In this document: piece after piece, positions 1-64,000 of the stretch | Layout: each line of letters opens with the position of its first letter | Position numbering within the stretch: the first letter of the stretch is position 1 | From: Anolis carolinensis | Lineage: Eukaryota | DNA: 64,000 nt | Direction of reading: 5' to 3' | Assembly (NCBI RefSeq): GCF_035594765.1 | Contig: NC_085841.1 | Location: 233,399,326-233,463,325 of the forward strand | Notes under the pieces: model-generated | The model's input: the letters and a program-made list of their open reading frames with translations, nothing else | What the model was told of the DNA's origin: nothing | The model's database searches: none | Position numbers and translations under genes: made by a program

Positions 1-93
1 AAAGAATGACAATACAACAATACTTTGGACCTGTTTTTCAAAATTTAGGCTCTGGTTTTGTTGTTGTTTTTTTAACGTTTTTCAAAGACTACC

Positions 94-3000
94 ATGTTGC
101 TAAAACAGACTACTGAATGGCAAAAACATCTCAGAAACAGAGAAAGCCTGAATGGAGCCCTTCTTGCATGGCTTCTCATGGCTTCTCTTCCCTTGTGTGG
201 GTCTTTCCTCTGCTCCCGCCCCTTCCTCCCCATCTTTGAGCTGCAGTTCATTTTCCTCCAAACTGAACCATTTCGCTCCTCCTTTGGAAAGAAAAGGCTT
301 GGCTGTGAGGACAGCCTTCCCAGTCATGGAGGCCAATGTGGGCAGGAAAGGCCTCCCTTCCTCCCCATTCAGGCCTTGAGGCTCCTGGCAGCCCATCTTG
401 GGGCCTGGAGGGTCCTGGGACTCCACATCTTCCCTCAAGCAGCTATTTTGTCCTGTAGGAAGGAAGGAAGGCCATTGGGAAGGAGCTGCCTCTGGTGTTT
501 CAGAGGAAGGAGAGGGGCAGGATGGGGATCTCCATGCTTCAAAGGGGAAAGAGGAGCTGGGAAAGGAAGGTATGCATTTGAGGGAAATACACTCACAGAG
601 GATCCTCAGCATCATGGTGGGAAATGAAATTCATCCACCATGAGGCTGAGGGCCTTACCAGATATGTCCTGAGAAATATAATGGAGCAGCTTTTCACTTT
701 GCATACTTTTAAAACTACATCAGATTTTCAGTCTGTTCTCCCTCTTTAAAGGCAGTCTGCAATATTTGTACTCGTATCTAAAATTGTACATTGCTCTTGG
801 AGTCTCCTCATGAAAAGTGGCTTATAATTTTTGTAACCATTAAAAATGGAATAAAGGGGCATCAGAAAGGAAGGGAAAGCAGCAGGAAAAAGGCTATAAT
901 ATATGCAATTTGGGGAGGAAATAAAAAGACGGACATAGAAGTATTAAGATTTGCTTGGTTTTTCTAGGCTTTTTAAAAAAGATATTGTTTGACTTTAAAA
1001 ATCACAGTTTCAATCTGGCAATGTATGCTCCTCACTGGGCAAAAAAATCTGAAATTTGTAAAGCTATACTGTGCTTCTATCCTTGAATATATTTAGGCAC
1101 ATTTTGGGACATGCATATTTTAACCCTGTTTTAGCTTCTTAATGTAGTTAGCATGTGTATCTGGCCTATTTGACTTTATTTGATCCTTTTCAATGGCTTT
1201 CACCTCTTGGTTTTTCCTGGTCTGCCACCCTGAGACCTTATGGCAAAGAGCAGGGAAGGAAGCACGATGTTCCCAAAGCAGCATCCACTGCAATGAGGCC
1301 TGGCCTCTCCAGCCCTGTGTCTCCAACCAGCCGCACATGCCTTTGCCTCCCACAAAAAGACAGGAAAGAATTCATTGCACTAATCCAAGGAGGGCCCCAG
1401 AATGGAAAGGCAGGGCCCCTTTATTCTCCTGCCAGCATTGGCAAACAGGAGAAACAGCTCCTGTTACAGGAATCTATAAATATTATGCACAGAATGATAG
1501 GTAAAGGTAAAGGTTTCCCCTGACGTTAAGTCCAGTCATGTCTGACTCTGGGGGTTGGTGCTTATCTCCATTTCTAAGCCAAAGAGCAGGTGTTGTCCGT
1601 AGACACCTCCAAGGTCATGTGGCCGGCATGACTGCATGGAGCGCTGTTACCTTCCCGCCGGAGCGGTACCTATTGATCTACTCACATTGGCATGTTTTCG
1701 AACTGCTAGGTTGGCAGGAGCTGGAGCTAACAGCGGCCGCTCCCGCTGCTCCCGGGGTTTGAACCTGGGACCTTTTGGTCTCCAGCTTACTGCTTTAACG
1801 CACTTCGCCACCGGGGCTCCGCTCAGAATGATACAACTAGGTAAACAGCATAAGGCTAACAGAACACAACTTAAGAATAAACATTACACAGTTCAGCAAT
1901 AACTGGAACATTGCCTTCCCCTCTCCTTTGTCATTGCAGGATGCTTTTTGACTTTGGTCTCTCTGATCATCCAAAAAGGGGAAAGAGGAAACTGCCCCCC
2001 AAAAGAATAATAAAGGGAGAACCAAAGTGAAAAGATGCTGACAAGTGCATTCTTCAGCCAAAGTTCTTTAGATCTGAAACAAACCGCCGTCGCAGAAAGG
2101 TCTGCAAAAATTAGGTAACCATTTATATAAGATGGAAATGAGATAATTCAGCTCTAACCTTCTGACCAATAAAGCCCTTTGTTGAAGACTAGAGCAGAGA
2201 CCATGTTGCCACTTAAGGACCAACCACATGGCCCAAAATGCAGATGCTCTTGGACTTTTACTTAAGGAGTCCAAATTATTCCTCCCCCCTTCTCCTGGCA
2301 CATCATTTCTATATGCAAGGAGAACTCTGGCACCAGGGTAATGGCGGCCAGGTAAGTTATTTTTAATTTTTAAGGCTTTTGGGGGGAAATTCCAACATGA
2401 AATTAGAGTGTTACTTATGGAAACTGTACAAGAAAGGTATCTAGAGCTAAACATTATTCACTAGAGCATGGAACTCTAGAGCATGGAACTCTAACATGGG
2501 AACTTAATACATCCAAAGAATACAATTAATCATTAAACTCATTGTCTCTTTTCTCTTTTCTTGGTTCTTTAGGCTCTGGCTGGAGTAACATGGAAGTTTC
2601 CTGAACTTCATTCTCGATTGGTGCCTTGCTGCTCTTCCCTTTTCACCCAACAGCTGAATCTCTTGGTGAAGGCTAGAAATAGGATAGAAAGGCTGCCATG
2701 TTGGCACCCTTTCAGTTCTCCTCTTGACCCTTCCAGTTCATCTGAGTAATGCTTGTGCTGCTTCCACCTCCAGGCTGAGAGAAGAGGGAAGGCCAAGCCT
2801 GATCCCCAGAGAGAGAGGGACATTGCAGGCTAAGACGTGTCATGGAAGAGTGCCTTTGTTGGGGCCTTGGCTTTCCTCTCACAGAAGGGGTCCCACCTGA
2901 AAGATAGGCCCAGAAACTCCAGGATGATGTCAACAGTGGGGGAACAGCGCCTCCAGAGGATGTTGAGAAAATCCTGGAGGCTCATTGTTTGCAAGGACAA

Positions 3001-4396
3001 CAGGCAGGACATGTCAAGGTTTTAAAATGTTCTCCTGCAGTGGAAGATTAACTAGAGGCCTGCTCTCTTGTTTGGAACATGGTGATAGCTGGAGAAGGCT
3101 GTTAAGATGGTGGACAGCTTGACTGGGATGTTGAAACCAGGCTGTCAGCAGCATCCTAGTCTTCTGGGTGAGGTCCATGGTGGGCCAGAAGCAGCAAGGG
3201 GGTGTCATGGGGTCCTCAGGCAGATGGCGGGCAGGAAGCGGCTCACAGGATCCCTGATGAAGAGGGTGCCCTGGTGAGGAGGGACCTCCAGGGTGGGCAT
3301 GGGCAAGGCCAGCAGCACTTCCACCGCCTCCTTCCTTGCCAAGAGGGGCCAGAGCGCTCCCTGATTCCGGCGCCAAGGCTGCTTCCCTCCCTGAGGCCCC
3401 ATGAGGGATCCCAGCCAGAGAGACCAAGCTGGACCTTGTCCCTGAACCTCCTGCAGTCCTTGGCTTCTTACTACAACTTGTGGGCCATTCCCTCAGGGCA
3501 TATTGTGGGATCTTCTAGCATCTTCTTGGAGGTCTGGTTGAAGGACATGCAAGTCACCCACTTCACTAGCATCAAGATGATCTTTGCCAGTTCTCTGCAG
3601 AAAAATTAAAAAAGGCTTACTTCTCAGAGTAGACTTTGAGTCAACCATCTGGCCCCACAAAGGGGCCGAGAGCCCCACTGTCTCTTCCTCCCCATCCTCT
3701 TCTTTCTCTGGAGGAACTTAGCTGCTGCTCCAGTTCCTTGTGGGCACCTTCAACCCAGGCCTTGTGACCTTGATGAAGTTGGTCACCAAGGCGAGCAGAA
3801 ACTCCAGGAACCATACCTCCAGGCGAGTGCTGTCTCTGATGTGGCTGATGATCCCTCCGATGATTCGCGTTGCTCTTGCCTGTGAAGAGAAAAGAGGAGG
3901 TTTGAGCCTCAATGTAAGAAAAGTTCCTGTTGAAGGCCAGGAAAGAGGGAGTCCCACTCTCCTTCCCTAGTCCCAAAGACAAAGTGCAGGTGGGATGTCC
4001 GTATTGTGGCCGCATCTAAAGTGGGGCCGCCCTGTTCCTTGTCCTCCTGGGCCAGCCAAGGGCCCTCCTTCACCTTGGCCAGGAACATTTCGAGCACTGC
4101 CTCCAAGCTGCAGTAGGGTGTATTGAGGATGGTGCATATCAATTCACCACAAGCTCTGTGAAGAGAGGGAAGAAGGGGCCATGGTCAGCATCAGTCTTCT
4201 GGGATGTACCTGCCACCTGGAAGGTCTCTGCAGGAGGCCCCTCTCCACGTCCTGAAGAAGGCATTGGGTGATGCATCCTTGGTGGTCGTCCCAGGCCTTG
4301 CTAGAGGGAACTCTAGGCCTTACCTACTCTGGAACCAGGGAGTACCACCTCCGGGGCTTCAGAGCCAGATCTTCCACTTCCTCTTGGCCCAGGGAG
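94..4396 (-). pseudogene. Degraded multi-exon gene fragment, MROH (maestro heat-like repeat) family-like
   Basis: GC-rich block with short minus-strand segments bounded by pyrimidine tract-AG and GT: 4396-4324, 4155-4074 (ACGELICTILNTPYCSLEAVLEMFLAK), 3879-3817 (ARATRIIGGIISHIRDSTRLE, phase-compatible with the previous exon); further acceptors near 3595 and 453. The amphipathic HEAT-like peptides resemble MROH1 from memory. Stops and phase conflicts imply a pseudogene. Family assignment is not database-verified. Confidence 0.4.
1500..1820 (-). mobile_element. Sauria SINE, full length
   Basis: tRNA-derived head GGAGCCCCGGTGGCG at 1820, (ACCTTT)n tail at 1500; 13-bp TSD gcacagaatgata (1487-1499) / gctcagaatgata (1821-1833). 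Confidence 0.93.
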
Positions 4397-5872
4397 CTGG
4401 AAAAGAGGCACAAGGAGGTGAGGCCTGGCAGGGCAGGAACTGAGGCCAAGGGTCCCTCTAGGGACTTCATCGCATTAAGGTAATGAAATGGATGAAAATG
4501 TTTAGCTCAGTAGAGTTCAGTAGAGTTCCATTTTCTTATGAAACAGATGAATTCCTTACCTTCACCACACTTCCATGCAACTTCGTATGTTCTCCGCATT
4601 CTTTGAGTAAATTTCTCACCACATTACAGATCTGAGGCCCTGCCCACCATCCCTCTCCCCGCATTATTAGGAATTAGATGTTTCAGTGTTATTTCTTGCA
4701 TGGGGGAAGGGGGAAAAACTCTGCAACTTAGTTGTATGTGCTCCGGGAACAAAGTATTATACACTGTATAATTCTTTCAAAATCATATACAAACAAATTG
4801 TTAGGGGATACTTGCATCATAATCCCACATTTTCAACCTAGGAACAATGAAGGCCACTACATTACAGAAAAGGCCAAACTTCCAGATGATTTCAAAAAAT
4901 CCAGTTCCCTACCATCTTCTGAAATGTTGAAAAAGACTGCAGACCACCACACTTAAAAATACACAAGGAATGCTCTCTTCTACACTTGAAGCTAAACTAA
5001 TGTGGTGGGAGCAGTGGCTTCTCAGATTTTAAGTGTAGCAGTCAGTCGAATTTAGTAAATGTGATGAAGTGGTAAGAATTTACTAGGTATTTCCAGGAAA
5101 TTCTATGAAAGTTGGCTCTGGCCAAAAGCACTGAAACATTTTTAATGCTCAGACAGATTCATACAAGTAGAAGGAGGTTTCAGACAACCTTGTTCCACAC
5201 AGTTTAGGGCATGAAAACATAAAACCTACAGTTTGAATTGGTGAGCACTTAATGCACGACAACAAATAGTGTTGAGTCAAGAAGAAAGTCTATACTGAAA
5301 CCTAGGAATTTCAGGAGGACTGCAAGGGAACAGGTGACAAAACTTTCACAGAGCACATCTACACTGACCATTTAGGTTAGTTTGGAGGCAGATTATGAGC
5401 GTCCACAAAATGCACACAGGCCGATCTAGTTTAACCTGGGAAAGCTACTTAAGGTGGCTGTACCAAAGGTTAAAATAACTCCGAATCCTGCAGTAAGATT
5501 TGAGGTTTACCCTGACTTCTGGCAGGGAAACTGGGCAGTCACGTTGAAATTTGTGTGTGAATAATGAAGGTTAGGGTTTATTTCTGTCTTAGTTTTCTCT
5601 CAAAGTGTAATTCAAAGAGATTAGTTAGATGCCTAACTCTGATACTGTTTTTTAAAATAAAAAAATAAACAAAACTTCAGTTGGACTCCCATCATTAGAA
5701 ATTCTGAAGGGGGAAAAAAAGAGTGGAACAGGGTTGGGAAATCCTGAGGCATGAAAACATGATCTGAATCTATTTCAACAAGAGGGAGAAATTAGAACAT
5801 TTAAAGAACCCAGCATGGCTTCATAAAGAGCTCTATGCTGAATTGAAGTTCAAAAAGCTAAAGATAGTAGAA

Positions 5873-6007
5873 CAGTGGCTCTCAACCTGTGGGTCTCCTG
5901 GTGTTTTGGGCTACAACTCCCAGAAATTCCAGCCAGTTTACCAGCTGTTAGGATTTCTAGGAGTTGAAGGCCAAAACATCTGGGGACCCACAGGATAAGA
6001 ACCACTG
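5873..6007. mobile_element. hAT (Charlie/Buster-type) MITE, ~135 bp, palindromic
   Basis: TIRs cagtggctctcaacct...aggataagaaccactg; 8-bp TSD tagtagaa/gagtagaa; seven more full or partial copies in the window. Confidence 0.9.
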
Positions 6008-6075
6008 GAGTAGAAGAAGAAAGATAGTAAAGTATGTTGATGGTGTTAGAAAAGTGAATGCACCAAAAGGGCTGA

Positions 6076-6235
6076 GCCTAAAAGAACAAAAAAGGTTTTT
6101 TCAAGTGTATTAGGAGCAAGGAGAGGAGCAAAGAAAGTATACATCCGCACTTCGGAGAAGGTATGAAATCATTCAAGACAATAGAGAGAAACAGATCTAC
6201 TCATCTCCTATTTTGTTTCAGTCTTCACCTATAAG
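6076..6235 (+). mobile_element. CR1 LINE ORF2 fragment, degraded
   Basis: Translates approximately KNKKGFFKCIRSKERSKES...NREKxDLLISYFVSVF, typical of the CR1 region between endonuclease and RT. Confidence 0.65.
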
Positions 6236-7239
6236 GGAGAAATAATATAAAAATGACTGTCAGGAGAACCTAGGTCAAATGATGTGATCAGGGATTTGCT
6301 GTCAAGAATAAGTAAAGATAGGCATAGATAGTTCCTTGTACTTTAAGTGAATGAGTTTATGTGCATTATTTCAGAGTAACCATCTGCAGTCTTTATAGTC
6401 CTATAATGTGGTGAACATTCACTTGAGGCATCCCAATGACATTCAAGGCTAATACGGTTTAATCCAGTTTTATTCTAGGTTTCCAAAAATACCTGCAAAA
6501 ATCTGGACCTTTCACTAAGGTCAGATGCTTAGAGTCTAAAATTGGATACAGGGATATAATAGGCAAGCGAAAATAAGACAAAGTAAATAGGGAGATAATA
6601 TACAGTTAGTTCTGTTGCATGTAATTAAACATATTTACAATGGGCAATGGGGACTGTTGGCTCAGAACATTTCAATTTCAACATATTTACAGCAAATATT
6701 TGAACAGCACAATGTTGCTCACAGGGTTTGGTGTGTCATGAATCAGAGGAGAATATATTACAAAGCAATCTCTCAGTGTAATGGAACTATGTCAGCTTTG
6801 TATTAGCACCTCTATATGTTATTCTCCAGGCCCCAATACATAGTTAACACTTTCATAAATTCATCAAGAGAACCATAGTGTTTAGATGGGTTCCTCTGCC
6901 AATGTCTGCTTCTATCCTAAGGATTCTGTACAGTTAGTTAGATTGTAAATATAACCCTAGAAGTATAAATATAAACGGCTCCCTCTTGATAGAGCCTATT
7001 GCTGACATATCTTCAGGATGAGAAATAGCCTCAATCAGATTTTCATCTAGCATAAATAAAAAGTGATTTTGGATTATTTATAACTGTTTGGCCAGATGAG
7101 AAATCAGGCAAAGTAGATCATTCCAAAGCTATAAAATATTTGCAAAGAAGCCCAAGAAAAACAGCAACTTTATGTTAGCAGTTAACATCTTTATAATTCT
7201 CAATGGGGTGTGGTGATTCTACATTACTTCTAGCATAAA

Positions 7240-7420
7240 ATCATAATATTATAGAACCAAAAGGAATCCCAAGGAGCACCAAGACCAACTCACAACTAAA
7301 GCATCCATAATAAGTGGCCATCCAATCTGTTTCATAACTTCTAATGAAGGAGAGCTTACTACCTTCCAAGGTGATCTGTTGTCAAATAGCTCTTATTGAC
7401 AGTAAGCCCCTCTAATGTTT
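7240..7420 (-). mobile_element. CR1 LINE 3' end fragment, degraded
   Basis: Similar to the clearer CR1 3' end at 61225-61398 (aaagcatcc...ggccatccaatctg...gaaggagagcttactacc). Confidence 0.55.
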
Positions 7421-8618
7421 ACTCCTACGATGTCATCTGAGGAGGCTTGGGAAGCATCCTAGGATGCTTCCTCACCAGTTCAGTGATAAATGGGTATGAT
7501 ACCCACCCTACAATGTCTCTGGACTTTTGTTAGACGCTCCACTCACAAGTGGAGTGGAAGCATCATACAATGCTTCCTTCCCAACATGAGAACTTGCCCA
7601 TGTTGTACTGGCTACAATGGAGCCATAAAGTGTCCTCACCTCTTGGGCAACACTTCCCACATGTGATGGGGAAAGCGTGGCCACAAGTGAGTGTCGCGTG
7701 AAACAACAGATTTGCCTTGCTGCCCATTTCTTTAGAGTAGCCAGAAGAAGCAGGACACTTTGCCTGGCTCATGTGATAAGGCCGTTAATCTTTATTCTTA
7801 CAATTTAAATCCATTTTTCAGGCCCTATTGGTGAAAGCAGCACCTCCCCCCCCCCCCCACACCTTTTAGATTTAATTTCCAATTCCTTGATTGTGTTAGG
7901 TGAGATATTAGTTCTACTGCTTTCTCCAAAGTGAGAATATGGACCTGGATGTGGGGCCCTGAATCAAATTAGAAAGGGGACAAACATACATGGAACCACC
8001 AGGCCCAGAGCTGTTTTCAGTTTCTACTCACAGCACTGGTCAGGTTAAATAAAACTTCATTCAGAAGTGCCAGTGATTTATAGGACTTTCAGCATTACAT
8101 AAACAATGAGAATGCGTGCATGAGTAAAAGTTGTTTAATATGGCAAAGTTTAGAGAACAGAGCTTTTCTGACCCTTATTAGCACAAATGCCATCGTTTCT
8201 GCAAACAAATGGCTGTTTTCAAGGTAATATAGCCAACTTGAAAATATTTCTCACTACCTCATCTGGGGCAGTAATCCTGAACATAGTTCTTGCATTTGTA
8301 GCAATTATGAAAAAACCAGTGGATGTGATCTAAATCCATACACAATGCCTGAATTGTTGTTGCCATCATTGTCCTCCTAAGCAATGATGTATGTTTTTCA
8401 GAGAAGAAAAATATCCAAGATTTTTTTCAGGTCCCTAAATAAATAGAGATCTAATTTCTTTTCTTCATTTTCTGAAACTCAATTTTATTACCATGATTAG
8501 ATTTCTAGTCAGACTGCCTAAAGATCAGATCCTCTGTTTCCTGTGAATGCTTTCTATTGAGCCTGATGTGGAAGTTAAAAAAGGGTTAACTGCATTATCA
8601 AATTAGTAATAGTAATAG

Positions 8619-8800
8619 GGTGCTTTGATTGTGCTTTCCCTGCATGAGGCAGAATAAAGGGGTTTGGACTAGATGGCATTTAGAGGTCCCTTCCAACTCT
8701 AGGATTCTATGAAAGGAGTCTTAGTCGAACATGAGCCGAACATAAGCCAACAGTGTGATACTGCAGCTGAATATGCCAATGCCATTCTAGGCTGCAGCAT
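8619..8800 (+). mobile_element. CR1 3' tail plus adjacent CR1 ORF2 fragment
   Basis: gaggtcccttccaactctaggattctatga CR1 terminus; then aacagtgtgatactgcagctgaatatgccaatgccattctaggctgc (QQCDxAAxxANAILGC motif). Confidence 0.65.
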
Positions 8801-8889
8801 CACACTGAAAGGCCAATGCCGTTCTGAATGGGAGAAACCTGAGAGGAGGTGAAAAAGAACTGATATGACACTTTACCTCAGCTGGTTTT

Positions 8890-9095
8890 TTAATTGCTTT
8901 TAATGGTAATTATTTAATGCAACTGTTTATTTTAACTTATTGTACAATGTTTAGCATTGTCTTTTGTTTAATTTTTTTATGGTTTTTTTTGTTTAAATAG
9001 ACATTGAATGTTTGCCTGTTACTATGTTGGAAGCTGTCCTAAGTCCCCATGGGGAGATAGGGTGGGGTACAAATAAATTATTATTAAGTTATTAT
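8890..9095 (+). mobile_element. L2-type LINE 3' UTR/tail fragment
   Basis: T-rich UTR, terminal stem-loop gtcctaagtccccatggggagatagggtggggtacaaataaa, then (TTA)n; the same terminus recurs at ~24960, ~32190 and ~43470. Confidence 0.6.
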
Positions 9096-9165
9096 TGATA
9101 CCATATAGTTTTTGCTGACCTTCCTTTTCCATTTACAGAGCTAGTTTACTCTTTTTCTTTGAAAC

Positions 9166-9166
<1 letters not shown>

Positions 9167-9213
<47 letters not shown>
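9167..9213 (+). repeat. (TAA)n microsatellite, 5' flank/target of the R4/Dong element
   Basis: Perfect TAA run abutting the truncated LINE; a second TAA run flanks its 3' end at 16361-16380. Confidence 0.95.
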
Positions 9214-9216
<3 letters not shown>

Positions 9217-10272
9217 GAGTTTGGTTTGGACAAATGTTCGACAGTGGCATTGAAGAAGGGAAAAATCATTGAAAGTGAGGGCATAAATATGCCCAATGGC
9301 CAAACAATAAAGTGTCACCAGCCAGAGGCCTATAAATATCTGGGCATATTGCAACTGGACAACATAAAGCATGAACATGTGAAAACTGTGGTCAGCAAAG
9401 AATACACACAAAGGGTCAGAAAAATTCTCAAAAGCAAGCTCAATGGAGGCAACACCATCAAGGCCATAAACACCTGGGCCATACCTGTCATAAGATATAC
9501 TGCTGGCATCATAAACTGGACACAGATGGAACTGGACAATTTGGACAGAAAAACAAGAAAACTCATGACCATCCATCATTCACTGCACCCTCGCAGTGAT
9601 GTTGACCAGCTCTATCTACCTAGAAGATCAGGGGGCAGAGGACTCTTACAAGTAAAACAAGCAGTCAAAGAAGAAGAACATGCCCTGGCAGAATATGTAA
9701 AGCAAAGTGAAGAACCTGCTTTGATTGAAGTCAAAAATCAGAAACTCCTCAAAGCACAGCAGACAAAAAACCAGTACAAGAAAGCCACACTACAAACTAG
9801 ATCTGACAGCTGGCACAAAAAAAACACTGCATGGAAAGTTCCCTGACAAAATTGAAGGAAAAGCTGATAAGGAGAAGACCTGGCTCTGGCTCACGAATGG
9901 GACCCTGAAGAAGGAGACAGAAGGCCTGATCCTTGCAGCCCAGGAGCAAGCCATCAGAACAAATGCAATCAAGGCCAAGATCGAAAAATCAGCTGATGAC
10001 CCAAAATGCAGACTGTGCAAGGAAACCGACGAAACCATTGATCATATCCTCAGCTGCTGTAAGAAAATTGCACAGACAGACTACAAACAGAGGCACAACT
10101 CTGTGGCCCAAATGATTCATTGGAACTTATGCCTCAAGTACCACCTCCCTGCAATAAAGAACTGGTGGGATCACAAACCTGCAAAGGTTGTGGAAAATGA
10201 GCACGCAAAGATACTGTGGGACTTCCAAATCCAGACTGACAAAGTTCTGGAACACAACACACCAGACATCAC

Positions 10273-10643
10273 TGTCAGGCTCACTTCAAAGGACCAGTCT
10301 GAACGCAGATCAAAGATAGCTGCTCTCAAATTCAATCTTTATTGAAGAATACATGACTTTGGAAAAGTCGAGAATGACCTAATGTTTACATACATCTAAT
10401 TTTATCACTTCTGATGCAACGTAATATCACACGCAAATATCATCATCAAACCCCACCTTCGGGATCATATTTCTACCATGATTTCTATTCCCACACACTA
10501 CAGCAATTATAATTGTTTATACTTTCAACTCTGAGTTCCCAGGCTCATTTTATCTTCTCCCGCCAGGTGCTTGCAGGATTGTTTATGTTATGAAGTCAGA
10601 TTCAGGGCTTGGAAATTCAGCCCTGGAATCTGGCTCCATGACA
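10273..10643 (-). repeat. 3' LTR of the Gypsy element
   Basis: Direct repeat of 15594-15964; TG...CA ends; AATAAA on the minus strand. Confidence 0.96.
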
Positions 10644-10695
10644 TGGCGCCCTCGTTTTCTTCGTCCTCCTCTTCGGTTCTTCTTTCATCATAGTT
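10588..10695 (-). CDS. Predicted second coding exon of a spliced gag mRNA (NYDERRTEEEDEENEGAMSWSQIPGLNFQALNLTS*)
   Basis: Preceded by acceptor ttattgtttgatttgtttcAG (AG at 10697-10696); phase 0, matching donor CTG|GTGAGT at 13911/13910; open for 35 codons through the PPT into U3. Predicted, not observed. Confidence 0.6.
   Translation of the reverse strand, partial: NYDERRTEEEDEENEGAMSWSQIPGLNFQALNLTS
10644..10690 (-). promoter_or_regulatory. Polypurine tract region
   Basis: gaaagaagaaccgaagaggaggacgaagaaaacgagggcgcca immediately upstream of the 3' LTR on the element sense strand. Confidence 0.7.
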
Positions 10696-10718
10696 CTGAA
10701 ACAAATCAAACAATAACT

Positions 10719-13700
10719 CTATGTGTCCATTTTGTCCAAAGTCCCCATATACTTTTTCAGTAAGCTGCGATGGAATACTGGGTGTATTTTCCCTAAACTT
10801 TTTGGCAATGCCAACTGGAAAGTCACTTCATTGATAACACCCTGTATTCTGAATGGTCCAATATATTTGGGGCCCAGTTTTCTTGAAGGTAGCCCCAATT
10901 TGATGTTTTGGGTACTTAACCACACTAGATCCCCTTTATTTAATTTATCGCCTTCCACCCTCTTTCTGTCTGCGAACGCTTTATACTTTTTGTGTGCTTC
11001 CTTTAAGGATGCAGTCACTTGACTCCAGCATTCTAGCATTTGCGTTTTCCACTTCCCTGCCTCTGTTTCCTCATTTTCTGTCCACCTTGGCAACTGGGGT
11101 AAAGGCTGTATTTCATACCCGTAAACTACTTCAAAGGGGGTTTTATTTGTTGCTGAATGTATAGTTGAATTAAAGGCTAGTTCCGCAAAAGCCAACCACC
11201 TAGACCAGTCATTTTGTCTCATGTTAGAGTACATTCGAAGGAACTGCCCAAGCGTTTGCTGAGTACGTTCTACCGCCCCGTTTGTCATGGGGTGAAAAGC
11301 AGAACTTAGACTCCTTTCTGCTCCTAGCATTTCCAAGAATTTTTCCCAAAATTTTGCTGTGAACTGTACTCCTCTGTCACTGACTACTCTACTGGGACAT
11401 CCATGTAGTTTGTAAATATGATTTATGTACAATTCAGCTAGTTTCTCAGCCGATGGTAGTTTCGTCAGCGCTATAAAGTGGGCCTGTTTAGGAAACAGGT
11501 CTAATACTGTCCAAATATAACGATGTCCTTTGCTAACCGGCAGTTCTCCCACAAAGTCCATAGCTACACATTCCCAAGGTCTGGTAGGTTCCGCTACTGT
11601 TTGTAACAATCCCATAGGCTTCCCTCCTCCCGATTTATTTCTGGCACAATCATCACATTGAACAACATGATTCTTTATGTCCTTCCTCATTCCTGGCCAC
11701 CAACAATGTTTTACTATTGCCTTTGTTGTTTTTGTAATTCCTGTATGACCAGCGCTCTGGTTGTTGTGAAAACGATGCAGAATCTTAATCCTTAATATTG
11801 CTGGGATATACAGTTTCTTGTTCACAAACCAAAATCCCCCCTTCTGTTCCCCCTTTTCTGCGTTGGACGCGATCCATTGATCTCCTTCATAAGACTGTTT
11901 CAGTTCATTTCCCCAGTTTTCTTCCCCGCCGAGTTCAACAAAAGTCGTGTCCTCCTTTTGGGTTTGTGCTCTTGTCCTGACAGCTAAGCCCCATTGTTTG
12001 TCAGAGAATATTGTCCCCTCTTTTGCTGTGGTTATGCCTTCGTGTTGAGGCATGCGTGAAAGAGCATCTGCCAAGACATTCTGTTTCCCTTGAAAAAACT
12101 TTAATTGGAAATCGAATCTGCTGAAGTATTGCGCCCATCTAATTTGTTTGGGGGACAATTTTCTAGGAGACTTTAAATACTGTAGGTTCTTATGGTCAGA
12201 CCAAATTTCAAATGGGATTCCGCTTCCTTCGAGGAAGTGTCGCCAGCATTCTAAGGCTTTTAATATGGCTAATGCCTCTTTTTCCCATATTGGCCAACTT
12301 TTCTCAGTTTCGCTGAACTTCCGTGACAAATATCCACAGGGTTTTAAGTTCCCATTTTGATCTTTTTGCAATAGTACTGCCCCATACGCACAGTCTGAGG
12401 CATCGCAATGGATTATGAAAGGGCTCCTGATATCGGGGTGTTTTAGGATGGGTCCTTCAGTGAAGCATTCTTTTAAGGTTTCGAATGCCTTTTGGCATTC
12501 TGGCGTCCAACTCAGTTTGGCGCCAGGTGCTTTCACTTTTGCTGTCTCCCCTTTCCCTTTTGTTTTTAAAAGTTCTGTAAGGGGTGCGGTTATTTGCGCG
12601 AAGCCTTTTATGAAGGGTCTGTAAAAATTTGCAAACCCCAGAAATGATTGTAATTGCCTCCTTGTTTGAGGCACTCCCCATTCTTTCACATCTGCTACTT
12701 TAGCTGGATCCATAGCTAACCCTTCTGGAGATATCCGATACCCCAGAAAGTCAATTTGAGTTTTATTAAATTCACATTTGGACAGTTTTGCGTACAGCTT
12801 TGCTTCTCTTAGTCTCTGCAAAACTTCCCGGACCAATTTTACGTGCTTTTCCTTATCTTCAGTTACAATCAAGATATCATCAAGAAATATGAATACCCCT
12901 CTGTACAATAACGGGTGTAGTATTTCATTTATAAGCTGCATAAAGCAGCCGCCTCCGTTTTTTAACCCGAAAGGCAAAATTTCATATTCAAAATGGCCGA
13001 ATGCGCAGGAAAATGCAGTTTTCCAAGTATCCTCCGGTTTGATCCTTAATTTATGATACGCTTCAATTAAATCCAGTTTAGTAAATATGCTCCCTTTCTT
13101 CAATACGGTAATTAAATCCTTGACTAAGGGCATAGGGTATTTATTGTCCTTAGTAATTGCGTTTAAATTTCGATAATCAATGCACAATCTTAGGGAGTTG
13201 TCTTTCTTTCTCCTAAATAACACTGGGGCCCCGAGAGGAGAATTGGATGGCTTAATGAAGCCTCGCGCCAGGTTTTTATCAATGTATTTCCTCAATTCCT
13301 CCTTCTCCTGCACAGACATGGGATACACTTTTGGTTTGGGTAAGTTTGCTCCTGGGGTTATTTCAATTTCTACTTCTATATTCCTTTTGGGAGGCAATTT
13401 ACTGGCCTCTTTCTGATTGAAAACATCCACAAAGTCTCTGTATTCAGGTGGCAATAGCTGTGGGTCTATTTCCCCTGCTTCATCTTCCTCGTCCTCCTCT
13501 TCTGCAATTTTGCTTATCTCCCATTGCATCTGCTGTTCTTTGAATGCTAGGCTTTTTCCTCTCCAATCTACTTCAGGATTTGCCTGTTCGAGCCATGGTA
13601 TCCCTAATATTACGTGGTATGTGGCAATAGGGGCTATCACAAAGGATATTCTTCCTTCCCATTTGCCTATTTTACATGGGATTCCCCGTATTTCCTTTGT

Positions 13701-15539
13701 AGACACTTCCCCAGTAGCGACTGATCCATCTAGCTGCGAAAATGCAATTGGGGAGTCAAGCGCCATCTGCTGGCATTTCAGCGCTCCTGCTAACTCCGGG
13801 GTTATAATATTTCTAGAACACCCACAATCCACAAATGCCTTGCAGGTGGCCCGATTTTCTAGCCCCGAGAGGCAGATTGGCACTACTATCATGCGTTTGT
13901 CCCGACTCACCAGTTTTTCTGAAGATTCTGGGGCCTGCACCTCCTCTTCCGCGCGCCTCCCGGTTGCTGGCTTGGGCTTTGGGGCTTTTGGCGGCTCCCC
14001 CTTCCGGGCCCAGCATTCTGCTGCTCGATGGCCCGTCTTCCCACATACAAAGCATCCCGGTTTAGGTTTGTTGTCGTCTCCTCTGGAGGGAATCCCCGGC
14101 CTCCCTCCGGGTCTTTCCTGCTTCCTCGTTTCTCCTCGACCTCTCGCCACCGGTCTTTGCTGGCCGCTGCCGCTCCTGAAGCGCTTTACTTGGGCCAGGG
14201 TGGATTCGACGCGCCCCGCTAGTTGAATCCATCCCTGGAGCGTTTCGGGGTCGTCTCTGTGCGCTGCCCAGCTGAAAATCTCGGGGCGTAGTCCCTCTTT
14301 AAATAATTCCACTTTGGTCACTTCAGACCATTCTGGTACCCTTTCCGCGAGGTGAAGGAATTCCTCTGCGTACTCGGGCACTGTTTTGTCCCTCTGCTTT
14401 ATTCCTTTCAGCTGGTCTCGAGCCCTCAATTGCTCTAGCCGGTCTCTGAACCGGTTTTCCAGTGCGGCGAGGAAGCGGGGCACTGACCTCAGGCATGGGT
14501 CGCGTCTGGCATGAAGCTGCACATACCAGCTGGCTGCTCCTCGCTTTAGTGTGTTGCCGATGGCTCGAACCCTGCTTGCCTCGGAGGGGAATGTGTGTGC
14601 ATTGTCTTCCATGTATCCTCTGATGCTAATTAGAAAAAAGTTCAGTTCATCTGATTCCCCTCCGTATTCTAGTTTGAGATCTTCCCTTCTAGGCATCCAT
14701 TCTGCAGCCCGTTGATGCTGTCTGGGAGGCATGGGGAAGGGTTGCATCAGGTTTCCTCGGGCGGCTCCTTGGAACACGCCGCGCCCCACTCCGGTGGTCA
14801 TTCTGCGCGGCTCCCGAAAGTCTGCCGCCGCTGTCGGCTCTTCCGCCCATCCGCATACTGGCCTTGCTGTAGCCCCCTCGTCTCGCCTTTCTTCGTCGTA
14901 CGGCACATCCTCCTCCTCTTCCTGGATCCCCCGCTCCTCTCCGCCTTCGTCTGCAAATCCACTGGACCCGATCCCTGGCCCCAGTGGCCTTTCCACCCCG
15001 ACGCCCATTCGGGGGGTTGGAAGCTCTGTTGGAGATGGCGGCTTCAGAGTTCCCAGGGCTCGCTGACGCTCCACTTCTCGCGCCATTCTGTCCCGGAACT
15101 CCAGCTCCCGCCAGTATTCCTCATCTCCCTCGTCCCTTGCCGCCACGGGACTCTGCGTTGACGCTCGCTGGCCCCTCTGGCTCCAATCTCCTTCTTTACT
15201 TGGTTCTCTCTCGGCGCCATATCGGCTGGGCTCCTTTTGGAGATTCTCTTCCAATAATGGCACCAATCTCCCCACGGTTTCCGACAACCTGGATAAATTA
15301 GTTTCCAGGATGGATAACCGCAGGGCCACGGTCTCCGGCATACTTCCTCCAGATCCCCAACTGGTTTCTGCAGCCGCAGAGACGCCTCTTCCTCCCCTGG
15401 GAATTCTCTGGGTCACGCCGTTCGGCCTGGGGTACCCCGTAGAGGAAGCTATGGCTTGCAGCGTTTCTTCTCCCTTCGGCCGGGCCCCTTGCAAAGGCCT
15501 CTCTGCCCCATTTGGGCTTTGATCTCCTCCTTCACTCAT
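10719..15539 (-). CDS. gag-pol: Gag-Pol polyprotein, 1606 aa from first ATG (MSEGGDQ...)
   Basis: Coiled-coil LSILETNLSRLSETVGRL; retrotransposon Gag (GAASWY...QRDKTVPEYAEEF...FKEGL); CCHC CFVCGKTGHRAAEC; protease AFVDCGCS; RT LRLCIDYRNLN...FLDDILI; RNase H CDASD...EKEALAI...SDHKNL; integrase HHCC (H-x6-H...CDDC), DDE (MDFV, SDRG, VERT), GPF module; no stops or frameshifts. Confidence 0.95.
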   Translation of the reverse strand: MSEGGDQSPNGAERPLQGARPKGEETLQAIASSTGYPRPNGVTQRIPRGGRGVSAAAETSWGSGGSMPETVALRLSILETNLSRLSETVGRLVPLLEENLQKEPSRYGAEREPSKEGDWSQRGQRASTQSPVAARDEGDEEYWRELEFRDRMAREVERQRALGTLKPPSPTELPTPRMGVGVERPLGPGIGSSGFADEGGEERGIQEEEEDVPYDEERRDEGATARPVCGWAEEPTAAADFREPRRMTTGVGRGVFQGAARGNLMQPFPMPPRQHQRAAEWMPRREDLKLEYGGESDELNFFLISIRGYMEDNAHTFPSEASRVRAIGNTLKRGAASWYVQLHARRDPCLRSVPRFLAALENRFRDRLEQLRARDQLKGIKQRDKTVPEYAEEFLHLAERVPEWSEVTKVELFKEGLRPEIFSWAAHRDDPETLQGWIQLAGRVESTLAQVKRFRSGSGQQRPVARGRGETRKQERPGGRPGIPSRGDDNKPKPGCFVCGKTGHRAAECWARKGEPPKAPKPKPATGRRAEEEVQAPESSEKLVSRDKRMIVVPICLSGLENRATCKAFVDCGCSRNIITPELAGALKCQQMALDSPIAFSQLDGSVATGEVSTKEIRGIPCKIGKWEGRISFVIAPIATYHVILGIPWLEQANPEVDWRGKSLAFKEQQMQWEISKIAEEEDEEDEAGEIDPQLLPPEYRDFVDVFNQKEASKLPPKRNIEVEIEITPGANLPKPKVYPMSVQEKEELRKYIDKNLARGFIKPSNSPLGAPVLFRRKKDNSLRLCIDYRNLNAITKDNKYPMPLVKDLITVLKKGSIFTKLDLIEAYHKLRIKPEDTWKTAFSCAFGHFEYEILPFGLKNGGGCFMQLINEILHPLLYRGVFIFLDDILIVTEDKEKHVKLVREVLQRLREAKLYAKLSKCEFNKTQIDFLGYRISPEGLAMDPAKVADVKEWGVPQTRRQLQSFLGFANFYRPFIKGFAQITAPLTELLKTKGKGETAKVKAPGAKLSWTPECQKAFETLKECFTEGPILKHPDIRSPFIIHCDASDCAYGAVLLQKDQNGNLKPCGYLSRKFSETEKSWPIWEKEALAILKALECWRHFLEGSGIPFEIWSDHKNLQYLKSPRKLSPKQIRWAQYFSRFDFQLKFFQGKQNVLADALSRMPQHEGITTAKEGTIFSDKQWGLAVRTRAQTQKEDTTFVELGGEENWGNELKQSYEGDQWIASNAEKGEQKGGFWFVNKKLYIPAILRIKILHRFHNNQSAGHTGITKTTKAIVKHCWWPGMRKDIKNHVVQCDDCARNKSGGGKPMGLLQTVAEPTRPWECVAMDFVGELPVSKGHRYIWTVLDLFPKQAHFIALTKLPSAEKLAELYINHIYKLHGCPSRVVSDRGVQFTAKFWEKFLEMLGAERSLSSAFHPMTNGAVERTQQTLGQFLRMYSNMRQNDWSRWLAFAELAFNSTIHSATNKTPFEVVYGYEIQPLPQLPRWTENEETEAGKWKTQMLECWSQVTASLKEAHKKYKAFADRKRVEGDKLNKGDLVWLSTQNIKLGLPSRKLGPKYIGPFRIQGVINEVTFQLALPKSLGKIHPVFHRSLLKKYMGTLDKMDT

Positions 15540-15579
15540 TATCACTTCACTGCGAATTCCGCAGGAGGGTGAGAAATGG

Positions 15580-15591
15580 ATTCTCGACTTT
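15580..15591 (-). promoter_or_regulatory. Self-priming primer-binding site (non-tRNA)
   Basis: Sense AAAGTCGAGAAT, 2 nt downstream of the 5' LTR, is the exact complement of ATTCTCGACTTT at 15696-15685 inside the LTR. Confidence 0.8.
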
Positions 15592-15593
15592 AA

Positions 15594-15964
15594 TGTCAGG
15601 CTCACTTCAAAGGACCAGTCTGAACGCAGATCAAAGATAGCTGCTCTCAAATTCAATCTTTATTGAAGAATACATGACTTTGGAAAAGTCGAGAATGACC
15701 TAATGTTTACATACATCTAATTTTATCACTTCTGATGCAACGTAATATCACACGCAAATATCATCATCAAACCCCACCTTCGGGATCATATTTCTACCAT
15801 GATTTCTATTCCCACACACTACAGCAATTATAATTGTTTATACTTTCAACTCTGAGTTCCCAGGCTCATTTTATCTTCTCCCGCCAGGTGCTTGCAGGAT
15901 TGTTTATGTTATGAAGTCAGATTCAGGGCTTGGAAATTCAGCCCTGGAATCTGGCTCCATGACA
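15594..15964 (-). promoter_or_regulatory. 5' LTR with TATA-like box, initiator and poly(A) signal
   Basis: Sense GATAAAA (15727-15721), Inr-like TCA+1TTCT (predicted TSS 15696) 31 nt downstream, AATAAA at 15664-15659. Confidence 0.75.
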
Positions 15965-16380
15965 CATCACAGTTGTAGAAAAGAACAAGGTTTGGATCAT
16001 TGATGTTGCCATCCCAGGTGACAGTCACATTGATGAAAAACAACAGGAAAAACTCAGCCGCTATCAGGACCTCAAGATTGAACTTCAAAGACTCTGGCAG
16101 AAACCAGTGCAGGTGGTCCCGATGGTGATGGGCACACTGGGTGCCGTGCCAAAAGATCTCAGCCGGCATTTGGAAACAATAGACATTGACAAAATTACGA
16201 TCTGCCAACTGCAAAAGGCCACCCTACTGGGATCTGCACGCATCATCCGAAAATACATCACACAGTCCTAGACACTTGGGAAGTGTTCGACTTGTGATTT
16301 TGTGAAACAAAATCCAGCATATCTATCTTGTTTGCTGTGTCATACAACGTCGTTGTGTCAATAATAATAATAATAATAAT

Positions 16381-16560
16381 TATTATTATTATTATTATTA
16401 TTATTATTTTATTTTTATACCCTGCCTCCATCTCCCCAGAGGGACTCGGGGCAGCTTACAAATATAGAACAAGCATACAATTGTATCAAGAACCGAAAAA
16501 ACCAGCAACAAAATTAAAAGCATAAAATAAAATCACAGTCATTCTAAAACACAAATTGAA
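16381..16560 (-). mobile_element. L2-type 3' tail with (TAA)n on minus strand
   Basis: Reverse complement of the L2 terminal stem-loop (tgtaagctgccccgagtccctctggggagatggaggcagggtataaaaataaa). Confidence 0.65.
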
Positions 16561-16825
16561 ACACAGCGATAAAATCATAAAATGAACTGGGGAAAGTTCA
16601 CTGAGTGAGACTTGTAAACATGAAGTTAAAGTGCTACAAGATCATGGGGAGAGCCTTAAAATGGGGTGAACCCTGTGGCTAAATCGAAGAATTAACCAAC
16701 AGGTACAACCGATCAGAAGTAACCGCTAGTATGAGAGTTCCATGTGCAATTGACGGTACTTATGGTAAATAAGTAAATATGGTAAATATTCGAAAACATT
16801 TGGTACTGATGCCTCAATTAATGTA

Positions 16826-16957
16826 GGAAATGCCTGGGAGGTAGTGTATCTGGATTTCAGTAAGACCTTTGACAAGGTCCCCCATGACCTTCTGGCAAAG
16901 AAACTAGTCAAATGTGGACTAGATAAAACTACAATTAGGTGGATCTGTAATGGGTTA
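16826..16957 (+). mobile_element. CR1 RT fragment
   Basis: GNAWEVVYLDFSKTFDKVPHDLLAKKLVKCGLDKTTIRWICNGL, RT domain YLDFSKAFD motif. Confidence 0.85.
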
Positions 16958-17262
16958 AGCGCTGAGCTGCTGAACTTGCGGACTGAAAGGTGCCAGGTTC
17001 AAATCCTGGGAGCGGAATGAGCGCCCGCTGTTAGCCCCAGCTCCTGCCAACCTAGCAGTTCGAAAACATGCAAATGTGAATAGATCAATAGGTACCGCTC
17101 TGGCGGGAAGGTAATGGCACTCCATGCAGTCATGCCGGCCACATGACCTTGGAGGTGTCTATGGACAATGCCAGCTCTTGGCTTAGAAATGGAGATGAGC
17201 ACCAACCCCCAGAGTCGGTTACAACTGGACTTAACGTCAGGGGAAACCTTTACCTTTACCTT
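16952..17262 (+). mobile_element. Sauria SINE lacking its first ~20 nt
   Basis: Body matches 1500-1820; (ACCTTT)n tail. Confidence 0.9.
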
Positions 17263-17456
17263 TTAATTACTGAGTACTGAACTGCTTTTTCTGTCTATTT
17301 GTTGTAAAACATGATGTTTTGGTGCTTAATTTGTAAAATCATAACGTAATTTGATGTTTAATAGGCTTTTCCTTAATTCCTCCTTATTATCCAACATTTT
17401 CACTTATCCAATGTTCTGCTGGCCCGTTTATGTTGGATAAGTGAGACTCTAATGTA
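17263..17456. mobile_element. Right half of Tc1/mariner-superfamily MITE
   Basis: Matches the 3' half of 35353-35675, ending in ttggataagtgagactctaatgta. Confidence 0.8.
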
Positions 17457-17627
17457 ATAACAATAGTAGTAGTAATAGTAATAATAATAGCAGAAACCCC
17501 AGAAGCCATCCAATTCAAACACCTTCTGCCATGCATAAAAAACACAATCAAAGCACTCCCAACAGATTGCCATCCAACCAATGATGATGAAGATGATGAT
17601 GACGATGACGATGACGACGACGATGAT

Positions 17628-17940
17628 GGTAAATGTTTCCCCTGACTTTAAGTCTAGTAGTTTCCAATTCTGGGGGGTGGTGCTCATCTGCATTACTAAG
17701 CCAAAGAGCCAGCATTGTCCATAGACATTTCCAAGGTCATGTGGACAGCATGACTACATGGAGCGCCGTTACCTTCCCACTGGAGCAGTATCTATTGATC
17801 TACTCATATTTGCATGTTTTTGAACTGAAGCAGGAGCTAACAGCAGGAGGTCACTCCACTCCCCGGATTCAAACTGCTAGCCTTTTGGTCAGCAAGTTCA
17901 GCTGCTTAGCGGTTTAGCCCACTGCACCACCAGGGGCTCC
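17628..17940 (-). mobile_element. Sauria SINE, between (GAT/GAC)n and (AAT)n microsatellites
   Basis: Head ggagcccctggtgg at 17940, tail at 17628; CR1 3' remnants on both sides (~17490-17580, ~17995-18065). Confidence 0.88.
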
Positions 17941-17985
<45 letters not shown>

Positions 17986-18493
17986 TGTTATTAACAGAAA
18001 CTCCAGAGGCCAGCCAGTCCAACCTACTTCTGCCATGCAGGAATAGTACAATCAAGGCACCCTCTGAGCAGTGGGAGGGAAATAGGGTTCTGTAAGCAAA
18101 GAAAGTGCGGACAAGGAAAAGAGTCTGGGTGGTGAGAGAGGCAGGGGAGAAAAGGTCTGTGCCCTAGAATTGCACTGCTGCTGCTGCTGCTGCTGTTTCC
18201 AGCAGCTCAAAACTTTCTTTTCCCTCAATTACTCAAAAGGAGGAAAGAGAAGGAGGCGGGAAGCAGTATGGCACTGCAAAGCCCCTCAATACCGTGCACA
18301 GAGCACCAAGGGCTCCATGGAGCACAGCTTGAGAGCCCTTGCTCTAGTATGATGAGGTCCGTTCAGTGGTGTCAAACTGCATTAATTCTACAGTGCAGTT
18401 ACAGCTTTAGCTACCTTTCCTACTTACTGCTATTAATGACAAATTTGGGGTGAGGCACATTTGATGTTGTATTAACTAAAGATTTTGAATGAA

Positions 18494-18664
18494 CTCCATG
18501 CAGTCATGCTGGCCACATGACCTTGGAGGAGTCTACGGACAATGCTGACTCTTCAGCTTAGAAATTGAGATGAGCACCCCCCCCCCCCCTGCACACACAC
18601 ACACACACACCCCACAGAGTTGGACTCGACTAGATGGAATGTCAAGGGAAAATTTTTACCTTTA
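18494..18664 (+). mobile_element. Sauria SINE 3' half with poly-C/(CA)n expansion
   Basis: ctccatgcagtcatgctggccacatgaccttggagg...gtcaagggaaaatttttaccttta. Confidence 0.8.
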
Positions 18665-19238
18665 TTGAATAGGGGAAAATGAATGTCCATTTTACTGGAC
18701 TGAATTGTAAACCAAAGGAAATCAAGACATCCTCATGAAATGAGACCATGCTAGCTTTTGCTCCATAAATTCGTCCTCTTCTTGCATTTCCTTTGCATTT
18801 TCTGCCAGACATTCATTATTAGAAATAGCCTCTTTTTCCTCTGCTCCCCTTACTATGTATTGATTTCTGCTTATTGGGTTCTGTTGGCTAACTTGAATCA
18901 TAGAAAGATGGCAAAACAAAATTTAAAACCTTGCTTATGATGGAACAAAGTTGAAAACGTGAACTCATCCTATTGGAAAAGAAAAATATTGGCAAAGTGC
19001 TTGCTACCAGAGCTATAAAAACTGTCACTCTTATGAGTGATTCTATTCAGTAGCAATAAAACCATAGTAAATAAAAATGAGTTTCCACAAGAATGTTCAA
19101 ATATCATTTCTGCTGTGCTTTATACATGCTTAAAGATAAGGGAAGCTGTTCCAGGTTTCAATCCTGATTTTTAGAAAGTTCAACAATGTTTCAGTCCTAC
19201 CCCAACCAAATTCAGTGCTTTTGGATAGCTCAGACTAA

Positions 19239-19452
19239 GGGTAGATATCCATTGTAGAATTAATGAAGTCCGGCACCAACATGAATTAAATTCTATGAAA
19301 TCCTGGGATCTGTAGTGTACTGAGGAACCAGTACTCTTTGGCACAGAAGGCTAAAAACCTAGTAAGCCCACAACAACCATAATTCCATACTACTGAGCCA
19401 GGGAAGTGAAAGAGGTGCCAAAATGTATTAATTCTATAGTTTAAATGCACCC
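19239..19452. mobile_element. PIF/Harbinger-type MITE
   Basis: Imperfect TIRs gggtagatatccattgtagaattaatg / tattaattctatagtttaaatgcaccc; TAA...TAA 3-bp TSD; related pieces at ~18340-18400 and ~62694-62850. Confidence 0.65.
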
Positions 19453-19518
19453 TAACTAAATCTGAAGTAGATTAATCACCTCAATAAAACGTAAAACACT
19501 AGCTATCTTTGGTGAAGG

Positions 19519-20292
19519 CAGTGGTTCCCAACCTTCCTAATGCCGCGACCCCTTAATACAGTTCCTCATGTTGTGGTGCCCCCCAGCCACAAAATTATTT
19601 TTGTTGCTACTTCATAACTGTCATTTTGCTACTGTTATAAATTGTAATGTAAATTTCTGATATGTAGGATGTATCTTCATTTACTGGGCCAAATTTGGCA
19701 CAAATACCTGATACACCCTAATCTGAATACTGATGGGGTTGGGAGGGGATTGGTTTTGTCATTAGGGAGTTGTAGTTGCTGGAATTTATAGTTCACCTAC
19801 AATCAAAGATCATTCTGAACTCCACCAACAATGGAATTGAACCAAAATTGGCACAGAGAACTCCAATGACCAACAGAAAATATTGGAAGTGGACATTGAC
19901 CTTGAGTTTTGAAGTTGTAGTTCACCTACATCCAAAGAGCACTATGTACTCCAAGCAATGATAGATCTAGACCAAACTTAGCACGAATACTCAATATGCC
20001 CAAACTTGATCACTGGTGGAGTTTGGGGGAAACAAACAGCCCTTGACATCTGGGAGTTGTAGTTGCTGGGATTTATAGTTTACCTACAATTAAAGAGCCC
20101 CTTGAACTCCACCAACAATAGAATTGGGCCAAACTTCCCACACAGAACCCCCATGACCAACAGAAAATACTGGAGGGTTTTGGGTTCCTATGATCACCAG
20201 AAATATGTGTTTTCTGATGGTTTTTGGCAACCCCTCTGAAACCCTCCTCGCAACCCCACAAGGGGTCCCAACCCCCAGGTTGAGAAATGCTG
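19519..20292 (+). mobile_element. SPIN/URR1-type non-autonomous hAT with internal ~120-bp repeat array
   Basis: 5' end cagtggttcccaaccttcctaatgccgcgaccccttaatacagttcctcatgttgtggt...ttgctacttcataactgt matches the SPIN/URR1 terminus as I recall it; 3' end ggggtcccaacccccaggttgagaaatgctg; TSD ggtgaagg/ggtttagg. Confidence 0.8.
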
Positions 20293-20879
20293 GGTTTAGG
20301 CATGGCAATAATTGTGGTTCTTTCCTCTATCCCTCTCCCCAGTGGTGAATGAATATCCTTGAATATGCCAGTTTTGCGGTACCATTTGGCAGAAGCAAAG
20401 GTTATGAGTTTATGGCTTTAGTGATGCATAGAGAGACATGATATTTTATATTTTTGGAGCTTCAAGTGGTTTATTGTGGAGCAAACAGGCTATTTCACTT
20501 TTCAGTCAATGAAATAAGGAATTTTTCTTGAGCTGTAAAATTGTTCTCTTTCACTTTTATCAAAGTGAGGCCTTTTGTCAGGCTTACATTTTGTTTTTCT
20601 ATGGTGCCCTTACACACACACATACACACACACACACACCACCTACCTGCCACTCGATCAGTCTACCATATCCCCTGCTGTGTTTTGCCTTGTAGCACAG
20701 TTCTGGTTCTTTAGGCTTTGCTTTCCCTTCTTCTTCTTGTTCTGTGTTGTGCTGTCAGTTCTTAAAAGGCCCTAAAAGTGAATTTAACATTAAAAGAAAG
20801 CATTGGTTAGCAGACTAGGTCAAGATTCCAGTTTCTTTGTCCCTTTATATGAAACAGCAAGCTCCAGCAAATAGGACCC

Positions 20880-21240
20880 AGCAAAGTAACAGACCCAAGA
20901 AACTAGTCAAGATCCTAAAGTGTAAAGAGATATTATTGAATAGTAAAGTTAGGACTGACTATGACATTATATTTCCCATTTCTTGGTATGATTTTGAAAG
21001 ATGGTCAGTTATGAAAGAAGTGAATAAACTAATCTGAAATGTGGTGCTGGGTAGGGACAAGTAAATGGATCCTGGAGCAAATCAAACCTGAACACTTTTA
21101 AAAAATGAGACTATGTACTTTTGGATAGATCATGAGGAGTCTTGACTTACTAGAAGAGGCAAAAATAGTAAGGTGGAAGTAGCAGGAAAAGACGAAGACC
21201 ACATTCTTGGTGGATAGACTCAATCAAAGAAGCCAAATGC
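20880..21240 (+). mobile_element. RTE-clade LINE 3' fragment, old
   Basis: Remnants of LVKILKCKEI..., MWCW, YFGxIMR, KVExSRKRRRPHSWWIDSIKEA. Confidence 0.7.
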
Positions 21241-23419
21241 AACTGAGCATTTTTAAAATACCAAAACCAATGACTAATGTCTGACTGAGAGCACAGGCTG
21301 TTTTCCCAGTTAACAGTTTTGGTAATAATTTGGGGAAACAACAATATGTGTTATATTTCTACAAATAGCTATTTATTCTGTTAGCTGATTTCCTTCTCCA
21401 AAATTTCTTTCACAAACACAAATATTTAAAACTGAAAAGAGAACTAGTTAACTTCTGAAATCAGATGAATAAAGCTTTGTACATAAAAGGCATGCCCAAT
21501 CTATAAAAAAATAAATGGCAAGTGACTGTAATAGTGAAATTTTCTCCCATGATGTGAATAACATAAAATTGGCTTTTATTGGTCTTCTCAAGTCTCGCCC
21601 CATTGCTATTTCACACTTCCCCAAACATTTTGTTCTTGGTCTCCCTTTCTATTCCCTTCCTAAACACTTACATTATTTCCAGGCATTTAGAATAAGAACC
21701 CTGCAGGAGGAACTATTTTCTAAATGTGTGTCATTGTATAAAACTTAGATTATCTATGAAATAGATTTCATATTACTAGTAAAGACTAAAGTGGGGGTGG
21801 GCATGCGTCAAAACAAGGAGACCCTATCTCTTTCCTTGTCAGTATTTCCAGGAGCTGTTGGATAATGAAAATAAGAATATATACATGAAAAATGGCACAA
21901 ATTCTACAATCGCTTCTTATTTCATGCAAAATGCTTTGAAGCTCCTAAGACAGCATGCGATCCTTTATCTTTACTTAGCCTTCATGTGACATGATACTTT
22001 TGCAAGTCACTGAGATAAAGCATCACAGAAAGAAAATCTTTTGAATTACCTTGGTGACCTTGCTTTTTCAAAAAATGCAAAAGTATTTGGGAATGTGATG
22101 TTCTAGAAAAGTTCACATTAAAGAGAAACTGTCCCACTTAAATCAGTGAAAGATAAAGCAACACAATTAATATTATGATGATGATTATTTTTAAATTTCC
22201 TGTAGTGTCGGATTGTTGTGCCAGTATTTGTATAAAATTGTGCCCATGGTGGAGCATAAACAAGTGATTCCAGAATGATCAAGTAGGGGTCTACTACAAG
22301 AAATACAACCAGGAGGCACAGTACCTCAGATTAGCTTCCAACCATTAATAGATTATTTTGCTCAACTTTTCTTTTGTCTTTTTCCTTTGCTGTACCCCAA
22401 AACTTTGTTGTCTTAAAATGTTCAAGTCCTGTTTACTGCTCTTTCACCTATATGGTAGGCTGTGATTCTCTTGGGCCCTATGATAATTTTCCATCCTGTT
22501 TATTCCTCATTAGGAAGTATTTGTTTGCTACTGGACAAACAACAAATATAGAACGTATGAAATCTAGAATATATCGCCAAACAAAGTTCAATACATCTTT
22601 TGATATTTTAACAATTTTAGACAGTAACCTATAACAATTTGTGTTGAGATCTACTATTATAATTTGACAATAACCTTTTGTAATGTTTAATCTATCTGTT
22701 TTTATATTTCAAAGCTGCCTTCAGTCCCAGTTCTGTGGAAAAACTAGGATATATATACATAAACAGGAACAACATGTCTAATGCATAGTATGGAGAGATC
22801 AGCCTTTCTAACCTAGTAACCTCCGGACAAGATTATCTGGTTGTAATTGATAACTGCCATCAAATCTCTTACGGTAATCCTATTTATAAGACACCACCAA
22901 GTCAACCTACCATCAGCTGCCCTGATTAAGTCTTGCAGACTCAGGGTGGATCTACATGGACTTCTTATCCCAAAGGTGATCTGGAATAGCATATGTTGGA
23001 TTGGCCCTGGGATGGTTTACACAACCACCCTTTGGCTGCATCAAATCTGACTTGGCACTGCTAGATAGCTACCTTTACGACCCCCCCCCCCCCCAATTAT
23101 CCATGTCACAGTGGTCTTCAGGCACCATCAGTCAACCAGAGCCTGGAGTGACATCACTTGGGATGACAAGGTGACAAAACAGGGGAGAGGGAGGAGAGGA
23201 GGAACTGCTCTCTCCTCTCACCATTCACTTCAATTGCCCCAGTCAACATTCTCCCATCACTACAGGTGATGGGAGAATGGGAAACACTGTGTAAACAGGA
23301 AATGCTGTAAACAGTTGTTGCTAGTTCCATCTTGGACCTGAATTCTGGGCCAGAATTCAGAATATTTTGCAACCGTGGTTACTGCAGGTCAAAGGTGTCC
23401 TTGCTCCACATTATTTCAG

Positions 23420-24420
23420 ATCAACTCCATGCATAGTTTGGTTGCCACAGAGCTGATTTGGGTACTCTTTGTAATAAGTGGTCACTATAGATGTGCTCCT
23501 AAGACCATGGCTTCCTGGAAGTGGTCTATCCAATTGAAATATGGTCCCCCTCTTTTCCTACTGCCTTCTACCTTACCAAGCATTATTGTCCTTTCTAGTG
23601 AGTTATATCTTTTCACAATATGGCCAAAGAACAACAGTCTTAGTTTAGTCGTTTTGGCTTCTTTGGGGAGGCATGTCTTGCTTTGCTCTAGAAACAATTT
23701 ATTTGTCTTTCTAGCAGTCCATGATATCCACAGAACTCTCTTTCAAAAGTGTTTTTTACTGTCCAAATTGGAAATATGATTGCATGGACAATCCTGACAT
23801 TGCTATTCAATTATATATCTTTACAATTCAAGATCTTGTTTAATTCCTTCATATCTGCCCTTCTAAATCTTAATCTTTTTCTTGACAAGAGTCTCCATTT
23901 TTATTAATGACTGAAATAAAATATAAGAAATATGTCTTCTTTGAAATTATTTAAATCATTTGTAGAGAGCCAGCATGGTGTGGTGGTTTGAGTGTCCAGC
24001 TATGACTCTGAAGATCAGGGTTCCAATCACTGCTTGGATATGGAAACCCACTGGGCACGTCATGCACTCACAAACTCATAGGAGATCAAAAGCAAGCCTC
24101 ATCTGAATAAATCTTGCTAAGAAAACCCCATCTTAGGTTCATATTAGGGTCACCATACCAACTTCAAGGAACACAACATAAGAACAACAAGAGCAGTCAT
24201 CTGTGATCATTATTTTTGTTTTGTTTTTGTTTTTTAATGTTCAACTGTAAATCAACCTTTCCACTTTCTTCGGTAATCAGTCATTCCAAATGTTTGCTAT
24301 TTTCATCTCCAAATATTAAATTTTCACACCACCTTTCGCTGTACCCATTCTGACTTTGCAAATGATAATTAGTATACATGTTAAATAGATAAGGTGATAA
24401 ACTGTACCCTTGTCTGACTG
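23420..24420 (-). mobile_element. RTE-clade LINE fragment, old, interrupted by a SINE
   Basis: ORF 23485-23697: LLFFGHIVKRYNSLERTIMLGKVEGSRKRGGPYFNWID; upstream VRQG RT remnant near 24410. Confidence 0.75.
23966..24190 (+). mobile_element. tRNA-derived SINE with RTE-type tail
   Basis: A-box gccagcatggtgtggtggtt, B-box gggttccaatc, (CAA)-like tail; second copy on the minus strand at 49220-49423. Confidence 0.7.
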
Positions 24421-24568
24421 CAACCTTGCCTGATGGATTATGACTTATTGTTGTCTTCAGCTATCTTTGCCATTGGTTAATCTGGCTAAACATTAGATTA
24501 GTTCAAAGCATCTGGGAAATTCATTATTGAGGAAGGTTGATTACACTAACAGTGGACAATTGGTAATA

Positions 24569-25016
24569 CAGTAGAGTCTCACTTATCCAACATTCTGGAT
24601 TATCCAATGCATTTTTGTAGTCAATGTTTTCAATACATCGTTATATTTTGGTGCTAAATTCGTAAATACAATAATTACTACATAGCATTACTGATCTATC
24701 TGTCCATTCCATAATAGTCCCATTGTTGTTATTTTGCCATTTTATACCGCACTTTATTGTCCAACTGTGAAATTTCCTTTTGCCATTTCGTATCACTCTG
24801 CATTTCGCCTGGGATCTACGAATTAGTCTCCTGTTTTTAACACTGTATCCTGCTTGTTGATTTTAAGGATTGTTTTTATTGATGTTGATGTTTTTTACTG
24901 TGATAATTGTCTTATTGCTTTGTTACTGTTTTGTTTGTTTTATCGGGCCTGGCCCCATGTAAGCCGCCCCGAGTCCCTTCGGGGAGATGGGGCGGGGTAT
25001 AAAAATAAAGTTGTTG

Positions 25017-25065
<49 letters not shown>

Positions 25066-25250
25066 TGTGTATTGAACTACTTTTTCTGTCAAATTTGTTG
25101 TATAACATGATGTTTTGGTACTTAATTTGTAAAATCATAACCTAATTTGACGTTTAATAGGCTTTTCCTTAATCCCTCCTTATTATCCAAGATATTCGCT
25201 TATCCAAGGTTCTGCCGGCCCGTTTAGCTTGGATAAGTGAGACTCTACTG
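24569..25250. mobile_element. Tc1/mariner-superfamily MITE containing a nested L2 3' fragment
   Basis: TIR cagtagagtctcacttatccaa, TA TSD; insert 24694-25060 flanked by attactg/attactg and ending in the L2 stem-loop plus (TTA)n. Confidence 0.88.
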
Positions 25251-27875
25251 TATATGGACCATGTCTCAGGTAGATTTCATAATCTATCCACATATACTTG
25301 TGGTCCAGAGCTGAAGCCAATAAGATGTCTCAAGTAAATACATGGGTGGTTGCCTAGCAGCTGCTAATCTGTTATCCTGAACATGGTATATATCAGTATT
25401 AACATACTAAGAAAGGTCTTTAGACATGTTCAAACCTATGATGAATGATGAAATATCAGATTAGAGAGGGGGGGGAGGATATGAATTTCAGGAGCACTGC
25501 ATTATCTAAGATTGTCCACAGCTTTTTTTCTCCAAGATCTATTGATGGCTAAGTCTTTTAGCCAGCCTGCATATCCGCTGCGCAAATTAGGCCATATTAT
25601 ATTTGATATCTTAACATAGCAAAAAATCTGTCAGTGCTCAGCCAGACTCTCCTGGAAACATTCCAGAAATGATAATTCCAAGAGCTGATTTCTGATTTTA
25701 TCAAGCAGACAGGATGCAGATATTCTCAATAAGATTTAATACCATACACTATAGTGACTTTATTTGCCTTGTATTGACTACCAGATCATTCCAAAACATA
25801 GCACATGGTGCCTTACATGGATTTTTTTCCCATTAGATAACCACCTCTGTAAAGTAGGAAAGTTTACTTCTTTTCAGTAGAAAAATTATATCTATACAGA
25901 CTTTGAAGTGGTTTGTAAAGGTATAATTACAAAGAAAAGAAAAAGGCAGAGGTTAAAAAAGAAAAGGAGGGGGCATGATATGCAAAATATGAATGTGGGC
26001 TAGACATCGACATTAATATACATTGACGTTTTCCCCCTAAACATTTATATTCTTGACGTTGACATCAATATAACGTATAAGCGAGCATGCATAATTGATG
26101 CAGTGTTAGGTGTATTATTGTGTCGATATTTTTGTACTATATTAAAAATCCTGCTCTGCTGTGATTATTTTAGTATGGCTTTTTGTGGGATTTTTAAAAA
26201 ATATTTTGATTTTGTAAGGTCCTCTGAAAGCTTCAATAGAAGAGCTTAAATAAACAAATGAATAACAGAGACCAAACTGTTCTCCTCCCATTCACATTTT
26301 TGTGCCAAAAACTGAACCTAGTATTCTGTATTGCAGTGATGGATTTATAACTCAGTTTCATAACTGGTCCATATTCAGTTATGTTATATATTCACAATTG
26401 CCATGATCGTAATACCAATGAATCCAAAATTCAAGCCATTGTGCTGGGGGCTCAGCAGAATGATTTTTCCAGCCCTATTTTGCCAGCAAAGTTGACTGAG
26501 ACAATCAAAAGCAAGGCCCTCTCTCTGCTCCTAATCTCACCAGAGATGACTGGTGCGACAGAGCTGGAAATGTCATCTTGCTGAGCCTTGATCATGAACC
26601 AAACAAAGTTCCATTGTTTGCTGAAACTATGAGATGTGAAGGTAGGCAGCACCTATTTACACATTCATAACTATGTCAGTAATGTAGAACCATGGCTAGT
26701 GTTTCTAAAACAAAGGGATTAGCACCTTTGATATTTTGAAAACAGCACTTTGGAGGCACTTTGGTTAAACATGACCACCTGAAACGTCCTGCTTTGTTGC
26801 CTAGCTGAATGTGAAAGTGGTGTGTAGTAAACAGTTATGAAAACAGAACTTATTGGTAGGTTGCTTATAAATTTTATAATCCTCCTCCCTACCTCCTTCT
26901 CTCTCCAAGAGACTTTTCAAACAGATAGCCACAAACATGTAGAAGTTCTTGCTGATTAATCATGACTAGCACCGTTTCCCCATTTCCCTCCTCTCTCTAA
27001 AAACTTCAAATTTATTCTAAAGAGTGCTTCCCCTCCTCCTCCATAGCCCTGTCCTCAAAATCTACTATGGGAAGAATTCAAATGATTTTGTATTTGTACT
27101 CCTAACACAATTTAGTCCTTGTGTGAATTAGAAGCTGCAATACATAGAGATGGATGGCAGCTAGAAGTTCTGACAGAAAACTGAAGTCCTCTCCCTGAAA
27201 TTCTCAGAGGCAACCTAACCATTTTATCGTTCCTTTGCTGCCTCTGTCTGTATTAGTACATAAAAGCAATCTAATAAAATTCTGCTCAGACACACAGCCC
27301 TAGCATTTAAAGGAAACAAATAAAAACGATGTGTTCACCATACTCACAAATCATGGCATGGAACATGAAACTAGGTATGGTGTGTATGTGTCCTTCAAAG
27401 TTGGTATTAGGTCTGTTTGGTTTTAAATAGTACTGTTATCTCTTGAATTTGGCCATTACTAAGAAGTACAATCCTCTATCTGCATGTGTTTTCGTACACA
27501 TGCACACATTTTAAGGTTTGTTTTGTGGCTCTCTAATGGTTTGCCACATCTGGATTATTCCAAGTCCTGAAATTTTGTGGACAAAACCTGAAACCTAGGA
27601 GTGGCCTCTTTTGATGTTACAGGCCTGGTTACAAGAGTGATGCTTTGGGTTGCCAGTTCAGGATCATCCGAGGCTGAGGTTTGAAGTTCAAAACATGAGA
27701 CCTAAGACAACCCCTAGTGATGTCATTAAGCATCATGTGGTTACTTAAAAATCACACCCACATTTTCCTGTTTACTAATTAAAATAGAAATCTTATAAAA
27801 AAACTAAAGATAATCTAGTCTACTTCTGGCAAGTCAGAAGGATGGTGCAGAGCAAGGAGGAAGTAAGCCATAGAG

Positions 27876-28506
27876 CAGGCATGGGCAACCTTTTTTGCCT
27901 TGTGGCCACATTGTGGGCCTGACTGAGAGGGCCGGGCTGGGAAGGAGAGTGCCTGGGCACTTGTTGGGTGGGATGGGCCCAGGAGGGAGAGAGACTGTGA
28001 GACGGTGGGCCCGGGAGGAGGCAGGACAGGGACAGGGTCATTCTCAGGTTGCCCTCCTGGCATAAGGACAGGGATGCTTGCCCCATCCTTATGCTGAGAG
28101 GAAAACGAGACATGCAACAAATGACCCAATCCTCCTCCCTGATCCTCCTCCCCCAATCTTCAGACTGTCCTCTCGGCATTATGCCAGGAGGAGGGTGAGA
28201 CAAGCAAATGCTGAGAGAACTCCGGAGGGCTCTCAGCTGCTGCATGCTTCCTCAGGCCATCTTCTCAGCATAAGGACAGGGCTGCTTGCACCGTCCTTAT
28301 GCCAAAAGAAGGGTGAGACATGCGGTGTCTGAGAGCACTCCAGAGGGCTCTCAGCTACTGAGTGCCTTTCTCCCCTATCCTTTCTGCATAAGGATGCAGC
28401 GGGCCACTGTGTCCTTATGCTGAGAGGACAGGGAAAATGAGGAGGGCCTGAAGTAAGCGCCCGGGGGGCTGCATCAGGCCCCTGGGCCTTACTTTGCCCA
28501 TGCTTG
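27876..28506. mobile_element. Non-autonomous hAT element with internal hairpin repeats
   Basis: TIR caggcatgggcaa / ttgcccatgcttg; TSD ccatagag/ccatagaa. Confidence 0.85.
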
Positions 28507-28603
28507 CCATAGAAGCTACAACAATGGGAAGAAGGAAGCTAAACAGCTAAATCCGGAAACCTCCTGTAAAGTCTTTGCAAGTTACAGTAACAAATCAATT
28601 ATG

Positions 28604-28713
28604 TGTTGTCGAAGGCTTTCATGGCCGGGATCACAGGGTTGTTGTATGTCTTTCGGGCTGCATGTTACTTCTGGAACATGGCCACACAGCCCGAAAGACA
28701 TACAACAACCCTG
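28604..28713. mobile_element. Penelope-like fold-back remnant (inverted pseudo-LTR ends)
   Basis: cagggttgttgtatgtctttcgggctg / cagcccgaaagacatacaacaaccctg inverted pair; 12-bp TSD aaatcaattatg; same family as 50355-50598. Confidence 0.8.
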
Positions 28714-30298
28714 AAATCAATTATGCCTGCAAATTGTAGCAAGTTGGTGTTTTCCAGATTTTCACATAGCCCTTTCCTACATCAAAAACCTGAGACTCAG
28801 TCCAAACTCTGAGATCTGGGAACCCTAGTGATGTTACAAGAGGCAACTCTCTGGTGGTGTCATTAAGTAGGATACAATTATCAATTCCACTGTATATGTC
28901 ATCCAGATAAAGCACCAAGTCTAAAAGTTTAGGTCAATACACACACACGTTTCAAGACAGTGCTGTCACCCTGAGATTCCTCCTTGCTCTGAGCACTAGA
29001 CCCTCATCATCTGGATGTCTGATTCTAATCCAACTGGAGTTGCTTAGGACTGAAATTAGGACATTAAAACAACAATTATATCCTTAGTATTCAACCATCT
29101 CATCAAAATAGGTTTTAGTATCTATTCTAACATAGCTTCTTAAAATTCAAACTAAAAATGAAAGGGGATTTTACAACACAATGACATGAAAGTTACTAGT
29201 CTCCTTTCTCTGACAACTTTGCCATCTAGGCCTATACTTTGTTATTCAACTTTAATCTCCACTTTGACCCTTTTAAGATAAACTGCCTAGATGTGAAATA
29301 ATACATCACTGCATTCAGTCACTAGGGTTAAAAGGAGAACTTGAGGCATTTAGATAGTAAGCATAATTTAATTTTAATTAATTAATAATTTAATTTTGGG
29401 GACAAAAAAGTACCTTTCCAAAGCTCTAGTTTTAGACTTCTTTGAGGAAAGGTCTATATCAAAGCTCCCACAACATATAGAACTGAATTGCTGATTTTAT
29501 TTACCAAAGTAATCTATATAATTGCACATTTCAAAATAACTGTATGAAAGCTTGTGTATTTTTTTTAACTAGCTATCACCTTGGGGTACGGTAGCTATAT
29601 TTTAGAAGCCAGTGAATGGAAAAGTTAAAAGGCCCAGAGAGAGTACTGATTTGATAAAGATGCCAGAAAATATCTAGTGATTGTTCGACATTATATTGAC
29701 ATTTTTTAAAACTCTTGAAAAATAAAACATTTGTATATATATTAATACATCTTTTTCTAGCTGCTGTGAGGGTATAATTTAGACCATTGTGTGAGATATC
29801 TGTTACATTCTATTAAGACAAGAGAAAGCGGGGTGAAGGGAAGGACCCACCAATGGATTATAATAGTTATTTTCCATGGTTTGTAATTTAGAGTTCAGCA
29901 GCTGCTTTGCTCTTTATCTGTCAGATAATCCCCAGCTTTCTAACCTGTAATAAAGTCGTCACTAGTAAATATTAAAACAAAATATATTATAGAGATAAAA
30001 GGAGGAAGCATGACTCTTTATTGTGCTTATAAACTCTGTGGATTTGGTTTATGATATAATAATCAACAAACTTCAAAGATTCTTTACTTGGGAAGCCAGA
30101 CCAAAAGATATTAACTAGAGCTTAATTTCAGTCAGGGCTCATCCTGGGTTGTGTGAAGACACTGTGAAGACACTGTGGCCTGAATTAGCCCCACTTAATG
30201 AATCAATGTTTGGATACAGTGCCAAAATCTACATGATAATGTATAATAAGTCTAGAAATGTTAGTCAAAAAATCAACCAAAAATAACCTGGATCAACT

Positions 30299-30590
30299 TT
30301 GTGTGTGTGTGTGAGGAGCAACTTGAGAAACTGCAAGTTGCTTCTGGTGTGAGAGAGTTGGCCATCTGCAAGGACATTGCCCATGGGATGCCCGGATGTT
30401 TTGATGTTTTTATCATCCTTGTAGGAGACTTCTCTCATGTCCCCACTTGGAGCTGGAGCTGATAGAGGGCGCTCATTTGCACTCTCCCCGAGTTGGATTT
30501 GAACTGGCAACCTTCAGGTCAGCAACCCAGCCTTCAAGTCATCAGTCCTGCCGGCAGAAAGGTTTAACTCACTGTGCCACCGGGGGCTCC
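30299..30590 (-). mobile_element. tRNA-headed SINE with Vingi-like 3' end
   Basis: Head ggagcccccggtggcac, B-box cagttcaaatcc, tail agaagcaacttgcagtttctcaagttgctcctcacacac; 13-bp TSD acctggatcaact. Confidence 0.75.
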
Positions 30591-31219
30591 TACCTGGATC
30601 AACTGATCCACAGGTTCAATGTGAAGACTGTCCTTAACTTTTAACTCTTAGCAAGAAAGGAACCATGCCTTCCTTTGAGCAAACTGCTGAAAATTGAGAG
30701 ATCAGTCCATCCCAGAAGAACCTTGGTATTTACCTTCTCTATTTAATGGCCTTTGTCCTGTCCATAAATCAATTAGGTTGACTTCTATAGGAACATATAT
30801 GGCAAATCTAGTTTGTCTACTTTAGTTGAAACTAGCAGAAGGGTTCAAGTCTACTTCTAAGCACATCAAAGTATTTTTCTGCCAGCACTGAATAACAACA
30901 CTCTTATCCTTAAAGATGTGGGATTGCTTTTGAACTCTTTGTACTAGTTTATGAGAAATAAGCAAGGACTTCATTATCTTCTACCACTGTGTGTTTGTAT
31001 TGTAATTACAATGTTTTTAGAAGACATTAGTAATGTAGTATTTTAGATAGTTTTATTTTATTTTTCTTGTTTTTTCCCTGTTAGTTGCCCAGATATCATA
31101 TGAGGAAGGGTGAGATATAAATTCCCACTCTCCTCCTCCTGTATCCATCCATAATTGCTCCAGATTCATGAACCCTGTACTATTGCTGTGATTCTAACTC
31201 CTCATACAATGCCTAGAGA

Positions 31220-31498
31220 CAGGGCCGTAGCCAGAAAAAAATTTCGGGAGGGGTTTTGAAAATTTGGGGGGGGGGGGTTGAACCCCTAGCACATACCCCT
31301 CCTCGCTACAAACCTGTCAATATCTGCTTGAGATTGTGCCTAGAGGGACTCTTAATGTTTTGTACCTCATAGACTTAGCATGGGGATTTGGTTAACCAGT
31401 TAAAATTCATGAGTAAACGAGATTTTTTTTATAACTTGAAAAATTTCGGCGGGGGTTTGAACCCCTAACCCCCCCCCCCCCCCCTCACTACAGGCCTG
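31220..31498. mobile_element. hAT (Tip100-like) MITE
   Basis: Ends cagggccgtag / ctacaggcctg; perfect 8-bp TSD cctagaga. Confidence 0.85.
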
Positions 31499-31852
31499 CC
31501 TAGAGATGATATGTTTTGTGGGACATGGATAAAGGAAACCATATGTACTGGTTCCACAGGAGTCATACAACAAAAACAATAACAGCAACAACAATAACAC
31601 AGTACAACATCAATAGTTTTCAGTGGGTTCACAGACTTGGTGCTGATATGTGAAACTACAGAAAGTAGTGAATTCTATTTGAAATGAGTCAAGCTGAAGG
31701 ACCTAGAAGATTCTTAGAGAGTACATATTTTGTGAGTCATGGATAAATAAAATTATGGGTACTGGTCCAGTGGATATAGGAGTCAAATAGTTATTCATAT
31801 TTATTTATTTAGAGTATTATTTATTTATTTATTTACTCTATTTATTTATTCA

Positions 31853-32243
31853 CTGGTGGGAACGAGGGACAGGGCCTTCTCGGTGGTGGCTCCCCAGCTG
31901 TGGAACACCCTCCCCACAAATATCCGACAAGCCCCAACTCTTCTGGGTTTCAGAAAGGCTGTGAAAACATGGCTGTGTGCACAAGCTTTTAACGAGTAAT
32001 ATGATAACGTCGACATGGTCCGATTGAAGGCTGAAGCATGAGGTTTTTAGACAAATTGATCTAATTTACATATGTTTTAATTTTTATAATGTATTTTAAT
32101 GATGTATTTTTATAGTTTTAATTGATTATATGTACTGTTTTTGTTTTATTATTATGTTCTTGGCATTAAATGTTGCCAACTGTGTAAGCCGCCCTGAGTC
32201 CCCCTGGGTGAGAAGGGCGGGGTATAAATTCTGGAAATAAAAA
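31853..32243 (+). mobile_element. L2 LINE 3' fragment (ORF2 C-terminus plus UTR)
   Basis: LVGTRDRAFSVVAPQLWNTLPTNIRQAPTLLGFRKAVKTWLCAQAF; terminal stem-loop; inserted into the tail of the opposite-strand L2. Confidence 0.85.
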
Positions 32244-32246
32244 ATA

Positions 32247-33720
32247 TTTATACCCCGCCTTTCTCTACCCTGCAGGGGACTCAAGGCGGCTTACATAGAG
32301 GCAATTATTCAATGCCTTAAAACATACACAATTTTAAAATTAAAATAAAATTAGATTAAATGAAATTTTTAAAATTAAAATGAAATTAGATTAAATCAGA
32401 CATATTAAACATTTAAAAACATTACATTACATAAAATCACGCCATCCATAGTCGTAGTCCAAGCCTTTCATTACATATATTCCAAAGCTGTCATTGGACT
32501 ATTCACTTAAATCTGATCCCACAGCCAAGTTTTTACCTTTCTTCTAAAGGCTAGGAGGGAGTTCCATAGCCAAATGGCCACCACTGAGAAGGCCCTCTCT
32601 CTCATTCTCACCAGTTGCACCTGCAAAGGAGGCGGGACTGAGAGCAGCCCCCCCCCCCCCTCAACGATCTTAATCTCTGAGATGGTTCATAGGGAGAGAT
32701 ATGTTCGGAAAGCTGGGCCAGAACTGTTTAGGGCTTTATAGACTAAAGCCAGTACTGAGAATTGTGCTTGGTAGCAGACTGGCAGCCAGTGGAGCTGACG
32801 TTGCAAGGGGATTGTATGATCCCTGTAGGCCACTCTCGTGAGCAATCTGGCTGCTACCCTTTGGACCTTTTCGAGCTTCCGAACAGTTTTCAAAGGCAAC
32901 CCCATATGGAGTGTGTTGCAGTAATCTATTCAGGATGTAACTGGAGTGTGGACCACCATGGCCAAGACTGACTTCCCAAGGTATGGTTGCAACTGACACA
33001 CAAGTTTTAATTGTGCAAGTTTTAAAAGCTTCCCTGGCCACTGCCAAAACCTGGGATTCCAAGCTCAATGATGAGTCCATGAGAACTCCCAAGCTGCGAA
33101 CCTGCATTTTCAGAGGGAGTGTAACCCCATGCAACACAGGCTGTAACCCTATACCCTGTTCGGTCTTTCAACTGACCAGGAGGATCTCTGTCTTGTCTGA
33201 ATTCAATTTCAATTTGTACGCCCTCATCCAGACCATCACAGCTCACAAGCACCGGTTCAGGATCTGAACAGCCTCCTTAGCAGCAGGTGGAAAGGAGTGA
33301 TAGAGTTGGACGTCATCATGTAGATGTTAAACAATATGAGGGGGACAGTATGGAGCTCTGTGGGACCCCAGAAGACATTGGCTGTGGGGCCGAGCAGGTG
33401 TCCCTCCAGCAACACCTTCTGGGAGCAACCCTACAGGTAGGACTGGAGCCACTGCAAAACATACCTCCTAGAACCATTCCCGTGGGGCGTCCCAGAAGGA
33501 TACCATGGTCAATGGTATCGAAGGCTGATGAGAGGTCCAGCAGAACACACTCCTCCTGTCTAGTTCCTAGTGTAGATCATCCACTAAGGGGACCAAGGCT
33601 GTTTCAGTTCCATGTCCTGGCCTAAAGGCAGACTTCGCCAGATCTAGATAATCAGTGTCTCCCAAGAACCCCTAGAGTTGCGTATACCCACTCTTCAGTC
33701 ACAAACCCTCTCGGAGCATC
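32247..33720 (-). mobile_element. L2 LINE fragment, degraded RT
   Basis: LLDLSSAFDTIDHGILLGR; LPLKTVRKLEKVQRVAARLLT...LHWLPV...LVYKALN; multiple frameshifts. Confidence 0.85.
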
Positions 33721-35352
33721 TTACAAAATCTTAATTTTCCCTCAGGCTTTCAATCTACATTACATTAATAAGATATAACAAATAATAATAATACACCCTT
33801 AGGAAAAAAATGTTCTGATTTAAGGTAGATTTGAGTTCTGGCACTGCTGGTTGCAGAAGTTATTAAAAGAATTATTGAAAAACCCTGTATACATACAGGA
33901 TTATCCTAGCTGGATTCACTCTACGCCTGTAACGCTCTTTGCAATAATCCAATTGGCCATATGCACTTGTTACCATTGGTGACTGGATGCTTCTCCTGAG
34001 GCCAACAGGAAGCAGTTAGTGTCTGTTCAGAGTGACAGCTACCAGCTTGTGTTCCAGATCTCACTAGAAGGCTGCAACTTGGCCTCTGGGACTTTGGCAT
34101 CCATTATCCAATCCAAAGTCTGGGCAGACACCCAGCTACAAGGTGACAATTCAAAAGTGACTGCTGAAAATCTATACTGCCTGTCAACTGCAAGGGCATC
34201 ACTTCTTAACCTTGGAATCATTGTATCAATGCCCTGGAAACAGAGCCAAGATCTACCAATTAAAGCAGGATTCCAGCCAGTTTCAAGTTAGATAATGAGA
34301 CCCAGAGGAGAAGACAGAAAGGAAGATGTTATTACAGTGAAAATGGATAAATGAGCAATGACAGCCTCAAAAGAAAGTTCTAACAAATGAGGTTTTGATC
34401 AACGTATTGAGTATGGGACAATTTAAGGTAGTGATTTCCAGCCAGTATTCCCAAATGTGAGGTTATTGGATCCTTTTTGGTGACCTGGAAGACTATCTTT
34501 GGTAAAATACTTTAACAGAATTGTGGGGGAGAAAGAGATGGCCTCTTCCACCATCATCTACATGGCTTCTATCCCCTATCATTTTAATTCCTGCAGTCAC
34601 GGTGTACACTGGCATAGTTATATGGGGATATGGTTGTAGCTCCCACATCACATATCATAGGTATATACATTCAGAAGCATATATAGGTTCATGTTCCCCA
34701 TTCCCAGATTATTAATGGGTTACTGGAAGTATTTAGGACAAGGGGAATCAGATCCTGAGATTCAAGACCTGGTTTCACTCCCCCTGGAACTTTGGGATGG
34801 GGTGGGGGGAATTCAGCTGGAGAAAATGGCAAATAGCGCTCTGGAAATATTATGGATGACATTGCTATTTAAAGGCTAATATATACTGTTAAAATACAAA
34901 TCTTCTATATTGTTAATATATGCACATAAAATAACATTTTAAAAAATTAAACCACTGTGAAAATTAATGCCATGAGTGTAGTGAGTGACTTCTAATAAGT
35001 AGAAATCTGTCAAGTAAAGTTCACCCAGTACTTTGTAAAAGTTGCTTCTTGAAACTATGGACTTTATCACATCACATGATGCCATGTGCATCTTGCTGAC
35101 GATTTGCCTCCCCATGTGATTCTTTCATTACTAGTAATGAGTAAAACCCACCAAAAACTCCTCATGCCACTTGCTTCCCATCACCTAGCTTAGTGCAATG
35201 GGTCCTTTCCACTTTTGTCCCAGCATGCTAGCAATAATGTGATGTCAGGGTGTGGGATTCTCCTCCTCTCCCCTACCCAAGCCGGCTGTTTTCCTTTGCT
35301 TTTATACTAGCTTAGGTATCAAGTGATGCCTGGATTAGGTCTTTTGTAATTA

Positions 35353-35675
35353 CAGTAGAGTCTCACTTATCCAAGCCTCGCTTATCCAAGCCTCTGGATA
35401 ATCCAAGCCATTTTTGTAGTCAATGTTTTCAATATATCGTGATATTTTGGTGCTAAATTCGTAAATACATTAATTACAACATCCCATTACTGCGTATTGA
35501 ACTGCTTTTTCTGTCAAATTTGTTGTATAACATAATGCTTTGGTGCTTAATTTGTAAAATCATAACCTAATTTGATGTTTAATAGGCTTTTCCTTAATCC
35601 CTCCTTATTATCCAAGATATTCGCTTATCCAAGCTTCTGCCAGCTCGTTTAGCTTGGATAAGTGAGACTCTACTG
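35353..35675. mobile_element. Tc1/mariner-superfamily MITE, complete
   Basis: Perfect TIR cagtagagtctcacttatccaagc; TA TSD both sides. Confidence 0.92.
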
Positions 35676-35759
35676 TATATAAAAATGTAGTCATAGTTGG
35701 TTTTTGGATTTTAAGAAGAGACCCATTCGAAAATGCATACGAATGTGGGTAAATTACAA

Positions 35760-36340
35760 CTGTCATCATCATCTGTCATTGTTCCAACCCTACCAGTATT
35801 CAAAGTTGGCCATGGTGAATCTGTGTACCAAGTTTAGTCCAGATCCATTGTTAGTTGGGTACACAGTGCTCTGTGTTTGCGTGTGAACTATAACTCCCAA
35901 CAGTATTCAAAGTTCGGCATATTGGGGATGCATACCAGGCTTGGTCCAGATCCATCATTGTTTGGGTTCACAATGATCTCTGGATATCAATGAACTACAA
36001 CTCCCAAAAGTCAAGGTAAATTTTCCCCAAACCCCACCAGTAATCAAAGTTGCTGTGTTGGGTATGTGTGCCATCTTTGCTCCTGATCCATCATTGTTTA
36101 GGTTCACAGTGCTCTCTAGATGTGAGTGACCTACAACTCCCAAAACCCAAGGCCAATCCCTCTAAATCCCACCAGTAATTAAAGTTGGGTATTCATGCCA
36201 AGGTTTGTCAAGAACCATCATTGTTTGGGTTCACAGTGCTCTCTGGATTTAGGTGAACTACAACTCCCACAATTCAAAGTCAATTTCCCCCAAACCTTAT
36301 CAACATTCAAAGTTGCGCATGTCGGGTATGCATGCATGCC
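35760..36340. repeat. Degenerate ~105-135-bp tandem repeat (about 5 units)
   Basis: Recurrent tgaactacaactccca...caaagttg...ccagatccatcattgtttgggttcacagtgctct; the same unit occurs inverted inside 19519-20292. Confidence 0.8.
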
Positions 36341-37604
36341 AAGACAGGGTTACAAGAATGTGTAAAAATATGATAGCAGGATCATGGATTGGTAAATGAG
36401 CAGGATTGCATTACTGAAGGGAGGTACAATATTGAAGGTGCTCAACTGTATGTGATACCTATGCCAACAAAATTGTAGGAAAATAACAAATTGGTGTGAT
36501 AAAGTGCCCTAATTTTCAGAACTCTCCTCAATTCTTGAAGCTATATCCCCCCCCCCTTCCCAAAAGCTCTTTTGAAAGGTCAGTGTCTATTTAGGTGAAT
36601 GTTGTTTACATTGACCAGGAATAATTTCCCTATCAGAAAGGTTTTTCTCTCAAGAAGTGGAGATATCAAGGATTTCCTGCAGACTTAAGCATTCAGACAA
36701 TGCCCATCTCCAGTTCCCCCATTGCTATTGTAAATGATAGATAATTGGAAAGTAAAAAATCTCATCACATGAAGTTCCCTGATCACGGCGATAGTGGGGA
36801 AATCCGGCATGGGGAACCCATTGCCCCCCCATGGCTCGCAGTGCACAGATTGCCCCTTACCTTATCTCACAGGTTGAAGCATAGCCACCCAGCTTCCCCC
36901 CCCCCCCCCCCACACACACACACCATTGTTTTCAATGCAACATGGGAAGCCTCCCATATTGCTGCCACTGCCTCCTGAGATGATTTCACTTCTCTTCAGG
37001 CATGGAGCCTCACTGGAAGTAGATCAACGTCATGTGGTGGGATCCAGCAGTCTCAGTGCAATCATCGTAGGATAGGCAATTTTGCCTGTCTTGTGTGGTC
37101 ATAAGATTTGCTGATATTTAGAGTTATATGGGCCATTGAGAAGGTAGGCAGATCAGATATCAAACTGAATATTTTTTTTGCTTTTCACCAACAATACCAT
37201 AGCTACAAAGACAATGTATGTTATAATCCAGCAACTGAGGAAAAGAGACAAACAAACAAGGGGCAGACATAGAGCTTAGAATCAGACTTTAATAAAAACT
37301 GTAGCCCTGGTGGCGTGAAACACTGCTTTTCTGCAAAATGAGGATAACATTCTGCAGCATATGACAAATAATGAACGAACCTTTAAAGGTTCTTTTATGT
37401 GTGATGCCATGGGAGATTTCACTGCCTAGAAAACAAGGAAAACTTTATGAATCTGCTAATATAGAAAAAGAGGAATAAGGGGATTCAAACTTATATTTAT
37501 TGATCATATTCACTCAGTCTAACTCTCTAAAGTAAAATTTCCAACTCATCTTGTTTCTGTACCAGGAATGATTAAAGAAAAAGCTCATATTGTTTGGGTG
37601 AGAT

Positions 37605-37741
37605 GTGCTTGCTCCTTCTCTGAAGCTATTTAAACAGAGATTAGATTGCTACCTCTCAGGAGTGTTTTAGCAGTCATATCCTGCATGGGAGGGAGTTGCC
37701 CTTAGGGTCCCTTCCGACTCTATGACTGCACAATTCTATGA
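37605..37741 (+). mobile_element. CR1 3' end fragment
   Basis: tttaaacagagattagattgctacctctcagg...gggtcccttccgactctatga...attctatga. Confidence 0.65.
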
Positions 37742-38206
37742 CATACCACATTTTCATAAAATTCATTTGATGTTAAAATGCTCTCAAAACTAAGAAGGAT
37801 GTTTGATAGCTGGCCATGAAGTAATGAGATCACACACAGAAAAATTGATAAAATAACAGCCACTTTATTTGACCTAAGCTATTCAAGATGTGTTGGCTTA
37901 GAATTGCAGTAAGAGCCATCAGGAGAGCAAAGTAATGTGGCTCCAGCTGAGGCCAGCTGTCAACTTCTTGACAACTTCCTCACCCTTGCCTTGGGTGAAA
38001 CACTTCAGCCACAAGGACAATCCAAATACTTGGGTTGTTCCCCCAACTGATCATAATTGGAAAGTAACTCAAGGCTGTCCTATTCATGCTGTAGTACACT
38101 ACAAAAGAGAGCCCAGTTCCCTAGTTAACATAAAGGATAGTCTCCTTCCCCAACCCCCTGGAATTCAGAACCCCACAAGGAGGTGTTTCAGAGCCTTACC
38201 CTACAC

Positions 38207-38340
38207 CAGTGGTTCTCAGCCTTTGGGTCCCCAATGTTTTGGCCTTCAACTCCCAGAAATCCCAACAGCTAGTAAACTGGCTGGGATTTCTGGGAGTTAT
38301 AGGCCAAAACACCTGGGGACCCACAGGTTGAAAACTACTG
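38207..38340. mobile_element. hAT MITE (same family as 5873)
   Basis: TIRs; TSD ccctacac/tcttacac. Confidence 0.88.
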
Positions 38341-38667
38341 TCTTACACCAAAAGGGTGCCAAATATGATCTCTATGACTGATATTCTCCCCCTGTTAAAT
38401 GCCAGGTGAAAGCCTATTTAATGACACCATACAAAGCCAATTACCCAAGTCCAGAAAAGAATTAGGGTAGATTTTTTTAAAAGATAAAAAAGGGAAAATC
38501 CTGCCCAGTCCTGAAGCAACCAGATGCATCTCACACAGCACTGAGAATGGGTGGGTCATGTTGTGAAGATCCAAAGAAGCATGTGAGGGGACCTTAAGGT
38601 CAAGATGAGGCCTTAAGTAGTTTCTGACATCATATGCAACATTATCACCCCTTGTGCCAAACACAAA

Positions 38668-38899
38668 GGCCCCATCTACACTGCCACATAATGAGTAACA
38701 GAGGATTTTTCTTAAGGGGGGAAAGACTGGAGGCAGAGAGACATCTGCATTTGGAATGGGTTGGGATGTCTGCCTCCCCCTCCCCCCCACACACACTAAT
38801 GAAGTGGGGGTTTACCCCCAAGTGTGGCTGCAAAATGCAGCACAAACTGGAATGTTTAATGCCAGTTCATTCCCCATTTTGGGCTGTGTGGAAGCACCC
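38668..38899. mobile_element. Harbinger-type MITE, degenerate
   Basis: Ends ggccccatctacactgcc / ggctgtgtggaagcaccc. Confidence 0.45.
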
Positions 38900-38904
38900 A
38901 AAAT

Positions 38905-39135
38905 ATTTATTTATTATTTATTTACAGTATTTAAATTCCGCCCTTCTCACCCTGAAGGGGACTCAGGGCGGATCACATTACACATATAAGGCAAACATTC
39001 AATGCCTTAACATAGAACAAAGACAGAGACAAACGCAGGCTCCGAGCTGGCCTCGAACTCATGACCTCTTGGTCAGAGTGATTTGTTGCAGCTGGCTGCA
39101 GCTGGCTGCTCACCAGCCTGCGTCACAGCCCGGGC
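38905..39135 (-). mobile_element. tRNA-headed SINE with L2-type tail, short form
   Basis: Head gcccgggctgtgacgcaggctgg, B-box gagttcgaggcc, L2 stem-loop and (TAAA)n; long form at 52841-53322. Confidence 0.8.
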
Positions 39136-40599
39136 TTGCTTTCTATCATGGAAGGTATCAAAGTCCTACCCTTCCATACAGTGTTGTTCACCACATGAGT
39201 CAAGGTAGTATTTCTGTAATATTTTAAAAGTAATATGTTGTACACACAGTTATATAGATAGTGAAGAGTGTGATACTTTCTCAATGTAACTTCAGATAAA
39301 GAAGCCAGCATAATAAGTAAGTAGAGAGTTGTAAATGGAAACCTTACCTATATAGATGGTTAACTTATCTCATTGATTCCAGTGTTTCTGTTCGAATTCT
39401 GACAAAATCTAGATTCAATCCAGTCAGCTTTTCTTCCAAGCAGAAAGAGTTCAATTGTGCTATACAATTCACAGGTATAAATGAACTGAAAATCATATGT
39501 GTTGAAATTTATACCAGACAACATACAAAGAACTATCCACATCTTTACATTGTTAGGAAAACACATTGCAATATTTAAAAATAAATAAAATTTAGAAGTT
39601 ATATGAGATGGAATCAATATTGTGTTGCATTTCAGTGAGTCTGTGAAGCATTTACCATAAGCATCAAATTATAACTCAACTGAAAGCTTCATTTAAATAC
39701 AAAATTATTTTGAGCTATGGAAGCTTATCTGTCAGAAGCTTAAGGTTCATTTCATGACCTCCAAATCATAATTATATATCAAAGCCAATAATGCAAGATA
39801 AAAATCCTCAAGAAAATGTCATAAATGCTATGCTGCTTAAAAACTTTCCCCTGCATTCAAAGTGTGTCTGAAAGACTCAAAAAGATTTGTGGTAGAGGGG
39901 GAGGTGATACCAAAATAGGTAAGTTACTTAGGGCAACATTATTCATTTAATTATTTTACTAGCACAGGTGTTTTAAAATACAGCTCAATTAAGGGGAAAC
40001 GATATAATTTAGCCTTGCATGTTATGAACTCAGTGGCAGAAGCTGTTAGCTTGGCTGAAACCTTATTGTCAGAGCCTGTGATTTTGGCAGGAAAATGAAT
40101 GACAAAAATTGGTGTCACCTGAACAATTGCCAGATTTCTTATAAAGCCAAAATAGACTAACCTGCATTGGAGGCAACTGGACTGGCTTTTGTCTGAGTTT
40201 CTGGCCACTAAAATTATCCTAATTGGAAGGCCTGACTTTTCTGGCTCAAACAAAAGAATGTGAAAAGCTGATTGCGTCCTTTTCTCTCCTCTCCTCTCCC
40301 CTTCCCATCACATCCCTTTGTCTGCATATTGTAAAAATAGCACAGATTTAAACAAAGGTTCAAAATGTCACTGTAACTAACCAAACTTTTCACAATAAAC
40401 TTTTCACCAATGCAGATTGACCAATGTAAAGATTTTGTGTGAGGGATCTTTCTCTAGGTTCAGTAAACAGGCTGGGTGAACACCGGCAGTTACCCTCCCT
40501 GGCCAGTGATCAGAATATATGATTTATCTTAAACCATGTTTAACTTTCCACATAGGTATTTATTTCACTGGTTTCCTCAAAATGGATACATCAGAAGCA

Positions 40600-40920
40600 G
40601 CCATAATTACATTTCTTTCTGTTGTTGAGTGCCATCAGGTTAACAAGAACTTATGGTAACCCTGTGAATGCATGATCTCCAAGTCTCTTGGTTATCAACA
40701 ATTCCGCTTTGCTATTGCAAACTGAAAATTGTAGCTTCCTTAAGCTTCTGACAAATAAGCTTCCATCCACTTTTAATGTGCTCTTTCTCTTTTCCTACTG
40801 CCTTCTACCTCGGCAAGCATCATTTTTTTCCCTATGGGGTCATGTCTTCCTATGATATGTCCAAAGTATGACAGTCTCAAATAAGTAATCTTGCCTTCTA
40901 AACAGGTTCAGGATTGTTTT
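40600..40920 (-). mobile_element. RTE-clade LINE 3' fragment, old
   Basis: cttttcctactgccttctacc motif shared with 23550-23575. Confidence 0.65.
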
Positions 40921-40929
40921 GCTCTAGTA

Positions 40930-41010
40930 CAGTTGTTCTCCACCTGTGGGTCCCCAGATGTTTTGACCTTCAACTCCCAGGAATCCTAACAGCTGGTAAA
41001 CTGGCTGGGA
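40930..41010. mobile_element. hAT MITE, left part only
   Basis: cagttgttctccacctgtgggtccccagatg...ctggctggga. Confidence 0.75.
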
Positions 41011-42045
41011 TGGTGTCATTACAGTTAAAATTGATTCGTGCCATTGTAATTTTATAGTGTGAAAGAACCATGATACTCTGAGGCACCAAGAAAGTGGACA
41101 TGCCATGTTCTGATTTTTAAATTAAAAAAAAAAAACTCCCAAGCCCAAAATAAAAAGTTGATATTGGTGCCAATGACAGGTTAGTATACATTCTTCCAAT
41201 ACTGTAGATTTGTATGAAATTGAGAGACATTTCCATCATAGCTTGTAGGAGGGACACCCTCATCTTTAGGCCATGGGAGGGAAGGTGTATACTTGTTTAT
41301 GGACACATCTACATGGATCAAGTTAATCTGGCACATGTGCTTACTGACCTATGTACCTACTGGAACTGGAGTCATGTGTCCAGATGGTCCAACCCATCCT
41401 CTTGCTGATCTTATTTGTGTGTTGCCACCACTCTTCCCTGGCTATGGAGTTCACTACAAATGCCTGGCCATCACCTTTTGCATGTACTGAAGTCCGAATT
41501 GGGCCCCCGTGCAATCATCAAAGAGGGCCTAGAGCAACACCCCTGCCCCCTTTGCACTAATTGCTTGGATTACTCAGATGTTCCCCAGGAGACACGATCA
41601 CAGTGGCCATGTGCTTGTCTGGAACATTATGACCCACAAGGAGTGGCAGTAGCAATGTCTAGATGGCCCATCCCCTTCCCTGTGCCAATCAGTAAAGGAA
41701 AAGGGCGATGGCAGCAGTGTGTATGTGTACAAGAGATCAGGATTAAATAGACATGATCCTGCTGTCTTGATGACCTCAAAACCTGCAGATACTCTGGAGT
41801 TGCCTACAAACTTCAGAGTACCCTCTAACTTTGGATTAAGAGCAAGAAGCTGCAGCTACATACCTGAAGTCACTGTACATTGTGAAGACTTTCTCATCAC
41901 TGGATTCAGGGTGAATAAGGTTTTTTTCACTAGTGAAGACAAGCCTTATGTAGCAGCAGTAATTCTGAAATGTGAAACAGATAACAGATTGAAGCAGAGA
42001 AGGAAAAATAACATATCAAATATACTTTGGATTATACAGCAATTC

Positions 42046-42332
42046 GGGGCCCTTGGTGGCACAGTGTTCTAAAGCGCTGAGCTGCTGAACTTACAGACCA
42101 AAAGGTCCCAGGTTCAAATCCCGGGAGCGGAATGAGTGCCCGCTGTTAGCCCCAGCTCCTGCCAACCTAGCAGTTCGAAAACATGCAAATGTGAGTAGAT
42201 CAATAGGTACTGCTCCGGCGGGAAGGTAACGGCGCTCCATGCAGTCATGCCAGCTTAGAAATGGAGATGAGCACCAACCCCCAGAGTCAGTCATGACTGG
42301 ACTTAACGTCAGGGGAAAACTTTACCTTTACC
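42046..42332 (+). mobile_element. Sauria SINE with internal ~40-bp deletion
   Basis: TSD ttatacagcaattc/ttatagagcaattc; (ACCTTT)n tail. Confidence 0.92.
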
Positions 42333-43124
42333 TTATAGAGCAATTCTCAAGATTTGATGAATGGTAGCTTGTAAGTATATATGTTGATTGCCTTACCTCA
42401 TGCTCTGCTTGTCCACTTTGTAAATAAAGCGGACTTTAAATAAATGCCATCCAGCTTCTTGTGATCTCTTCTCCAAAGAAAGTTAAATGTGTGTAGCACT
42501 TCTCTTGCAACATTTCTCCACTAAGGGAATTGGGAAGCACACAGCAATAGATTAGGGTGCAGGTTTATCTTACCGTTTTCACAGTAGTATATTGTCTCGG
42601 TATGAAGATGTGTTGCAGTATCTCTCACACCTTCCATGATGAATGGATCTATTTCACACCGGCCTCTGAGAAGCATAAGTAAAACTAAATCTCATTAACT
42701 GCCTACTGAGAGAGTCAAAGGTACAAAGCAAGCAGGGCGACTGCTAAAATGAAAGGCAGTATAACAATCCATGTAACTTTACATGACTGACTGGAGAACT
42801 GCATGCTCATTTTTTCTCCTTAGCATCTAGCTAAAATAATAATGCAATAGACTTCATTTTTGGAGGGAACAATTTTGTATGTCCTTACCCCATTCTTATT
42901 TTCATTTTGAGAAATGACTGTACTTTACCAAAATGAACTGAAGAGGATCCAACACAGAAGCATTACTGGAAATAAACTGCATCTCATCAAGGGGACTCCA
43001 ACAAAAAAAGGAATCACCCAATCTTATTATTGGCAATTTGACCATTTTGCCTTTAGATTTTCACTGAACTATATTAATGCTGACAAACATATACATGTGT
43101 GTGAGAATGAGTGAGTGAGTGAGT

Positions 43125-43523
43125 GAGCCCATCCCCATCATAATTACAATTATGCTCCTCAACCTTTTGTACTGGTCGCTTTTTTCCTGATTACTTGATA
43201 TTAATTCAGGGCTCCTCCCTACTTAATGTGACCTTAAATGAATCTATTGCACTTTATCTATTTACGAATTTGTTATTCATAATGTGCACCTTGCTTATTC
43301 ACTATTACAACCTCATTGTTTTTAACTCGATGTTTTAATACAGCGTTGTGTGTGTTTGTGTGTCTGTGTGTTTTTCTTTTCCTTCCGGTTATTGTGTATA
43401 TTTTGTTATTGGTTTTGTTATTGTTCTTAGATGTTTCATATGTTATCATTGCTTTGTATTTGATTTTGCTGTAAGATGCCCCGGGTCCCCTTCAGGGGAG
43501 ATGGAGGCGGGATATAAATAAAC

Positions 43524-43574
<51 letters not shown>
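43125..43574 (+). mobile_element. L2-type 3' UTR with (TTA)n tail
   Basis: Terminal stem-loop gccccgggtccccttcaggggagatggaggcgggatataaataaa then (TTA)n. Confidence 0.7.
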
Positions 43575-43576
<2 letters not shown>

Positions 43577-44284
43577 GTGGTGGTGATTACCTATTTCAGT
43601 ATGGACAAAATCCTACTGGTTTCTCAAAAAGCAAACCCTGGAATCAGGGGCACTTTTACACCATATAGTTATATCTCCATGATTCCACTTTAATTGTTAT
43701 GATAACATCCTATAGAAAGTTAGGATTTGAAGTTAGAGAGGGGTATTTGAAATTCTCAACCAAAGAGTTATTGTGTCTCATCAAACTAGAATATACTGCT
43801 ATAAATGCATAGTGTCAAAAGTTCCCTGCTCTTGAGTAAAATCTCCCCTGTATATTCTAGGAACACAAATGAAGGCAATAGACTTCCATTTTCACACATC
43901 CTAGGATAAAGACAGACAAGCAAAAAGATTTTGCATCAGTACTGTCATTGCAATGATGTACTGGAATCATGCTGTAAAAGTTTATGCCAGTGTAGGCAGC
44001 GATTTTTATGATTCAATTAACATAATATAACAACAGCAACAACAACAAAAACAACAACAACTTTATTTATAATTCGCCCTATCTCCCCAAAAGGACTTAG
44101 GGTGGTTTCCAATAAAGAAAGGCAAACATTCAATGTCATATAACAACACAAAATGTAACAAACAGCCCCATGAATAAAACATCTATAACAAATCTTAACT
44201 AGTCACAAACTTTAAATAATTAAATATATAGCTATGCATAGCACAGGGAAAGGTTAACACCCTTGTGGAGTTGCCTTTGCTGTC

Positions 44285-44522
44285 TGTGCCCCTGTTCAGA
44301 AAATTTCCCCTCACTTTCTGTCCTTGTGATAAATGGATTTTGAAAAAACTGTCTTGGTGTGGAAACAAGGATTGGTGAGAAAGCGTCAGTGGAGACACCT
44401 TTTCCCCATTATAGCTCTTTCAGGAGTAAATTTCCCTTTCAAGGGGTAGATTTCTCTTACTTCCTGTTATCTTACCTCTATTTGTAACTATGAGTTGTTT
44501 GTAAGTCCAGGGACTGCCTGCA
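44285..44522. mobile_element. Tigger/pogo-like element, one end only
   Basis: Terminal gtaagtccagggactgcctg resembles CAGGCAGTCCCCGACTTAC-type TIRs. Confidence 0.45.
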
Positions 44523-45653
44523 TACAGTTTGGAATCTCTGTGGAGATGGTTTGTTATTTTACAGTTTTAAAAACGTCTTCTGTCACTGAAGCAACAAACC
44601 TTTTAATAAAGAGGGTCTAATTGTAATATATACAAATTACTACATATTGTAAAATTAATGCACTTTGTAAACATTGTATATTAACATGAGAATTTGTGTT
44701 TTCTTTATTTTTTTATTGTTGCATAGGCATTGAATTTTGCCATAATTTGTTTGGAAACCACTTTGAGTCACCCACCCAGGGTGAGAAAAGTGGTAAACAA
44801 GTGAAGTAAATAATAATTAATAATAATAATGGGCACAGTGGCCATAAAGGAAGTGACACACTAGAAAGGCAGGCTGTGAAGTGCTGGTGGGTATGCTTTC
44901 TTTTGCTATGGGATCCTAAAATGCAAGCATGATATACTAACAGGATTCTTGCTGGAAAATGTTCTAATCATTGGTCCTGCCCATGTGTGCTTATTTCCAA
45001 TAAAGGAAGTCAAAGGTAATTGACCTAGAACAAGAAACAATAGATATAACAAGGCAATCCCTGGTTAGTGGTGGCTCAGGTTAGGCATGACTGAAACAAT
45101 ATCAGATGCTGCATAAATCAGTAATTGAAGTGGGGGTTTAAGAAGATGAAAGAATCCAGAAAAATTGAAAACATAAATGTTACTGAAGAATAATTATTTC
45201 CTGAACATCTGTATGCATAGAGACAGTGCCATCCATTGCGGTTGCACTGGCAGCAGGACAGGGTCTATTATGCTCACAGAAAGGGGAGAAAAAAACTAGG
45301 GGTATGCTCATCCATGAGAAACATAAATGTCAAACCAGACTATCTGTATGTTTTCCATTCCATAAGCAACTGTATGTGACTAAGCAGTGCTGAAGCTGAT
45401 TAGCTGCTAAGAGTCCTGGACTAGGTTCTGTAGGAGAGCCAGAAATGAAGGAAACCAAGAATGGAAACAGATTCAAGTATCAGAAATAACAGGTAGTTGT
45501 GATGCTGTTGCCATGACTCATAGCTGAAGACTGTTCTTATAGAGGAATTTTTTGTCACTGTTCTCGGTCTTACTCTTGCTGTTGTTTTTAGGACTATATT
45601 AAAAGAGGCAAGCAAAGTGGCATTGCAGCCGATTCCTATCACACAATGCTGCG

Positions 45654-46096
45654 CAGGAAGGCCCATCCAGGCCCAAAGGAGAAGGCCCATCCAGGCTGGC
45701 TGGGCCTTTCCACCATAGCCCACGCACTCTGGCCCTGCCTCCCATACAGCGCAAGAGGCGGGGCCAGGGTGTGCGGTGGGGGAGGTGGGGCCATGTTTGG
45801 CCCAGGAGGCATGGCCACCCGACACAGGAGGCGGGGCCAGGGCGCGCAGCACGGGAGGCGTCCATAGGTATTTTGCCTTAGTAGGCAAAATGAATTTTGG
45901 TGTCCCCTTGTGCTGCGGGAGGCGTGGCCGCGCATACGGGAGGCGGGGCTAGGTGTGGCCATGCCTCCTGCATTGCGCGGCCACGCCTCCTACATCGCAA
46001 GGCCACACCTTCCGTGTCACACAGCCACGCCTCCCACGGCACGGGGGAGTGCCAAAATTCATTTTGCCTAAGGCAAAATACCTATGGACGCCTCTG
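45654..46096. mobile_element. GC/CpG-rich hAT-like element with internal inverted terminus
   Basis: 8-bp TSD atgctgcg/atgctgca; CAG...CTG ends; ~45-bp inverted repeat 45856-45900 vs 46052-46093. Confidence 0.7.
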
Positions 46097-46139
46097 ATGC
46101 TGCATCTTCCTCCTTCTCGTGAATCTCCTATCCCTAAGT

Positions 46140-46274
46140 CAGTGGTTCTCAACCTGCGGTCCTCAGATGCTTTTGGTCTACAACTCCCAGACATCCCAGC
46201 CAGTTTACCAGCTATTAGGTTTTCTGGGAGTTGAAGACCAAAAACATCTGGGGACCCCAGGTTGAGAACTACTG
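46140..46274. mobile_element. hAT MITE
   Basis: TIRs; TSD ccctaagt/cccaaagt. Confidence 0.88.
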
Positions 46275-48091
46275 CCCAAAGTAATGATAGAGGAAACCCA
46301 TCAATACCTCCCAGTCCTGCAATGATTCCATCACCTGCCTTAGTGTGATGGGTCCATTCTGTTTCTGTGCCTGAAGTCAGTATTAAAGGGATGTCAAGAA
46401 AGTGGGATTCTCTTCCTTTTCCCTACTCCCTCATTTACAATTTCAAAGCTGGCTGTTTTCTTTTCTTTACATTTATAATTGCCTTTTTTCATTTTTCAAA
46501 GCTGAAATCATGACTTTCCTCTAAAAATATAAATTTTAAAAATGAAGGAACAGTGATAATTCAGGTAGGCAGGGTTGCAAGAGCATATAGAATTATAACC
46601 CTGGGACCAGAAATGGCTAAATTGGTGCAACTGCGCAATTGAAGATCAGACTAGACTTAATGTCAGGGGAAAGCCTTTACCCTTTACATTTATCTTAACT
46701 CAGATGGGAAGATAGGCGAGAAAGATTTCTTACAGCTGTTCTGATGACCTCACAGCCCTTGTTGCCAGATTGCTTTGAATCTGCCTAGCCACATGACATT
46801 ATGTTTTAACCTATGAGGACTGTATAAGAAAGATATGCGTAATGGATCTACAAATAGAAAACATTTGATATAATAAAACATAGACAAGGATGATTAGTGA
46901 ACACAATTACCTGGCAAGAAAAGGTTGGAAAAGATTTTTTTGTTGCATCTTCCAAAAACTGTTAGGACCATGATTTTTAAAAAGTAACTTTTCCAAGCTC
47001 AGGTTACAAATGAATGCATAGCAGTAGGATTTGTTTCCTTCGACAGTTCTACAAATAGCATGTTTGATATAATAACCCAATGTCCCTTCACTTCATTAAG
47101 TATTTAGTAGTATACTGCATGAACCTTTTTCTGAATTAACTTTATATTTGCTACAAGCTACAATTTTTGTCAAGAAAAGAAATACAGTTTTTAAGTGTTG
47201 CACATTTTAGACTTGTTTAAACATGTTGATCACTGATGTCTATTTCTTTCTGTTACAAAAAGCCGTTTGCTGCCTCATTTGGAGTATTTGACATAATATC
47301 CCATAAGCCCCTGAAGCGGGTTTGTGGCAATTCTGGCTTCAACCAAGTATAGTTCTCGGGTCATGCATAATGTGGCCATTGGAGCTTTTCTTTCAAGAAA
47401 CCTTCCATTGTATTCTCAAGGCAATTCCTTGCTCTTGCTTTAAAATATAATGAATCTGGCAGCAGCTAAATATAGACTCTCAGATTCCTTCTCTTTTCAG
47501 GTACATTTCTAAAACAGGGCTGTAAACAACCACTGCATTTTTGAGCCACCTGATAATAAGCACTACACAGAGCCTGGAACCAGATTGTTAGGAAGGCCAT
47601 TCTTACTCAGCCTGAAAAACTACCTATTGTATTTTTTTGCAAAGTTTGAATTATTCCATACACACTCCTGAAAATATCATGCTATTAGGTTCTCTGAAAT
47701 ATCATAGCAGAAGACTTTTGATTCCAATGGGGGCAGATACCAAAAGCATAGGTAGTCCCACCATGTAACTGGAGTAAATCCTGGCATATGTATGCATTCT
47801 CGACACTGAACCTTTATTGGCATCTTACTTATGTGCAACTTATCTTACAACAGCATTGGGTGTTTTGTCTGGCACACAATATTTGTATTCAGTTCAAGGT
47901 TGTGGCAGTGGAATTGTACACATTCTCAACAAATGCATATCCCCATTCTCCTGTCAAAATAGGAAGTACTGTTCCTTAATTTTGGATGGATATTTAGTTG
48001 TGCATTCAGTTCGGTATTGAGTAGCACAGTGTCACCTTTCTACATAGTATAGTTGTAAAGAACAATCAATGTATTGTTCCATGATCCATTA

Positions 48092-48325
48092 TTTGTTATT
48101 TATTCATTCAGTCACTTCCGACTCTTCGTAACCTCATGGACCAGCCCACACCAGAGCTCCCTGTTGGCTGTGGCCATCCCCAGCTCCTTCAAGGTCAAGC
48201 CAGTCACTTCAAGGATGCCATCCATCCATCTTGTCCTTGGCCAGCACCTCTTCCTTTTTCCTTCCATTTTGCCCAGCATCATTCTCTTCTGCAAGCTTTC
48301 CTATCTTCTCATTATGTGGTCAAAG
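48092..48325 (-). mobile_element. RTE/BovB-like LINE 3' end
   Basis: MMLGKMEGKRKRCWPRTRWMDGILEVTGLTLKELGMATANRELWCGLVHEVTKSRK, typical RTE C-terminus. Confidence 0.85.
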
Positions 48326-49219
48326 TCCAGTGAGGGAACTCATTGTCTGCAACTCTAATGTAGGCGATCAGTTATACAATCTCGTCACACGGCCGCCAAA
48401 AGTGTCCCATGTCGCTCTGCTTTGAAACAGGGCATGGGGAAGCCGCTGCTCCACACCCTGCACCACCAGGCTCTCCTAGCAGTTGATTCCCATGGGGGAA
48501 GCATGGTGCATGCGTGGAGTGCGCAATTTACCCCTACCCCCACCCCCATTAAAGTCAATGGCAACACAGGAAGCCTCCTGTGTTGTCATGGCAGCACACC
48601 GGTTCCACCCTCCTTCACCTATGGGCAACTAGGGCTAGATTAGCATATGCTGCCAATTTTAGCCCCATATTATGAGGTCTTTATTGTGATAAGGAAAACA
48701 TGCAATAGAATTCTCTGTATTTCAGTACTTCTGCTTTTATACTTTTCTTTACTACCACAAAGATTCCATTTTACCTAAAGTATCAGTCAAGTGATGGTCT
48801 AAATGTGAAGTTTGTTTCCAAAAGGTACTAAATCAATCTGAACAATTTTTACAGGAATAAGAAAATGTACTGAGGGTATGCATTCTTTTGCTATAAAATG
48901 CATTTTCCCAAGCCCTTTGCTGAAGTAATGTGATGCATTTTGATAGTCTTGATCTGTCCATAATATTTTACTCGTAGTCAATAATGTGGTGGCACCTATA
49001 ACTCAATTTTCATTTTGTAAATTTGTTACATTTTGTAAACAAACTCCACAAATAAGCAAGAGCTTGTGTTCAGAACAATCTATTAGTGTGTTATATTTCC
49101 ATGTTCTTCAGAGTGGCCCTATAATCACATGTATTGTTAGGGCAGGGGAACCATTAATTTGGACTCCAACTGTACTGTAGCATTCAAGGATACAGAAGCT
49201 GGGAATGGAAAGAGCTACA

Positions 49220-49423
49220 TGTTGTGGTGTTGTGCCAGCAAGTTGTTTCCAACATGACAACCTTAGGGTGACCCTATCTCAACATTTTCTGGGTTTGACT
49301 CTTCCTTCCTCTGAGACTGAAAAAGTGTAACTTGTCTATGATGGGTTTCTATGGCCAAGAGGGGATTTGAACTCTGATGCCCCAGAGTCTTAATCTAATG
49401 TTAGAACCACTACACCAGGCTGG
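49220..49423 (-). mobile_element. tRNA-derived SINE (family of 23966)
   Basis: Head ccagcctggtgtagtggtt, B-box gagttcaaatcc on the minus strand. Confidence 0.65.
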
Positions 49424-50182
49424 TACTGGTACTTTAAAACAGGCTGGGCAAGCATAGAAGACTAAGGGACCAGATTAGCAGGATTTTTTTTAAAAAAAAA
49501 GTTTGCTACTGACCACCCTCTAAGTAATTATGCCATGTTTTTAGTCTTCTCTGAGATGTTTTAGTGCCCAGAAGAGACAATTTTTAACAACATGAAGTGA
49601 GCAGAAGATTCCTATTTCAAAAAGACTTCGCCTGGTCCTAAAATGGCAGCAGAAGGGCAAATATGAGACCAAAATGCCCCACGCATCACTAGAAGACAAT
49701 TGGATGCATTTTTAAAAAATCTCTGGGGACCACATGTAGCCTATTTAAAAGATTTACATGGATGTTGTCAGACTGCAGTAGCCCTTGTTGGAATAGCTCA
49801 GAGCTTTAAAAACTAATTAATAGACTTTTTATATTGTTGGCTCATTCGTTTTTTTTTTTTTCTTTCATGGCATAACTCTGTAGATTGCCTGTTTAATATG
49901 AAAACCAATCCTATAGTTTAATGCTTTTCTTAACAACTTAACTGATAGTAACTCAACCAATTAAATGAATTAATTTGTTAGTGGAGGCGGAAAGGAATTA
50001 ATTTGCCAATGTCAACCATTTAATATTATTTTTCAAACCTAATGTTCTAATCTTTGGCATAACCAATAGTGGGGAGTGTTGAGAATTTCAATCTGAGGGG
50101 CTGTTTGTTTCCAGACTATAGAACTACATTTCCACTTTAACTGCCACGGTTTTATCTCTTGTAGTTTTATGATGGACTAGAG

Positions 50183-50268
50183 TAGTGGTTCTCAGCCTGG
50201 TGAACTGGCTGGGATTTCTGGGAGTTGTAGACCAAAACACCTGGGGACCCACAGGTTGAGAACCACTG
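50183..50268. mobile_element. hAT MITE, internally deleted
   Basis: Perfect TSD gactagag. Confidence 0.85.
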
Positions 50269-50354
50269 GACTAGAGGAACTCCCTGACTAAGAATGCAAT
50301 GTGGCATTCCGAAAGTGAAAATATGGTACCCTAGAGAACAACAGAAAATCTAGA

Positions 50355-50598
50355 GGGTTGTTGTATGTCTTTCAGGCTGTGTGGCCATGTTCCAGAAGTA
50401 TTTTCTCCTGACATTTCACCCACATCTATGGCAGGCATCCTCAGAGGCTGTGAGGCATGGAGAGGCATCACAGCCTCACAGCCTCTGAGGATGCCTGCCA
50501 TAGATGTGGGCGAAACGTCAGGAGAGAATACTTCTGGAACATGGCCACACAGCCCGAAAGACAACCCTGTGATCCCGGCCATGAAAGCCTTCGACAAC
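50355..50598. mobile_element. Penelope-like element remnant: inverted pseudo-LTR pair
   Basis: ~100-bp inverted repeat (50355-50456 vs 50473-50567); 14-bp TSD acagaaaatctaga (50341-50354 / 50599-50612). Confidence 0.85.
50482..50522 (+). ncRNA. Minimal type I hammerhead ribozyme
   Basis: cct-CTGAGGA-t-gcctgc(catagat)gtgggc-GAAA-c-GTC-agg: stem I cct/agg, core CUGANGA and GAAA, palindromic ACGU helix III, predicted cleavage after C50519. Confidence 0.8.
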
Positions 50599-51048
50599 AC
50601 AGAAAATCTAGAATTAATTAAGAAATCAATTTAGAGCATCGTTCTTAAAATATATTTCCTTCTTTAGGCTGATAGTTTAACTCCATATCAAGCTACAGGA
50701 TGGAGAATATCTGTTTTGGAGACATTCTGGAGAGAACATTTCTGAGTATTTCAACAGTAGCTAAAAGCCATTGTAAAAGGGAGGGATAAAAATGCCACAT
50801 ATTTCAGGTTAAAGTTGTTAATTCTGGTAATAAAGACTGGAGAACATTTTAAAATAGGCAAGAGTTGTACAAAATCTGGCAAGGCAACTTTTTCTCCATT
50901 CATAAGGTGTCAAAATTAAAGGCTATAATTGATTTCCTATACTTGGAGGTTTTTCTATTCAGAACTTTGTGGTGACACAACAAATTATGATTTGATAGGG
51001 AAGCAAACATATCTGGTAACCCTGGAGGACCAGATTTAGCCCGTAAGT

Positions 51049-51180
51049 CAGTGGTTCTCAACCTTGGGTCCCCAGATGTTTTTGGCCTTCAACTCCCAGA
51101 AATCCTATCAGCTGGTAAACCGGCTGGGATTTCTGAGAGTTGTAGGCCAAAAACAGAGGACCCCAGGTTGAGAGCCATTG
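51049..51180. mobile_element. hAT MITE
   Basis: TIRs; TSD ccgtaagt/ccgtaagc. Confidence 0.88.
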
Positions 51181-51187
51181 CCGTAAG

Positions 51188-51496
51188 CAGGCCCGTAGCC
51201 AGGATTTTGATTCGGTGTGTGTGTGTGTGTGGAGGGGGGGGCTGGGAATTTGGTTCGGGGGGCGGGGGCTGAGTCTGAGTGAGGGAGGATCTACCCTAGC
51301 AAACCTTTTGTATTGTTATCCCAATACCCCCATGCATATGGGATATATTGAGCATGGTGATCAGATCATGATATGAATAGACATAACAGTTTAAATAATA
51401 AATGTAAGGCCTCCTCGCGGACCACCTTAAGAATTTTTGGGGGGGGGGGCTGAAGCCCCTCAAGCCCCCTCCCCCCGCCTCCCGGCTACATGCCTG
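51188..51496. mobile_element. hAT (Tip100-like) MITE
   Basis: Ends caggcccgtagccagg / ccggctacatgcctg, related to 31220-31498. Confidence 0.75.
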
Positions 51497-52840
51497 GCCG
51501 TAGCTGTGCTTAACCCTGTCGTACTGAAGACTACTTCTGATATCTATTTTCTTAAAATCTCTAACGGGATACAACAAAGTTCTAGGACACCTATGAAAAC
51601 ATTGGTAATAATGAGATTCAGTTATAGGATATGATCTGCCAGTTGAGGACCAGGTTATTGACTATTTAATTCTCCATCTGGCATTGCCATAAAAACATTT
51701 TCAAAAGTCTTCCCTTTCATGCACATTTGTTATTCACAGCCATTATTTCATCTGTCAGATTGCCTTTCTTTGCTTGCTATCTTTTCATTTTTCTCCTCAG
51801 TATCACTCCCCCTCTTCTTGTTCCTTGCTTTTGAATACCTTTTTAAATCCGTTCCACTCCTCTGCAGTCTCTATTCATGTTCTCTGTGTTACCTTGCTGT
51901 CTTTTTGCTTTCTGTCTCTTGAACTCCCTCAAGGTAAACTCTTTCATCATACTGCTGAAAGATTTTGTCCAAAATGAAGACACTGCATTAATAAAAATGA
52001 TCTTAGCTGACCCCACAGGCACTGGGCAATCATTATCACCCTCATTAATTAGGCACCAAAAGGGGAGAAAGGAGAGAGGAGAGAAGTTGCTGAATTATGC
52101 ACTTGTCCATTTGTTCAGCTGCTTTGCCTTGTCAGTTGTGGTTTTTGTGCTTCTTGTTTATTCAGTCTCTTTTTGAAAAGGGCAACTTACTTCCAGGCCA
52201 AGCACAATCAGACCAGCAAGAAAAAGAGAATTTGCCTTCTCCACCTTCCACTGCTCTTTTCTCCATTTACTGCCAAAGAGAACGGCAACCTTGTAGATGG
52301 TGCTGAAAAGCCACCAATTACTTGGTATTGTGTAAAAAGTCTTAAAATACTCTGTTTGCCCAGCAATGTGCAACTAGTACATCGATTTGAAATGAGAATT
52401 TAATGACAGCACTTAAAAGCTGGGATTGCGTGCTGAACTGGAGAAACGTATTAAGAAATTAAGCAAATGATTATGCTGAAGCTGGGCAAACGATTTACCA
52501 GCAAAGCGAAATTGCCATTTCTGTCTCCCTGTTTAATCAAGTGTGGGGACGTTCACCACCTTAAACATCTCAGAAAGCCTAACGTAAGCATTTTGACTAA
52601 TTCAACTAACCCTATGATAGGTGAGGAAATGAAACATTTGATTTTTGATTTTTTACAAATTGATTGTAAAGCAATTCTTTATAAGCCGGAATGAATAATT
52701 CCTGCTTTCATGCTTGTTGAAACTGCTTCATACTGTTTATCCCTAAACAGAACAAACTGCAATCTTCCAGATGTTACTGTAACATAACTTACATCAGTTC
52801 CAGTCCTCATGTCTAATGATGAGGAATACAGGAATTGTAG

Positions 52841-53322
52841 GGCTGGGCTGTGACACAGTTGGTTAGTAACTGACCAAGAGGTCATGAGTTTGAGCCAGTC
52901 CGGGTCGGATTGAGTGCCTGACCATTAAATAGCCTAGTTCGTTGTTGACCTAAGCAACTCGAAAGATAGTTGCATCTGTCAAGTAGGAAATGTAGGTACT
53001 ACTTTATGTGGGGAGGCTAATTTAACTAATTTACGATACCATAAAAATGTCCAGCAGCATGTGGAAGAATGAGGAAGTACTCCATTAAGGGCTCGGTGTC
53101 ACAGTAGATGATGAAGTAGCAGCTTCCCCTTTGGCCGGAATCTAGCATACCTTCATGAGGCCGGAAGCTGGAAAATGTTAAATTGCCTCTGTGTCTTTGA
53201 CTGTGTCTGTATGTTGTATGTCCAATGGCATTGAATGTTTGCCATGTATATGTACATTGTGATCCGCCCTGACTCCCCTTCGGGTTGAGAAGGGCAAAAT
53301 ATAAATACTGTAAATAAATAAA
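52841..53322 (+). mobile_element. tRNA-headed SINE with L2-type tail, long form
   Basis: Head ggctgggctgtgacacagttgg...gaccaagaggtcatgagtttgag; 3' gatccgccctgactccccttcgggttgagaaggg plus (TAAA)n. Confidence 0.8.
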
Positions 53323-53429
53323 GTATCTGGTGGGGCACATAAAATGCCATGGCAGGCCAGATTCAGCCTGCAGACTTTGAGTTTGACACATGTTCTTTAG
53401 GGTATGGATATAAGGTGTATCTAACATGA

Positions 53430-53560
53430 ACAAATGTCATGGTTAGGCTTGGGTCCCACCTCAAAAATATCTCATTAAGTAAGTGGATGCAAATACAGGC
53501 ATTCCAAAATCCAAAACACATCTTGTCCCAAGCATTTTGCATAAGGGATACTAAACCTGT
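53430..53560. mobile_element. Tigger4/MER46-like terminal fragment
   Basis: ttccaaaatccaaaacacatcttgtcccaagcattttgcataagggatactaaacctgt. Confidence 0.55.
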
Positions 53561-55166
53561 TCTTTAAGAAGAGAAACCTTGATGTGTATGTGCTGCAAAA
53601 GCAAGAGTCCTTTATCCTCTTTCCTTCCTCTTGCTAACTGAATGCAAACTACTTTTGTATTTTGAATGGAACACTTGAAGCAAGTGAAGCACAAAGGAAA
53701 AATTAGGAAACTGATACATTTTAAATAGATAAAATGAGACAACAGATGGTTAACTGGGGACCCATCCAGACAGGGCCCATAACGCAGGAGCTCCCTCGGT
53801 TTTATCGGAGGTATCCAAATGACATCTCAGGTAAACTGAATTAATTCGAAACCAAGCAGAAAATCCCTACTTGTCCTGAATTAATTTGATACTCCTTTAG
53901 ACCCAGGTCTTCCTGAAAGACCCAGGTCTAATGGAGTATGGGCCCTGTGGGGACAGACCCCTCGATAGTCCTGGGACTACCAATGGGTCAGTCTGCGCAG
54001 TTCAATTAATTTCTTCAGGCCCCATGGGCCCGGACAAGCCAAGAGGGAACCCACCCCTCCCAAAATCCCTTTAAAACCTTTAAAATAAAAGGAAAACTTA
54101 CTGGACTGCCATTAGGCCTTTTGGCGTGCTTTTTGGAACGTACTAATGTAGTGCGAAGAGATGGGGGAGGAATTGCTCCTGCCCCCCAATCTCTTAGCAT
54201 TACATTGGTACATTCCCAAAACCTGGTAACTTTTTCTTTAATTTTAAAGGTTTGAGGGGTGATTTGGGTTGTCCCCATTGTAGCACAGTTGTTACCGTGC
54301 TACAATGGGGACAACACATGGGAAAGCCCACTTCTTTTGGGTGCCCAATCGGACAGACAATGGGTTACTTTAACCCATTTTCTCCCGCAAAACATTGCTG
54401 TCTGGAAGGGGGCAGGGACTGCCCCAGGACAGTTGGAAAAGGGGCATGATATTAGGCTTCCTCGGCCACAATTCAATACATGTTTGAGAATACCGTACTA
54501 TTTTAGTTGTTTGATTTGTATCTCACCTTTCTCCAAAAACTGAGATCTAAGGTGGATCTCAACAAACATTTTAGGGGACATAGATAAAAATAAGAAGCAC
54601 CATTAAACAGTATAATATTAAAACACAATTGAACTAAAAGCAACATAAAGCATGTTAATAAAGAAATTAGGATGCAGCACTCACCTATTAAAAGCTTCTT
54701 CTGTAGCAAGTTGAATCAGTTGCAGAAGCCTGCCTGAATACAAAGATTTCTTTTTGCTAACAGAACAACAGGATGGCCTAGAATGGTTTGATGGAGAATT
54801 CCACAGCCTATGGGTCGCAATCAAGAAACCTCATTTATGTCCCCAGCAAAAGTTATCTGATATTACAGAGAAAAAGGTTGACCCAAATAACCTAAAGCCC
54901 AAGAAGTTGTATAATGTGGTCTTTTAGATAGCCTGGACACAGTTGAATCTGTAGTACTTTGAACTGTGCCTAGTAACAGCCCAGCAACTAATGGATCTGC
55001 CATGTGGCGACAGCTTTACGATCATTCCTTCACTTCTGCAGTTTCACACTTGCCGTTTTGATAATTCGTGAGACCCTCCGCTCCTGAAGTTGAGACTGTG
55101 ATATGAACGGTCACATGGCAGCCCCACCCTCAGGAGGTGAGCAGGAGGGCTGTTCAGGAAACATGT

Positions 55167-55817
55167 TTATAAGCGTGCCGGAAATATTCCCAAGGTACCC
55201 AAGAATGTCCTCTTTCTCAGCATTTGTCCAGGTATAAAAGGGTTCTTAAAACAAAGGGACACCCTTGTGGAGTCCCAGTTCTCCATCAGCGTCCTAACAG
55301 CTATCAGTGATGAATTTCTGCAGTTTAAGATCTGCCTTAGATAGATGTTGACTTTATATACTGAGTCCCAAGCTGGTCGAATGCCATTCAAAGGACAAAT
55401 ATCCAATACTAACACATAGTTCTGTGATGCAAAACTGCTATTTTTTTTCATTTGGGACCCATTCCGTTGTTCTATCCTTCCCTTGCCTTCGTTTCCCTTT
55501 GCCAGGGCACTTCCCCTGGGGACCTGTGTCTTTGATAGGTCATCTGGACCCCCAGATTGGTTTGACACAAGTGTGTTTCCTTGGTTTGCTTCTGGAGCTA
55601 TTCCTGGGTTAGCCAGTGTTAGTGACTCTTCTTTCTTGGGTTCAGGATTGGGCTTGAGTTTAGCTTTCCTGGATTTCTTTACTTTAGTTGTCTTAACAGT
55701 AGGAGTTCGCTTTTTCTTCTTATCCATGAGCTTAAATAACTTTTGGAAGTTCATGCTGGATCTTTTGTTTGCAGGGATGCCAATCTTTTTCTCTTCCTTA
55801 GCTTTTTTCAATCTCAT
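55167..55817 (-). CDS. 216-aa lysine-rich ORF, probable LINE (RTE-X/L2-like) ORF1 fragment
   Basis: Basic low-complexity N-part, then a compact alpha/beta-like domain (YVLVLDICP...VNIYLRQILNC...TRVSLCFKNPFIPGQMLRKRTFLGTLGIFP). The frame stays open upstream to ~55960. Assignment from memory only. Confidence 0.35.
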   Translation of the reverse strand: MRLKKAKEEKKIGIPANKRSSMNFQKLFKLMDKKKKRTPTVKTTKVKKSRKAKLKPNPEPKKEESLTLANPGIAPEANQGNTLVSNQSGGPDDLSKTQVPRGSALAKGNEGKGRIEQRNGSQMKKNSSFASQNYVLVLDICPLNGIRPAWDSVYKVNIYLRQILNCRNSSLIAVRTLMENWDSTRVSLCFKNPFIPGQMLRKRTFLGTLGIFPARL

Positions 55818-57939
55818 TACCTTGCACTTGGTCTTGGCCTTTCTATCAGGCTTGTTAGATTTGGGGTCTTTATATTTCTCCTGACATATTTCTTTATCTG
55901 GGCAAAACAGACACTTGTGGCATGCAGGTAAAAGGAGGAGCCAGGTCAGTACGCTGCTTCACTTATCCTGTGGATCAAACACATCTTCCTCTTTCTATAT
56001 TTTGTAAGTGACTGTTTTACCCAGGCAAAGAAGTAGAGAGGCATGAGGGTGGGTGAGGTGGAGACAGAAACACATAGTAAACAGGAAGAGGGAAGGGGGA
56101 ATCAGACCCACTGGGTAAGTTATGCTGCCCTTTGTCTTCTTGTTGGCTGCATTTCTGTTTCTGCCATTTTCGTCCTTCCAGTATGTGGGAAAAACAGACA
56201 CTTGTGGCATGCAGGAAGAAGAAAAGAAGTGAAGTGGTGTGTGGGGCCAGCTTTTCCTTCTCTTCCCACTGGAACCACAGCAGATACCCTGCTCACAATA
56301 CTGGGGACTGCAGCACCAGTGCAACATTATATCCCCCCCCCCCCCGAGATATTTGTCATTTTTCCACTTTCATTTGAGAATTGCACCCAACACAGGTGGA
56401 AGGATGACTGTACCCCCACTTTAACCATCCTCAGTCTAAAGTTGCCTAACAGTGTGTAAGGAATGCCCCAACTAGATAGCATTACAGTCACTCAAACATT
56501 ATGTGTCTTAGGCATTGAGGATGAGTTGGGCTAGCAAGGTCCAGTAGTCAATTTTCTGCCATGGGACCCTGTGGAAACTATGTGAACTGCCATAAAGGCA
56601 CTGTATTCCCAACATGGCCTGAAGTCCATACTATATGAATAGCTACATAGAGGCCCGCTCCTCCATTACCATGGCCAATTCAAAGCCTCCATACATCCCT
56701 GGTGCACCAACTGCCCTGGTTCTTTTTGCTGCAACCACTTTCGATCCACAGCCACTCCAACCTTCTTCTACTGTGATTTTAACTAATATGGCCATGTGTT
56801 CTGAATGATCAGAAATCAATGTTAATTCCCAACAATTCATGTATGGAAAGTACTGGGTCAGAGTATGTTAAAGTTATGTCTTTTTCAATTCTGAATTGGT
56901 ATTTTTGATAGATTAGTTTAAGAAACTTGGGACTCAACTATTTAAATTCTGTCACCATCAAATGACTGCAAGGTTCTCAAAAGTTAGATTAAAATAATTA
57001 TGCTATAATTGCTGTTGTGGAATTCAGTAATGAACTTATCCTAGTCTAGTTCAAGTAAATATGCAAAGCAAACACAATGGAGTATATAATCCAAACTTTA
57101 GAAGGTCTAATTACATCAAATTATGTTTGTAATATTTCAGTGGAAGATATAATGCTACCTAATATGCATTCTTGTTGTGAGGAGAAAATTAGTACACATG
57201 CTATTGTGTATTATTTATGAAGTCTCAATGCATAACTTCTTAAAGGCATAAATAAAATACCGGATCATCTCTACAGTCAAACATTTATGCACAATGCAAA
57301 TATTGTAAGAAAAGAAAAGAAAATATTTGTTTCATGCTACTGATTCCAGTTGTGCCACTCTGTCAATTATAGAGACAAAGAATGATGTGTCAACACTCTC
57401 TTTATACCACCCTTCCATTGACAGTGATGTAGATGATGTTGTAATAATATTGTGCTGTGTATTAAATATCACCAAGAGGAATACAGAAAAATAGAGCAGT
57501 GGTTCCATGTTTCTTGAAACATCTCATTTCAAACATATTTTCCAAGATGTAATCCAGATGACATTGATGAGATTGAGACTCTGGTAGCTCACAACTTTAA
57601 AAACAACACAACTAAAACATACAGATATTAGCATTACAGTAGAATTAAAGGAGTTGGTGAAACAATTCTGTAAAAATACATTTTAAAAAATAGCTGTTCA
57701 AGCAGTTCAGCTAAATCAATGTTGTACCCTAAAGCTTACTCTTTAAAAACCTTCTCTTTTAGGAACTTATATGAATAAAAATATTTTAACCTGCTACCAG
57801 AATGGCAACAAGGAAGTGGGACTGAGAGAAAGGCCTCTCCTGATGATCTTGGAACCCAGAATGACTTGTACAGGAAAATGCAATTTGCCAGATTCAACTT
57901 TTCTGGTGATTCTCACTGTCTAAGCAGATCCCCTTTAAA

Positions 57940-58897
57940 AAGTGGCTACCAAACTGTGGGCCATAGCCCAACAGTGGGCCACAAGAATGAAAATCTGGTC
58001 CACGAACCTCCTTCCTCATTATTTATTTATTTATTTTATTTCTTCTCCTTTCCGCAGAGCTGACTATTGCATTGGATAGGCGATTGCTTGGCGAATGGGC
58101 TTAATAACAAAAGATCCTCACCATAAAAGTATACAGCAGAGTAGCTAATTTAGCAGCAGCAGCAGCGTGACCCAGAACCAGTAGCCAGTATAAGACAAAA
58201 TAAAAATGTGCAGACTATTGTTATCTTCCTTCGGAGGCTTTTCTTGTAGAAAAACAATAAGGTTGTATTATTTATAAAAACAAGATTTCCATAACATAAA
58301 CAAAGTTCTTTATACTTCCTTGTTATATCTTTGCTTCAGCTTCTTGCCTTAAAGTTGGGCAAGCTGCTTCAAACTGAAGCAGCTCTCTCCTTGGAGCAGT
58401 CAAACACAGCACTCTTTACGCCGAGGCATTCTTTACACAGAAGAAAGTCTTCACACAGGAGGGGCAAGTAACTCACAGGCACACCTGCTTATATTACCCT
58501 ATTGGTTTTGCTTAGTCATTGCATCATTTTAACCCAGTGCATGTACATCATTTTTGTAATTAAAAATACACTGTTAATTTTCAGTATTTCTGACAATCAC
58601 ATCAGCTCTAGGTTTTTAAATATGGTTTTCTGTGAGCGAGCAGATGGTGACAACTGGATGGCATATTTTCTGTATCAGAAGCTACAGCTGCTGTGGTCTA
58701 TCCAATGCAGTTTTCTGAATCAGCACCCCAAATAATTGAAAACCCAAAAACTGATGCGTAAACCTTTTGTTACTAACGTTGGAGAGTGGTCTCTGGTCAA
58801 AGTGGTCCCCAGTCAAGTGGGCCCTGGTCAAAGTGGGCCTTGGCCAAGTGGGCCCTGGTTAAATGGGCCCTGGTCAAAAAACATTTGGGAACCACTG
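57940..58897. mobile_element. Non-autonomous hAT element with subterminal 15-16-bp tandem repeats and a nested insert
   Basis: Ends (a)agtggctaccaaac / tttgggaaccactg; TSD cctttaaa/ccttaaaa; aagtgggccctggtc x~6 at 58786-58875. Confidence 0.75.
58085..58595 (-). mobile_element. Candidate solo LTR nested in the hAT element
   Basis: ~510-bp block with TG...TGACA ends, CCAAT (58505-58501) and TATA-like aatataag on the minus strand; TSD not convincing. Confidence 0.4.
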
Positions 58898-61224
58898 CCT
58901 TAAAAAGTGGATATTGATGGATTAAAAATTTCTGTGTCCACGCACTTTCAAAACACATGGTTTTTTTTACAAACAAAACTAAAGAGATGTATTCACCTTC
59001 AGTGGGTAGAACATAAATGGTAACTGGAATTGCACAGGTGGTATCCATTTCCCTAAATGATTTGGGTTTCATCCCGAGGTCAAGAACTCTATGTCTTAAT
59101 TTACTATACATAGGGGCTGGTATCTACAAATGATCCAAAGCTTCCTGTGATTTTTCTGTGCCGGTAAACTATAGTACCACCAGCGTTTTCCATAAGAAAT
59201 CAGAGCACGTTTCTGAACCTTTTTCATAACTAGCAACACGCAAGAATCAGCTTGGGGTGATCGACCTGGAACAGGATATTGATTTTTAATTGGCACTCAT
59301 ACTTCTCCATACTCATATAAGGGCCACAAGTGTCATATTCCAGAACTACTTTATGATCCTTTCCAAAAGTCACTACAATCCAACTACTACTTAGTCATTA
59401 ACTCATAAAACTTCTCATGCTTTTTCTCTCCAAAATGTTCAGCCTTTGTCCCTGGCTGTTCAAAGCTTCTTCAAAGGTTGACCTTCTTGTCCTATGTTCC
59501 TATTTTATCAGAAAAGTCTTGATTATATGTCAGCACTTTATAGAGACTGAGAAAACATCTGGATATCCTGCAGAGATACTGTGGAGCTAATGGCCAAACA
59601 AAACATCACTGAAAGATGTTTTCCTATCTTTTGGTGAATTGGTGAATTTCAATCCAGCATTTACAGCAGTTTCTTGTTCAAATTTTCAAAATAATTTTTA
59701 AAAGCTTGTTACATGTAGAATATCTGACTTCTGGTTGTTTTTAAGTAGATTTTTTTGAGGAAATCTTATAATTATTCATATATTTATGCTCAATATTTGA
59801 TGTGAGAAAATATCTTTAAAATATAGAAGAAAAGGTAAATAATATTTTAAAATCAAAAATTACTATATGCTATTTTGTAGCATCTCAACAGAGGGAAGAA
59901 AATAAAATCCAGGCTATTTAAGTAGGATGAAACAGCACCATGGCATGATATTCATTTATACCACACGGATTCATAGCTCACTTGCAAGAAAAGTCAGTAA
60001 AATAATTTATGGCACTATTACAAGACCTCCAGGCAGGATACATTGCAGCCTAAACGCATTAACTGTATTTACCATCCAGAATACAGAAATGAGCCTCTTT
60101 GGCAAGGAAGAAATAAAATTATATTCAATCTGAAGTAAATCAAAGGTGCCCTTGCCCCCTTCATCTGCTTAATCACAGTTTCCCTGAAGATGTTCCCCTT
60201 CGTATTTTACTTTTCACATTTTAAAAACATACCCAAGTTGGCAAAACACATAAATTTTATATTTATCAATCAAGTTTTCAAACAACTCATTGGTTTGCAA
60301 ATGTTTTAAAATTTCAGTGTGAGGCAGTAACTATATATAAATTGTGCATATGTTGCTGTTTCTCTGTGTTTAAAACATGTATTTTTATTATAGAATGGAA
60401 TTCATGATCACAGTTATGTTGTTCATTACTGATTTATTAGTTATAAGTTCAAGCTGGTTCATATTCAGCTTGTTTTACTGAAAGAGTCAGATTGAAATTA
60501 TTTTTCTCACACATACAGACACGCATGTATTGAAAATAGCAAAATATCTTGAAGGACTAATAAAGAGTGGACTCCAGACACTAGAAAAAATGTATTTTCC
60601 TATTTTATATGGGAGCAAAGTGTCTCAAAAACAAAACAAAACAATTCTGACTAGGTTTTCTTGGTCATCTTTCCGACTTCTCCTTCCTGTAAGGGACAAA
60701 ACCATAAATGCAAACAGCGAATGAACTCATCTGCTTAATAGTATTGCATTTAAATTCTATCTTTGATCTGTTTATATATTTCTACAGAGGATGAATAACA
60801 CGAGTAAGTTAAAATTGCACCAGAGGGACATAAAAGATAACAAAATGCTATCAAGCATTCTCTGGATGCAATCTACTTTCTGGCAGTTGGGCTAAGCATC
60901 ATTGTTAGTCAATCTGACAGTAATAGGTAGGTTACATTCTCCCACTTCCTCATAATTACTTGTCTAGGATACAAAACATTCTACACTGATCTTCAAAGGA
61001 CTTAAATAAACCCCACAACTGAACCATTGCCTCTTATTTTTGAAAACCAGAAATGATTTAGATCATAGACTTCTAAATTCATTGTCCTATCTTAATTCTT
61101 TCTTTATTTGTGATGTCAAATAAAAATATTCATAACGAGCCCATATTAGTGGTAGAGCAGTTATGCTAAAGTCCAGGAAAAGAGTGATTGTTATTAGTTT
61201 TCATTGAACTCTTAAATCAAGTGT

Positions 61225-61398
61225 ATCATAGAATCACAGAGTTGGAAGAGACCTCGTGGGCCATCCAGTCCAACCCCCTGCCAAGAAGCAGGAAAATCGT
61301 ATTCAAAGCACTCCCGGCGGATAGCCATCCAGTCTCACTTTAAAAGCCTCCAGAGAAGGAGCCTCCACCACACTCTGGGGCAGAGAGTTCCACTCTCA
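61225..61398 (-). mobile_element. CR1 3' end
   Basis: atcatagaatcacagagttggaagagacc (reverse of ATTCTATGAT tail) ...gaaggagcctccaccacactc. Confidence 0.85.
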
Positions 61399-61518
61399 CA
61401 ATATAATCCAAATCTAGATCTTCTAGATGTTTCTAGACGACAACCCCCTTAGACCCTCCTTGAGGCGATGCTAGTTTCAAGTCATGGGAACTGCAGTTCA
61501 ACAATGTCTGGAGGATTA

Positions 61519-61913
61519 CTGTATATACTCGAGTATAAGCCTAGTTTTTCAGCCCCTTTTTAGGGCTGAAAAAGCTCCCCTCAACTTATACTCGAGTGTG
61601 GTCCTGGCTGGCTTCTATTCAGGTAGGCTTATGCTTGAGTATATAGGTATTCAGAGTTGGACAGTCTTATCTTATTGAAGTCTTATTATTATCTTAAATT
61701 ACAGTTTTATATAAATATTCAAAAACATTTAACCTAATGATGCCTCAAATAATGCAATTTTATTAATATCTATTTTTATTTTTGAATTTGACCCGTAGCT
61801 GCTGCATTTCCCACCCTCGTCTTATACTTGAGTCAATAAGTTTTCCCAGTTTTTGTGGTAAAATTAGGTGCCTCGGCTTATATTTGAGTTGGCTTATACT
61901 CAAGTATATACGG
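61519..61913. mobile_element. Tc1/mariner-superfamily (Tc2/pogo-like) MITE
   Basis: TIR ctgtatatactcgagtataagcc / ggcttatactcaagtatatacgg; TA TSD. Confidence 0.85.
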
Positions 61914-62063
61914 TACTTGTTCCACATTGGAGACTGCCAAAGAATACCAGATACTGTAGGCTATAGTTCAGAGGAAGAACCTGGCAAAGCTACCTGAGGG
62001 TTGGTTGCCTAAGAAAACCCTCTGAAAATAATGATGGTGCCATTAATTGCCATAAGTGAACAG

Positions 62064-62194
62064 NNNNNNNNNNNNNNNNNNNNNNNNNNNNNNNNNNNNN
62101 NNNNNNNNNNNNNNNNNNNNNNNNNNNNNNNNNNNNNNNNNNNNNNNNNNNNNNNNNNNNNNNNNNNNNNNNNNNNNNNNNNNNNNNNNNNNNN
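62064..62194. other. Assembly gap (131 N)
   Basis: Run of N. Confidence 1.
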
Positions 62195-62280
62195 CCAGTG
62201 TAGAAGAATAATTTTCTGTGCACCTAAACTCTTCAGAAGGTTCAGAGAGATTGGGAGAGACAAAATTCTTCTATCTAGGG

Positions 62281-62415
62281 CAGTGGTTTTCAACTTGGGG
62301 TCCCCGGATGTTTTTGGCGTACAACTCCCAGAAATCCCAGCCAGTTTGCCAGCTGTTAGGATTTCTGGGAGTTGAAGACCAAAAACATCTGGGGATCCCA
62401 GGTTGTGAAACACTG
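62281..62415. mobile_element. hAT MITE
   Basis: Perfect TSD atctaggg. Confidence 0.9.
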
Positions 62416-62547
62416 ATCTAGGGCTCTTTCACACTGCACAGTTATAGCACTAATATTCCCCTTTTACTGTCTGTGCAATATCCTATGATATTTTAGGATT
62501 TGCAGGTTGGAGAGAGATATTAGGGATTAGCAACAGATCCTTTAGCA

Positions 62548-62677
62548 CAGTGGTTCTCAACCTGTTGTTCCCCAGATGTTTTGGCCTTCAACTCCCAGAA
62601 ATCCTAACAGCTGGTAAACTGGATTTCTCAGAGTTGTAAGCCAAAACACCTGGGGACCCACAGGTTGAGAACCACTG
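62548..62677. mobile_element. hAT MITE
   Basis: TIR cagtggttctcaacctgt; TSD ctttagca/atctagca. Confidence 0.88.
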
Positions 62678-63564
62678 ATCTAGCATCTCACCAGGGCTGC
62701 ATCTACATTGTAGAATTAATGCAGTTTAATGCCACTTTTACTGACATAGCTCAATGTTATGGAGTCATGGGAGATGTAGGTTTCCAAGGTCTTTAGCCTT
62801 CTCTGGCAATGAGTGCTGGTGCCTCACCAAACTACAGTTTTCAGAACTCTGTAGCAAGACTTGGTTTGTCACAGCAGAACCCATTTTAGGAGTTTTGTGT
62901 GATTACATCCCTTGATTGCTCTTTCTGGACTAATTTGTGAACCATAACACAATTTACATCAGACAGCACATGTTTCCAAAATTTGTAATGCAAATTGTGG
63001 CTAAAAATGATGGACAAAAGTATGTCTGCAAGCAAATGAATAAAAATGACTGAAGCAAAGTCACACAGGACTCTAGCATGGCCTTGAACCTCTATTTCTA
63101 AGGTCTAGTTGAACACTCTAACCACTGGCTGATTTATTTGACATTCTATATTGCCATGTCATCAATGATTAAAAAGTTAATGGGGTATCATATCACTGAT
63201 ATCTTCTGTTAGGCTAATTATTCTATATCCGTTCCAATGTTTTTGTGTGGAGTTCCATATACATAAGCAAGACTTCTACATAATATTCTCTCTTGTTACT
63301 ATGTCCAAATTACATAATTGCCCTAATTCCTCCTATTATTTGATGTTTTCCACCATTCCTCATTATCACCTCTCCTACCCTTTAGCTCTTCTGATTTGTC
63401 AGAGACAGTCCTATAAATCCTTTATCACCTCACTTTACAGCTGCTTTAAAAGTGTCCCAGTTTTCTCTCCTCTTCCCTTTTCCCTCCCTAGGTCTTCAGC
63501 TCATGTCCATTGCTGCACATGGAGTTCAAATTGCAAAAGTAGTTTGCATTTCATTAATTCAGTA

Positions 63565-63899
63565 GGAGCCCCAAGTGGCACAACGGATTAAACAGCTGAG
63601 CTGCTGAACTTGCTGACCAAAAGGTCGGCAGTTCAAATCTGGGGAGCGAGGTGAGCTCCTGCTGTTAGCCCCAGCTTCTGGCAACCTAGCAGTTGAAAAA
63701 CATGAAAATGTGAGTAGATCAATAGGTACTACTCTGGTGGGAAGGTAACGGTGCTCCATGCAGTCATGCTGGCCACATGACCTTTGAGGCGTCTATGGAC
63801 AACGCCGGCTCTTTGGCTTAGAAATGGAAGTGGGCACCAACCCCAGAGTCGTACACGACTAGACTTATGTCAGGGGAAAACCTTTACTTTTACCTTACC
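63565..63899 (+). mobile_element. Sauria SINE, full length
   Basis: Head ggagccccaagtggc, body, cctttacttttacc tail. Confidence 0.9.
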
Positions 63900-64000
63900 C
63901 TTCAGCTCTCCTGATTTGGCAGGGACAGTTCTATTAATCCTTTATCACCTCACTTTTCAGCAACTTTAAAACTATCCCAGTTTTCTCTCCTCTTTCCATT

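What the first reader, a model, noticed from the sequence alone, without database searches (positions are those of the whole stretch)
15580..15727. tRNA-independent self-priming signature
Seen: after the 5' LTR (...CCTGACA) comes TT-AAAGTCGAGAAT rather than TGG. Those 12 nt are perfectly complementary to ATTCTCGACTTT, which starts at the A of an initiator-consensus TCA+1TTCT, 31 nt downstream of a GATAAAA box and upstream of AATAAA. Established: S. pombe Tf1 primes minus-strand synthesis with its own first 11 nt after RNase H cleavage, and the same complementarity is known in the Tf1/sushi group. Inference: this element folds its first ~117 nt back on itself and self-primes.
Basis: partly seen in the sequence, partly recalled or inferred. 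Interest (0 to 1): 0.7.

Follow-up and report, generated by a model that had tools for sequence, protein, structure and literature searches.

The report
Self-priming lizard Tf1/sushi-type retrotransposon
A young, intact jumping gene in a lizard genome has no tRNA landing site but a 12-letter match to the predicted start of its own RNA, and related families keep that match with different letters, so it likely starts copying itself with its own RNA, a trick already known for this group.

Summary
An intact Ty3/gypsy element (identical 371-bp LTRs, one 1606-aa ORF, 6-bp TSD) has TT-AAAGTCGAGAAT after the 5' LTR, complementary to ATTCTCGACTTT in the LTR; 1 of 20,000 shuffles reaches 12 nt. Five further lineages in the same genome carry their own, different 11-nt pair, each behind a pyrimidine-purine step and about 30 nt behind an AT-rich box; 95 of 99 delimited copies match their own LTR by 10 nt or more, with mirrored variants inside families. 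This is the known Tf1/sushi self-priming signature, reported for vertebrate members; only the family-level evidence in this lizard is new to my searches. Not shown: start site (no raw RNA reads), RNase H cut, host tRNA exclusion. The primer is probably 11 nt, not 12. Two side results: this chromodomain-less clade makes mostly 6-bp duplications (45 of 57) while its relatives make 5 (34 of 34), and the four bases behind the primer site are the most variable nearby, a possible scar of primer copying. The scan noted similar signatures earlier in BEL/Pao and copia elements of other genomes.

The parts
15594..15964 (-). 5' LTR, 371 bp, TGTCA...TGACA
   Evidence: identical to the 3' LTR (0 mismatches)
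15721..15727 (-). GATAAAA, TATA-like box at -31 from the predicted start (weak in this family alone)
   Evidence: (6/8, 27.5% of LTR windows as good; stronger boxes at the same place in 4 of 6 lineages)
15685..15696 (-). predicted self-primer, first 11-12 nt of R; predicted start site A15696
   Evidence: start site inferred, not mapped
15595..15678 (-). predicted R-U5 rod inside the primer duplex; R +19..+34 pairs with the U5 end
   Evidence: 3 pairs with changes on both sides in the two inner helices across A/A2/B
15659..15664 (-). AATAAA polyadenylation signal at +33 (used in the 3' LTR copy)
   Evidence: (same place in A/A2, +36 to +39 in C and F; B has AGTAAA there)
15592..15593 (-). TT spacer between LTR and primer site (TTA if the primer is 11 nt)
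   Evidence: 2 nt in most copies of all lineages, 3 nt in 5 of 17 A2 copies
15580..15591 (-). primer-binding site AAAGTCGAGAAT, no TGG
   Evidence: (present in 30 of 30 loci)
10719..15539 (-). single gag-pol ORF from the first ATG, 1606 aa: capsid, CCHC, protease, RT, RNase H, integrase, SH3; no chromodomain
   Evidence: RT-RNase H region 100% identical to a UniRef protein of Anolis carolinensis
10644..10690 (-). purine-rich tract before the 3' LTR (putative PPT)
   Evidence: function inferred from position
10273..10643 (-). 3' LTR
15965..15970 (.). 6-bp target site duplication, copy next to the 5' LTR (GTGATG on the minus strand)
10267..10272 (.). 6-bp target site duplication, copy next to the 3' LTR

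Best explanation
This is an intact, recently inserted Ty3/gypsy retrotransposon whose primer site is complementary to a stretch of its own LTR, and it likely primes reverse transcription with the first 11 (perhaps 12) bases of its own RNA, as Tf1 does. Steps: transcription is predicted to start at A15696 (inferred from position, not mapped); the 5' end is predicted to pair with the primer site and close a 117-nt hairpin with an inner R-U5 rod (folding plus covariation shown); the element's RNase H would cut behind base 11 or 12 and free a 3' end (inferred from Tf1); RT would then copy the 2-3 nt spacer, U5 and R; plus-strand synthesis would copy the primer back into the primer site and overrun it by a few untemplated bases, which would explain the variable bases right behind the site (inferred); integration leaves a 6-bp duplication (shown).
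For: No TGG and a 12-nt complement, 1 of 20,000 shuffles. All 30 loci of the family keep both halves. Six lineages have six different pairs, own match 11/11, cross-lineage 2-9/11. 95 of 99 copies with delimited ends match their own 5' LTR by 10 nt or more, starting 0-3 nt behind the LTR. Mirrored variants inside families: C (L062), E (L086-L088), D (L075, two changes; 3' LTR against PBS). Between A and B two primer pairs change on both sides, none breaks. In 6 of 6 lineages the match begins at a pyrimidine|purine step, and in 4 of 6 a TATA-like box in the top 5% of LTR windows lies at -30 to -32. The +1..+4 window behind the primer site has the most haplotypes of 25 windows in 5 of 5 families (alone in B, tied in four; Fisher-combined p about 0.012, noticed after the fact). 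RT, RNase H and integrase domains are whole. Self-priming is proven for Tf1 (11 bases, RNase H cut between 11 and 12) and reported as common to the Tf1/sushi group including vertebrates (passages).
Against: No start-site data: only contigs were available. Host tRNAs were not compared. The TATA-like box is weak in the window's own family and in C. Only two of the three duplexes of the Tf1 'pretzel' are supported: the leader behind the primer site pairs with the LTR no better than shuffles (63 of 200 as good in family A; not significant in any of 11 copies tested). 4 of 99 copies fail the 10-nt test (L073 and L103 have one mismatch, L131 a small duplication in the spacer, L104 was mis-delimited). 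Covariation may be templated (primer copied into the site) rather than selected; it shows contact during replication, not that no other primer is ever used. The tree is a quick one and holds no named Tf1 or sushi-ichi sequence.
Confidence: 0.9

Rival explanations
1. A host tRNA, half-tRNA or other small RNA primes at this site, and the LTR complement only forms a regulatory hairpin (dimerisation, packaging or poly(A) masking).
For: The leader does fold into a stable rod that hides AATAAA in part. Half-tRNA primers exist in copia elements (passage). Host tRNAs were not compared here.
Against: No TGG in any lineage; six unrelated site sequences and within-family variants track the LTR, not a conserved host RNA; the match is 11 nt and starts 2 nt behind the LTR in nearly all copies, the Tf1 geometry.
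Confidence: 0.05
2. Self-derived primer, but not the Tf1 route: transcription starts elsewhere (upstream), or the primer comes in trans from the second packaged RNA or from a short LTR transcript, or is released by a host nuclease.
For: Start site and cut are unmapped; the third pretzel duplex is not supported; lineage E must bridge about 700 nt between primer and site.
Against: The 5' edge of the match coincides with a pyrimidine|purine step about 30 nt behind an AT-rich box in all lineages; folding closes the duplex in cis with pair probability 0.92-0.98 in all 10 copies folded, E included.
Confidence: 0.05
3. Chance inverted repeat.
For: None beyond the short length.
Against: 1 of 20,000 shuffles; unique among 4,930 internal positions; repeated independently in five other lineages.
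Confidence: 0.005

Closest known systems
Tf1/Tf2 of Schizosaccharomyces pombe (self-priming proven) and Tj1 of S. japonicus
   Same: [quoted passage not shown]
   Different: 2-3 nt spacer between LTR and site, whereas the Tf1 PBS sequence follows the LTR end directly (implied by passages); Gag has a CCHC motif that the fission-yeast elements lack; no chromodomain; 6-bp TSD; leader-side pretzel duplex not supported.
Vertebrate Tf1/sushi chromoviruses, GyDB V-clade (sushi-ichi, Amn-ichi from Anolis carolinensis, Amn-ni, Amn-san)
   Same: Same host as Amn-ichi (Piskurek et al., title seen in the reference list); RT groups with squamate and fish chromodomain-bearing sequences; self-priming described for vertebrate members (Butler et al. 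2001 as cited).
   Different: Amn-ichi is described as chromodomain-containing, so it is probably one of the sister lineages C, D or F, not this family (inference; its sequence was not seen); here gag and pol are fused in frame, while non-yeast members mostly use -1 frameshifting (seen in sister lineages C and D); chromodomain lost; 6-bp TSD.

Membership tests
Ty3/gypsy (Metaviridae) | LTRs TG..CA, domain order gag-PR-RT-RNase H-IN | tested here: met
   best solved-structure matches are Ty3 RT
Tf1/sushi group (fungal/vertebrate chromoviruses) | RT phylogeny inside the fungal/vertebrate chromovirus branch, apart from plant chromoviruses | tested here: met
   nested in a squamate clade (100) beside fish chromodomain-bearing and fungal rows (99), plants outside; quick tree, 38 chosen protein rows plus 11 loci, no named Tf1 or sushi reference
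Tf1/sushi group (fungal/vertebrate chromoviruses) | primer site complementary to about 11 nt of the own 5' LTR, no tRNA-type TGG | tested here: met
Tf1/sushi group (fungal/vertebrate chromoviruses) | the complement is the 5' end of the RNA | tested here: inconclusive
   indirect only (TATA-like box and pyrimidine|purine step); no raw RNA reads
Tf1/sushi group (fungal/vertebrate chromoviruses) | three-duplex 'pretzel' around the primer site (as described) | tested here: inconclusive
   primer duplex and U5-end duplex supported; leader-side duplex no better than shuffles
Tf1/sushi group (fungal/vertebrate chromoviruses) | RNase H cut releases the primer | not testable with these tools
   RNase H domain present; activity untested
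Chromoviruses in the strict sense | chromodomain at the integrase C-terminus ('usually' present) | tested here: not met
   absent in A, A2, B and E; present in D and F (above cut-off) and C (E 5e-4, below cut-off): a secondary loss inside the branch, so filed by phylogeny and priming, not by this domain

The most novel reading that the evidence does not exclude
Within one lizard genome a clade of self-priming elements (this family, A2 and B) lost the chromodomain and shifted its integrase stagger from 5 to mostly 6 bp, with B caught in between (4, 5 and 6 bp), and the variable bases directly behind the 11-nt primer site are a heritable scar left when RT copies the self-primer to its capped end. 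Together these would give a natural series for how integrase spacing changes and a genomic way to read off the primer's 5' end without RNA data.
Probability: 0.4. Interest if true: 0.5.

Novelty: new member of a known kind. Interest (0 to 1): 0.27.

Why it matters
Self-priming has been proven only in yeast; in vertebrates it rests on sequence complementarity. Six coexisting lineages with different, mirrored primer/site pairs in one lizard genome strengthen that inference but do not change the picture. The 5-to-6-bp shift between relatives about 60% identical in RT, and the apparent scar behind the primer site, are small additions that a retroelement specialist could use.

Tried and rejected
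Start-site mapping: no RNA holder on record, all listed runs are contigs; laying four of them showed no place where many molecules begin or end; no evidence either way. Viral contigs held no relative. A global alignment of 16 leaders from five lineages misaligned the primers and gave no structure; only the 10 A/A2/B rows were used for pair counts. The first variability script caught reverse-strand LTR matches in B and D and was redone (replaced; rows used: A2 14 of 20, B 29 of 30, C 14 of 17, D 8 of 11, E 17 of 17; C is confounded by a T run). No matching excess of variation at the predicted cut (+12) or start inside the LTR. Leader-side pretzel duplex not supported. Host tRNA comparison not done; the window itself holds no tRNA gene, which says nothing on the question. 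A spliced primer, as noted for BEL/Pao elements elsewhere in the scan, is not needed: the match is contiguous. Integrase alignment of six lineages showed no single obvious cause of the 6-bp spacing, and lineage E lacks the chromodomain yet makes 5-bp duplications, so chromodomain loss alone does not explain it. The careful tree did not finish; the quick tree is reported. Primary papers were not held (Lin and Levin 1997 and 1998, Levin 1996, Atwood-Moore 2006, Esnault and Levin 2015, Piskurek et al.); Butler et al. 2001 was seen only as a citation.

Full report
What is there. The finding lies at the 5' end of an LTR retrotransposon on the minus strand: LTRs at 15964-15594 and 10643-10273, 371 bp, identical, flanked by a 6-bp duplication. 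One open frame (1646 codons stop to stop, 1606 aa from the first ATG at 15539) encodes capsid, CCHC, protease, RT, RNase H, integrase and SH3, without a chromodomain. Its RT-RNase H part is 100% identical to a UniRef protein labelled Anolis carolinensis. A DNA search of the own genome gave 1,931 candidates, of which the 40 scored were 99-100% identical: a young, large family. It is inserted into the 3' part of a non-LTR retrotransposon on the plus strand.

The observation. The complement is exactly 12 nt. One of 20,000 dinucleotide shuffles of the LTR reached 12 nt, and of 4,930 internal positions only the one behind the LTR does. The 137-nt leader folds with the 12 pairs as closing helix, z -2.9. 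All 30 loci returned keep both halves.

Covariation. I took Anolis and other squamate relatives from a protein search as queries into the own genome and fetched 117 stretches. Seven had no LTR pair and 11 had unclear ends; 99 were scored. They fall into six lineages by RT identity to the window: A (100%) with sister A2 (94-95%), B (80%), C (61%), F (63%), D (56%), E (45%). Each has its own 11-nt pair: ATTCTCGACTT, ATTCTTGGCTT, AGTAAAAGCTT, AGTAGTGTTAT, ATTCAGTACAA, GCGTTGGGCAA, each the exact complement of the bases that follow its own LTR after a short spacer; across lineages only 2-9 of 11 match. 95 of 99 copies match by 10 nt or more; the four failures are two single mismatches, one spacer duplication and one mis-delimited copy. 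Variants inside families are mirrored: L062 in C, L086-L088 in E, L075 in D. Among 10 A/A2/B leaders, two primer pairs and three pairs of the inner rod change on both sides; these rows are related, so the shuffle control there is not a probability.

Is the match the RNA's 5' end? Not mapped: the run index offered contigs only. Indirectly, in 6 of 6 lineages the match begins at a pyrimidine|purine step, and an AT-rich box lies at -29 to -32; scored against the recalled consensus TATAWAWR it is in the top 5% of LTR windows in B, D, E and F but unremarkable in A (27.5%) and C (40%). A second hint: the four bases right behind the primer site show the most haplotypes of 25 windows in all five families tested (alone in B, tied in the others; combined p about 0.012, noticed after the fact, C confounded by a T run), and the first base there is C in five of six lineages. 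Tf1 cDNA often carries the copied primer site as a single-stranded 3' end with untemplated additions (passages of PMC11042837), so such a scar is what copying a short primer to its end would leave; a C opposite the cap is my inference.

11 or 12. The mode is 11 nt with a 2-nt spacer. A2, the closest sister, has 11 nt with a 2-nt (10 of 17) or 3-nt (5 of 17) spacer, and the primer is followed by a run of U, so the twelfth pair in the window's family may be a spacer base that happens to pair. Undecided, 11 more likely.

Structure. Tf1 needs three duplexes, the 'pretzel' (passage of bioRxiv 10.1101/2022.12.06.519325). Here the primer duplex and a duplex of the U5 end with R are supported; a duplex of the leader behind the site with the LTR is no better than shuffles in any of 11 copies.

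Placement and prior knowledge. A quick RT-RNase H tree of 49 rows nests the element in a squamate clade beside fish chromodomain-bearing and fungal rows, apart from plant rows (no named Tf1 or sushi sequence was in hand). Passages read: PMC7175516 (Tf1: first 11 bases, RNase H cut between 11 and 12), PMC4600332 (implicated from fungi to vertebrates), PMC6317226 (self-primers described in the Tf1/sushi group from yeast and vertebrates; same in-silico test), PMC2774666 (V-clade; Amn-ichi from Anolis, title only), PMC3601003, PMC2864245, PMC3035444 (not used). No supplements were read; preprint supplements were not available and may hold further examples. Searches for self-priming with lizard and gypsy (0 papers), with Anolis (no paper on it listed), for Amn-ichi (2 papers) and for 6-bp TSD with gypsy and vertebrate (0; nothing on point in the listings) found no description of these families, but the key papers (Butler 2001, Piskurek 2009) are not in the library and repeat databases were not searchable, so absence from print is not shown.

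Side result. Duplications are 6 bp in 15 of 16 A copies with a clear TSD plus the window copy, 13 of 15 in A2 and 16 of 25 in B (7 of 5 bp, 2 of 4 bp), against 5 bp in 34 of 34 copies of C, D, E and F; copies with no or ambiguous TSD (8 of 99) are left out. A, A2 and B form one clade, so this is one evolutionary event, not 57. In plants 6-bp TSDs were 0.4% of 13,566 elements. The clade also lacks the chromodomain, but so does E, which makes 5 bp.

Verdict. Real, and most likely the known Tf1-type self-priming mechanism in a lizard member of the group where it is expected. New member of a known kind; modest interest, raised slightly by the clean six-lineage covariation and the two side results.

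Noticed in passing
window 10267-10272 and 15965-15970; loci L039-L155: The clade A/A2/B makes mostly 6-bp target site duplications (45 of 57; B mixed 4, 5, 6) while lineages C, D, E, F make 5 bp (34 of 34).
   Followed up: partly
window 15576-15579 and the same place in loci of A2, B, C, D, E: The four bases behind the primer site are the most variable window nearby in 5 of 5 families, often starting with C: possible scar of primer copying and second strand transfer.
   Followed up: partly
L079-L095 (lineage E): LTRs of about 1.15 kb put roughly 700 nt between self-primer and primer site, yet the 11-bp duplex is predicted with probability 0.97-0.98; this lineage also lacks the chromodomain and its ORF ends inside the 3' LTR.
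   Followed up: partly
L057 versus L060 (lineage C); window ORF 10719-15659: Gag and pol are in different frames in L057 (and in D) but fused in one frame in L060, and always fused in the A, A2 and B copies looked at: frameshift and single-ORF forms coexist.
   Followed up: no
window about 9215-10272 and 15965-16360, plus strand: The element sits inside the 3' part of a non-LTR retrotransposon (zinc-finger match, PD...D endonuclease-like motif split by the insertion, AAT-repeat tail); the name R4/Dong-like is recalled, not tested.
   Followed up: partly
L104, L094: In L104 the repeat runs on past the 3' LTR into leader sequence, and three hits near L094 are spaced about 13.7 kb apart: tandem or duplicated copies, as described for integrase-independent Tf1 insertion; not examined.
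   Followed up: no
window 62064-62194: One run of N, far from the finding.
   Followed up: no
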